Below, in pieces: positions 1 through 64,000 of a DNA stretch of 64,000 nucleotides; position 1 is the stretch's first letter, and each line of letters opens with the position of its first letter. The position numbers and the translations under genes were made by a program. The DNA is taken from contig OX638149.1 of NCBI GenBank assembly GCA_951804945.1, positions 59,830,001 to 59,894,000 of the forward strand, in the 5' to 3' direction. This stretch comes from Podarcis cretensis (Eukaryota). The notes under the pieces are model-generated. The model saw nothing but the letters and a program-made list of their open reading frames with translations. It did not search any database and had not been told where the DNA came from.

Positions 1-810
1 TGTGTGGGTTGGTGCATTAATGCATTAATCAAATCATCTAGCCTAGAATACACATACACATACACACACACACACACTCCCAACTACAAAGATTATCGTA
101 GGATAATACCACTTTCCAAGAGTCTTCTGTACCAGTTTTCTAAATATATCTGCCCAGTACCTAATTGCAACTTCCTACCCAGATTTCTAGTTGACAGGCA
201 CTGGATGACCTCATACTAGCAATTCAAGTCTCCCCCACATAATCTGATATAGCCAATTTGACCAGGCTCCCGCCATCAAACTGAACTCACCAATTTCTTC
301 CTTCTACCATTCCACTTCACAGATTATGAATATGTTTGAGATAATCCCATCTTTTCCTGGATTCATTTGCTTATGTTGTTAGCTTTCTTCTCTGTCGTGG
401 ACAGCAGTTTTAGAAGCATGTTAGATAACAAGAAAACCTTTACATAATATAGGCAGTTTGGGGCTGGCATGGAGCCCCACGAGGTACCCTATTGTTTAAG
501 TTGGGCATTACCTGCAGAAGAGGTCACACTTACTTCATTATTTGCTACCGCTGTGCTGAAATTTTCTTTTGTATATTTCCACCATTATCAATTTGTTGGA
601 AAAGAGGAAGGATCAGAAAATTATCAAAGGGAAGAGAAATTTTCAGTGAAATTTTCATGACTGTGGCACAGGATTTTGTTGGCTTTACCTAACTTTCATG
701 GTAGCTTAGGGATTTAGCAAGAGTATAAATAAGATGACTGGTGGGTCTGTATTGTGTAGTCTTCCCTGGTACCAATGCTTCTTTAAAAGCACCATCATGA
801 CATCTTTGGC

Positions 811-1577
811 TGAGAAGACCTCTCCTCCTCCCAGAGGGGAGGAGTTGTGAGCGGGAGCAGCTTCCCATAGCAGCAGGGAGGCGTATTCGACTCCCTGCCT
901 CTGATTGCCTCTGCTGCCATGGCCAAGCCTTTCAGCCGGCCAATAGGGCCGGCTGGTGGGCAGGGTTTAACTCCCCAGTCAGTTCCTGCTTACATCGGCT
1001 CTCCCGCCCGCCCTCCCTTTTAGGTCAGCTTCCTCTGCGTATTGACCTTGCTATGGACTTCAGTTGGTTGCCTTGGTTGCCCAAGGGGCCTGGTAGAACT
1101 TTTTTATCAATTTGGCAAATTGGCACTAGCCTCTTGGTTTTTTTGCCTACCTCGTAGCAACTCATCACAACTTTTTTGGTATTGGCAGTTAGGCATTGGA
1201 ATATGTGTACTGTGTTGGAGGTTTGGGTATGGCCATCATCTACCCCTCCTCTTTTGGGCATTCCGTTAAAGGAATCAGACAGTCATGCATCCTGTTTGAT
1301 GCCCTGCTGGTGGCTAGGGCCATGGCACGACCCCCAGTGATATCATGGGGAAGCTTCCAGTTGCATAACAAGCTCCTCCCACTGGTTGTTAACCCCTGAA
1401 ATGACTCCCCGCTGAGCGGGATGGAGTCATGTATTGCTGTTTTATCCAGTGCCTAAGCCAATACCACTCACATGCTGTAACCAATAAAGTTGTGGCCTAA
1501 TTTTGCCCATTAACCTAAAATAATGTGTCTTTGTGTTTTATTATAATCCTATGTGGGTGGCGGGTCCTCAACTCACA
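811..1577 (+). mobile_element. Solo-LTR-like repeat (copy A)
   Basis: Begins TG and ends CA; AATAAA at 1483-1488 near the 3' end; clearly homologous, as reverse complement, to 3085-3725 and ~2045-2840. No TSD recognised, family not identified. Confidence 0.6.
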
Positions 1578-2044
1578 AAACACAACGGCTGCGTACCATG
1601 CACCTAACGGGTTTTTTATTTTAAAAAGTTCTGATATTTTTTGTTATAAAGAAATTGGTGCAGAAAGATTTTTTTTTTTAATAGGACTTCCCTTAAAAAC
1701 CAAATCAGAGTGCACCGATCTCAGGTGCTTGTTAGCCAACTTCCCCTGCTTCTTGAGCTTCCACTAAAGCCATGGAATGGACTTGTCAAGTAACTGCTTC
1801 CATGGGGCTTTGTCAGATAAGGAACAAAGGAGCTGCAGAGAACTATAACCTCAACCCTACACCCACCAAAATTGTAAAGAAATTCTAGAGTGATAGCAAA
1901 TGGGAAGGAAAAAATAGTAGCCTCTTTCACAATGGAAGAAACTTTTGAGAAATTGAAAGACAAGTTTCAGCATAGTACAACCCTATTGTATGCTGCTGCT
2001 GCTATCTTTTTCTTTGACATTTATAATGTTTGCATGGCAAGTTT

Positions 2045-2840
2045 CCTCCCCCAGATGAAATGAAGACACGGACACATTGCTTTAAGGTTAATGGGCGTGA
2101 AAGGCCACAACTTTATTGATTACGGAATTGAAGGTATTGGCCTTAGGCATTGGCTTCTATCGACTACCCGGCATGGTGACCGGGAGGGGTTGAACACAAA
2201 CTGCAGGAGTCCTGTTGAAGTACGCCAACTAGCATCCCACGGGTGTCACCGCTCGGGGGCGTGCCGGAGGCCCTACCTCTCCAGGCTTCGGACAAGGCCA
2301 CGCCCCCCCTGGGAGTCCTTTACCGGACTACCCCTTCTCATTGGGGGGAAGGTGATGGCGCTCCCTTCCCCCCTCCTTTTTCCTATAATTTGCCCCATGC
2401 CAATGCCTAACCGCCAATACCGAGAAAGTTGTGACGATTGCTACGAGGTAGGCGAAAAAACCAAAAGGCAAGCAGTGCGCCAACTTGGAAAAATTCCTAC
2501 CAGGCCCCTTGCGGCGACCAACCGAAGTCCATAGCAAGGCCAATTCTAGCTAAGCCTAAGGGTGGGTGGGACGGGAAAACCGCTCAGCTGCTGGGGCGAG
2601 GGGAAAAGAGGGCGGTCCCTGGGCGTGCCTGGCCTTAAGTAGCCCAGGCCGCGCCTCCCCTCGCCCGCCGATTGGCGAGCGGGGTTGCAGGCACGCCCAG
2701 GGATTCCCTAATTCTCGCGGGGGCAAGGGAAGCCCCCGCGAGTGTGGGAGGGTCCTGCCCGCAACACCCTCTCCTCTCCAGCCTCGGAAAGGGCTTTGTC
2801 TTTGGGCTTATAGTCTTTATGTTCCTGTGCCATATTGTCA
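2045..2840 (-). mobile_element. Solo-LTR-like repeat (copy B, diverged subfamily)
   Basis: Shares blocks such as aaggccacaactttattgattac and gctacgaggtaggcgaaaaaacca with 3085-3725; boundaries approximate. Confidence 0.55.
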
Positions 2841-3084
2841 CTTCCCTCTTCTCTTGAGATGCTTGTTTAGGACCAAACCATAGAAGATTGAAGCTAGTAG
2901 TGGCCAAAGCAGGGGTGAATTGGATAAAGACTGTGGTACTGGGAGAGAAAAGATTTATCTCTTTTCCCATGTCACTTGCTTAATCTAAATCACCAAGCTG
3001 GTATTGACTTCTTAAGGAAATCAGCTATGTACCCATATGCTTTCCCTAATGTGGCACTAGCAATTGCAGAGAGGAAAAGGATAT

Positions 3085-3725
3085 TGTGATTCGAGGACCC
3101 GATCCCCGCTTGGGGAATAAAGACACGTGGACACAGAATGTAAGGTTAATGGGTAAGGTAAAGGCCACAACTTTATTGATTACAGCATGTGAGAAGGTAT
3201 TGGCTTAGGCACTGGACCACGGAACATTAGACTCCACCCACTCGTAGAGGGGTGAGTCTGAGGAGGGGTTAACCACCAGTAGGGGAAGCCTGTTGATGCT
3301 AATCCAACTATAGGCTCTCTTCCTGATGTCACCGAGGGTCGTGCCATGGCCCCCCGCCACACGGGCATTGGATCCACGACCGCCGGATTCCTTTAGCGGA
3401 ATACCCAAAATTGTCGGGGAAGGCGATGGCCACACCTTGCCACCCGAAACACCAACAACACATTCCAGTGCCTAACCGCCAAATACCACGAAAGTTGTGA
3501 CGGTTGCTACGAGGTAGGCGAAAAAAACCAAGAGGCTGGGCCAATTTAGCCAATTGGAAAAAAACTCCTACCAGGCCCCCTGGTTAAACAGGGCGACCAA
3601 CCAGAGGTCCATAGCAAAGTCTCAGGAACAGCTAATCTAAAGGGAGTGGAGCGCCCCCTGCATGACGCGGGAATCATCTCCCGATCACAACCCCTCACCT
3701 CCTGGGAGGAGGAAAGGTTTTTACA
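3085..3725 (-). mobile_element. Solo-LTR-like repeat (copy C)
   Basis: TGTGA...TTACA termini; reverse-complement homologue of 811-1577; minus-strand AATAAA (tttatt 3172-3177). Confidence 0.6.
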
Positions 3726-4617
3726 TCAGGAAACTCCTTGTGATTGGAACCTATAATAAAGATGGCCATCCATAGTTTTCCTGGAGGTCAGACTCCAGAG
3801 GCCTCCAATGTGGAACTCTTCTTCCTCACCACCACCGCCTGCCTGACTACGCTAAAAGATCTAATGATTTTTGTTTTGTCATTTTTTCTGACTTTAAGAA
3901 GTTTAAGTTATGTAAGTTGCTTAGAGATTCTTTATGTAGCAAGTGACTAATGAATTTAAATAACAATAATATTTTATGAAAATAAAGTACATACCTTCTG
4001 AAGTGTACTTAAGTACTTGTGGGGAAAAAATCCAATGTGGTTCCTGTGCAGATTTGTGTCAAGAGCAAATTTTGGTCAAAGACACTTTATATTTAATTAC
4101 ACTCACAGCTGTCTGGGTATGCGTTAAAAGGCTGTCACGATTATGGTTTGGCTTCCCAGTGTGTTTACAAATCATGCAAGCAATAGATGTTTCTGGGGGC
4201 TGGAAGTCGCCATTATGGTTTATAAGCATGACAGGGATATAAAGAAAATGAGTCAAATTAAACTAATATCAATATATAGTATCTTTTGGTCTGTTGTACC
4301 TTATTTCCACTGCAGTGGAAAAATATTGATTCAATTCTCCATCTCCAAGTGCTTCCAAAATGTTAATTTGTGACAAGAATAATCAGATATGTGTTTAGGG
4401 GATTTTTATTGCTGGATTGGTGCTAGCTAAATAATAATAATTCTGAAACAGGAATATCTGCAGATTAGGTAGGGAGCTGCTAATTAGGTCAAAATCAAAT
4501 TCTTTGAACACTCTTCAAAACCTTATAGATATTGTTTTACTTTATCTTTTTCAATCAAGTTGTATTTTCCACATGTTTTAGTATAACTCTGTCCTTTCTC
4601 TCTCTCTCCCCCTGCAG

Positions 4618-4753
4618 GTTAATAATGAAAATGTAGTTAAAGTTGGCCATAGGCAAGTGGTGAACATGATTCGGCAAGGAGGCAATCATTTAGTTCTTAA
4701 AGTTGTCACAGTAACCAGGAATCTTGATCCAGATGACACAGCCAGAAAGAAAG
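4618..4753 (+). CDS. SHANK2: SHANK2 exon, C-terminal part of PDZ domain (VNNENVVKVGHRQVVNMIRQGGNHLVLKVVTVTRNLDPDDTARKK)
   Basis: Polypyrimidine tract plus cag acceptor, aag|gtatat donor, 136 nt (phase 0 to 1); translation matches the SHANK2 PDZ. Confidence 0.97.
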
Positions 4754-4851
4754 GTATATTCTTTTCATAGTTTGAACTGTTTATCGTATTTCCTTTCATT
4801 GAGAGAACAATGCAAATGAGAAATTATTTAGAAATATGTAACCCTCCATTA

Positions 4852-5104
4852 CCTGCCAACCTAGCAGTTCGAAAGCACCTCCGGGTGCAAGTAGATAAAT
4901 AGGGACCGCTTACCAGCGGGAAGGTAAACGGCGTTTCCGTGTGCGGCTCTGGCTCTGGCCAGAGCAGCGATGTCACGCTGGCCACGTGACCCGGAAGTGT
5001 CTCCGGACAGCGCTGGCCCCTGGCCTCTTAAGTGAGATGGGCGCACAACCCCAGAGTCTGTCAAGACTGGCCCGTACGGGCAGGGGTACCTTTACCTTTA
5101 CCTT
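4852..5104 (+). mobile_element. 5'-truncated Sauria-type SINE
   Basis: Near-identical to the 3' part of 6571-6934; (ACCTTT)n tail; 13-bp TSD taaccctccatta at 4839-4851 and 5105-5117. Confidence 0.9.
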
Positions 5105-6570
5105 TAACCCTCCATTAATAGAAAAAATACTGTATCACAGCAATTTTGAAATCAAATATATCCCAAGAAAAACATTTTTAAAATAGCTGGAGGAAGGTCC
5201 CACCTAAGTGTTCTGAAAAATGTCCTTATTGAGAAGTTTTCTTTTGCAGTAAAACAAGAAAAGGACTAACGAGGGACAACAAAAACCCACAACATAAAAT
5301 GCATAAATCCACAAGAATGGTGTGTAGGGTCTAATTGATCCCAGAGGTTTTTTAAAAACACAAAGCAACATATAATCTATTTATTTATTTATTTATTTGA
5401 TAGATTTATATTCCATCCTTCCTCCAAAATGGAGCAAAGGAATCTTGTGTTGTTAGCATACATATAACCTCATTATAAATTGTTACGTGAGTATAACAAT
5501 GCAGTTTACTGTGAGTTGCAAATGACTTTTACTTGAGCAGCTTATGCACAATTGCCACATTTACAACACCATGAATATGGGAAGCAGAATATTTACATAA
5601 AGCACATTGTTGCTGTGATTTTCTGCCATTGTGTCAATCACAGATATCATGCCTTCACCTTTTCCTGGTGTCAGCATAGGCAGGCTCTACCAATTTTGGA
5701 GCCGCTTCACATCCCAGGCAGGTTGGCTATGTGTCTATGCTCAGCTCAGAGTTTGATCAACTCCAGATACAGGTATACCAGGAAAATAATATTTTGGGAT
5801 GTTCACTCCATTGTGGTTTGCTTACCTTCCAAGCAAACATAGGCATTTAAACAGACACTATCAGGTCACAGTTGTGCATACCAGCTTTAGTTTTATTATA
5901 AGAAAGAATGATCTCAGACTTGTATTTGTGGACTAAGATTGCTGCATTTTCATGCACTAAAGAAAGGAAAATCACTGTCCTTCCATTCCTTAGCACATAA
6001 TATGTAAGTGCAAAAACAAAAAATGCTGCTGTTGACACTTCTGAATTTGTGGGAAAGGAACTCTGGGGGGATTTCTGGTTGCTTGTTTTTTCAATGTTGT
6101 TGCCATAGTCAGGTTTTTTCCTGCTTATTGGTGAAAAAGTTGTTATATTCTGTCCAGAAGACTGTAAATAGGTTGCTCGTTTGTCAACCGCTGTCTGACC
6201 TGGAATTTGAGCTGCTGATCACAGAGATGCCCAAGGCAGCTCTCAACAACACATTTTGCAAATATCTTCATGTAAACAGATAAAATCTAAAGTTTCTCTA
6301 TGGAGAGTTGCCATTAAGTCTGCCCACCTGCAGAGGGGGAGGTGCAAGTTGTTTGCAATTTTAAAGATGCAATTGAGGTGAAAATGACCCCCAAAGCAGA
6401 ATAAATAAGTATTGTTCAAATGAAGTCTACAAGTAGCTATGAGGAAAACAATAGTTTGGCTGGGTAAACAAGGACCTTCTCACTGATAAAAATGTTTAAT
6501 ATACAGTATTAAGGTTTGAAAATGAGTTTTATTAGCCTTTTGGGTATTATTGACCTCTAATATAATTTGT

Positions 6571-6934
6571 GGGGACGCGGGTGGCGCTGTGGGTAAAAGC
6601 CTCAGCGCCTAGGGCTTGCCGATCGAAAGGTCGGCAGTTTGAATCCCCGCGGCGGGGTGCGCTTCCGTCGTTCGGTCCCAGCGCCTGCCAACCTAGCAGT
6701 TCGAAAGCACCTCCGGGTGCAAGTAGATAAATAGGGACCGCTTACCAGCGGGAAGGTAAACGGCGTTTCCGTGTGCGGCTCTGGCTCGCCAGAGCAGCGA
6801 TGTCACGCTGGCCATGTGACCCGGAAGTGTCTCCGGACAGCGCTGGCCCCCGGCCTCTTGAGTGAGATGGGCGCACAACCCTAGAGTCTGTCAAGACTGG
6901 CCCGTATGGGCAGGGGTACCTTTACCTTTACCTT
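6571..6934 (+). mobile_element. Full-length Sauria-type tRNA-derived SINE
   Basis: A-box-like GGTGGCGCTGTGG, B-box-like GTTTGAATCCC, (ACCTTT)n tail, 13-bp TSD taatataatttgt at 6558-6570 and 6935-6947. Confidence 0.92.
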
Positions 6935-8575
6935 TAATATAATTTGTAGCGATACTGAGGAAAGTGAGTAATTTGATATGAAAACATACTTTTTTCATCT
7001 TCTATTTTCCTTTTCACAAGAAATTGAAATAAAAGGTTCTAGGCTAAGTATATGTAGACATGACAAGTAACTAATAAATTAAGCAGCATTTTGTGAGGTC
7101 ATTTTGACCCCTAGCACCTAATGTGCATGGTTTTTCAATTTTTTAGTCATTCCAGTGGGGTGGAGTGACTTAGAACACCACATACCAGTTCAAACCTCAT
7201 AATAGTTGAAGAATACATAGAACCTGGAATTGTGGAAGACTTGCACAGAAGTTTTATTTTTATTTTCAGCACTTCTGGAGTACATATGACCTCAATTATT
7301 GATGGGAGGTTAAGTTCAATTTGCACAATTTGAGCTTCATCCCACAATTTAATATGTGTTGTATTATTTTACAAAAGAGTTAATTTCCAAAGTTGAAAAA
7401 ATGCTCTTTTTTAATAGACATCAATTGACATGAGAACTAGTTTTTCCTGGTGCAGTTCTGCACTTTTGGAAAATGTGCATGAATAGCCCAACCATGTGGG
7501 CGGGGCTTGTTTAATGGGTCTTTCCTGATTGATTTGAATCCTATATACTATCTCTTATAGCATGATCATTTCCTGCATATTCATTTGCCATGGTCCTGTG
7601 AAAAAGGGGTCAATAGCATAGTGCATTTACATATGAAGCTCATTTCCTTTTGAAATAACTTGGCCAAAAAATTTTCTGCTTGGAGTTGCTCTCCATTATC
7701 TACTTCTGAAGCAGGGCATAAGTCAGTTGTACAGTTTGAATGCATGACCCATTAAGCTCAAACAGCTGCCAGTTTTATATATGTGACTTTCAGTAACAAA
7801 CGTAGTAAGGGCTACTTGAGATAAGCTGATTTGGGCAGGGTAGCAAAAATTGATATAATACACTCTGGATGTAACAACTTAAATATTTATCTCTGGTTGT
7901 AAGTTCTGGAGCATTTGACTGCTTTGAGCTCCACACAGCTAATGTATCATTGTTTTGTAGGCTACAATGACTTCCGTGTCTAACTCAAACTATCAATGAA
8001 CACAGCTTCAATCATTTTCTTTTTAGTTCAGTTTACAATACAAAAGTTGCGTATAGCCTATTGCTTTTCAAAGATTTAGAAGCATTATTATAAACTGTCA
8101 CTTTCTATGGTTCTCCTGTTCACTGCTTGTGTCCAGTCATGATTTCTGGTCAAACCCACTTGTCAGTCAGATAACTTTCAGGTCATTTGCTTCTGTTGAC
8201 ATGAGCTGTTCATGTGAGGCTCTTTGAGTAATGTAGAAATGCAGAGCTTACAGACTTCTACAGTACCATGTCTCATTTGATAAACCTTTAAGCATATAAG
8301 ATTCAATAGCATAAGCTTAGTTGTGAACCCGGCATGAATATCTCCTAAAATAAAATATATGTCAAAGAAATACTGTGGTGTCTTCCTTTCCTATGTGTGG
8401 AAACTGCTCTATGTAAACGTTGTTTCCAGAGATCAGTTAACTGATTAGCTACATAGAGAAAAACATATTTTCATTTAATTAGTAATGCATTTTTGTGTTG
8501 AATATGAATAATGCATATATGAGCATGCAGTGAGTGCTGTTTCTTATTATGTATGTCCTTCTGTTTAATGCAAAG

Positions 8576-8656
8576 CCCCACCACCTCCAAAACGGGCTCC
8601 AACCACTGCACTGACCTTGCGGTCTAAGTCAATGACCTCAGAACTTGAAGAGCTTG
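8576..8656 (+). CDS. SHANK2: SHANK2 exon (APPPPKRAPTTALTLRSKSMTSELEEL)
   Basis: aag acceptor, g|gtaaga donor, 81 nt, phase 1-1; matches the SHANK2 post-PDZ sequence. Confidence 0.96.
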
Positions 8657-9007
8657 GTAAGAAAGTGTTTCTTAAATGAGCATGCTGCAATAGCAGAGAT
8701 GAAAAGGCAATGTTAAGACTGTTTGAAAGTGAACTGCACCCTGTACAGAACGTGGTATTGGAAAATAAATTCCATGGGAATGTTGCTTTTCTGGAGATTC
8801 CCACGTGTGCATGATGAGCATGAGTGACCTTGTTGTGTTTAATTTTGTTTCCAGCTCTGCGACAGAATGTGTTTTATCATTTATGTGCATTGTTATTTTA
8901 CACATTAATTTAAAGCTATAAGCATATTTTATTAGCTTGTTTCCCCCCCCTAAGAAATCAGTTTATCTAATATTGTTTTATTTTAAATTTCTGTGGCCTC
9001 TCATTAG

Positions 9008-9016
9008 TGGACAAAG
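9008..9016 (+). CDS. SHANK2: SHANK2 9-nt microexon (VDK)
   Basis: ctctcattag|TGGACAAAG|gtaagc; phase 1-1; gives ELEEL-VDK as in mammalian SHANK2. Confidence 0.88.
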
Positions 9017-9547
9017 GTAAGCTGCTAGCTGTCGTTCTATAAAAGCTGACCCAGAAACAAAGTGTTGTACCTGAAAGGAAACTATCTCTTATTGGTGTTC
9101 ATTACCCCCAATCCAGCAAAAGCAATTTGTTAGCTTAAAGCAGGTTTCGGCTCTCAGATGTTCCCTACCATAATTTTTATCTCTCCTCCTGGATTAGGGC
9201 CTTTATTTATTTATTTGTTTATTTATTTATTTGATCCAGTGCAATCCTATGGATGTGTACTCAGAAGTAAATCCCATTGAGTTCAGTGGGGCTTACTTGC
9301 AGGTGTGCGTCTATAGGATTTCAGCCTGAATTTGTATGAACAAGAACATTTCTTAATCTTTACTTCACCTATTTTTGTGCAGAAAAAAATAGTATTATAG
9401 TAGTAGAATCCATTTTTACAATATTTAGTTAAAATATTTCTGATATAAGGTCTTTTTTATTTAAAGAAAACAGTTCAGCATTTTCCTACCTTTTAGTAAT
9501 CAAATATTTCTTGCATAGAAAACACTTTAGATATCCTGATGTCTAGT

Positions 9548-9711
9548 GCTGGATCTAGACACATCAAAGAAGTGTTTCAGTTTAAAGCGTAAATTTAAAC
9601 AGGGAAAACAGGTAGAGAAAAAAGGGACTCCACATCGCCATCTGGTGGCACATATTGCACATACAATGCATATAAATCACTATTTCTTTACCAGTCTCGC
9701 TGAGTCCTAGG
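9548..9711. repeat. ~165-bp dispersed repeat, inverted copy at 57820-57991
   Basis: Direct reverse-complement alignment of the two segments; contains a CTCF-like motif at 9636-9649. Confidence 0.85.
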
Positions 9712-11979
9712 TAACATCGAGTTTGTTTATTTAACACCTTTAGAGGTATTAAGCTGAAACATTTTAGAATAGAAATTACAGAGGTTTCTCAAATGAAGTT
9801 TATTTTTTATATAATCTTCATTTAAATTTATTTCTTGATTGTGAATTATCAGCAATTTTATTCAGAAATATGCCCTCCTTTGTACTATTTCCTGCTTTAA
9901 ATAACACAACAGACCAGTTGCAATTAATACTGTTTAGGTTTTGGAGGGATTAGGTGGGAAATAGGGGGCTATTTTATATGAGAGTTATTGGGTTTTTAAT
10001 TTTTTTTTGCCAACCTGTTTCACTTGCTTTGAATATCATGAAGTTATCCTTTTAAACAAATTTTTGTATCATAGCACACTCCTTGTTCATTCGCCATAGA
10101 AAAATGGGAAAGGCTCCCTTATGAACCATAAAAATAATGATCTTGTTGGCTAACTAGGGCATTTTTCTTCAATCTGGACATTGTAAGCTAACAAGAAGTT
10201 ACACCTGAGCAGAGAGAGTAATCACCAGGGTGACCTATTTAAGCTATGAAAATGTGTAGTACTCAGTGTAATTGACTTCCTCACAATGCTGCCTTTATAG
10301 GTCTTAGCATCCGACTCACAAACCATTTTGAGATTCAGGAAAAAGCTTTCTTTGGGCCACAACTGCACCTTCCTTCTGAGCTCCTTTCTTTTCTCCAATA
10401 AAATCACACAACTTCAAAGGAATGGCAGTTCTTCTCCGGCTGTAATTTGAAATCAGCTGCCATCAAGGGAAGACTTGGCCTCCACCATGGGCTTGAGTGA
10501 ATCACAGCAGCTCAGTCTCACTCGCTTGTATCAGAGGTCGTCGTTGGGAGCCTGACAGCTACCTGCAAGAGAAAAGTTGCTTCTGTCAGGGGCTGAGCAA
10601 GTTCCATTCCCTTCCCTCAGAGGAGATGTTGCCTAGTAGGCAGTGGTGAAAAGGTGATGTCAGCAAAGATGAGATCAGGAAATGCCTGAATGTTTAATCC
10701 TGGAACCATGTGGATATTGTGGTTGCTCACCATGTCCACAGGGGGTGATCACCCTTTGCTCTCTGCCTTCATCCCCGGCTACCAGGCCGCACTCGCTTGC
10801 TGGCCAGCTGCTGCTGGGGAAATTCCCCATGGCCAGCAGTATCAGGGGGTGGTCTTCCCACCAAGGAGGGCAAATTTGAATGGGAGCTGGAATGAAATAA
10901 GCTCAGCAGGAAGGTCTAGGTGTGTCTGTAGGAAAACTTGTGTTTTCTTATAGTTCTTGGTAGAACGCTAAGACCTATAAAAGCAGCTATGGAGGGAATC
11001 AATTGCTACACGTTTTAACACTCTAAACAGGTCAGCCTGATAATTACTCTGTCCAGGTGTAACTCTAGTTAGTTCACATTTTCTCTAAAGAAATACAAGA
11101 AAAGCTCCTGCCTTCTGGTTGCACATATTGGGTGTTTTATTTTTGAGAAGTCTATCACTGAAAGGATAGACATAAATAACCTTAAAGGAGTTGGCAGTAA
11201 AGAAAATGTCTTCCTGACCATTATAATATAGAAACTTGAGGTTTCTTCATCCTTCATAATTTTTATATTAAATGGTTATATAATTTTATAGAAAATTAAG
11301 TACTTTGCTATGATGAAAAATTGTCTTAAGAGCTAGAGATATCCACACCAAACGTGATTCAAAGTCCATGAATGTATGAGTAGGAACTTCCTTATTTACT
11401 TCCATGACATAATTGTAAGCAAGATTTTCTGGAATTGTGTTGAAGAGAACAGGACACCCTTGATTATACAGGGAAAGAGCACACAATACTTAAAATACTC
11501 CTGCATGCCTACCAATGCTGCTAAATATGCAAAGGCTTTACTCCTCTGCAAACTTAGGAGTAAATACCACTAATGTCATTTCTATGTTCCTCTGTGTAAA
11601 CTTGCATAGGATAAGGTTGTAGATGTGATGGTGTCTTTTGAAAGACCACCTACCATTTATAAAAGTATGCAAACGTTCATGCTGCGCAGAATATGGAGCT
11701 GAAAATTACGTTTTAGTCATGGCAATAGTTTAAATTATTATTATTATTGTTGCTGCTGCTGTTGTTACTGTTTATCGACTTCCTTTCATCAGTGATGTCT
11801 AACAAAAATAGTTCAAGAAACTATATCTATTGTGCACATAAATGTTTTATTAACTAGTTTAAATGGCTTTAAAAATATGTTTTTATTTGCCAGTATTTAA
11901 AAGAGATAGACTTACAGGAAGCTGCCATAAGAACATAGTACAAATATTTGTCCATATATCCAAAATTTCTACAATGACT

Positions 11980-12077
11980 CTCCATGGTTTCAGATGGGAA
12001 TCTTGCCCAGTCCCATCTGGTGATGCCAGGGATTGAATTTGGAACATTCTGCATGGAAAGCATGTGCTCACTATTTA
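11980..12077 (-). mobile_element. Degenerate tRNA-derived SINE fragment
   Basis: Minus strand has a B-box-like gttccaaattcaatccctggcatc head typical of squamate SINEs. Confidence 0.45.
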
Positions 12078-13378
12078 TCATTGAAAGTGTATTTGTATTG
12101 TCCCTCTTCTTAATGGGTTCCTCTTCCTACTTTTCTCTGTACTCTCTCTTCTTAAACTGAACCAGCCTCCCCCCACTCCATTTTCACAGGGCCATTCATT
12201 CCCCTTGAAAGCAGTGGGGGGATGTTGGTGACTTTTATAGTGATGGGTGGGAAGCAATCAAAGAACTTTGGAGTCCATGTGGGTCTACACTTCAGTCATG
12301 AATACTTTATTTTTTTAACAATAGAAAAGCTTTGTTGCCACAGTAAATGACAACAGCCACCATTCCCCACCACCACCCTCAATAACGCCTCTAGGAATAA
12401 TACTACATCATGACACAGCATAATTCTCAGGGGGCATTCTGTACTGAATTACAAAGGAGTGTCAATGCACTGCTCAGGGCAGCCAAGCTGCCACTTGAAA
12501 CATTGGGAGAGTTTTTTTAGGGTCCTTTACAAATATCCTCTCCCATCCCAGCCTGAAGATAAGCTCACTCCCACCCTAAAGTTCTTTGATTCTGATCTTC
12601 AGGGGCGGGTGTTATTCTTCCCCACCTCGAAAGCAAAAATAGTCTGGGCTGAATGTCCAACACTACGATTTTCTTATTTGTGACCAATAATATTTCTTAC
12701 CTTGTGGTATTCCAGTGGAATGTCTTTCTTTTCTTTGAACACATGACAGTGCCCTCCTTCTTGTGAATGAATTGTTTTGTTTAAAAACTACCCCTCAGTT
12801 TTAAACCAGTTTTTCTATTCTGTGTATTAAGGGGCTGCTATTTTGGAGGAAACAGCCCATTGGGTCAAGGAACTAATTTAGTGGTTCTGTGGAGCTCATG
12901 TTCAGCTTTGTGCCCCCTGTAATATTATACGGCTGCTTCCCAATTAGTGTTGCACAAGCTCTAATTCATGTCTGCCCCTCTTTAGAATCTGCACTAAGAT
13001 TGTCAGGAACTAATGGCCTAAGAAATTGTCACAATTCTTTCCCCTTTGAATTCAAACTCTTAAAATATTCCCCGCCACCACCCCTCCACAATCATGCTGA
13101 TATTTTTTAAAGTCTAAATCATACTGTTTAGCTTTTGGGATGAGATCTTCCTTTTCGGCATAGCCATGGTATTCTGCCTTTTAGTTTGTATCTTTTGGAA
13201 TTAGAGTTTAAACATAGCCTGTGCTAGTTTTGCTAATGCTTATGGTGATTTGAAAAAGGCAAAGCATAGTACTGAGTACGCTCAGTGTTGGTGCTTGAGA
13301 CTCAAACAGGGATTTATCATTTTAGAATGACCTTCTCTTCACATTTTATTTACCATTCATTCCCTTTCTATTTTCAAG

Positions 13379-13399
13379 CTTCAGTACGGAAGAAGAAGG
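13379..13399 (+). CDS. SHANK2: SHANK2 21-nt microexon (ASVRKKK)
   Basis: ttctattttcaag|CTTCAGTACGGAAGAAGAAGG|gtaagg; phase 1-1; matches mammalian VDK-ASVRKKK-DK. Confidence 0.93.
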
Positions 13400-14824
13400 G
13401 TAAGGGGAAGCATTTTATCTCTTTTAATTTGTTTTTTCTCCCCTACACCTTTTCATATTAAAGGAGGATACATAGTTGTAAATGGTCCAGTTTGTCAGTC
13501 ATAAAAATAACTTATTAATATGTTTTAGCTATTTAGATAATGAACTGAAATCACATAAAATAACCTAATTTCCTTCACATTTGAAATAGATGATCCCATT
13601 TCTTTCTTTTGTCTTGCCTCCTTCATCCCCACTCCCTCTCCCTTTATATGTTTAAGATCCCTTCCCAGTTGTTCCCCAGTCATTATTTCAAAGTTACTGT
13701 GCTAACTGGTGATCACTTAGGGCTATTTCATGCATGGCATGTCCCCAGGTAGGAAAAAAATATGTGCACACACGTCACGTTGTATGTCTGTTCTGCTGTG
13801 GTTACCTGTATTTGGAACCACCTGCTGCAGCTTCTGAACATGTGTAACCAAGGCAGAATAAACACTTGTGCCATTTTCATGCCCAACAGTGTATGTGGGT
13901 GTACACATATTTTTCTGCACTGAGTTTCCCTTCACGTAGGAAACTCATGAATGAAGCAGCCCTATGAAAAGCAGTGGCAAGTAACCGGAGTTTGGTGTAG
14001 TCCTGCATCACTTATTTCACTTGCCTGCTTAATAGCCAGTCGTTACTTACAAAACCACACTGCCTCTGTCTCAAAAATAGGCACCTCACACACACCTTGA
14101 GTCTTTACCTGGAGAACTGCTGCTCTGCATAATTTCAGGTTGAACTTAGCATCTTCCACACTGTCCCGTATGCATGGAATGCCCTCCCTGAACTGATCCA
14201 TAAGGTCACAACTCTCCTCTCCTTTATCTCCTTGAGACCCACCTCTGCTGCAATGCCTACTGAGCCTATTGCACAACTTGCAATGACAGATTGCTAAGTG
14301 AAAGGACAGATGGGGATTGTTGACATTTTGTAGTAATACTAATTATAAATAAATATATGTATATAAAGGTTGCATATATTTAGCTGCATCCCTTTTCTTC
14401 CTTACCCTTTGTATGTCACCTGCTTTCTTCAAGGCAGGGAACTTTGGTTGTTTTTTTGTTTTGTTTTTTTGTATATATGATTGCCTAGCACACTGCTAAT
14501 CCATAGAGGTAGAAGAAATTGAGGATAAGTCATGTGTAGATTACAGAGTTGTGTGAAGCATTAACTTTGATGCTGTGTTACAGTGGTGAAGCAAAGTGGC
14601 AGGAGTTAAATTTACTTAATTTTGTTTTTTGTTTTACACTTTTCCCAGCTCTCTCGTTTCTCTTCCTTTTGTTGATCATATTAACAAGAGCTCCAAGTAC
14701 ACCTACAGCACTGCCACTCAAACCCTTCTACAGAAACCCATATAGAATAAAACCTCTTAACTAGTTGTGAGCCCCAGTGACTTGGAACACTTTGTAGTGT
14801 AGATGGGTTCTCCAATAAGTATAA

Positions 14825-14828
<4 letters not shown>

Positions 14829-14858
<30 letters not shown>
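14829..14858. repeat. (TG)n microsatellite
   Basis: Visible dinucleotide run. Confidence 0.95.
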
Positions 14859-14865
<7 letters not shown>

Positions 14866-17800
14866 GCTTGCTTTTGTTTCACGGGGGGGGGGGGGTAAAT
14901 GCCCTGAATATGGCTTTTGAAACCGTGCACATCCAGGTCCACTTCACGTGTTAGAACATTTCGTGTATATATGCAGTCCATACTCTAAAACTGACATCCA
15001 CTTTGAACGATGTATACGTTGACACAAAAGTCATTACTTGTGCCAGAAAGTCAAGAATTTGTCTCTGCCACATATACACATACTTTAAAGCATATATGTT
15101 TCTTGTAAAGCAGACCTCACATGTGTAGAATTGCCTTTATGTAAAGTTGCATTGTACTTTGCATGGCATTCTATATAGGCAGGGGCTGTCCCAATATTAG
15201 GCATAGGTCCATATGGATATATTTGGTGTTTCCCGTGAAATTGAAGACAATAAGGGAGCCCCTTCTTACTCTTAATCAGAGCCCCTTATTTACAATGGAG
15301 CCACTGGATCAGGGCCGTGGTTTAGCTATACAGTTACGAGATAGAATTCCTTGTAAGATTAAAATCAAATATTATGTCTTCCGCTACTTTTAACTTTACT
15401 TCTGAATGTTGCATAGTGTTGCTAAAAAAACCCAACTTCTCAATCTGTAATACATCTTTTTAGCTTCCAGTTGTAGACTCACCTGCCAGTAAGTCCCATT
15501 TAACTCAATGGAGCTTACTTCTGAGTAAACTTTTACAGGATTGCACTGTTACATTGCTATTTTCCCTTTCATCATCCTTCTCAAACTCAGAACTAAGCCA
15601 TTCAACTTTAAAATACACATTATTTCAACTTGGAAACTGGTCTTATTTCTTTTGGTTTACAATATTTTGAAAAAATAATACAAATTTGACCCAGAAAAAT
15701 ACAAAGTTGAATGTATTAATAAATGAATTAATCTAAATTGTAGGAAATTTTTTGGAGTACCCACTTGCTTAGCAAGGTGGCTAGTCTAGACCATGAACTC
15801 CATGGGAAAAAAAATATTAAAATTAGCAAAACAAAAAACACAGAGATTTTTGCATAACTCAGACAAAACTTTTGCACACCTTTTGTATCTCATAGAGTTT
15901 TAGAACAATATATAATATAGCAATATATTTCCTCTGTATAATGTCTATGCATCCTTGCACCGATCCAGAGATCACATATACATGTATATGTATGTGTATG
16001 GTGTCTCCCAACCTTTTAAAGGATTTCTTCATTTTAGCGGATAGACCCAAACTAAGTGTGCCAATGATAGGACATATGGGGATAGGGCACCTCCATTGAA
16101 ATGAACAATGAATTCCATTAACATGTCTTGGTGAAAACAAGATTTATCAGGGCATGTGATAATGCAATGCCCAACAAATCCCCACTGAATCAAACAAAAA
16201 CATACCCAAACAACAAGCTATATGATTATTTCACCAGTACAAGCACAATATGACTAGAACTTTTAAATTAAAGAATTCCAGCCTATTAATTCATTTTTTC
16301 CAAAACTGAAACAGCAACAAAATAAACTAGCCTATCTATAGATTATTATTTTTTAAATAAATCATGAGGCAATGATGGTTTACATGACCAGATAGGTATG
16401 GAATTTGTAGGGGGAGCAGGTTTTGCATAGCTATTTTGGAACACTTTTCTAATTCATCAGTACCAAATTTTATCCTAGTGAATTTGGTGTATTAAGCAAT
16501 GTCAGGTTTCCTTTGATCTTATTTGAGATTTTAAGCCTAGCTAGTTGGTTTTTCCCCCTGAACAGTTTCTAAACTGGATATTGTTCAATTCTCCATCTAT
16601 AAGTGCTTCCAAAATGTTAATTTGTGACAAGAATAATCAGATATGTGTTTAGGGGATTTTTACTGCTGCCAAATAATAATTCTGAAACAGGAATATTTTT
16701 GCCTTCCTCTATTTTTGTTGATCTTTCTTTTGGGAGTATAGATTTTAATTCTAGAAGAATATTAGAATATCGCCTGCAGAAACATTAGGTTGGGTCATAG
16801 TGCAATTTAATACGAGATGCAACTCACCTAACAAAACAATGTTTAATAGTGGTATCTTCTAAAAGAAACGAATCAGTGGCATTGATAATAAAAGCAATAA
16901 TATTTATAGTACATGGTATAGTATCATTTTTTTCCAGAAAAAAAGTGTGAAATGATGGCATTTGAAACAATTAAGACATAAATTAAATCCAATACTTGAA
17001 TTCCAAATGTAATAGGGACCGAAAAGTGGCCTCATGTGAAAAGGCTACACACTGCGATTACAGGTATTTCAGCACTGTGGAATAGATCATAGGACTTTCA
17101 CAACCAAGAAATAGTGAAAGCAGACATGATACCAGCTCTAAAGTGTTCACACCTTCAAATATGATGATAATCTCGGAAAGATGTTTTGGACAGAATTATT
17201 TAAGTCATCAGAAAGAAACCTTACCGTCAAAGATATGGATATTCCTGACGTTACCAATCTAACATGGATCCTCTGAATGATATTTGTGTAAGTATTAATT
17301 GCTGACACCAAATGAAAATCTGAGTTAATATTACTATTTCATAGTATGCAGTTTTAAGTTTTGTGGAGATGTGTTGAATGCACACTTAATCATTTTTAAA
17401 TGGGGTGATCTTCTGTCTTCTCTTAGCAAATTTATTAAATAACTGTTCATTTATCCCAATGAGGTTAAGCCATATTTATTAGTATAGCAAGGAACCAGAC
17501 TTCACTTGTTTTCTAATATGTATCAGTAAGAACGTTATCTGTTAAAGAGGTACAAAGGAGTTAGTGAGGAAAGAAATTCAAGGGGTGAATTTTTAAGTTC
17601 TGTTCAGTACTTTCTGGGAGTTCTCAGAGATAATGAATCCAGGTGCTGAATATTTCTGAAACATTCAGCATGATTTCATAATCAGGTGGTGAAAATTAGT
17701 AGTGCTTCTGAAAATGTTTGCAGTCCTTAATACATGAGGGCTTTTAAAGCTTCCATGTTGCCATTGTTCTTGCTGTCTCTTATGAGCAGAATACTCATAC

Positions 17801-20468
17801 AATTATAACTGGTTTTGCATCCCCACATGTAAAGCACTTCATTGTCTTTCTTCACTAGAGAAAAGTAATTGAGGGTGACTTTGCCATCCCAGTGAGGAAA
17901 ACATTGCAAGAGAAAATAAAGTGATGGAATCGTAAGTATTCAAGAGAATCATATTACTACAGCCATTAGGTGTGAAATTTTTGAGCAAAACCCCTGGAAA
18001 TTGTTGGCTGCAAGATGAGTAAGACTTTATTATATATTTTTAGACTGTTTGTTATTTAAGATTTTCAGAATTTAAAGGTTGCACACAGAACGCATTTTCA
18101 AAGCTTTTAATCTTTTTGTCTTTCAGGTGCTGTAATGCTGCCACTGTGACTTAAACTTCAGTATGCCTTATTTAAGGTACCAGAGAGGTGGACAGCATAC
18201 TCTTCCTTTCTCTCATTCTTTCTTTCCTTTCTTCCTGATTTCCTTCCTTATTTTTTCAAGGCCTTTTCTTCCCATTCCACATTGTTTGTTTTTTCAGTTG
18301 TTAACAATGTCATGTTGACTCCTAATTAAAACTGTAAAATAAATTACTCTAGGCATCTTGTAGTTTGTTTTCATTTGCCTTGCTCAGTTCTACAAGCTGG
18401 CTCATGTGTTTGCAGAATTGCACCATAACTTACTATAATGTTTGGAAGATTGATTCCCCATCTCCAAATTCCATCTCTTCGAATGCTGGCTCAAATCTAG
18501 CACATTTTGTTTCCACTTATTTTCTCAATTCTGAAAACCTTCCATGTTTTCAGAATGAAATAACTTTTTTTTTGAAAAATAAATACTGTGTTTCTAAAAT
18601 AACTGTTGCTTCTGCAATGTAAAATATCTCTTGTGTTGTAAGATTACAAACATATGGAGTATCTATGCATACATTCACACATAATATTTTTTTTCATCTG
18701 CATCTGGGGATTTGAGTTGTCATTCCATGTGATGGAGTAAGGTATAATCTAGCATTAGATAACAATGTTATCATGAGGTTATCTTATCCCTAGCAGCTGG
18801 TTGTTTGGAATGACTAATTTAGAATGACTTTTCCTTTGGTTCTTCATTCGATAGAAACCACATTACAGAAAGGAAGGCTGAGATTGGGGGTCAGTATGTT
18901 CATAAAGCTTCCCAGTAGAATTAATTCAGCAGGAATATTAGTAAATATTCCCAAAAGGCAGATAGTCTAAAATTTGGCCAGCAAAGAATTAATGGATCCC
19001 TAGATACGATTCAAATGAATATCAAGTGATTCAACCTGTGTGGCTCTGTGTTCCCTAAGTCTTAAACGTTTTTACTAAAAACTATTCTTGAAGCACGACA
19101 TATGTATCTAATATGACCCAGTCATCTCTTATTAGTTTCTGCCCATTGATTATAGTATAATTTATTAATCTATAAATATTATCTTTCATGCATTAGAGTG
19201 AAATCTGATTACTGAAGCACACATCATATTTTCCAGATACCTTTTTAATTTGCACCTCTTCCAGATAAGAGGTATATAGGTGTTAAGATGTTAGGTGACA
19301 GGATTTGTAAATCTGTTGCTTTCGAATTAATATTTGGTATTAGTTTCATATACCATTTCCCCCACCCTGTACAATGATTCTATCCTGTACAATGTCTGAT
19401 TTGAGGTGTGCCAAGAAATGCAAGCATCTCCTCCCAGTTCTCTTAAACAGACTATACATTTTAGAAGCCCTCTTGCATAATCTGAAATAGTCAACCTCTT
19501 ACGTTGGGCTGTGCGGTTGCATACTTTACAATACACTGTCTTAATTTCATTTATCTTACAGTTTGGCTTGATTCAGACCTCACACCAAAGCATGCTTTGC
19601 ACTAATTGTAGCTTAGAACCCAAACCATGGTTTGAGCTTCCAAATGTAAAGACAAAGCATGAGTTAGAGCTGCTTGTTTGCTTTTGTTTGCTCTGCTACA
19701 TCATGTCAGTTCCTTCCCATGTGGGGCAAATATAGGTAACTGCCTAGGTCCAGTGCTCTCAGGGGCCCACACCTTTACACCGCACACATGACTACAGGTC
19801 CTGTACATGGACAAATAGCAGGCCAGTGGCTAGGCAGAAGCCATGCATTCAGTCACTCTTTTGTGGCTCCAGGAAATGCAGGCATGGGGTAGGGGCATGC
19901 CTGCATTAAGAGAAAACTATTTCCAATAAACAATGACAGAAAAGTTATTATTTTCCCTCTCCCATGCGGGGTAGGGGGAGTATTGTTATTTTTACCCTAC
20001 TTACTTTGCATCTCATCCCATGTTGAATTCCAAGAATGTGAGGCAACCACATTCACCTATTTAAACTGCATTTAAGGCTCGCAAATCCTGAATCCAACTA
20101 ATTCAATAATATTTACTTGCGTACAACCAAATATCGTTGTGAGTAATCCTACATAAATGGCATTATACTAAAGACCTTTACTTTTAATAGTGAAAGTTAT
20201 TACTAGTGCACTCTCTGCTCTTTTCTGTTTCTTGGAGTGGGGGTTGAATGGGATAGAATTTCTTACTAAAATCTAGTATGTTGAAACTGTTTTATAAGGC
20301 CACGTGTTATATTTATAATGTATGAATAATAAAGGTGTGAAAAGAGAATATCAATTCTACATTTTGCTGTTACTAAAGCTATCTTACAGAGTAAGTGGTT
20401 AAGGTGTATGTCCTAGAAATGCTTTGTATAGAGTTCTAGATTCAAACTCAGGCACCTGTCTAAAAGCT

Positions 20469-20683
20469 TTATTTGATTTATTTTTTACATTTGTATCCCA
20501 CCTTTCCTCCAAGGTAGAGTACATGATTCCTGCCCTTCCCTTCACAGCAGCCCCGTGACATAGGTTAGGTTGAGAAGCACTAACTGGCCCAAATATCACC
20601 CAGTGAGCTTCTTTCCTCTGTGGATATTTGAACCTGAGTCTTCCAGATTCTGCTCTGGTACTAACCACTACATCACACTAGCT
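20469..20683 (-). mobile_element. tRNA-derived SINE (MIR/Squam3-like), degenerate
   Basis: Minus strand reads tagtgtgatgtagtggttag (A box) ... ggttcaaat (B box) ... ctgggtgatatttgggccagt, with an AT-rich tail; related to 38627-38805. Confidence 0.65.
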
Positions 20684-22143
20684 TTTAGGTGTCTTCCAGA
20701 TGTTTTCTCAAGACATCCAATTGTGGTTTCTCTACCTCCTGGTTTAGTTGAATTTCACCTGTATAAAAATGTCATGGAAGTTAAACAATGTACTTTGTCC
20801 TGCATCGTGCACACCCTAGGAAAGACCTCCTATCATGCTAAACCATAATAGCAGAAACCATGGCTTGCAAGACCAGTTATATGATTTGCTGGATAATCAC
20901 AGGCTATGTGTTGTCAATTCAGGCATCACATCATGCTTTGATTTGTGTCTGAATTTGAGTCATTATGTCTGATTCCAGATTTAGATTATTTTATCTTGAT
21001 ACCATCAATTCATCTTTAGTAGCATTCTTTTCGTAAATTACAGAATTTCTATGTACAAAATATCAGACTCCCCTGAGATAACATTTTTATGTTATACATT
21101 TCACATATGGAGAGAATCTGTGTTTTGTGTCTTAAAATGTCATATAAAATAAGAATAATTCGATTGCATTCATTTTTGGCATCTGTAAAAAGCTTGCAAA
21201 TGTTAAATAAATTAGCCACAAACTGAATATGGTATCAGTGGTTATTTCTTGTGAGCAAATGTAATTAACTGTCTGACCCGTAACTATTTTAAGTTTGCTT
21301 TATTAAACTTTGTTAACAAATAAAATTTATGTAATAATAAAAGAGGAAAATTGTTATTTTTATAATCAAATAAGTTAATCTTACATACATTTCAAACAGC
21401 ACTAACATTTCCCCCCTTGCTTTTCCCATTCATGACTATCCTTTTCTGGAACCAATCTAAGCTTAAACACTTGAATTTGTGCTTTTTCAATCTTTGAATT
21501 AGTCAATGAAACCATACTGGTTGATATGCAAATATTCAAGGTTTACTGAGTTATAGATCAGGCTATATAATCCTTTTTCTTAATTTTAAAATTACATCTT
21601 AATCCTAGTCAGCTGTTTAAGAGATGCCATGTCTAATACACGTACACAATGCATTGAGAAACTATCTCAATTTACCTGTCAATGTAGACTTTAAATTAAA
21701 GTATATATAGACATGGAATAGATCTATGTTGGACAGCCCCCACAACAAGGTGGGGAGCGCTTCCAAGTGAAGTGAGTTTCCATTTGAAGCTGTCACTTTC
21801 ATATCTTGCTCTTAAGTACATTGGGTGACTATATTTGGCTGAAATTCAAAATTTCTGCCTTGTTTCCCTGTGTACACCAAGATTTCCGGTTTCCACATTT
21901 CACAGCAGCCTTCAGTGTCTCCCTGAGAAGCCTCTTAGGAAGATTAGATGATTGTCCAGTGGAGTATCTAGCATAGTGCAAAGGACCGCAGCTGAAAGCA
22001 AAACTCAGCAGTATCTCACGTGTTTACAGAAGCACTTCAATCACATCAGCACAGATGTATTTGGCTCCTGGCCATAATCACTCCAAAGTACCATTACTGT
22101 TGTTGGGGTTTTTTGGCTAATCTTGAAGCCATATTCTGATGAT

Positions 22144-22563
22144 CCCTCGTACCTATGGGACCGCTTCTCCTGGTATGTCCCATGGAGGAACTTATGATCT
22201 TCAAACAAAAACATCTTGGAGGTCCCAGGCCACAGAGAGGTTAGGCTGGCCTCAACCAGAGCCAGGGCTTTTTTGGCTGTGGCTCCGATCTGGTGGAACA
22301 CTCTTCCACAAGAGACTAGGGCCCTGAGGGACTTGACATTTTTCCGCAGGGCCTGCAAGACAGAGCTGTTCCACCAAGCCTTTGGCCAGGGCACAGCCTG
22401 ACTCCCTCCTTTGGCAATCTTCACAGAACTCTAGCCCAATGGTTGCCATCAATTTGATTTGAATTAATTTTATAACTAAATGATTTTAGAATGTTGTATT
22501 ATTTTATTGTTGTTAGCCGCCCTGAGCACGGCTTCAGCTAGGGAGGGCGGGATATAAATAAAA

Positions 22564-22596
<33 letters not shown>

Positions 22597-22597
22597 T
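22144..22597 (+). mobile_element. L2-type LINE 3' end (ORF2 C-terminus, 3'UTR and (TTA)n tail)
   Basis: Translation ...TRARAFLAVAPIWWNTLPQETR...FRRACKTELFHQAF is typical of the L2 ORF2 end; (TTA)n tail; same tail fragment at ~47490-47563. Confidence 0.8.
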
Positions 22598-23799
22598 ATT
22601 GAAATTATTAACATGAAAATGTTTCAGTTGAGTGAGAGATTTCTTAAGTTTCCTTTGCCTTAATGAGAATTAGCAACACCCACAAAATCAACAATATTAA
22701 ATTATCATAAATTTAAAATGTCCAAAGAATGTCAGGGATACACAGCAAAGTAGTTTTAAGTCCTATTGATTTTAGTGGGTGAATTGAGTACATGTTTAAA
22801 ATTGTGGTCCTGTGCACAGCTCAAGTAAACTTAGTGGGATTTGCTTCTAAGGAAGTATGCATATGTTTCCTAGTTGAAATCAGTTGGACTTGAAATTCTT
22901 AACTTTGGTTGAAACACGCCACATTATTCCTTTATCACACGCCATATGCCCTCTTCTTTCCCCCCTGCCATGCCTTTCTCCCTTTCCCTCCTAAAGCTGT
23001 TGAGAGACAACTTAATGGTACTTCTTCTGCAGTGTACATGCTCGTGTTTATTGCTTTGCATCTGCAATGTCTGCCAAAAAGAGTGCTTTCAAAAGCCATC
23101 AATAGCTAAATATGCACAGAATTTACAAATGACTTTTTAATGTACATTTATGCTCTAATATTTAGGCAGGTACCTTTTCTAAGTTTTAGCTTCTTTCAAA
23201 CACATATTAGATAACATGGAATAGTTTTCTTTTTAATTGCTCTGAATAAGGAGAAAGCACACTTGAATTGTATTTCGCTTGGGATTTTGCAATCTTACAC
23301 TGACATGAGACATGTGGTCTAGAACTTGAATGCAGATTCACACAACACCTTTCAGAATATGCATTTTTGCACTGCTGTATGGTAGAATTTATACGAAGCT
23401 TTTTCATTTTGTGAATGGCTCCCAGGCCATGGGATCGGCAACCCCTAAAGATTCAGGTTGTCAGTTGTGTGTCTTTTGGTGGGGAAACTGAACATCTGCT
23501 AGAACGCTTCACAAGTTCTACTTTTATATAGATCTCATAGCATGTGATGTATCGTCCTTTCATTAGTACATTGGGTGGGTATACTGGGATGAAGAACAAC
23601 ACACATGAAAAATAGTGGTTATGGTTCATTTCTGAAGTTAATAATGTGGCTGAAGCCACAGTATGAAGGTGCAATGGATGTTGCACCCAGTTTGATGTAA
23701 CCTATTGTGCATGGCACAGTTTCTATCTGTATCTGTCTTAGGTATTCAGAAACTTTCATCCTATCTAAAGCAGCTTGAACAGTAAGAAGAAGGGGCATG

Positions 23800-24109
23800 C
23801 TGCAAACATGGGCCTAAGTGCAGAGGAACAATTCACGGCTCCAAGAACTTTCTCAAGCGTGCTACTATGGCTGCTGCATTGCTAGCTGTATTTAATTGTA
23901 CCCAAAGAACTTTCCAGTTATCTGGCAACAAAGAAGATCATACCTACTCCTGCAATCCAGCTGTTCATATGGGGGGAAAGGAAAGAATATATAAGGAAAA
24001 GAAAGCAATCCAGTAGTGGAGATGAAAAATCTGGTGGGATCTCAAAAGGAAGGACTCTTTGAGAGCAGCACTTCCCAGGGGAGGGATCAGCTGCCAATAC
24101 AAGTGGCAG
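23800..24109 (+). pseudogene. Degenerate Myb/SANT-like exon of putative Harbinger fossil 1
   Basis: Frameshifted motifs APRTFSS..LL and VVEMK-WWDLKRK (from 24032), followed by a ggcag|gtaaga donor. Confidence 0.35.
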
Positions 24110-25058
24110 GTAAGACTCAACATGGCCATAAAGAGATAACTATTTTCAGTGAATCAATTTAAATATGTTTCTTGTAGCTGAAACCTCTGATTATTATAAG
24201 TACTGTAGCCTGTGCTCTTTCCATATACTTCCTAGAACTAAGTTGTCCTTGGTGTTTCTTCTGTAGCTTTTATATCATGAATAACTTGTAAATGGTATCC
24301 TACATTCACTGAGAAACTAGAAGCATGATAACCATGTTCAAGGAGCCAGCAGTACGCCAGCACCATGATCCTACCCAAGCATCTATGGAGCTGGTGTAGT
24401 CCTGACTTCTGGCAACATTTGACAAACATCCTGTCCAAGGCAGCTTATTCTTCAGGGCAGGGAGTAGGCAAACTACGAGTAGTGAACACAAAATTATGAG
24501 GTGTATCATGCACATGGAGGTGTCAGAACAATACACCCAGGTGTATGACACAGATGTACTAAATCACAGAAACGAAGGAGGCATCTGATCACATTGAGGA
24601 GAGGGACTGTGAGAAGTCTAACACTGCCTCTTTGCACACAACACTTTTAAAATTCAGCCAGTTGACAAATAAAATAATGTTATAGGGGAGATGCTGAAAA
24701 GAACCCAAACACACTGTCTGGGGTTTTTTGTTTTTAATTCAAAAACAACAACACTATGGAACGAAAATCCAAAAGAGCACCCGGTCCAAAAATTACCAGG
24801 CTCTTGGCACAGTCCTCTTGCTTTCCCTTTCTCCGTCTGTTTTCAAATACATCTTTATATTTGAGAACTCTGGTAGGCATGCCAGAACAAAATGCAACCA
24901 GGTAATATTGATTAAACCATTGTATAGGAAGCCACGCATCCACATACCCTATAACTCACTGTATGTCTAGAAAGAAAACGATTGAGTTAGCAGCGGTTTA
25001 AAAATACATTGTTCAGTTAGGTAGATGTAGTATGTAAGGGTGTTGGGGTCTGAAGCAG

Positions 25059-26061
25059 AGTGCAGACATGATGGTGCTGATTTCTTAACCATGGTTAAGA
25101 GAGTGGGAGTTGGTCATGCACAGATACCTTGGGTTGGATACAGGTTTGCGCAGAGCAGAATTGCACAAACTGGCAGGGTCGGCCCACCCATGAGGCAAGG
25201 TGAGGCATCTGACTCAGGCGGCAGGATCCACATGGACAGCAGATCCCAATGCAGATATTTATTCCTCCCCCCGTCCTGTTCCTGATGTAGATTTTCATTC
25301 ACCCCTCCTTCCCTGGTGGGGAGGGGACAGCCATGCAAACTGGATGTTCCCACAAGTGGAAGCTGGAACATGATTTTCAATATTTCCTTTCCTCCTGGAG
25401 CCTTCTGTGCTCTCCAAAATCTGCTCCAGAGGATTGGGGGGGATCCTCCAGAACAGCATGGATATGGGTATGGAGGGGGAGAGGGGAACTATCAAAAGTT
25501 ATCTTCCTCCTCTCACCTACGGGAGCCTCTGCAGGAATTGACTTGCTTTTGTGAATAGAAGGAGGCCTTCGATTTGTTGAACAGCAGGTCTGAATCTAAC
25601 CCTCTCTTTCCTCTGTCTCCTTTTGTCTCAGGCATTCTTTCTCCTCTCTTTCTCCTTTGAACTTTAATTATATTTATCATTACATCTGCTTTGGTTTATT
25701 TGTTCCTATTTTAAATTCATTTCAGAGTCTCACATTTTGTCTGCAATTGTATAACATGTTTTTATGTAGTGTCAGCTTATGTGCTGGTTTCCTATAGAAA
25801 GACAAATATTTTTGAGAATAATAAATAAATAATCTGCAGTGGTACTAAGCATGGTTAAAAGCTTGACTTCACTAAGCATTAATCAGGATTTGAAGCAAGG
25901 CTTCAATAAGCTGGCAAACCCTGGCAAAGCTGTTGAGCGTTAATCATGGTTAGTGTTAGCATTACGGTTAGCTCAGTAAATAACTCCTGCGTGATCTTAT
26001 GTGCAGCTTATTCCCAGTCTCTTAACCATGAGTAAAAGATCAACAGAGTTGCATCTGCACT
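25059..26061. mobile_element. Old non-autonomous DNA transposon with ~50-bp imperfect TIRs and nested GC-rich repeat fragments
   Basis: 25059-25108 (agtgcagac...catggttaagagagtggga) is an imperfect inverted repeat of 26012-26061. Confidence 0.5.
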
Positions 26062-26279
26062 GGGCATAAATAATTGCTTCATTTTCTTTTCATTATTATT
26101 ATTTCTACATCTCATTGAGTGTAACCACAAGCTAGTGATTTGTGCCCCAGTAATGAAACCAAATCTGTAGATGAAAAGTATTTAGAAGATAAATACATAA
26201 TATTGATTTTGTTTACATGTTGATCCTTGCAGTAAGGTTGTTGTATGCTCCTGGTGAAGAACTAGGCAACAATGCAAGA

Positions 26280-26640
26280 TCAAGGCACCTAATTCAAGAG
26301 AGAAGTTAACTTGATTTTAATATTTCTAGTCACATGGTGCAGAAGCGTAAGCCATTTGATCATTCAGTCCTGCTGCTGAGCAGCACAGTTTCTAGGCACA
26401 CCAGATTTCCATTGTCTCCATATTACCAAATGCACTTCTTCCACACCACCAACATAGCACTGGTGCCATCATCTTAACAACTTCCAAGTCCTGAATTTTA
26501 TCAGGCCAACTTGCAGACAGCAAGAAAATGACCTTTCAAGCAGAGCCTGATGCATATATCACAGTGATGTCAACCATTATCCCAAGTTGCCACGGTTGCT
26601 CTGCATTGAATGAAAATCAGCTTAAGGTTCTCTGTGCCCC
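26280..26640 (-). pseudogene. Degenerate PIF/Harbinger transposase remnant (fossil 1)
   Basis: Minus strand, across stops and frameshifts: FHSM...MVDI..ASGS...VE-AFG (26425-26433)...IK..LLHHVTR (26325-26345), colinear with HARBI1-type FHS/VDI.G.GS/VECAFG/LHN motifs. Confidence 0.4.
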
Positions 26641-28919
26641 ATAATAATATTAAATAAAGGCTGTAAATCCTAGTTATTAGAGATGCTTGAACTCTTTGTT
26701 GTTAATGTTGCCTCTTGATTCAGCCCCTTCATTGTTAATGGCTAGTCTAACAACCCATCTTAACCTCTTTGAATGTATTCATGATTCATAAGTATTTGAC
26801 AACAATGTCAGAATTTAAGTCCATTGATTGTTTATAAACTGTTTACTCAGTTTGTTATTTGTGTGATTGGCCACACATGCCAATCTCTCTGATTGGAAGG
26901 CTGAAGTTATTTGCTTAGGAAGACGTTGCAGCGAATAAAATGTTTCTGAGCAATAAGGATTTTTTTTTCAAGTTAGGAAACTGGATTCACCAATAAATGG
27001 CAAATGAACCATCAACATAAATAACAAACTATGCCAAAATATTATTTTATTTGTATATCAATGTTCACACATCAGCTGGGGGTGGGATAGGTTATATTTT
27101 TCAGATTATTTTATCAGGTCTACTATTTTCCATTTGGTTCTATTGTAAATGTTCAGACAAAGAGTTTTAAAATATGAAAAATGCCTGGCTTCATATGATC
27201 AATGATATCCAATAATAATAATATCCCTTCTTTAGAATGGGATGGCCAACTTCTGCATTATAAGCGGCCACTCAGTTCTCTAGATTCCGTTCCTGGAAGG
27301 GGAGTATATTTTGCTGTCCAATTGGACCTTCTCGCAACTAGTCAGAAGTTGTATTCAGCATGACCTAGGAAAAGCGGTTTCATAGTTATGGTGCATGTGT
27401 GCTGGATCATGATTTGGGCTGTTGCATTCAAAACCTGGAGATAGAATCATAGATTTGCACAGCTAACAACGTGAAAGGCTTCTCACACAACCTTTTACAA
27501 AAATAATTTCCTTTTTATATAAAATGTTATTACTAATTAAAATGTAGCAGGGAGTAAGGCAGATAAAATTATTTCCTGGGCCACATCTTGTTCGTGGGCC
27601 TCAGCTGGCCATCCCTGCTCTAGAGGTTCAGTTAGAATTTTGAAACAAACATTTGCTCACGTGGTTAAAAATATCCCTGTTTTATATGTGTACCCTAGCA
27701 GAGAATTTTGAAAAGTGGATTTTGTGGTCCTACACTATCTATCTGAGGGATATAGGAATCACTGGTTACAGCTGTCGCTGGGCTGGTGGAGCAAAGGTGG
27801 GAATTAAAGTGCAAAAGCAGCAGGTATTACATTTAAATTGTCTCGTGAAGTCCCTTTTCAAAGTATCCATGCAGTGGAAGATCCAAGGCTTGCTTGCCGC
27901 TCTGTCTCCACATCCATTTTCATAAGGAACTCATGCATATTATATACAAACAGTTTCATTCTCACTTTCCATAAACATGCAACTGGACAGTCTAAACAAA
28001 CACAAATAGGTGTGAATACTTTGAATGTGAATACGTTAATTAATAGATGGAGAAATTATTAGCACTCACAACGTAATTAATGTTGAAATTAAATATTCAG
28101 TTATATTGAATCATGAAATGTACAAGGCCCTTTAAATGAATATATGGTTGGATGGGTTCAGGATTTGGAGTGGTGAGAGAGACCATGGTTTTCTCTAGGA
28201 ACCACCCCCAACAACCCTCTCCCACTAAAATAAGATGGATGATCTCAAAGGATAAGAAATAATAAGGAACACTGTTACAAATCAGACACATATATACACC
28301 CGTGTCCCTCTGGTGCAAATACACAAATCCAAATTAAGTTCATAAGAGCAGCATGTGGTGTGTGTCAATGAGCAGGAGTGACACCTAACCAAATACAAAT
28401 TGATTTGGAGATTCTGCAAAGCAGGTGCAAATTACTTAGCACCAACCACACAGAGCAACCAGTTCACCAGGAATGATTAGTAGTAGTTACTCTTGTTTAC
28501 TAGGTAGACTTAGTGAGAATCATGCTGTTCACACACAAATCTTGCTTAAAATTGGGAAATGTACTTTGAATAAGTGATTATTATGATAATTTGAGAGGAC
28601 ATCTCAGATAAATATGAATGGGTAAATTGTCCCAGAGGCAGAAGGCTTACTTTATTTTCCCCCCCAACCTAGGACATTTTCTCATTCTTCATTAGCCTGC
28701 ATAATATATATAAATGCATAAAGTAACTGCTTAGTTAGGAAGTGCATGCAATATATAATCATTTTAAAGTGTTTGGGGATACATTTTCTTAAGAGTAGAT
28801 GTGAATTTAAATAACATACATGGACAAATGCCCTTATTTAATGCTTGACCTTTCTTTGTAAACTGCATTGTACACGTGTTATATAACTCTTTATAAAAGT
28901 ACTCAGGCAAGGAGTCAGC

Positions 28920-29292
28920 AAGGCAAGTGCAAGGGAAATATTTATCTTCAGACAAACAAAAGGCATCCTGGTGAACAATGCCATTGTGCATAATTACTTT
29001 CAGTTTAATATTAACAAAAAGGAAATGAATGCATACAGAAGACCTAAGAGACATTGTTCACAGGATAAATTTGATTGACTGCCACACAGATTTTGTGGCA
29101 ATAATTCTGGAAGGAGTTTAGGGGTGAGATGAAACGCCGGACAAAAGAGAAGATAGCAAGCAGTGCTTCAAAAGTTGCCACACAAGCCAGTGGTGGAGCA
29201 CATCTGACACCACAGGAAGCTCAGGTCGCTTGGAAAGTTGACTCAAAGTTCATCACAGAGATTTCTGACTGTGACATCACTACAATGCATAG
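28920..29292 (+). pseudogene. Disrupted Myb/SANT-like (trihelix) exon of Harbinger fossil 2
   Basis: Frameshifted ...LVNNAIVHNY...LRDIVHRINL...WKEFRGEMKRRTKEKIA...SGGAHLTPQEAQV..., resembling the Harbinger Myb-like consensus W.D(L/M)KRRTKEK...TGGG..LTP.E; ends at ag|gtgagc donor. Confidence 0.65.
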
Positions 29293-29590
29293 GTGAGCTT
29301 TTTGCTAGGTTCACAGACATTTACTGTCACAATCACAATAAGGTGTATTGAAAGATGTTCTTTGGGATCCAGTACAGTTGTATGTGTTATGGGTGCAGCA
29401 CCGTGTGCATTTTATGAAGTGCCACCTGCACTTTTCAGTCTCTAAATTTTAGTCTGCCCAACTATTTGCCCAAACACAAACACTCTGGTTTCCCAACTGG
29501 CTTCTTTCTGTGTGTTGTCCGATGTATGTAGATTCCTCCATCTGCCTGGCCTCAGATACAGTGGTTGTTGCTCCTCTATTTGATTGCCAG

Positions 29591-30447
29591 ATGTCACTGG
29601 GCAGCAAGATGGGGAGGTTCCTGGATCTTCTGGACAGCCCAGGCACCAGAGAGGAAGTTCACCATCCACACCTGCAGAAGAGCAAGAATCTTCAGTGCCA
29701 GCTTCTGATGAAGATTCACCAGCCAGAACTACAGAGAGTTGGCCATGGCCATTGTCATCATCTGAAACACACAGCAACCTGGGGGAAGATTTTGAGGGAT
29801 TTCCAACACCAGAGCGGACTCCGCGGTGTACAATGGACATACAATCTCCTGGGGATCAGTCTCTCAGTAGGACTCCCCAATATGAGAGTGACTCTCCTGT
29901 GGAGGGAAATGATGAAATGAACGAAGAGCACCATGGTGTTCAGCCTGTCCCTAGGGATCGGGGTTGGAGAGGGCAAACTCAGCTGACAGAGGGAGAGAGG
30001 TTATTAATGGAAACCAATAGTAGGATTGTACAGCTGCTGGAAAATATCAAGAGGGAGCATGCACAGTCTATGGGTCTCATGTCCCAGTCCATGGGCCGGA
30101 TGGAGCTGCAGCTAGGCATTGTGGCTACATCCACAAGAGCCATCCATAACTACCTGTCTGAGATTTTAGCTTTCCTCAAACAACCAAGGACACAGGTCCT
30201 TGAAACACGTATCTCCCAAAGAGCCACCCCTCATGTTGAGTTAACGAGTGCCTCAACGTGGACTGGTGAGGATGCAGTGGCAATGCCCACTGGATACTTA
30301 CCAAGGGATGAAGGGATTAATGACTCTCAAGAAACACTGCAAGCCACACTGCCTCGTCGCAGTGGCCGAATGCAGAGAGCCATAACAGAAAGGGCCTCGT
30401 TGCCCATGCCCATGCGCCAAGCAAAGGGGGGAGGGAAGAAAAAATAA
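29591..30447 (+). CDS. Intact 285-codon terminal exon of a Harbinger Myb-like gene; candidate alternative last exon of SHANK2
   Basis: Stop-free frame (ORF 29584-30447); ttgccag| acceptor in phase 1; acidic S/P-rich region, heptad-like helix and basic C-terminus RRSGR...KGGGKKK; lies between a Myb-like exon and a convergent transposase. Confidence 0.6.
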
Positions 30448-30899
30448 TTTATCACACTAGTGATAGTATTTTTAAGGGTTTTTTTTAATGTGCCTGTCCT
30501 TTTAATTCTTAGCCATAAGGCCATGAGTGGCAGAACTTGACCATTTTTACATTTGGCTAACATTGTATTCTGGCTGACTAGATTAATCTTACATTTTGTA
30601 GTTTATATTTGCATTGTTAACAATGTGTGCTACTGGTATTTGAAGAACATTTGCTTCTGTTCTTTCACTTCAGCTTCATGAGAGCATTTTTTTACACTGT
30701 GCCAGACATTCATTGCTTTTCTTACAAATACAAATCATTTCTGGACACAGTTGTTTTTTGAGTTTTCTTTTTCCATTATCCCCCCTTCCCCCTTTCCCTC
30801 TGAGCAAGCATTCTGGAGTTTTTGGTAAGTATGTGGGTCTTGGCAATATTCGCCTCAGAAATTGTGTTCGATCAGTCTTTGCCTGGTGTTTCTGGCATG

Positions 30900-31900
30900 C
30901 TGGCCTGAGGTGTTGGGATTAGCCTGTAAGTGCCTTTTTTGATAATAATCTTATCCTCTGTGGGTCTGACCAGATTAATCTCTTGCCTATTTTGTGGAAA
31001 TTACATATCTTGGCTGGGTTGTGTAATAAGCAACATGCCAGGACTATATTGCAGCATTTGTGACTTGTACAAAAACTGTGCCAGCAAACCTATCTAGGCA
31101 CATGAACTACACTTTCAAAAGCTCCTTCCTTGTTGAACTGATGGTTTGGCGAGCAACATTGTTATCCCATGGGGAGATTTAGAAACAGAGGAAAATAGCA
31201 ATGCATTTATTATATGTGAATCACATAAAGAAATATCATAGGAGAAACTATCCCTAATACTATCACAGACACTTACAGATCAAAGCAATCACCTTCCTTG
31301 TAGCCAGACCTTCTCAGAATTTAAGAGTCATAACACGCTGTTGCGTTCTGTGCCACAATGTCTAAATAACAGCTTTGCATTGCAGATGATATGAAAATCT
31401 CTCCTCTTCCTTTAGGCCACCTCATTTACTGATGCTAAGAGTGGTCCTAGCACACTAGGCAGATAACTAATGCACATGGGTTGGAGAGCATTTTTATTAC
31501 TGTTGGGTCTGCCTCTGTGAGGGTTGGTTAAAAAGCGGGACACAAAAGCATCTAGATGCATCTAAGGAATACAGAGTGGCTTCTGAGTGGTACTCAAGAT
31601 CATCCTGTTTTCACCACCAAACTGGGTTGTGTGGTCGCCACCACTGTTACAGGCACAGTGTAGGGCCTGCTTCACTTTCCAGTTTCACTTTGGAGCTAAA
31701 TTCCCTAAAGAGCATATTTGTGAGAGCATATTTATCAAGCCCATATCTAAATCCAAGTTTGTGGCTGTATCTAAACAGGCTGTGGGCCATCTCTTCCACC
31801 TACTCTTGTTTCAGACGGAAGAAAACCTGAGAGCAAGAAGCATTTTGCTGCAGTACAAACCAGCCATAATATGCTTCTTAGTGAAATATTTGCTTGTGGC
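30900..31900 (-). pseudogene. Degenerate PIF/Harbinger (HARBI1-like DDE) transposase, fossil 2
   Basis: Minus strand: FRYGLDK (~31740); RK..DFHIICNAKLL-LDIVAQ...YDS*ILRRS then a gtaagt donor at 31276-31271; LLKV*FMCLDRFAG (31121-31080); CCNIVLACCLLHNP (31056-31016). Matches HARBI1-family GLLK.RFRCLD..G...C.I..ACC.LHN. Several stops and frameshifts. Confidence 0.8.
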
Positions 31901-32139
31901 TGCTTTTTGCTAAGTGACTGGGCTAATGGTGAAATGCAGCTAGTGTGGGCTAACCCCTCATGCAGGCACAACGTACGGTTCAGGTATCTGTCCTGAGAGA
32001 TGAGCTGTCATGGGTGTGCTGTCTTGACCATAAACTCTAAATGCACCCGGTCTGTCAGGGATGACCTTTCACACCTGCATACCACTTGTGCCCCATCTGT
32101 GCCTGTTTTATTTCTTGTTTGTTTGTTAAACATAATATA

Positions 32140-32299
32140 CCGTATTTTTCCGTCTACAAGACGCCTCCATGTATAAGACTATTTTGGGGGACTCAGATTT
32201 AAGAAAATGGGGGGAGATGGCCCCATGTATAAGACGCCCCCTCATTTTTGACATTATTTTTTAGGAAAAAAACCTAGTCTTATACACGGAAAAATATGG
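32140..32299. mobile_element. Tc1/mariner-type MITE
   Basis: TIRs CCGTATTTTTCCGT... / ...ACGGAAAAATATGG flanked by TA on both sides. Confidence 0.8.
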
Positions 32300-32984
32300 T
32301 ATATATAGATGCCTTTATAAATAAATACATTTCAAATTGAAGCATGTAAGAATCATGATGCAAGAATACACATTCTTACAAAATTACATTAAAAAACAAC
32401 AACCAAGGGGAAGTGTCACAAGCAAGTATGAAACGCAAGTCCAGTCCAATGGATTTTGTTAAGGTTCCAATGTAGCTTTCAAAGTCCTAAACAAAAACAA
32501 GCTGCAGAACTCTTTGAAAATTAGCCTTTTATTAATATGTTTGAAAAGCGAAATACATGGAGTTCCACAAACATCCTGAGATCATCCTAGATCTACAATA
32601 TAATGAAGATGTGTTTATTTGCATTATGTCACTCTAAAAGTGTGATGGAATTGGGGAGGGGGGTATTCAGAATTTGACAAATATACTACAGTTCAAACAT
32701 AACCATTGTTGGAAAGTCCAGATTTCCTCCCTAAATTTAATACATTTAATTCATTGGGTTATACTGCATCCCAACTTCAGTATGCGATTAAAACAAAATC
32801 AGCACAAAATTCATTCTTTGCAGTAATATACAAAGCGCCCTCCCCATTCCAACTTGTTTCAGCTATCTGTGATTAGAAAGGGTTGCAATACCTGCCATTT
32901 GAGTGGAAAAAGCTGTAGGGCAAGGAAAAATGAGCTGACAATAATAAGATCAACAAAAGATAGAGTTTCCCACTAACCTAATGT

Positions 32985-33670
32985 GTGGTGGCAATATCAG
33001 ATTTTGTTAGTGAATACCTGCAAACTGATATTGTAGTCAGATCTAGTGCTTGGATCAGACTTCCAATACTGTCTTGCAAAATAATGGAGGTATGCATGGT
33101 TTTTATCATTTTCAAAGTGAATATACCCATGCTTTTTTCTTGTATCTGTCAAAGCCTATTCATTATTTCCCTGTAGTTCTCATTGTCTGGCTAGAAATAT
33201 GGCTACGTGTGTCTTTTCAGTTACAAAAGTTATGAGTCTTTATGTGGAATATTACATTACTTGCAGACATTGAGTAACAAATACTTCCCATTTTCAAAAT
33301 CTTTCACTGTTGATCACAAAAGGTTTGTGGCATCATTTACAGGACTAGAGAGGAGAGAGGCATAACACAAAATCTTCCCTCTTGGTGGTGGATATACCAG
33401 CATACCCAAATGTCAAAGATGAAACCTGTAAGGTTTATGTTTTACTGCAAATTGGAAAGGTTTAGTCATAGTTTGAAAGACAGAATTCAGATTTCTGCTA
33501 AATTGAGTATAAATCTTTCACATCACATTTGAATCTTTTAAAAAGCAGCCAAAAAAAATAGAATACTGAAAGATATTGATATTTACAAATAATCTATAGC
33601 ATTGTCCAGTTCCATGATGTTGGCAGTAGATCTTGAGCCTTCTCAGTGACTTAAGAATCTGCTTTTCTAT
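32985..33670 (+). pseudogene. Degenerate PIF/Harbinger transposase remnant (fossil 3)
   Basis: Colinear motifs VAI....YLQTD..VRS....CKIMEVC (32985-33098), VDHKRF..FTG (33305-33343), HNT-KIF, LLVVDIPAYP, MKP (~33420), N..LSS.M...AF..LK, compared with family consensus VAIALW.LAT...RS...C.IV.EVC / VDH.GRF...GWPG..HDARIF / LLGD.AYP..WLMKP / LSR.R..VE.AFG.LK. Confidence 0.6.
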
Positions 33671-34799
33671 GACAATTTTCTTCACAGGTAGAGAAGTTTA
33701 CTGTGATTCCTATAAACACCATTGCCCTGATCCAGCTATCCCTTGTGGGCACAAGGGCTCTGATCTCACCCAGCCACAGGATCTTCTCCATTCACTTCAG
33801 TGGTCGAGGCATCTCTGGTATCACATGCATAGAGATATGCACATAGATCTTTTCCATCCACTGCTGTGATTTGAGAAACCCACACATGCAGGGGCTCCTT
33901 GTGCACATTGCAGCACACATGGGGCTCTGGTTCAGGAAGCATCTCTGCATTTAACTAGATGTGCTACATTAAAATCCATTTTCCTTTTCCCATATACCAT
34001 TCTAAACCACACTCTTAAGAGACGAATATGCTCTACATATCTAATTACAATCTCTAATTTCAACACTCTGCATGGGTGGAATTGTCTGTAGAAAATTATT
34101 GAGGTGACTGTATTGAGTTGGTAACTAATGGGCTAGTTTCTCTTTCTTCCTAAAGCAGTTTGCAATGCAGGTATTTTGTATTTAATTCTAGAAAAATCAG
34201 TTGGGAAGTATGATGCCTTTAAGACTTCAGTTGTCGGACATGATGAAAAAAAGAACTTGGTGGAGTCTCTTCCAGTTGTTACATAACTTTTTATGTATGC
34301 ATATATGCTGAGTATCCAGGGCCCTGTGGTTAGGATGAATATTTTGCTAACTTTGCTTTGATAATCTAAATGTTAAAAAAACACCACTGCATATATATAA
34401 TCTGACTGCATTCTCTGAACATTGATACTGAAGGTGTGGCAAAGAAAGAATATAGGGCTATTTTTTATAGTATAAGGTTGGCTCTTATTCCAAGTGTGGA
34501 GGATGAATTGATGTGTGATCTTAGATCAGTAAAATGACTCAGTTTCAACATAAATACAAGGGGATGATACCCATTGTATAATGCTATAATCCAGTTGTTG
34601 CCTAACTCTAGATTTGAACATTCCTCTTGCATCTTAAAAGGAAATCACTTGTATCGATTGCTTCTATTTTGGTTTGTGTTTGTAATTTGTCGCATTCTGC
34701 ATTGTGCCTATTGGATCCAAATTTCCCTGTGCTACAAAGGGTAGAGATAAATTTTGTGTGGTTGGCCTCTATAGCTCACTTAAAACTGAGGGCTGATTT

Positions 34800-35070
34800 T
34801 CTTCATAACCTTGTCTGTGACGGCCTGCTTTTATTTATCCAGCTCAGATTAGTTTTCCTACCTTTTATCCATAGTGAAGTGGTCATACTATGACTTTGAG
34901 ATCACAGTTTGATGGCCATCACTCAAACATACTCTTTGAACATTTGTGGCAAACAGTAACACCATCTGAGTTTGCGGTCAAAATGTTTCATGATTACTTC
35001 CTCATAGGCAAATGCAGGAAAATAGTACTCCAGAGTTTAGAAAGTGGTTTGCTACTAACAACGTGGCCAT
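34800..35070 (-). pseudogene. Degenerate trihelix Myb-like exon, putative partner of fossil 3
   Basis: Minus strand MFE*-MAIKL*SQSHSMT (34930-34881) then IK.RK.NL, resembling FEEIA.KL...GH.RT..Q.R.K.KNL; convergent to the transposase. Confidence 0.35.
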
Positions 35071-35710
35071 GAGAATTAGCCCTGAGATATTAATTGCCAG
35101 GCTTATAGCAAAGTTTCTAATGAAGATTTGAAACTTGACTCATTGGACCTAAGTATGATTCATTTAACATTTAGAAGTCCATAGAAAATTAAGTATTTGC
35201 ATATTTAAGAGACTTTAAAAAGTGCTGTTATAGCAGTGCCAAATCGTTTTGTCTAATAGCCTGACATCAGGAATAGGTTACAAAGTAATAGCATAAAGAG
35301 CACTTAAAAATACCTATTATTGTCTAAAATTTCATTAGCATTCTAGTGATTACTGTGTGGAATAGTGCTCTAGAGGTGTAAAATTTCTAAAGGTTTTCTT
35401 TCCATTTCTATATAGATATTTTCCCTTCACATTTTGAAGGTTTGAAGAAGAGGATTGTTTTTCGAGTCACACTAAGTAAACATTAAATGCATGCAGGCTT
35501 AAAACTAAAGCATGCATGTTACGCAGCAGCAATAAAAGTGCTCGGCTTGCACGACTTACGATGCTGAAGCATTGCCTTGTTAAATTGCCAAAATCCCCTT
35601 TTTATTTGCATCTTTAAAAAAAGTTAAACTCTTAATTTCACATTGCATTATTTAGATTTTCAGTCTTTGGACAAATTAGATTTATTTTAGCAAATATTTC
35701 TGTGTTACAG

Positions 35711-35841
35711 ATAAAGTTGATGAAATAGTACCAGTTTCCAAGCCATCAAGAATTCCAGACAATGCAGCCGTGGACTCAAGAGTGGCAACAATTAAACAAC
35801 GACCTTCCAGCAGATGCTTTCCCTCGGCTACAGATATGAAT
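35711..35841 (+). CDS. SHANK2: SHANK2 exon (DKVDEIVPVSKPSR...TIKQRPSSRCFPSATDMN)
   Basis: ttacag| acceptor, |gtgagt donor, 131 nt, phase 1 to 0; homologous to SHANK2 DKPEEIVPASKPSR...RVATIKQRPSSRCFP. Confidence 0.96.
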
Positions 35842-36332
35842 GTGAGTAAATGTACTTAAGAGTTCTGATATTTTGACTAAATTAAGATCTTTCCAGATTC
35901 CTAATAGTAGAGGATAATCCTCCAAGCTTTCCTTTTCTTTTTGCACACTTATCCTTAATTCTTCTGACTTGTGCCCATGATCACCTTCTGGAATGACACT
36001 CCTCACTGTAACGGCTTAAGATTTATTTCCTAGGAAAATTTACTTGGAAGTTAGTCCCATTGAAGTAAATGAGAGGAACCTCTATAAGTGTGATATATTC
36101 ATGTTCTGTAAAATTACACCTTTGTTATACCATATTCTTGAAATGGATCCATAGCAATGGTATATTCAAATGCCCTTTTAATGGCTAACTTCCAAAGTTT
36201 GAAATCAACATCAAAACCTTCCTCATGATTTATTGTAATGGTGCAATGGGACTGTATCTAGATATGAAATAGATCTAAATATTGAATCAGATCTTGTCCA
36301 AGAATCACACATAATGAACTTAAATGGCTTCC

Positions 36333-36388
36333 TAACCCCAGAGTCGTCTGCGACTGGACCTAACGGTCAGGGATCCCTTTACCTTTTT
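36333..36388 (+). mobile_element. Short 3' tail fragment of a Sauria SINE / BovB-type element
   Basis: aaccccagagtcgtctgcgactggacctaacggtcagggatccctttaccttt resembles the SINE 3' end seen at 6880-6934. Confidence 0.7.
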
Positions 36389-37794
36389 TACAGTGCAGTA
36401 TGGTGTGTTTCTTTTCCTTCCCATCAGAAATGTTGCTCAAGAAATGTGTTCTGTCCAGAATGACAAATTTGCCACCTATTTCACAAATACTATCATTCAT
36501 AGAATTTGATATGACTTTAGAAGCTCTTAGTTCAAATACCACAACTAGTGTAGAAGGCTCTGCTTTCTACAAGTTGTGTGCATCCGCTACTCTTGATTCC
36601 CCACCTACTGAGGCAGAAAGAATTAAGGGAGAAACTGACCTGCTGTTAGTTGGATTGCTGTGTGTTCTGGTTGGTGATGGACAGCATACAGGAAGTAATG
36701 ACCTCAGTTAGATGGAATAATAAATATTCTCCTCCACAGGGAAGGCATGCCAAAGAAATATGAAACTTCTGATTGTCTTGCTCGGCTCTGGCTTTGATAC
36801 TTCTAGCTAGTCTAAAGTTTTCCCTTTTCCAGTAAGCTTTTGGGATAGCAGTTTATTTCACTGTATAAAGATACTGTTTCTGAACTGTATCTCCTTCAAT
36901 CACAGTTTGCAGGGCAAAAGATGGCATTGAATCCTGTGGCTCCTAGTAACACTTCAGGAACTTCTGATTCTGTGCTTTTCAGGTGCTTGAGGCAGATGTT
37001 TAGCTTTTCCCAGAAAGTAAAGTGCCAGAGGACAGAAGCATAATCTCTTGAGAATATTTTTGAAGAATTGAGACTGTCCACCGGTCCACCTCAACTTTTC
37101 TTCCCCTACCCATTGTTTTTTTAAAAAATCTTTTTAATTTTAATTTTCTTTAGAAAAGTTATACCCCAGTCTTCAGCCCAAGAGGCTCCTGGAGTGGCTT
37201 GCATACAATCAAGATAGTCCCTGTCTGTCAGCTTACAATAAAAAAGAAACAGCACAGAAGGAAAAGTGTCAGGGGATGAAGGGTGGGGAAACTCAGAGGC
37301 CAATTCTTAAAGTTTAAATAGTAGTTATTATCATGACAAGGCGGAATGGAATCAGTTTAGGGACAGGCGGTGTCTGATAGAGCTGGCCTTTCAGTAAAGC
37401 TATGGAATGAACCCCACTTCTTATCTCTCTCACTGTTCATTTGCAAAATAATCATTTTCACTTTTATTCTCTATGCACTACTTATGCCTTATAAAATTAT
37501 TTATGTTATTCAGTGGTCTTGTTCCTTCTTGCGTAAAATTCCAGCTGTTTAGCATCTACTTCCTCTATGAAGCATTTTTTACTTTTTGGGGGGGGAGTTG
37601 GGGAGTGGAGACGGGCTTTCTTCAGATGTGCTGTATTCTTCTTTCAGGAGGAAAATAGATTATGATACATCTGCTGCTTTTATTTGTGTATTTTGTTTTG
37701 TTTTTAAAGAAAAGAATTGAGTCTAGGTTCTGGACTGGAGGACAGTCCCAAATTCATCATTAAAATGAAAAAAAATGTGAATTTTTGAGTAAAG

Positions 37795-37797
<3 letters not shown>

Positions 37798-37865
<68 letters not shown>
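37798..37865. repeat. Compound (TG)n(GA)n microsatellite
   Basis: Visible run. Confidence 0.95.
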
Positions 37866-37869
<4 letters not shown>

Positions 37870-38118
37870 GGAGACAGGTTGCATTTTAAATTGAAAAGTG
37901 CTTGAAAATTCAGGAGTGTGAGCCACTGCAGTGGAAACAAAAGAAATATCTAGCTATGTGCATAGTTTTCTCACATACTTGCACATAAATTTGGTCTTAC
38001 AAATTGCCTGTTAACTGCTAGTTAGCTGTTGGTATGCTGCATTCAACACTTTTCTGAAGGTATCTGTAGTATTGTATGTGACCATGGCTCATGTTTTGTC
38101 TCACTCCAAATAACAATA

Positions 38119-38345
38119 CAGTGGAACCTTGGGTTACGTACCGTCCTCCTTACGAACACTTTGGGTAATGAGCTCCGGTAACCCGGAGGTAGGTGCTCCT
38201 GGTAGCAAACTTTGCCCTGGGATGCGAGTGGAAGCCACGCAGCGGCAGGCCCCATTAGCGAAAGTGCACCTCAGGATAAGAACAGTTTTGGGTTAAGAAC
38301 AGACCTCCGGAACAAATTAAGTTCATAACCGGAGGTACACCACTA
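38119..38345. mobile_element. Tc1/mariner (Tigger-like) MITE
   Basis: TA|CAGTGGAACCTTGGGTTA ... TAACCGGAGGTACACCACT imperfect TIRs. Confidence 0.65.
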
Positions 38346-38374
38346 CAGCCCCAAACATAAGACCCAATCACATA

Positions 38375-38619
38375 CAGTAGACGCTCAGGTTACAAATGTG
38401 ATGCGTGCAGGAAGCACATTCGCAACCCGCAGCACCATGTCTGTGCACACACAAGTTGCGATTCAGCACTTCTGCGCATGCGCAAAGCATGATTTAGCAC
38501 TTATGGGCATTTGCAAGTGCCGAAACCCGGAAGTAACCCATTCCGGTACTTCTGGGTTCGGCGCAATGTGCAACCTGAAATCGCGCAACCCAAAGCGTCT
38601 GTAACCCGAGGTATGACTG
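38375..38619. mobile_element. Tc1/mariner (Tigger-like) palindromic MITE
   Basis: TA|CAGTAGACGCTCAGGTTACA ... TGTAACCCGAGGTATGACTG|TA; internal inverted repeats. Confidence 0.75.
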
Positions 38620-38626
38620 TATAAAA

Positions 38627-38805
38627 AACAGTATGGTGTAGTGGTTAAGATCGGTGGACTCGTAATCTGGTGAACCAGGTTCGTGTCTCCGCTCCTCCAC
38701 ATGCAGATGCTGGGTGACCTTGGACTAGTCACACTTCTCTGAAGTCTCTCAGCCCCACTCACTTCACAGTGTTTGTTGTGGGGGAGAAAGGGAAAGAAGA
38801 TTGAG
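38627..38805 (+). mobile_element. tRNA-derived SINE (Squam3/MIR-like)
   Basis: A box TGGTGTAGTGGTTAAG, B box GGTTCG, followed by the ctgggtgaccttggactagtcac core. Confidence 0.75.
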
Positions 38806-40339
38806 GTCAATGTGTTGTGGACTGTTGAGGTCACCTGAGAAGACTAGTGAGGTCTTCTAATAGAAGACGTTATCCTTTCACAGTATAGCTTAGGTTGTTA
38901 TCTCTTTATTACTCCCTGTAAAAGAACAAGGAAAACAAGTTTCTAGTTCTGTTCTGTGGTTTCTGAATAAATGTGATTGTATTGTATTGTAGAGTGTTTC
39001 CTTTTCCTGCTTATACTTGGGTGCACTGCTAAACTTCCTTAATCCCGGGAGCTCCGACTCTTTGCTTGATGTCAACACAAGTGGCACATACCAAGGTGCA
39101 GACAAGAAACTGTCATGCAGGCCTAGTATAAGAAGAGACCCTTGGAGGGACAGATTCTGCGGTCTTGTGCTGTACTCTTGTCCAACAGTTTGTACCACCT
39201 CGCCAGTCCTCTGTGGATATGACCTCAATTCCCATACCGTTTCCTTAAGGAGCCATATCTATCAAGGTGTCATGGGCAGTTAACAATATACTTCTGTTTC
39301 TTCCGGGGGGGGGGGGAGATTGTTCATACCAGAGCAGAATACTAGCACATTGTGGCTGTAGACCTGTTGATTTCTGGATAGCATGTTATGGCTTACTTGT
39401 TTATATTCCTTTTCCTACCTTGAGATGTTTAGGAGAGGTGTGCAGGATAATTGATCTAATAATTGATCTCAGACACAAGTCAGGGTTTTGAATGGTGCCT
39501 TACCTGCTCTACATTAATGGCTTCTACTCTCAGTTCTTACTTTGCAATATTCTGGTCACCTATGTGTACGGTAGCACATACCACCATTTGAAGAAGATAA
39601 CAATCCTTTCCTATAAGTGCTTTTCTTCAAAGGGGATGTCTGTTCTACTGTAGTCCACAAATCCATTTGGTACCATTAGCCAAGTTTTCCTTCATCCCAG
39701 TTGTCCGGTTCTGAATAGATCCTTCCCCTACCTATGTTTAACTTTGCTACTGCAAGTGACTGAGGGAGGGCCTCTTGCAACACCTGATGCCACTATGAAA
39801 GGTTTTCATATGTGGCAGACAGGTATGGACAGTTCTGGAAGAAGATCAGTTGTAAGAAATAAACTTGTGATCCATAGAAATGGCTTTCTCTTTTGCCAGT
39901 TGAGTACAAATATAAAGCCTTCCATAGCAAAAGCTCATAGTTCACTAGTTTATCAAACCTTCCTTTTTGTGTTGCCGTTTTCCTGTGTAATATAGAAATA
40001 ATCTGCCCAATTTCCCAAATATCCAATGAAACAAATATTTTGGATGTCTCAAAATAATGGCCAAATTGTGTAGAGTATAATGTATTTTTTCCCAAATTGT
40101 CACTTACTATTTGAAGTGAATATCAAAGCTATGGCCAAGTTGACATGTTTCTTTGAATTGTAGCATGTATTTTGCCACTACCTGCTGTAAATGTTACCGT
40201 TCTGCACCAGTAACATATAATTCATCTGCCTAGGCCAAATTATATCATTACTAACCACACTATTCACATCTGCCCCAATCACCAGCATGCAATCTGTCCC
40301 TCCTTACATGGTCAGGAATAGAGATAGAAATAGAGATAA

Positions 40340-40370
<31 letters not shown>

Positions 40371-40514
40371 TGATAGAATGGCATGAAAGTGACAATGAAG
40401 ACATAGAACCATACTGCCCAAGGTATTGTGTAAACCAAGCTTATATGTGAGAATGAAACAGAACATTAAATTATGGCTTCAGGTGCAATTATTTTTTCTT
40501 TTTGTTTTTTGTAG

Positions 40515-40626
40515 TCTATGTATGAGAGGCAAGGGATTGCTGTGATGCCACCAACAGTCCCTGGGAGTTCCCAAGGCCCGTTTCTGGGTGTACCACGAGG
40601 CACCGTGAGAAGACAAAAATCAATAG
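40515..40626 (+). CDS. SHANK2: SHANK2 exon (SMYERQGIAVMPPTVPGSSQGPFLGVPRGTVRRQKSI)
   Basis: ttttgtag| acceptor, ag|gtaaaa donor, 112 nt, phase 0 to 1. Confidence 0.96.
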
Positions 40627-41177
40627 GTAAAATGAAACTTTCTACAAGCGACGTTTCATTATTTTCAACAATTGCTTACAGTGTTTGCTTCAAATGCATT
40701 TGTTCATGGGTTGATTTTGAGTCTTTTATCAAATAGCCATTGCGTGAGAACAAACTGGCCCATTCACATGTCATATTGAACCATAAAATAAGCTGTACTT
40801 TAATGTGAGAGAGTAGCATGCAAATGCATGTTTGAGAAATGGCAGGTATTTTTTTCCTCTCCCACTGCTCCTGCTGCTGCCGCATTGCCATGAAACAAGA
40901 TGTGGTTTTGCTTCTCAAGTTCATGGTTTATTTTTATCCAAACAAACCATGAGCAGAAGCCAAGCTTTGTTATTGGCTTACCACTTTGGGGAAAACAAAT
41001 TATGAGTCCAGGTTTAGACAACATGACATACCAGACCATGGCTTGTTTCGCGGAAGCACAGCAGGAACAGCGGAAGAGCAAAGCATCTCTGCTTTTTAGA
41101 AGCATGCAGCAGCACATTCACATTAAACCATAGCTAGTTGTAACTAAGATATAATGTGATATGTGAACCAGGCCAGT

Positions 41178-41825
41178 CAGTGGCAGACGAAGCCGCTCGG
41201 GCACCTAGAGCGGCAAACATGACATGCACCTGGGGGTGAGGCGTCACTACGTAGCACACATGTGCAGCGTAGCTACGTACGACGCATGCGCCGTATATAG
41301 TGGCGCCACACAGGGGGACTACATAGTGGTTTGCCGGCGGCGTGGTGCTGGGATCCTCTGCTCACGGCTGCAGCCACAAACGGAGGATCCTCTACATGCG
41401 ACTGCAGCCACAAGCAGAGGATCCCAGCACTGCACCGCCGGCAAACCGCTACATAGCACACATGTGTGGCATCGCTACGTACGTGGTTTGCCGGCGGCGC
41501 AGAATCGGGATTCTCCTCGCGGCTACAGCTGCAGGTGGAGGATCCTCTACATGCAGCTGCAGCCACGAGCAGAGGATCCTGGCACCATGCTGCTGGCAAA
41601 TTGCTACGTAGCGCACATGTGCACAAGCGTGTTACATAGCAGTTTTCCGGTGGCGCGGTGCTGGAACCCTCTGCTCGCAGCTGCAGCCGCATGTAGAGGA
41701 TCCTCCATTCGCGGCTGCGACGGCGTAATGGCTGCTTGCGCCGCCTTCTCACCGCCAGAGATATGGCACTGGGAGCACACCGCCCCGCCCCCCCTGCCCC
41801 CCCGCCCCCCGTTGTGACGCCAATG
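41178..41825. mobile_element. hAT-like non-autonomous element with internal inverted and tandem GC-rich units
   Basis: Termini CAGTGGC... / ...GCCAATG; 8-bp TSD aggccagt/aggccaat (7/8); repeated gaggatcctctacatgc and ctacgta units in both orientations. Confidence 0.7.
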
Positions 41826-43506
41826 AGGCCAATGTCTGTCAGTAACATTGACTGAATATTACAACTGGAATTTGTGCTCTTTGAAATATACAATTTCTTA
41901 AGTAATTCATTGCTTTTTAGCTTGTTTGTTTCAAATATTTATTTACTGCTTAATATCAGAATTTCTTAGCATACAAAATGCATTTATAAATTACAAAATT
42001 AATAAGTAACGAAGTAACCAACAGCAGACAATCTCTATAAAGTATGGTAAAATCAAAACCAAATTTAATACACATTTAAATTTTATGTTTATTGAATCAA
42101 AAGCATCACTTTTGCACATTTGAAAATGTTTTAGCATTCTGATTTCCATGTGTAGAATTTTGTTTATATCACAACGCCAAATTCATACTACAAAAAGAAT
42201 TTTTTAAAAGACTATATTGGTAAAAGTTACTCAGAGGTTAGTTTTAAATGAAATCATTCTTCTTTGCTAAAATTGTGTTTTTATAATCTGTGTGTATGTG
42301 ATAAGATGGTATTTTTGTTCAAAATAATGACAGAAAGCTTTAGGAAAATATATATTAATTGGTCCATTTTGCTGTAGAAGTAGTTGGTTGTACAATGAGG
42401 AAGTTAAACAGAGTCAACATATGCTTTATGGAAATGTATTTTTCTGCAAAATGATGTTGTTTTAGTCATATTGGAAACTTAGTCAAAGGTCTTATTCCCC
42501 ACAATTTCAATTGCTATTCTTGCTGTAATAGCAATGGCAAGCAAAAACCAAAAAGATACATTTAACACCAAACTTTAATTAGAGCAGGTTGCAATATGGG
42601 AGTTAAAGCTGAGAGGCAACGTTTTTCTTGTCCTTTCTTCTCCTTTATGTTTGAAGGGATATTCTGTTCCCTGGTGAAATAATGAAGTTATTCTTTGCAA
42701 CTCTCTACATAAAAATAGTTACAGGAAATACAGTGAAAGAAATGTATATTATCAACTATTACAAGGAATAGCAATCAGCCCATAGCTTAGATCGACCCTT
42801 TTGCTGCTGTTGTTTCATCCTGAACACAAACCAGCAAGCCAGCTATATTAATTATTACTTCAGAGACTGTCTGTGTAAGGAGAGCATCTCTTTGCTCTGT
42901 CTGTACCAGGAAGTACCACAAGTAGCTTGTGAAGCCATTGCCTCATGCTGTGACCTGCCCTGGTTAGTGCTTCACGTCTAGCTTTCCAGCATGAAATCTA
43001 GCACCTCATACAACAGGTAGCAATCTCACTCCAAAGTTACATATGTTTGTTTGGGAGGTTGTTTCACAATGCCTCTCTATCCACTCTCTTTACCCATGTA
43101 GAAACATTGTTTTATCATGTTTCATGCATGGCCACCTATTCACAAATGCCAACATGCATACATTTATTTATTTTTAAGCTTTCCTTTCCTTTCTTCTTCC
43201 AGTCTTTCACAGCTTTTGGCTGACAACTTCCTTTCATGCACAGTTCATAAAAAACATTACTTTAGGGATGCACAATTCTCTGTGCAGATATATGTAAGAA
43301 AATGCTGGAAGATCAGCATAGGGACACTGAGGCAAGCAAAAATGTAAAGTGAAGATCTAGTTGCAGACATATTCTAAAACCAAACCATGCATAGTAATAT
43401 ATAATACAGTATTTTCTGTACCTGGTTTACTATGTCTTTGGTGACAATGGATGATAATTAAAATTCAAGAGCAATTTAAAAATTGTAGCTTGTGATTTTT
43501 TTAAAG

Positions 43507-45922
43507 GGATAACAGAGGAAGAACGGCAATTTTTGGCTCCTCCCATGCTAAAATTTACCAGAAGTCTATCCATGCCAGACACCTCTGAAGATATCCCTCC
43601 TCCTCCACAGTCTTTACCTCCATCACCACCACCTCCATCTCCTTCTCTTTACAACTCCCCCAAATCTCCAGTGTCTAGAATATATGGGACAATTAAGCCT
43701 GCATTTAATCAGAATTCAGGTGCAAAGTTAGCTATTTCAGGTAGATCTGAAAATATGGGAACGGTGATAAGGGACAAAGGGATATATTACCGGAGAGAGA
43801 TGGACCGTTATTCTCTAGATTCTGAGGACTTATATAGCAGAAATGCCTCAACTCAGGCAAGCTTCAGAAACAAGAGAGGTCAGATGCCGGAGAACCCATA
43901 CTCTGAAGTTGGAAAAATAGCAAGCAAAGCAGTGTATGTCCCAGCCAAGCCAGCAAGACGGAAGGGAATGCTAGTGAAACAATCTAATGTTGAGGATAGT
44001 CCAGAAAAAACCTGCTCTATTCCAATTCCAACTATCATTGTTAAAGAGCCATCTACCAGCAGTAGTGGGAAAAGTAGTCAAGGAAGCAGCATGGAAATTG
44101 ACCCACAGTCTTCAGAGCAACCAGGACAGCTCAGACCTGAAGATAACTTGACTGTCAGTAGTCCATTTGCAGCAGCCATTGCAGGGGCAGTGAGGGATAG
44201 GGAAAAAAGATTAGAAGCCAGGCGTAACTCTCCAGCTTTCCTTTCCACAGATTTGGGAGATGAGGATGTTGGGCTATCGCCTCCAATGCCACGTTTGAGA
44301 CAGTCTAAGTTTAGTGATGAGGGAATGTTTGGTAATGAAGACAACTTTAGGCAACTTGTATCACCATCTCCTATCCCAGCACCTAGAGAGCCTGAAAATA
44401 TTTTTAATAGCAGTGAAACAAGTAATCAAAGTGATGCAAGGACACCAAACCCTTCAACCCCAACATCAATGGGTTCAGAAAATAATGTGTTGGCAACTCA
44501 GAATGCTGGTATGTCCAGTTTGGATAACTATGTTCATCCACTCACAGGGAAATTACTGGATCCAAATTCACCTTTAGCCCTTGCCCTTTCTGCCAGAGAT
44601 AGAGCCATGAAGGAACAAACCCAGCAAATTCCAGGGAAAGGAGAATCTGGCAAAGCAGACCTTAATAAACCCCTTTATATAGATACAAAGATGAGGTCCA
44701 ACATCGAAACTACATTTCCAGTGACAGCTACAATTGCTAGGCAAAATACGCGTGGTCCACTAAGGCGGCAGGAGACGGAGAACAAATATGAGACAGATAT
44801 GGGGAAAGAGAGGAGGCCTGAAGAAAAGAAGAACATGCTGATCAATATTGTGGATACCTCACAGCAGAAGTCAGCTGGTTTGCTCATGGTTCATACGGTA
44901 GATACAGCGCAGTCCAATGATACCCCTGATGAAAAGGAAGAGGAAAGTGCTGAGATAGATGTGGATACCGAAAAGCCTCCACCAGAGGCACAGGAAAGTA
45001 CAGAAACAGCTGAAAGTGGACTAGATGAAGCTGACATGCCTGAGCTACCTGCATCTCCCTGCAAAACTATTGTAGCAGTTGGCTCCGTTGATGATCCAAT
45101 CATTTTACCATTCCGTATCCCTCCACCCCCTTTAGCATCTGTTGATCTTGATGAAGATTTCATCTTTACTGAGCCATTACCACCGCCTTTAGAATTTGCT
45201 AACAGTTTTGATATCCCTGATGACCATTCTGTCCCAGGCTCTGCACTAACAGACTTGCTCAAACACAGAAAAAATGGAACTCCGCCTGCTTCATTCAATC
45301 CTACTCAACCCTCAAATTCAATAGACAGTAAGAAACCAGTGGGTCTTTCAAACTGTTTGCCTGCCTCATTTTTACCACCGCCTGAAAATTTTGATAACGT
45401 CACTGACTCTGGGATTGAAGAGGTGGACAGTCGAAGCAGTAGTGACCATCACCTAGAGACAACCAGCACTATCTCAACTGTGTCCAGCATCTCTACCTTA
45501 TCCTCTGAAGGTGGTGAGAACTTGGATACTTGTACAGTCTATGCAGATGGGCAAACATTTCTGGTGGACAAACCCCCAGTACCTCCTAAGCCAAAAATGA
45601 AGCCCATAATCAACAAAAGCAATGCACTTTACAAGGATGCGCTAATTGAAGAAACTGTAGATAGTTTTGTTATTCCTCCACCTGCCCCACCCCCACCTCC
45701 TATCAGCGCACAGCCCGGTATGGCTAAAGTTGTACAGCAAAGGACCTCTAAGCTATGGGGTGATGTAACGGAGGTTAAAAGCCCAGTTCTCTCAGGCCCA
45801 AAGGCTAATGTCATTAGTGAATTGAACTCAATACTGCAGCAAATGAACAGAGAGAAATCATCAAAGCCAGGGGAAGGATTGGAGTCACCTCCAGGAATAA
45901 AAACAGCAAGTCTTAGTACAAG
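43507..45922 (+). CDS. SHANK2: SHANK2 large proline-rich exon (Homer-binding PPPLEF 45180-45197; cortactin SH3-binding KPPVPPKP 45570-45593)
   Basis: ttttttaaag| acceptor giving GITEEERQFLAPPMLKFTRSLSMPD; 797-aa ORF; ag|gtaaat donor; 2416 nt, phase 1 to 2. Confidence 0.98.
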
Positions 45923-47628
45923 GTAAATGCAACTAAATTATTTTTTAAGTCTATAGTGTCCATAAGTTTAAATTGCCTTTGCTTTCATTAATAATGTCTT
46001 AAATACTTTTTAATCTTATGTTTAAAATTCATGGTATTAATGCTCCAGTATTAATTTTTGACGCTCTTAAAAATCTACAAAATACGTTAATTGCTATTAT
46101 CATTTTTCACCTTTGCCCTTATTTGTTTATGATATTAACACGTATTGAAATATGCTATCTTTTACTATGCTGCTAGTTAAGAATCAATTTCACCTCTCCT
46201 TTCTAGAATCCCTAGTTATGTGTTTTATGGTTTACCCCTAACTTCTCCACATTTAATGAAAAGGTTTCAAAGTGGCTCTAAGTGACAGCTGACTGGTTAT
46301 AGTTCTGATTTAATTTCAAGTTGATATTGCTTCAGTAGTAGCTGTCTTATTTAGAATGTGTTGAGTAGTTTTGTGTGTTTTATTTTGCATGGTACATATG
46401 TTTAGTTTACAATGCAGAGGGCTACATGTGGCGCTGCATGTATTTGCCAAGGTTTTCGTCTCCCTGCTGCAATCCATTACAACCTCCAACAAAGCACTCC
46501 TGAGAATCCAGTTGGAGGTGCAAGGAAAGAGAGAAATCAGCAGTCCCACATGCAAATGTAGAAGTGTTTTCTGCTCACACCTTTGGATCCCAGCCAGAAT
46601 CTCTCTATGCTTTTTTAGTAAATGAAATAAAAATCTGTCCTTTATTTGATAACAAATATTCCAATGCAACTTTAGAAAAAACCAAAAGTGACACATTTAA
46701 TCTCAAAAATATTTATTTTATTGCATGGACTTCAGCACATGCAATCAAGGAGATGCACTAATGGACCATATTCTGGTTTCATTTTTTAAAATCAAGTTTC
46801 CTGCTGGATCATGCCAGTGGCCCATTTGGTCTAGCATCTAGTTCTCAAACTGTGCACATTCAGTTGTTCCAGTAAAGCGATCAACGTACATTAATGATTC
46901 GTTGTTTGAGCTGTTTGGTTTTAATTGTTGGAAGAAGAGTAGTCACAAAGCCTGTCCTTTAGTCTTTTCTAGGGTGGCCAGAGACAAAGGATACAAGGGC
47001 TTTTGCACCTCTCTCAATTGTGGAATTTTGTTGTGTGCATCTTATCATGCAGGGGTGAAAGCAGCTGCACTTTCAAAAATTTCATTTTCTACACAGCTAT
47101 TAAAAATGTGAGAGTTCTGTCATCCTCTCATCTTCATCAGAGCATACAACTGCCATGGTGAATAATACATTACTTTTTAAAAACTTTTTTAACAAAAATG
47201 TTCTCCATGGTGGTAGTATATGGTGAGGGTCAGCATTTGCATCCTATCTTGAACCACCCTGCCTTACAGCCAGTACCACTGAAAGACTGCATTTGACAGA
47301 CATATTTTAAAAGTCAATATTGTGAAATTTATTGAGCCTTTGGATGGATTTGTTGCACTTGCTGTGATAGGTTCTAGGACTTTCAACTGAAGGTGGCGAC
47401 CCATGGTAGTGGAACAGTAGAGTGGTGTAAGAAACCCCAAACTCTGAATGTACCATTTTTTACCTGTTGTTGAATGTGCCTATTTTTACCTGTTGTTAGC
47501 CGCTCTGAGCCCGGCTTTGGCTGGGGAGGGTAAGATACAAATAAAAAAATAATATTATTATTACCAGGACCTGTTTCCTAGCAAAGTTCAAGCTTCAGCT
47601 ACATGGGGACAGGTTTTATGTGGTAGAG

Positions 47629-47808
47629 CAGGGGTGTCCAACAGGTAGATCACGATCTACTGGTAGAGTGTGTGGGGTCTGTGGTCAATCGCGGTCGATC
47701 GTGGAACCCTCCCCCCCAAAAAAGAAAGCTCAACAACTTTGGTAGATCACTGCCAGTTTTTTTTATAGTAAGAGTAGATCTCAGTCTCTTGAAAGTTGGA
47801 CATGCCTG
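47629..47808. mobile_element. hAT-type MITE
   Basis: TIRs CAGGGGTGTCCAAC / GTTGGACATGCCTG; perfect 8-bp TSD tggtagag (47621-47628, 47809-47816). Confidence 0.88.
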
Positions 47809-50800
47809 TGGTAGAGAATTGTCATGAGTCCCTCTGCCCATTGCCGTACATCTTATTGTATAATGCAAATGATCCACAGGGATCCGTTGTGCACAGACAC
47901 TCAATTCTTGTGTCAGTTCTCACTCAAACTAGGGATGACATACCAGTGGGGCAGTGATGACATTTCTATGTGGAGCTTCCATATCATGTTACTTTAGGGG
48001 TTGAAAAGAGGGGGGGGGTGCTGTGCTGCTTCTCCAATGTATTAAGCGAAGTGAACATCTAAACCACAAATGGATACCTAAAAATTAAACTCCTGCTAGT
48101 GAATCTTGCAGTTCTTATTTGTTCTTCCCTTTCATTTAGCAATCTGATTTACCAGTGAATAGGCAAAGGGTTCATAAGGTGTACTCCCTGTAAAGTATTT
48201 ATTTTATTTATTTCACTCCTGCCTTTTTATAAAACATAACTTTTAGGTGTAGGAAGGACACAATTTTTTTACTAATTTCCCCCTTCCCCTTGAAAATATG
48301 CTCCAGAAGATTTGTGGACCTTCCAGAACAGTGTTGTGGCTATGGGAAGAAGTGGGGTGGGATCATACAAAGGGCCTCAGCCATTTCTTCCAGTTCCAGT
48401 AGAAATCTTCTCTGGATCTCGATCCTTTCCATATATGGAAGGAGCCCTTCTGTTCAGGAAAGGCCGAATCGGAACCAAACTTGTAATATCAAAAATACTG
48501 CTAAGTTTCTGTTACTCTATAAATTACAATGCTCTCCCTGTTCCAGGGGTCTGTTGACACTCAGAGGTGCACATGGAATTCCAAAAAAATAATAATGATG
48601 ATGGTTTCCATTAGTTTCAATGGAGGGAGCTAAAACACAACAGGATTTACTCTTTCTGTTCCTGGCTTAGGTCACAGAGTGAGGAAAATCCAAAGGCATG
48701 GAGAGTCATATCCACAAGAGCTTGCTAAATCATGAAGTTTAAGTAATAATCAAAATGTGGCTAGCTTTCTGCTTGTTGTAGAGATGTGAACAGTATGGTT
48801 TGTGTGTCTTCAGTGTGTGTTAGCAGTATTTGGAAATTATAATATTGGAAAGCGTATGTAGAGTTGGCAGCCAAATTTGCCATGACATTTGTGGCTTTCA
48901 GTAAGGAAATGTAGCAATCCTAACAGTATACTGGAGTGTTGATTAACTTTGCAACTTTTAGTGTAGTATGAAGATTCATTTAATTTTAATAAGCAAATTA
49001 AGGTAATTTCTTCCTGTGCTGCATACTTATTAAAAATGTGTCCACTCAGCTGGCAGTGGAAGTCCCAATTATAAACTAGCTTAAATGTTAAGGTACTTCA
49101 CAGTAATTGTATCAGTGTGAGTCTTTCCTATGGTACCAGTACACTCACCTTTTAATCAGATTTCCCTAATGGGGTATAACAAATATAACGTAGCTAAAAC
49201 ATATGAATTAAACTAGACAGAATTAAGGTAGTTTAAAGAAAAATGATGCCACTCTATATTGACTATGTCATTGTCAATTTTACAAGCTTACCTTGTAGTA
49301 TTATTTGGATACAGATTTCCCTGAAAACTGTTTATTTTTCCACATTGCTATAGTTTGTAAGTGCTAGAAATAAAAATCTGTATACTTCCATATACTGATA
49401 TTTGAACAATGGAAGGGTTTTTCCCTTACTGACTTGTATGTCATATTTCAAGAAGTAAAACCCAGGACACCCTGAATGTTGTTGAGCTTCTTTTTTTTTT
49501 TTTTTTTTGCTTTTTTTTTTACAAAGAAGCCACACATAGTCAAGGGGGGCAGTAAAGCAACACAATTACTTAACTAGCTGGCCAATCACATCGGTTCTGC
49601 CCCCCCCACAAAAGTCTTGGCTACACCTATACATATGTGCATTAGAAGGCACCACCAGCTGTAGAACAGTGGTTTTCTGAGTGTACAAAGCCTTGAAAAT
49701 TGCTATTGGAGAGTGCTCTTACTATTTTACATGCACACAAACACACACCCAGCAATTCACACATTCAGCAATTGCTTCTTGCTCCAGGCAAGTGTATAAA
49801 GGGCAAAATTAAGAGTGCTCTTCATTCCTCCCTCCCTCTCTCACACACACACTTGAAAAGATATAACCAGCCTATCTCCATACCAGTCTTAAGAGTTTGG
49901 ATGTTTCTAAACAAGTTTTCCACCCTTTGGAGGAAAAAATATATATTTCAACTACTATGCATTTCAAAGACATGTGTGTGTGCATGTGTGTTGAAATTAT
50001 GCCATCAAAACCAAGTGCATAGTAAAATTGCCAAAATAAAAGAATTAAGTCCTTAGCTGAATTCAATCTGTAAATGAAAAGCATAAAAAATCAGTCCCTG
50101 AGCAGATGGGTTAGTTTTTGTTCTTTGTACTCCCATTCTGCTTTAAGCTGTTTATGGGAAGAAATTGGGTGTCCTTGCCACATAATCTTTGTTAAATGAA
50201 TCTTACAAAAAGCAAATTATAAAGACCTTGCAAAAGCCTGTTGATTATCAGAGAGCAGCTGTTTGAGCTCCTTCTCCCCAGCTTTTATTATAAACTCTGT
50301 ACTCCCTACCACCACCACCCATTCATAAATACGCAGGTAAATACATTAGCAAGTAAATAAGCAGGTTAATCTACCTCTGAACCAAATAGTTGTATTAAAA
50401 CAGAATGATCAAGTATCCACTGAATGATTACTGTATCAATAGAGTAAAGGAGGTAACTGTGAAGAGGGAAAGAAAGTGGCAGGAAGCATCTTGAACAGTT
50501 TAGGCTGGAACCAGCATCTGTTATCCTGGAGGTTTATTCTAATCCATAATGATGTTACGGGTCTAACGGTCGTGTTACTGAGATTTAACAATAGTTGCAG
50601 GGTTGCCAGCCTGAAACTGTTGACTTAATATCTTATTCAGGGAAGATTCTGTTCTTCTGACACTCTTTTGTACACTAGTGATATTTTTTACTATGTGTCC
50701 TCAGTCCTTCCTGAAGCCAGGAGGTATTCAAGTGTTTCATTGCCATGCATTAATATACTGAGTTGTAAATGTTTCATTGTCAGCACAATTTTGCCCCAGA

Positions 50801-51590
50801 CAGGTAAGTGAAAAGTAAATCAAGAAGATGAGTATATGCATTGGCAGATGTTGAATTGGTCCCCTTTGAACTTCATAACCTTAGAGTTTCATAAATAACC
50901 CAACAATCAGAGAGGTGTTTTTTTAAAAGCTGAACTTTGTTACATCCTTTACTTTCACTTCATCTTGTTAACTGTTTGTCGGCCAATTTTGCAGATGCTT
51001 TTGCTTTGTAACTCTACAGTGTCTCAGTCATTCCATTTTGTCATTTTATTTGCTCTCATGACTGCCGTTAACAGAAGAGGGGCATTCTGAAGTGCCATGA
51101 AGTAAGTGACGACCAAAGGGGGTTTATTTGGGGTTTGTTTCTTTTTTTTAATCCATGCATTGGTTCACATTAGTTACTTTTTGTTCGTTTTTCATTCATA
51201 GTTTGGATTAGATATTTCTCCTATCCAGAAGTGGTAGCCATTCTTTAAAATTCACCATAGGTCTTCAACATTAGACCCTTTCTTACATAACTTTCACCAG
51301 ATAGTACTCCTGTTAGGTATCATTCGTCAAGAAACAGGAAAAGGGTGCAGGTAACTTTAAGGACGTTTTCTATGAGTTCTGGGTGTGGTTTTCCAGGCTC
51401 ATTAGCACAGCTGCTGACGTGTATAAAGAGAAGAAGTTGCAGTTTGCAACTGCCTGCAGAAAGAGAACACCCACATGCTTTGTGTTTGTTGTTTGTATAG
51501 CCATAATAAAACTCTTGTTTGAGTGTTTTACACCAGTCTTGTGGTTCTGTCATCTGCCGCCAGGGAAAATTTGCCTCCAACAACTCCAAC

Positions 51591-51775
51591 TCATTGATTT
51601 CAACAAGGCTTAGACATGGCTGAATTTTATCCTTTGGCTCAATTCCTCATATTTTAATTTAATTTTTTTTTTTAACTCTAGTTAGTGTGTAGTTAATAAA
51701 TAAATAAATAAATATATGAGGAATTGAGCCAAAGGATAAAATTCAGCCGTGTCTAAGCCTTGTTGAAATCAATGA
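51591..51775. repeat. Near-perfect 62-bp inverted repeat with 61-nt AT-rich spacer
   Basis: 51591-51652 is the reverse complement of 51714-51775 with one mismatch. Confidence 0.95.
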
Positions 51776-53374
51776 CACAGTCAAATGCTTAATTTATATT
51801 GCATTGTACTTGTAAAGCCTCTTACCTAATGTCAGTGATGATTGGTGCCCATTGGGAATGATAGGGCAGAAGGCCAGGTGACCAACAGTAGATAGAGCCA
51901 GAGCCAGTGATTGGCAGAGCCATCCCCTAACTGGTTAAAAGTTGAACGTCAAACAGGTGTGAGTGGCTGAGAGCAGAATGAGGTTGATGGGCAATGCCCA
52001 TTAACCCCAATGGACCAACCTCCACTGCCTAGTATGGTGGCATGAACTATTGGCACGAACGATTAAGTTATTGTTCAGGTTGCTGAAAGTTTCAGTTCAA
52101 TTTCCGTGAGGGAAAGGGAGGGTGTCAGTTTGGTTGGGAGTAAGAAGTTGCACGGGGGCAGACTTAGGACTGAAAATAGGTCCTGGGTTGTAGAGAAGTT
52201 AATGGACAGAAAATTTAGAGGCAAGGAATCCGAAGGAAGGCTCTGAGGAGGACAATCTTGAAAGTAAAGTAAGCGGAGAATGAGGTAAGGTGCAAAGATG
52301 ACAGAACTGTGGCAAAAGTGGTCTCTGAAGAAACTTCACATAGCTTATGTCACTCCTGACATATGCTATAGAAGGAGAGCTAGGTAGGCTAGTTAAGAAA
52401 AATGTAGGGTAACAAAGTAGCTGTTAGGTCTATAACAGCCTTCATCAAACTGGTGCTTTCCATATGTTTTGGACTACAACTCCCATGAGCCCCAGCCAGC
52501 ATGGGCAGGTTGGCAAAGACTTATCTAGAATCTAGATACACCGAGAAAATTCTGCCAGTTATTGCTTCTGCCTTTAGTGTAGCGTTGTGAACTGGCAACA
52601 AGTATCAATAAGCAGTGCAGGTGACTGCATTTCACATATTGAGATTTTCTAGGCAGCCATTTCTTCTAGTCTATAATTGTATCGCACATAATTATGATGA
52701 TAGAGAAGCCTCTGGTATTTGTTGACTGAGCTGGTGCAAACTTATGCACTTTCCCAACTGCCAAGGAAACAGTGTTGTCAGAATATTTTCTGAGGCAAGG
52801 AGGACCTCTGAAGAAATTGCATAATGCTTAAGAACTAGGAGGTCTATGGGGGAAGAGAGATGAATGTTGTGGAGAATCTGCACATGCAGCAGATTGGCTA
52901 AAGCAGTGGGACAAAGTAGGCAGTGCATTAAAAAGCAGAGGTCTGAGGAAACGATGGGTGGGGAAGGGATGGGAGTTCAGAAAACAAGAGCCAATGAAAA
53001 CTTCAGATGGGGCCTAGGAACAATAGTGGCAAGACAGAAGTCTGTGTGTCACTTCTGGAGGGCTGGAGACTATGCTGGGTTGAAGACTATCAAAGGGGCA
53101 CAGGTTTGCTAACCTATACTTCAGGTTGTAATGGAACCGCTATACATTTAAGACATACATAGATTGGAATTTGTGTTAGTGGTGGCATCTCCTGACTCCA
53201 CCTCCCCACCTCCCACCAAAGCTGGGGTTGCATGGCTTACCAGGTTACATGTCTGTAGCGTTGGCTTCCAGGTTCCCCTCCCAGAGAAGTGGTCACAACC
53301 AGCTTCCACGAAAATCTCGCCAGAACTCAGAAGCCTACACTGCAGTTGCTTCTTCTGTGAGATGTTCTGGGTTC

Positions 53375-54205
53375 CAAGCACTCTTGGAGGAAACTGATTT
53401 TCTAGATCCATTTCAGTCAGCATTTAGGCCCAGCTTTGGCACAGAAACTACATTATGATCTCTGTCAGGAAAGAAATGTGTTCCGGTCAATTATCAACTT
53501 CTCAGTGGCTTTTAATACTATAAACCATGGTATCCTTCTGGTGTGGTTGTTTGAATTAGGGGTGTGTGGCACCGCTTTGTGGTGGTTCTGGTCTTACTTG
53601 GATGGTCATTTCCAAAGGGAGATGCCGAGGTTTGCTCTTTGGTCCTGTAGAATCTTCAGTGTAGAGTTCCTTGGGGTTCAGTTTTATCCCCTATGCTGTT
53701 TAACATCTACATGAAACCCCTGAGTGAAGATACAGAATTTTGGAGTATGTCATCAGCAATATGCTGGTAACACATAGCTCTACTTCTCCTTTGCATCTGC
53801 AGGTGTGGCAGTGGATGTGCTGGACTGATGTCTTGCCTCAGTTATGGACTGGATGAGAGCCAATAAATCGAGGCTCAATCCAGATAAGACAGAGGCACTG
53901 TTAGTGGATAGTCCCTGGATCGGATGAATGGGAGATTTCCTGCTTTTGATGGGGTTACACTCCCTCTGAAAGAGTGGTCTCAGGTGGTCTCAGTGGCGTG
54001 GAGTGCCTTCCATCAGCTTCAGCTTGAGGCCCAGCTACACCCCTATCTGGACAGGGATGGCCTAACGTCTGTTGTATATGCTCTGGTAACCGCTAGGTTA
54101 GATTACTGCAACGCATTATACGTAGGGCTGCCACTAAAGACTGTTTGGAAACTTCAGCAGGTGCAGAATTCGGCATCCAGGTTGCTCGCCAGAGCAAGAC
54201 AGCTT
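53375..54205 (+). mobile_element. Degenerate L2-type LINE reverse-transcriptase fragment
   Basis: LDPFQSAFRP..GTET, FS.AFNTINHGILL, L..LFNIYMKPL, YA..T*LY, LNPDKTE, LVTARLDYCNALY.GLP...LQ.VQN across frameshifts. Confidence 0.88.
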
Positions 54206-54692
54206 GAGCTGCAAAATGACAGCCACTTGAAAGGGGACTGATTGCAGAAGTTGGGGGAATAGACCTTCAACACAAATTCAGGATTTCCTCCCAATGCAAA
54301 CAGCCGCTTCAAATGTATTATTTTGGTCATGACTCCAGCAGGGAAATAATAATTTAATCTCTCACTCTCCCCACCCACCGACTGCTGCAATCTTGATCAT
54401 TATAAGCCCCACACCAGGTGGCTATTATTTGAATTATTTAAAATGCATATTAAAATAAAGATGAACATCATGTACAGTTTGGCTCTACATCCTGTGGTCC
54501 TTAGTTCACTTGCTAAATAGCAAATTCCATTGAATTCATGAGAACTTTCTTATGAGTAAACATACATAGGATCACACTGTACATCTTAAAAAGATGTTTG
54601 GGCAACAGTTTGGCATATAAATGACTCTTGTGTCCATGTAGTTCTTTGTAGCAGGAAAAAAACCACTTTGTATATTGAAGCTTTCTGCTATT

Positions 54693-54970
54693 TAGGGCTG
54701 GGCAATGTCTGATTTTCAACATTGTGATATATCACAAGCTAAACATCACAATATACTGATATATCACAATGTCTGAAACAAGGATGGAGCTATGTAGAGA
54801 CATTGGCTGGCTTCATGGTTTTTCCCATACTGTAATTTTTTCATAGCATGCATGCGCACGGACACATATTGTGATTCACGATACATTGCCAGGTCAAAAA
54901 TTATGAAACTGATATCACTATATGGATTTCAAACTGGTTTTGGGCATGTTGATAATATCGCCCAGTCCTA
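54693..54970. mobile_element. hAT-type MITE
   Basis: TIRs TAGGGCTGGGC / GCCCAGTCCTA; 8-bp TSD ctgctatt/ctgctagt. Confidence 0.75.
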
Positions 54971-56256
54971 CTGCTAGTAAACGTTTGTTTAAAATGTAGT
55001 ACTATATTTAAATCCTATTAAAATGGCTCAAAATAACTTAATAGGAATTCATGCCTACAGACTGCTTTTCCTGGGAAAATTCAGTGATGTGACACAGTAA
55101 TTACATATTGTGAAATAATCTAAGACAACATAATGTGTATTGCAATCAGAGGAATCAAAGGAAGTGAATATTTGCAACAAAATATCACTGTATGCTTATT
55201 CCTAATAGAGCCAGCTTTTCATATATATATATATATATTCCTGACAATATAAAAAGCCATATTAGAAAAGTAAATTTGGTTGGAAAGAATTGTCTCTAGT
55301 CTAATAACCGCTCATTGACAATTTACAGAAAAGGGTATAGTCCGAAGTTGCTAACAGATACTTTATTTCTCACAGCTATGGATGTGGATGTGTTTGATAT
55401 TTCTAGAAGAAACTCTTTCCCCGCTTCTGACAATCAATATTTTAAACAGCTCAATTTAGTATTTTTTTATTTCTGAAAGATTTTTTAAAATCCCTAACTC
55501 CTCTGTGTTTAAAATACACAGCTTTGGTCTGGATGTCATTTAATGTATTTTTTTTATATAAATCATTATTTTGGGTAAATTTTCAGGTCCTTTGTGTTTG
55601 AATTACAAATCAATAACCTTTGACCAATGTTTCCCTCACTGTGATTCTAAAATAATTATCACAAATTCAAAGAAACCATTTAGACATGCTGGGAATTGTA
55701 AGCGCTGGTGATTCATATTTGGCGTTTTTCCTGCAGCACTTCTGTCAAAGAGAGAAGCTACTTTTAAAACTTAACAGATGTTTCCAACTTGGCAGTGGAA
55801 AGTGCAGCATTAAATACTTCCGAGTTATCTTCTTCCTCCCATTCACCTAAATAGCTTCATGGGCAAAGTCTCCTCAGGGTACATTTTAAAGTCTGAGACA
55901 TGTTTTCCTTTGTGCCAGAGAATGTGGTACAAACCAACCCATACCCCATTGTCCTGTTCGTTAGCATGCCATCAAAGGCATGTTGTCACTATAGACATGT
56001 AGTATGGTATGTGATAAGGCCAGAAGCAATGCACAGAAAGGAAGAAATGAGCCTGCATGTGCTGTGCACATTTTGACCCATCTCCTTAGTCTTTTTATTC
56101 TCTGAGATAACAATCTGCTAAGAATGTAAAACAAGGTGTTAGAGATTGAAGGCTTGTCCACAATTCTGCTTGTTCCATGCCTAGAAAGCACAGGTCCCAG
56201 AGGCATAGCTGTCAACCATCCCTTATTTGGCAGGAAAGTCCCTTATCCCAGCAACG

Positions 56257-56414
56257 CAGTGGCATAGCGTGGGGGGTGCAGGGGGGGCCGGCCGCACCGG
56301 GCGCAACATCTGGGGTTAGGGCAAATCCATGGGTTAGGGGGCGCAAATCCACGGGTTAGGGGGCGCAAATTACTTGCCTTGCCCCGAGTGCTGACAACCC
56401 ATGCTACGCCACTG
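56257..56414. mobile_element. hAT-type MITE nested in an older GC-rich repeat (~56203-56800)
   Basis: TIRs CAGTGGCATAGCGTGGG / CCCATGCTACGCCACTG; perfect 8-bp TSD cagcaacg (56249-56256, 56415-56422). Confidence 0.9.
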
Positions 56415-57819
56415 CAGCAACGTGTCCCTCTGCTGTCCCTTATTGATGATGTCCCTTAAATTTCCCGGGTTTCAAAGGAAACAGCTCTTCTCCCTCCCTC
56501 CCTGCTGGCCAGGGAGGAGGGAGGCTCCAACTGTGTTGTTTGGCTGCATTGCTCACCCAATAAGGAGTCTAAGAACGACTGGGGGGTGGAGCTTGCATGC
56601 TTTGTGCCGATCAAATCGGCCGCATTGCCTGGGGACTTGCCTTTGCTCAGCGCTTCCCAGCGGAGAGGTGACAGTGGGTTTCCTTGCTGCATCCCCTTTG
56701 CCGGGTTGCTGCATTGTGGGAACCACCACTTGAGGCTTCGTTTGGCTGCTGGTTGACTAAAATCCCTTATTTTGGCTGCTGATCCCTTATTTTCAAATCT
56801 GTAAATTGAAAGCTATGCCCAGAGGTTTTTCTCTTGCCCTGGAAAAACAAATGGTTTACTACTAAATTGGAACACATGGCAATCTGCTGAAAGCCCAATT
56901 GCCACTTGTTCCAATTCAGCATTAAACCATGGGTTTTCCCAGGGGGAAATGATGGGGAAATTGGAAGTGTGGACAAGCTCTAACAATCAACATTTTAGAA
57001 TCCACAGTAATTTTTAAATTATTTTTTTACCCACTGTAATTTACAGTGATTTCTGCAGAAATTGAATAGTGACCTTAGAAAACCTTTTCTTTAGTTACAA
57101 ATAACATTTTTTCGTATTCTTGCTAATTCTTTACTACCATGTTGGGAAGATTCACTGTTTGATTCCCTTTATCCATACAGAGAGCTATTAATACTAGCCC
57201 ATCCATGCTGCACTTTAAATCACTCCTTCTGCTTCTCTGTATAGGAATTTGACATTTTTGATGTCCCATACATTAGTTGTACTACTACTATGTAGGTTGT
57301 GCCACAAATGAACTTCTGAACTCCCTTTTATGACCACACCAGAGAGGGAAGGGGGAAGCATGCAAACCTGGGGCAGGCAAGACTTGTTTCCGTCCATTGA
57401 CCTGCATAATGCTAAGCCAAACTTTATCTCATTCCAGACAAAGTGTGATCTGTTATCAAAGAATTATATGGTTTACCACACATGGTTTGTCTGGGGGAGA
57501 TAAACTGTGACCAAGGCTGGCCCAAGACATTTTGACACCTGAGGTCTCATTCATCATTTTCTTCCTTTGAACGTGGGAGACTAGCAGTGTTAGTCAGATT
57601 TCAGATTTCCCCAGGTTAAAAAGAGCCTTCAAATGAGCTGGATCTGTAATAGAATCTTGCTTTGACAAATATAAACAGGGGCTGTTCTTCCTTATTTTTA
57701 GCCTTTAAAAAAATTAAAATGCATTATTTTGTATATTAATAAAACAGGATTCATCAGAAATGCCAAAAGTAAGGATGAATAAAAATCTATAGTCCATACA
57801 CATTCATTTACTCTTAGTC

Positions 57820-57991
57820 CCAGAACTCTGCTAGACTGGTAAAGAAAAAGCGATTTATATGTGTTGTATGTGCGATTTAACATTGTGTCACCAGATGGCG
57901 AAGTGGAGTCCCATTTTTCTCTACCTGTTTTCCCTGTTTAAATTTACAACGCTTTAAAGTGAAACGCTTCTTTGATGTGTCTAGAGCCAGC
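57820..57991. repeat. Inverted copy of the 9548-9711 repeat
   Basis: Reverse-complement match; CTCF-like tcaccagatggcg at 57888-57900. Confidence 0.85.
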
Positions 57992-58348
57992 CCTGATCAT
58001 AACATTAAAACAGGCAGGCAGATCTTCAGAGCAATTGATACATATGTGTGTCTTTCATCCTTTAGTTACCTATTGATAAACCCCTCTTGCTTTCCACCCT
58101 GCCTAAGCATAGACCTTAGGGTTACTTGTCAGGAACCAAAGCATGTCAGCAAGACCATCTCCAAGATTTAACTCTCTCTCAAAACGTGTTTTTGAGTGCA
58201 GTATCTGTTCACCAAATTTGATTCACTGGGTGCAAAATGTATTTTCTCTGGATTTTTTGGAGATTTCAGCTCTCTTCTATTTGACTTACTATGTGGGTAT
58301 GCAAATATCTGCCCCACCTCTGGTCTCTTAATATACTGTACATAGGAT

Positions 58349-58713
58349 CAGGGGTGGAGGAAGGGGTGTGTCCTGGGGGCGGGTCACCCCAGGTGTCACC
58401 ACTAAGGGGGGGGACACCGCACTCACCGCGGGGCCTGCAGCACGCCCGAGCCATGCATCTCGTCTGGGAATGACGCGGTGACTTGGGCGCCTGCAGGCTC
58501 TGCGCTGCCCCAAACAGTCCACCCGCCGCCTTCCCCTCAGCTGTAGAGCGGCTAAGTGGGAGGAGGCAGGCAGATTTCTCGGAGGCCCCACAGAGCGTCC
58601 TGCCCTGGCTCACCCCGCCCCGTAGGCGGCTGGCCCTTCCCCTGAGTGCAGGGCACGCATGCCGCCCCAGGCCTCCAATTGGCTTGCTCTGGCAATGCGT
58701 AGGACTACCCCTG
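58349..58713. mobile_element. GC-rich non-autonomous DNA-transposon-like insert
   Basis: CAGGGGT...ACCCCTG termini and an abrupt GC/CpG shift; no TSD found. Confidence 0.5.
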
Positions 58714-59297
58714 GTGAGCCAGGTCACTGTACTAAGAGCATTCAGCTAGTTCAAAACACAATGGTCTGCCTCCTGAAGGTAAAGTTCCCAAGCATCAGAA
58801 CTGAGTTCTTCTAGGATTCTGGCCTATGCTTAGCAAGACTGGTTTCAGCATATAACTTACCTTGGGAACTGCCTCCTCTTCTGTACCCTGCTGTGATCTC
58901 TTAGATGTACTTTCCTTAGTGTCTCATCTGTGCAACAAATTAGAACAATGACACAGAAAAGCATCCTTGGTTGTTTTGTCCAGTTTTGGAACTGTCTTGT
59001 GAGATTTACCACACTTAAACGCCTTCTGCTACCATAATGCTCTTTGGGGCAATGATTCAGTGGCTAGAGTTAATTTTTAGCAGCATATTTGAGATTGTCT
59101 TTGCCTTTTAAAATATTTGTAAAGCTTGGTCATAGTTTTCTGCCACTATTGTTTTCATAAAGTCGTATGGTATCTCTTTGGCATTTATATATATATTTAA
59201 TACGCAATTGTGTCATAAGTTAGCAATGAGCTGATTTGTATTTTTAATACGTGGAGAGTCTGAATATTTCCTGTTCATTTTTATTTGTTTATTTCAG

Positions 59298-59871
59298 GGG
59301 CACAGAAGTCATGAGCACTGTCTCAGGTACTCGAAGTTCAACCATCACTTTTACTGTCCGGCCTGGGACTAGCCAGCCAATCACACTGCAGAGCAGATCC
59401 CCAGACTATGATAGTAGGACACCAGGAGCAAGACATGCTCCAAGCCCAGTGGTTTCACCAACAGAAATAAGTAAGGACATCATGCCAGCTCCTCTGACTG
59501 CTGCTGCTCCAGTTGCATCTCCTTCTCCAACACTTTCTGATGTTTTTAGCCTACCCAGCCAGCCTCCTTCAGGGGACCTCTTCGCTTTGAACACAGGGCG
59601 CAGCAGGTCTCCTTCTCCCTCAATCTTGCAACAGCCAATATCAAATAAGCCTTTTACAACTAAGCCTGTCCACCTGTGGACCAAGCCAGATGTGGCAGAT
59701 TGGTTGGAGAGTTTAAACTTAGGTGAACATAAAGAGACCTTTATGGATAATGAAATAGATGGCACTCACTTACCAAACCTTCAGAAGGAAGACTTGATAG
59801 ACCTTGGAGTGACTAGAGTTGGTCACAGAATGAACATAGAAAGAGCCTTGAAACAGCTACTGGACAGATAA
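59298..59871 (+). CDS. SHANK2: SHANK2 terminal coding exon with SAM domain
   Basis: atttcag| acceptor in phase 2; ...KPVHLWTKPDVADWLESLNLGEHKETFMDNEIDGTHLPNLQKEDLIDLGVTRVGHRMNIERALKQLLDR*, the SHANK2-type C-terminus. Confidence 0.98.
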
Positions 59872-60139
59872 GAATGGCTGCGCTTGCCTCACATACCTTT
59901 GTTATAAATAGAGATGGGCTGGTACTGAAACACCCCAAATGCCTTGGCTCCCCAAGAGTATCCACTAAATTGAAGCATCAGTTGATTGCTATAGTTTTTG
60001 ATATGCAAGAGTGTAGATTGTAAGTTTGGTGCCCGGGAGCAGCCCCAAGTAAATGTACGTTATTAAAGGGACTATATATTTCAAAGAGGAAGGAAGAAAG
60101 GGGAGAGAATAAGGAAAGGGGGGAAATGCTAATTTTTAA

Positions 60140-60181
<42 letters not shown>

Positions 60182-63100
60182 GCTCTGGTCTTACTGAAAT
60201 TATTTCTAAAATTATTACAGTATTTTTATTTATGGGGCATGGGAATAACATTCATCCTTTGGTATTCATGAATTATTTTCCTGCCCTTCAGAAATGCCCT
60301 TCTGCCTGAACAATACTGTGCCAGTTTCTTTTTGGTTTGAAACATATTGGTGTTTCTCCTTTCACAATAAAGTATTATGTCCAGCTCTTTTTGCAATTTC
60401 TGCTCTCCCCACCCCCACCCCCAGTCATTCCACATGCCCATTGCACTCAGTTCCATGGCTCCTGTAGGTCCTCCTGTTTTGATTCTCACTTCTGCCAGTT
60501 AGACACCATACTAACATGCACATTTTTTCATAGCACATTTACTGGTTTAAATTAAAAATCAATACATTCGTGGGGTTGTAGAAGCAGAGATTTCAAAAAA
60601 CAAACAAACAACTTTCTGACATCCTTTTGGCTTGTTTATTACATTCCTTGGTTTATCTCTAATGAATTTAGTTCTTGTCATCCTTTGTAACTAGTCACAC
60701 AGCTTTCATTAATTTTTGCCCTCCCACACAGTTAGATTCAGATCTGAATGAGCTGCTCATGCAAAGAAAAGTATTTTTATGCACCGATTGCTTTTGCTGT
60801 GTCAAAGTGATCACGTGTGGCGAGGGACTCAGTTACTGCTATGATCCAAAGTATAAATAAAAGAACAATATATATTGTTTCTACAGTTCTGCATGTGAAT
60901 GCACAAACCTTTGCACAAGCTATGTTCACAACTGCATAGGGTGGGATTTTCCATCTTTCTGCTCTTGCTAAATCCACGTGGCACAAAGCCTGTTTTTACA
61001 TGCAGAAGTGTATCTTTATGTGTTGGCATTAGTCTTTTATGGCACCAGGAAGAGGAAAACCTAAAAGCGATTGCCTGCAGAAACTGAAACTATAAGCAAG
61101 ATGCAGGTTTTTTTTTCCAGAAACCTGGTGGGCACCTATTATAGATGCAAGGAACAATTTCTAAAAATTCAAGTTAGCTTCAGTTCAGAGGTGCCAGGTT
61201 GCCCACCAGATTGAGGGGTTCTGGCATGCTTTGTACACGTGTGATGTCTTGCGTGGCACACACACACACGTCGTGTCACAGGCAATGCGCACTACGACAT
61301 CATGACACCTGGAGGAGGCCGAGTGCTGTGGAGGAGCCAGCCACTGATGCTGCAAAATGCGACGCACTCAACATTGAGAGGGCCCAACCCCATTCCAACA
61401 AATATTCAGGGTGCCAAAAACACGTCAGCCGCCTAAAGTTGGCACACCTTCAGTTTGACTTGTTTGACTTTGGCTTCAGTTTGACTGAAAATCAAAAATC
61501 CCAAAGTTCACTTCTGCATTGCTGCATGAACTAGAGCAGCATTGCAGGAGAATACATTTGTTCTCACAACTTGGGTTGAGTTTATTTGACATTGAGTTGA
61601 AAACCAATGAAATGGCTATGAATTGGTTGGAATGCATACTTAGAATGATAGTCTTTATTGTGGGATATATATTTAGAGACTTTGTAGCCTATGGAGATTA
61701 GCAGTATTCCCCCAGCTTATTCTCTCTCCCACTGTAAGTAATACACATTATTAATTTTGTGGTTCCCGCCTTCCTGAAGACTTCAGCCTATAACAGAAGG
61801 TTAAATCATAAGTGGTTACTCAGTCATCAAACTACTTAACTTTCAGAAGGCCTCATATTTTTGGAAGGCATCTAAATTATTTCCTTAATACGTCCCAGCC
61901 TATCTCTAATTATATTTTCTCACAACGAAGTGTCTAATTAGGTCTAGAACTAGTACATAAAATTTAGCAATTTCAATATCTTTCTTTACTGCAAGTTTAA
62001 ATAGTTGTACAGATAGTTTATAAGCACAATATTTTAAGAATATAAGTGGCTGGTCTACTGGGCAGCCTTTGTGCCACTTCAATGCTAGAAATTTAAAAAA
62101 AATAAAATAAAACTTTTGTGGTTTACTACTATTTCTGTGGAATAATTATTAAGTCTTGACCTTTTTAAATCAACCTCATTTGGATGCATCTGAACCAGCA
62201 GAGCTGTGTTATATTTTCTATCTTTGCTAGAACTTCTTCAGAAGATGAGTGTTTCTTCAAACATGGTTACAATTAACAATGCAGTGGTTAATTATGAAAA
62301 CTAATATTCATCTCTCTCTTCTCCCCCCCACTTCACTTTCTGCAAAAACTGGTCTTTTGACTTAACATCTGTTGTTGTATCCTTCACAGGTTCCTATTTG
62401 CATTTGAAAGTTCCAAGTAACCTTATAATTAAAATCTAGTTTAAATGCAAAAGTCCTGAAATTTCCATAATTATATGGATTATGTAGAGGATGACATTCA
62501 TATATTCAGTGGCTACGAAAAGCCATCAAATACTTTTTTGTGGTGGTGGGGGTGTAAAAAAGAAAATGATAATTCAGCCATCATTGTCTTCCATTTGGTG
62601 ATATTGCAGAATTCAGTAAATAAACCACGAACGCCATGCTCCTTTTTGCTTCTTTGAATGCAGTTGGTGTTACCTCTACAATATGTGCCAGGAAATACAA
62701 CAGGACACATGGTAGGAAAAGAAAATAGAGAGAATTATTTCTAAGCTGCTGTTAATCATACCCTTTTACTGTTGAATATCTTATGATGGTGTACACCGAA
62801 GTTACAAGTGATGGTAATCCCTTTCTTAAAAGGGGTCTCTTAGATACGTATCTCTTTCAGGCACTTACATAGTAGGTACAATAGAATTAGTAGAAAAGAG
62901 ATTTAAACATCAAAGAGCTAATGAAATAGTTTATTTTTACATTGTGTCTTATGATTGAAAGAGTAATAGGGCCTACAAGGAACTGCTTTTATCAATAAAA
63001 TACACCTTTGCCAAGAGGAAGTAGTCTTTAGTACTGTTTGATGGTTTTATCACAGAAAGCAATAGTAACAGATACAGTTGCCTCCTAGCATTTTTATCAG

Positions 63101-63780
63101 TTTTGAAAATGTTGGGAGCAGGAATGGCCCTTCTAATCTCCTGCTACTATGATGGTGCAAAATAAGGTGTTAGAGATAATCTTGTTAATGATATTCCAGG
63201 TTTTAGGAACAACTTTTGTTTATATACTGTAATTTAAATAAATTGCATTTACATGCCTAGTTTCTGTAATATTTGTGTATACAATACCAAAATCACACAA
63301 GATGTAAATTGTGTATAACTGCACAGACTCTATTCCCTGGGTGTCTGGGAACATTTTAAGTTTTAATTCATATATTATAAAATGACTATATGTGACTGTT
63401 GATTTACAGAATTTACATATCACAAAGGCTAACTATTTGTGGTACCTAAGTTAATAAAAGTGATTTTCTGATTCTGAGTTCCTTTACAAACAAGCATTAC
63501 CCAGTTGATCTGGCAATGACTCTGTGTATGAGCCTCTAATACTGATAATTTTTCCATTACATTTATTTTATTTTCTAGATAGTAATGTTTCTCGCTATAG
63601 TTTGTGTAACAACTTGTGTTCATGTTATCTTTGTTGCTGTAATTTTTGTGCTTTAATTCCTCTTATTTCAAATTGATGACAACAAAATCAAGCTCCTGTA
63701 ACTTGCACTTTCCCTAATCCTTACTACTCTTGTATGGCAACCAAAATTACTGTAAGAAATAAATATAATATTGCACTAAG
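59872..63780 (+). other. SHANK2: SHANK2 long 3'UTR
   Basis: Transposon-poor AT-rich sequence after the stop codon; (TG)n at 60141-60179; end inferred from AATAAA at 63758 and a downstream GU-rich tract. Confidence 0.7.
63758..63763 (+). terminator. Probable distal polyadenylation signal
   Basis: AATAAA preceded by TGTA motifs (63731, 63751) and followed ~20 nt later by gttgtggttct. Confidence 0.6.
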
Positions 63781-64000
63781 GTTGTGGTTCTGATTACAAA
63801 CAGTAAGAACAGTCTGAATCTTTTGTTTTTGAAAAGAGTTGCCAAAACTTGCTGTTTAATATTTCTTTTTAAAAAACTGTTCCAGTTACCTTTAATTTAG
63901 CTCACACAAGATATCTTGGCTACTTATCATTACTGTGGAGTCCAAATCCGAATTTCAGTTGAGAAATGTGTGTTGTAGAAATATGAGAGAACACACGTTT

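What the first reader, a model, noticed from the sequence alone, without database searches (positions are those of the whole stretch)
29591..30447. Harbinger-derived exon kept open and in frame with SHANK2: candidate exapted alternative C-terminus
Seen: (1) an unbroken 285-codon frame, while the adjacent Myb-domain exon (28920-29292) and the convergent transposase (30900-31900) of the same element have multiple stops and frameshifts. (2) Its acceptor ctcctctatttgattgccag|AT is phase 1. That does not fit the element's own upstream donor (29292, phase 2 in the MKRRTKEK frame), but it fits SHANK2 donors 8656/9016/13399, giving ...ASVRKKK-DVTGQQDGEVPGSS.... (3) The product has an acidic S/P-rich linker, a heptad-like helix (LLMETNSRIVQLLENIKREHAQSMGLMSQSMGRMELQLGIVATSTRAIHNYLSEILAFLK) and a basic end (RRSGR...KGGGKKK). 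The nearest AATAAA I found is at ~32320. Inference: selection has retained only this exon, making a SHANK2-transposon chimera that keeps the N-terminal domains through PDZ but swaps the Homer/cortactin sites and SAM for a coiled coil and a possible NLS. It could act as a dominant-negative or nuclear scaffold. Alternative: an independent nested gene.
Basis: partly seen in the sequence, partly recalled or inferred. Interest (0 to 1): 0.9.

Follow-up and report, generated by a model that had tools for sequence, protein, structure and literature searches.

The report
Conserved transposon-derived coding exon inside SHANK2
An open reading frame inside a SHANK2 intron is a real protein-coding exon, kept almost unchanged in lizards, turtles, crocodiles and birds; it probably descends from a Harbinger transposon accessory gene and is made as a small separate protein and/or as a new tail on a shortened SHANK2.

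Summary
Window 29591-30447 (+) is an unbroken 285-codon frame with a phase-1 acceptor. It is longer than any open stretch in 200 shuffles of the intron (287 vs at most 205).

It is not a young transposon copy open by chance. Orthologues at 88-96 % amino-acid identity occur in a monitor lizard, sea turtles, a crocodile and more than 30 birds. About 100 residues are invariant. Against a collinear bird contig (L001), dN/dS is 0.11, with 17/18/78 differences by codon position. The 81 codons before the first in-frame Met give 0.06, so translation must start in an upstream exon.

Three upstream sources appear in public gene models:
- A small dedicated exon with its own ATG (window 24022-24109, phase 1), used in bird LOC models.
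- The SHANK2 post-PDZ exon (donor 8656), used in chicken and turkey models.
- The ASVRKKK micro-exon (donor 13399), used in a crocodile model.

I could not confirm any junction with reads. Four RNA runs of a related species gave zero reads.

A Harbinger origin is plausible: a decayed Myb-like exon lies upstream and a collinear transposase motif series lies on the opposite strand. Pfam did not confirm either.

The product is mostly disordered, with one invariant 63-residue helix. No paper describes it.

The parts
29591..30447 (+). Conserved 285-codon coding exon. The first codon is completed by the last G of a phase-1 donor. Stop is TAA at 30445-30447; the first in-frame ATG is at 29833 (M82).
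29989..30177 (+). Codes residues 134-196, a single long amphipathic helix with 3-4 hydrophobic spacing. It is invariant in all 11 aligned sauropsid sequences. dN/dS is 0.026 for codons 135-220.
29440..29590 (+). Intron flank with the polypyrimidine tract and acceptor AG. It is 92 % identical to the bird with no indels, and includes a run of more than 100 identical bases. An in-frame TGA lies at 29581-29583.
30448..30930 (+). Conserved 3'UTR, 89 % identical to the bird. It holds AATACA at 30727 followed by a conserved U-rich stretch (candidate poly(A) site, inferred) and a conserved GGTAAGTAT at 30823.
24022..24109 (+). Small upstream exon with an in-frame ATG and donor GCAG|GTAAGA in phase 1. 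It codes MKNLVGSQKEGLFESSTSQGRDQLPIQVA, the counterpart of the first exon of the bird LOC models (MVGFQKEGFLKSSTSQGRDQLPVQVA).
29121..29292 (+). Tail of the decayed Myb/SANT-like exon (..WKEFRGEMKRRTKEK..SGGAHLTPQE..). It is conserved as DNA (81 %), but in the bird it has indels not divisible by three and ATG changed to GTG. The donor ATAG|GTGAGC is conserved. It may now be a non-coding 5' exon (inferred).
28920..29120 (+). N-terminal half of the Myb/SANT-like exon. It has several stops and is not conserved (58 %). The bird copy still reads ..LFSEDDEILVSNAL.*.YLLFGEK..
30950..31800 (-). Decayed PIF/Harbinger-type transposase remnant. It carries collinear motif relics across shifting frames: an HTH-like stretch at 31778-31698, GGDHTTQF at 31642, ILRRSGYKEG at 31320, FSYDIS..INALLF at 31246 and IVLACCLLHN at 31047.
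   Evidence: read by eye against family motifs recalled from memory; Atlas lead to PF04827/PF13359; Pfam negative on pieces
8590..8656 (+). SHANK2 exon ..KRAPTTALTLRSKSMTSELEEL with a phase-1 donor. It is joined directly to the exon in the chicken and turkey models.
13378..13399 (+). SHANK2 micro-exon ASVRKKK with a phase-1 donor. It is joined to the exon in the crocodile model.
9008..9016 (+). SHANK2 micro-exon VDK, phase-1 donor.
35711..35841 (+). Next canonical SHANK2 exon (D)KVDEIVPVSKPS.., whose acceptor also starts with ..cag|AT. It bounds the 22-kb intron that holds the exon.

Best explanation
This is a real, old protein-coding exon, present in the common ancestor of lizards, turtles, crocodilians and birds.

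Origin (inferred). It is most likely the large 3' exon of the Myb-like accessory gene of a PIF/Harbinger transposon that landed in the 22-kb SHANK2 intron between the ASVRKKK micro-exon and the next exon. The transposase gene and the DNA-binding Myb exon then decayed. The 3' exon, its acceptor region and its 3'UTR were kept.

How it is read (shown and inferred). The 81 conserved codons at its start contain no ATG, and a TGA sits just before the acceptor. The exon can therefore only be read after phase-1 splicing from an upstream coding exon.
- I take the main product to be a stand-alone nested gene of about 313 aa: exon 24022-24109 with its own ATG, joined to 29591-30447.
- All SHANK2 exons just upstream are also phase 1, so SHANK2 transcripts can end in the same exon. 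That would give a shortened SHANK2 that keeps the PDZ domain but loses the proline-rich region and the SAM domain.
- Whether that second product is selected or is a by-product is open.

Protein. It has a disordered acidic Ser/Pro-rich part, one invariant 63-residue amphipathic helix and a conserved basic end.

Mechanism (inferred). In other Harbinger accessory proteins (NAIF1, HDP2, ALP2, Ping ORF1) the C-terminal part binds the nuclease partner. By analogy I propose that the helix is a protein-binding module: an adaptor without a DNA-binding domain.
For: Real and selected.
- Orthologues at 88-96 % identity with 100 % coverage occur in Varanus, Crocodylus, sea turtles and birds from ostrich to passerines.
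- About 100 consecutive residues are invariant.
- The bird contig L001 is collinear with the window from 23977 to 45808, including SHANK2 exons, so the copies are orthologous.
- dN 0.057, dS 0.54, ratio 0.107. Differences by codon position are 17/18/78. The ratio is 0.064 for the 80 codons before the first Met.

Splicing needed. A TGA lies at 29581-29583 and there is no ATG before M82.

Nested gene.
- The upstream exon has an in-frame ATG and a phase-1 donor in both squamate and bird, 78.6 % identical over 159 nt.
- A cluster of 53 bird protein models uses it.

SHANK2 joining.
- The phases fit.
- Chicken, turkey and crocodile models carry the junction.

Origin.
- A decayed Myb/SANT-like exon lies directly upstream. 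It is better preserved in the bird (FSEDDEILVSNAL.. / ..RRRTKAKIA.. / SGGAHLAPQE).
- A collinear transposase motif series lies on the opposite strand.
- All named Atlas neighbours of the ACCLLHN piece carry PF04827 or PF13359.

Fold. AlphaFold2 gives a helix at 134-196 with pLDDT 75-92 and the rest below 50.

Precedent. The C-terminal part of Harbinger accessory proteins binds the nuclease. ALP2 is mostly disordered with a C-terminal coiled coil (PMC7282668).
Against: - No read-level proof of any junction. Four RNA runs of a related species gave zero reads on 23950-29949. Tissue is unknown and only about 12 % of each run was read.
- No profile support for the Harbinger origin. Pfam found nothing on the exon, the Myb pieces or the transposase pieces in the window or the bird.
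- An exhaustive HMMER search of 1.84 billion representatives found no relative outside its own cluster. The one other hit, P0039, is tandem-repeat junk.
- In L001 the upstream exon has one extra C that breaks the phase. This may be an assembly error.
- Its coding constraint cannot be measured well: 25 codons, about 5 replacement and 4-5 silent differences, counted by eye.
- Gnomon models can be propagated between birds by homology, so 53 models are not 53 independent observations.
- The helix-as-binding-module step is analogy only.
Confidence: 0.55

Rival explanations
1. One reading: the selected function is an alternative C-terminus of SHANK2. Splicing from a post-PDZ exon into 29591, followed by intronic polyadenylation, gives a SHANK2 that keeps ANK/SH3/PDZ (or PDZ alone) and swaps the Homer/cortactin sites and SAM domain for the disordered region plus helix. 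The bird 'LOC' models are then a minor or mis-split transcript.
For: - All three nearby SHANK2 donors and the acceptor are phase 1.
- Chicken and turkey models join SELEEL to DVTGEQ. The crocodile Gnomon model joins ASVRKKK to DVTGEQ.
- The 150 nt before the acceptor are 92 % identical between bird and lizard, as is usual for regulated alternative exons.
- The next canonical SHANK2 exon begins with the same ..cag|AT.
Against: - A dedicated upstream exon with its own ATG is conserved between squamate and bird. It has no other known use.
- NCBI annotates the exon as a separate gene in more than 30 birds.
- A search with the chicken fusion junction found no further fusion cluster, none from transcript assemblies.
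- No reads were obtained.
- Highly conserved intron flanks are common in this locus anyway; for example about 350 nt lie before the exon at 35711.
Confidence: 0.3
2. The exon is an old host exon or gene that was never part of a transposon. The Myb-like and transposase-like relics beside it are chance resemblances or an unrelated neighbouring insertion.
For: - No Pfam or HMMER link between the exon and any Harbinger protein.
- No Pfam hit on any Myb or transposase piece.
- The old exon's donor (phase 2) does not fit the acceptor (phase 1) in the present sequence.
Against: - The Myb-like relic lies on the same strand directly upstream, ends in a conserved GT donor 298 nt before the acceptor, and reads as a Myb/SANT-like domain in the bird.
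- Seven transposase-like relics lie in the right order over about 850 nt on the opposite strand.
- The Atlas neighbours are all PIF/Harbinger families.
- A two-exon layout, Myb exon plus large 3' exon, is what I recall for such accessory genes, for example NAIF1 (from my own knowledge).
Confidence: 0.2
3. Conservation reflects a non-coding function, such as an ultraconserved enhancer or RNA element in the SHANK2 intron. The open frame is incidental.
For: - The non-coding flanks (K 0.08 and 0.12) are more conserved than the silent sites of the exon (pS 0.38).
- Many small libraries of unknown type from several relatives hold this stretch. That could mean it is a capture target (my guess).
Against: - Differences are concentrated on third codon positions (17/18/78) and dN/dS is 0.11.
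- The only indel in the exon is 6 nt.
- The frame is open in every lineage sampled.
- The other two frames carry 6-20 stops.
- No Rfam family matches.
Confidence: 0.03
4. A young Harbinger copy whose accessory-gene exon is still open by chance.
For: None beyond the open frame itself.
Against: - It is single, syntenic and orthologous in squamates, turtles, crocodilians and birds.
- Its neighbours have decayed to 58-62 % identity, while the exon stays at 87 %.
Confidence: 0.01

Closest known systems
ALP2 of Arabidopsis (domesticated Harbinger accessory protein; PMC7282668)
   Same: - Derived from the Myb-like accessory gene of a PIF/Harbinger element.
- Described as predominantly disordered and rich in charged residues, with a helical or coiled-coil stretch near the C-terminus.
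- Works, or here is proposed to work, through protein binding by its C-terminal part.
   Different: - ALP2 is a plant gene and is not nested in or spliced to a host gene.
- Its similarity to Harbinger accessory proteins is visible in alignments. Here no sequence similarity was detectable.
- Its partners (ALP1, MSI1) are known. Here no partner is known.
NAIF1 and MSANTD1-4 (vertebrate genes derived from Harbinger Myb-like genes; PMC9392472)
   Same: - Vertebrate domestication of the same kind of transposon gene.
- Single-copy, syntenic and under purifying selection.
- NAIF1 binds the transposase-derived HARBI1.
   Different: - Those genes keep the Myb/trihelix DNA-binding domain, are found in jawed vertebrates or sarcopterygians, and are stand-alone genes.
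- Here the Myb exon is dead and only the non-DNA-binding 3' exon survives.
- Distribution, as far as protein databases show, is sauropsids only.
- The locus is not in that paper's list; 'SHANK2' occurs 0 times in it.
Host-transposase fusion genes formed by alternative splicing to a transposon exon (from my own knowledge; Cosby et al. 2021, not read here)
   Same: A transposon exon inside a host intron is captured through a phase-compatible acceptor, giving a chimeric protein with host N-terminal domains.
   Different: - As I recall them, the described cases capture the transposase DNA-binding domain and give transcription factors.
- Here the captured piece comes from the accessory gene and has no DNA-binding domain.
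- The host is a synaptic scaffold.
- The fusion is so far only a gene model.
Canonical SHANK2 C-terminal half (proline-rich region with Homer and cortactin sites, SAM domain)
   Same: It occupies the same position after the PDZ domain in the fused models, and the exon begins with the same Asp codon split (G|AT) as the canonical next exon at 35711.
   Different: There is no sequence relation. The big canonical exon lies at 43533-45926 in the window. The new tail has no SAM domain and no proline-rich motifs of that kind.

Membership tests
Domesticated PIF/Harbinger accessory (Myb-like) gene | Detectable homology of the protein to Harbinger Myb-like proteins (Myb/SANT/trihelix domain, e.g. PF13873) | tested here: not met
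   - No Pfam hit on the 285 aa, in the window or the bird.
- No relative outside its own cluster among 1.84 billion representatives.
- No PDB relative.
- The surviving exon lies outside the Myb domain, so this failure was expected.
Domesticated PIF/Harbinger accessory (Myb-like) gene | Physical descent from a Harbinger element: a Myb-like exon upstream in the same transcription unit | tested here: inconclusive
   - Read by eye, the motifs run FSEDDEILV.. / LFG / ..W..RRRTKAK.. / SGGA.L.PQE.
- The exon's GT donor is conserved.
- Pfam found nothing on the stop-free pieces.
- A read-through search with X at the breaks was not run, because no reference form exists for it.
Domesticated PIF/Harbinger accessory (Myb-like) gene | Companion DDE transposase (PF13359/PF04827) in the same element | tested here: inconclusive
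   - Seven collinear motif relics lie on the minus strand at 31778-30950, including ..SGY.., FSY..S....INA.. and ACCLLHN.
- Atlas named neighbours all carry PF04827 or PF13359 at 0.89-0.92, which is a lead only.
- Pfam was negative on 10 window pieces and 5 bird pieces.
- The word search found no candidate.
Domesticated PIF/Harbinger accessory (Myb-like) gene | Single orthologous locus under purifying selection across distant species | tested here: met
   - Collinear with the bird contig over 22 kb.
- dN/dS 0.107.
- Present in squamates, turtles, crocodilians and birds.
Domesticated PIF/Harbinger accessory (Myb-like) gene | Binds a transposase-derived partner (e.g. HARBI1) through its C-terminal part | not testable with these tools
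   No animal reference protein could be supplied to complex prediction. This needs co-immunoprecipitation or two-hybrid assays.
Host gene-transposon exon fusion (SHANK2 chimera) | Phase-compatible donor and acceptor on the same strand | tested here: met
   Donors 8656, 9016 and 13399 and acceptor 29590/29591 are all phase 1.
Host gene-transposon exon fusion (SHANK2 chimera) | Transcripts that join host exons to the transposon exon | tested here: inconclusive
   - Public models exist: chicken P0030, turkey P0029 and crocodile P0026.
- The Varanus model P0021 has extra doubtful exons.
- Reads: none laid on the exon in 4 RNA runs of a relative.
- No further fusion clusters were found.
Independent nested gene | Own first exon with a start codon, conserved and spliced in frame | tested here: met
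   - Window 24022-24109 has an ATG and a phase-1 donor, and is orthologous to the bird first exon.
- Caveat: its promoter and its actual use in squamates were not shown.
Coiled-coil oligomerisation domain | Heptad pattern and self-association | tested here: inconclusive
   - AlphaFold2 predicts a single helix at 134-196.
- I read a 3-4 hydrophobic spacing at M161, M164, M168, M171, L175, V178, T182, I185, L189, I192 and L196 from the sequence.
- No coiled-coil predictor was available.

The most novel reading that the evidence does not exclude
In sauropsid neurons SHANK2 has a regulated second C-terminus of transposon origin. Splicing after the PDZ domain into this exon replaces the Homer/cortactin/SAM scaffold half with a disordered acidic region and an invariant helix. 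That helix still binds a Harbinger-transposase-derived protein such as HARBI1, or another nuclear partner. This would link a postsynaptic PDZ scaffold to a nuclear or chromatin factor. The same exon is also expressed alone from its own promoter as a competitor.
Probability: 0.12. Interest if true: 0.85.

Novelty: new member of a known kind. Interest (0 to 1): 0.62.

Why it matters
It adds a seventh candidate to the six Harbinger-derived vertebrate genes listed in PMC9392472 (HARBI1, NAIF1, MSANTD1-4). It is an unusual one, because only the half without the DNA-binding domain was kept. Its sequence has hardly changed across the lizard-bird split (about 280 million years, from my own knowledge).

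It sits inside SHANK2, a major synaptic scaffold and autism gene. It is phase-compatible with SHANK2's post-PDZ exons, and gene models in three species already join the two. It is therefore a concrete, testable case of a host gene possibly capturing a transposon accessory-protein exon.

Databases call it only 'uncharacterized protein LOC...' or list it as a SHANK2 isoform. I found no paper on it. The invariant 63-residue helix is a clear handle for partner hunting.

Because it appears absent from annotated mammalian proteins, its direct biomedical weight is limited.

Tried and rejected
Synteny and DNA-level tests therefore rest on one bird contig, recovered from a metagenome (L001). Scans of genome contigs and viral contigs found no further copies.
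- Read laying used 4 RNA runs of a related species on 23950-29949. There were zero reads on the upstream exon or on the first 359 nt of the exon. Only a repeat at 25150-25350 was covered. This is uninformative: tissue is unknown, the species differs, and about 12 % of each run was read. No run on record as RNA holds the stretch.
- Complex prediction on two copies of residues 120-215 gave no verdict (score 0.11, mark 0.32). This is neither for nor against self-association.
- Pfam on the exon gave only a sub-threshold BCDHK_Adom3 hit at E 0.04. Pfam on the Myb and transposase pieces gave nothing.
- The Atlas search on the exon returned only unnamed chordate clusters at 0.80-0.82. The PDB sequence search gave nothing. 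Rfam gave only a sub-threshold bacterial sRNA hit at 35349.
- P0039 (E 7e-11) is a 1936-aa tandem-repeat translation. I rejected it as spurious.
- The word search with the 56-aa ACCLLHN piece found no candidates.
- The search with the chicken fusion junction found no new fusion clusters. Its table listed some human and primate SHANK2 entries, which I did not fetch or use.
- Literature searches for SHANK2 with Harbinger, for host-transposase fusion, and for six LOC ids found nothing relevant.
- Steps left out. I built and searched no joined (spliced) model of the window's own exons; exons were handled by reference one at a time. I made no read-through of the broken Myb or transposase frames with X at the breaks, for lack of a reference form. 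I looked at no mammalian or human sequence at the syntenic site.
Full report
**1. The observation**

The frame is there. The ORF listing gives 29584..30447 (+), 287 aa. The 285 codons that follow the acceptor ...ctcctctatttgattgccag|AT are unbroken and end at TAA 30445-30447.
- An in-frame TGA lies at 29581-29583, and the first in-frame ATG is codon 82 (29833).
- The longest open stretch in the intronic part of the window (14000-35000) is this one, at 287 codons. Two hundred shuffles gave a mean of 123 and a maximum of 205.
- The window holds SHANK2 on the + strand. PDZ exons lie near 4.6 kb, the next canonical exon at 35711-35841, and the large exon at 43533-45926.
- The frame therefore lies in a 22-kb SHANK2 intron, in the sense orientation.

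**2. It is not a young transposon copy; it is a conserved coding exon**

A protein search found orthologues at 88-96 % identity over the full length. Their clusters hold the following:
- Models from more than 30 birds, from ostrich to passerines.
- Crocodylus porosus.
- Two sea turtles.
- Varanus komodoensis.

In an alignment of 11 sequences, about 100 consecutive residues (LLMETNS...TPHVELT) are invariant.

One bird contig recovered from a metagenome, L001, supplied DNA. L001 is collinear with the window from 23977 to 45808, including SHANK2 exons, so the copies are orthologous.

Over 285 codons, window against L001:

| Measure | Value |
|---|---|
| dN | 0.057 |
| dS | 0.54 |
| dN/dS, whole exon | 0.107 |
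| Differences at codon positions 1/2/3 | 17/18/78 |
| Indels | one, of 6 nt |
| dN/dS, helix core (codons 135-220) | 0.026 |
| dN/dS, first 80 codons | 0.064 |

The first 80 codons precede any ATG. Those codons are therefore translated, which requires splicing from an upstream coding exon in phase 1.

**3. What else is conserved**

Identity to the bird, by segment:

| Segment | Coordinates | Identity |
|---|---|---|
| N-half of the old Myb exon | 28920-29120 | 58 % |
| Tail of the old Myb exon | 29121-29292 | 81 % |
| Intron, 5' part | 29293-29439 | 77 % |
| Intron, last 150 nt before the acceptor | 29440-29590 | 92 %, no indel |
| The exon | 29591-30447 | 87 % |
| 3'UTR | 30448-30930 | 89 % |
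| Beyond the 3'UTR | 30931-31500 | 62 % |

- The tail of the old exon is not coding in the bird. It has indels not divisible by three, and ATG is changed to GTG. Its donor ATAG|GTGAGC is kept.
- There is no AATAAA before 32320. A conserved AATACA at 30727, followed by a conserved U-rich stretch, is a plausible poly(A) site (inferred). A conserved GGTAAGTAT sits at 30823.

**4. Which upstream exon feeds it**

Public models give three answers.
- (a) Bird Gnomon 'uncharacterized protein LOC...' models of 312-313 aa start MVGFQKEGFLKSSTSQGRDQLPVQVA|DVTG.
  - This first exon maps to L001 5552-5620 and to window 24022-24109. There it reads MKNLVGSQKEGLFESSTSQGRDQLPIQVA, with an in-frame ATG and donor GCAG|GTAAGA in phase 1.
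  - The ATG sits at a different codon in bird and squamate, but both lineages have one.
  - L001 itself has one extra C near the end of this exon. That may be an assembly error.
- (b) Chicken (P0030, UniRef A0A8V0ZZV9, named SHANK2) and turkey (P0029) models join ...SELEEL|DVTGEQ. This is PDZ followed directly by this exon.

Shorter models of 204-206 aa (sea turtles, starling, sparrow) start at M82. That would fit transcripts with a non-coding 5' exon, such as the conserved relic ending at 29292 (inference).

I could not add read evidence.
- No run on record as RNA holds the stretch.
- Four RNA runs of a related species laid on 23950-29949 gave no reads on either exon.
- A search with the chicken junction region found no further fusion clusters.
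- I built no joined model of the window's own exons.

**5. Origin**

- Upstream, in the MKRRTKEK frame, the window reads ..WKEFRGEMKRRTKEK..SGGAHLTPQE.., preceded by several stops.
- The bird copy is better preserved. One frame with two stops reads ..LFSEDDEILVSNALR*RYLLFGEKNKK..*..QQWFGRE..RRRTKAKIASSAS. After a frameshift it reads SASGGAHLAPQEAQ.
- To my reading, from memory of PF13873-type domains, this is a Myb/SANT-like domain.
- The minus strand carries seven relics in the order expected for a PIF/Harbinger DDE transposase, across shifting frames: an HTH-like stretch at 31778-31698, GGDHTTQF at 31642, LEYHS..YSLD at 31598, ILRRSGYKEG at 31320, FSYDISLCDSHIINALLF at 31246, IVLACCLLHN at 31047 and LVRPTEDK at 30973.
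- The ESM Atlas neighbours of the ACCLLHN piece that carry a family all carry PF04827 or PF13359, at scores of 0.89-0.92. This is a lead only.

Against this:
- Pfam found nothing on any stop-free piece in the window or the bird.
- The exon itself has no Pfam hit.
- It has no relative outside its own cluster among 1.84 billion representatives. The one extra hit is tandem-repeat junk.
- It has no PDB relative and no named Atlas neighbour.

I put the Harbinger origin at about 0.7-0.8.

**6. The protein and a mechanism**

AlphaFold2 with the shallow alignment gives one long helix at 134-196 (pLDDT 75-92) and a short one at 201-211. Everything else is below 50.
- The helix has a 3-4 hydrophobic spacing: M161, M164, M168, M171, L175, V178, T182, I185, L189, I192, L196 (read from the sequence).
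- The N-part is acidic and Ser/Pro-rich, with conserved aromatic-acidic patches (ESWxWPL, GEDFEGF).
- The end..RQAKGGGKKK, is invariant.
- A homodimer prediction gave no verdict.

For Harbinger accessory proteins and their domesticated descendants (NAIF1, HDP2, ALP2, Ping ORF1), the C-terminal part binds the nuclease partner. ALP2 is described as mostly disordered with a C-terminal coiled coil (PMC7282668).

I therefore propose that the kept exon is a protein-binding adaptor module. This is an inference by analogy.
- Made alone, it would be a 313-aa adaptor.
- Joined to SHANK2, it would give a PDZ-bearing protein without the Homer, cortactin and SAM parts.

**7. Comparison with what is known**

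The vertebrate Harbinger-derived genes listed in PMC9392472 are HARBI1, NAIF1 and MSANTD1-4.
- All MSANTD genes and NAIF1 keep the Myb domain.
- SHANK2 is not mentioned in that paper.
- No paper was found for six LOC identifiers from five birds and the crocodile, or for SHANK2 with Harbinger.

The locus is thus annotated but uncharacterised. I class it as a new member of a known kind: a domesticated transposon gene and possible host-transposon fusion. Its unusual trait is that only the non-DNA-binding half survived.

I examined only the central one.

**8. Verdict**

Selection on the exon is shown. The SHANK2 chimera exists as gene models in three species but is unverified by reads. A nested gene with its own first exon is at least as well supported.
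- Interest is 0.62.

Noticed in passing
window 35358-35847: A block 88 % identical to the bird. Only 35711-35841 is the SHANK2 exon (D)KVDEIVPVSKPS..DMN. The roughly 350 nt of intron before it are just as conserved, so deep intron-flank conservation is a feature of several alternative exons in this locus.
   Followed up: partly
window 13327-13399: An ATG at 13327 reads in frame through the acceptor into the ASVRKKK micro-exon (MTFSSHFIYHSFPFYFQ|ASVRKKK). The crocodile model P0026 starts at the matching Met (MGLPSELIHSSFPFYFQ|ASVRKKK). This may be chance within a conserved polypyrimidine tract, or an alternative start.
   Followed up: no
window 25150-25350: This was the only part of 23950-29949 covered by RNA reads of the related species. 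Reads were 88-95 % alike with unlike sequence on both sides, which suggests a dispersed repeat (SINE-like) expressed from many loci.
   Followed up: no
window 32135-32304: A small foldback element: 28-nt inverted arms, 89 % complementary and 114 nt apart, with an internal 21-nt direct repeat (CCATGTATAAGAC). It looks like a MITE.
   Followed up: no
window 30823-30831: GGTAAGTAT, a consensus 5' splice-site-like sequence, is conserved between squamate and bird inside the 3'UTR, about 95 nt after the candidate poly(A) signal. Its meaning is unknown; it could be a U1 site or a further splice.
   Followed up: no
window 26748-26796 and 27849-28037: Two further short blocks are conserved with the bird (84 % and 80 %), lie between the upstream exon and the old Myb exon, and have no open frame. 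Their function is unknown.
   Followed up: no
window 41224-41893: Overlapping ORFs of 197 aa (+) and 206 aa (-) carry internally repeated motifs (..RILYMRLQP..AEDP..). This is probably a repeat or palindromic element in the intron before the large SHANK2 exon.
   Followed up: no
window 29591-29920: A second frame opens with ATG exactly at the acceptor (29591) and runs 110 codons. In the ORF region the other two frames carry 10 and 20 stops in the window and 6 and 19 in the bird, so this second frame does not look conserved.
   Followed up: partly
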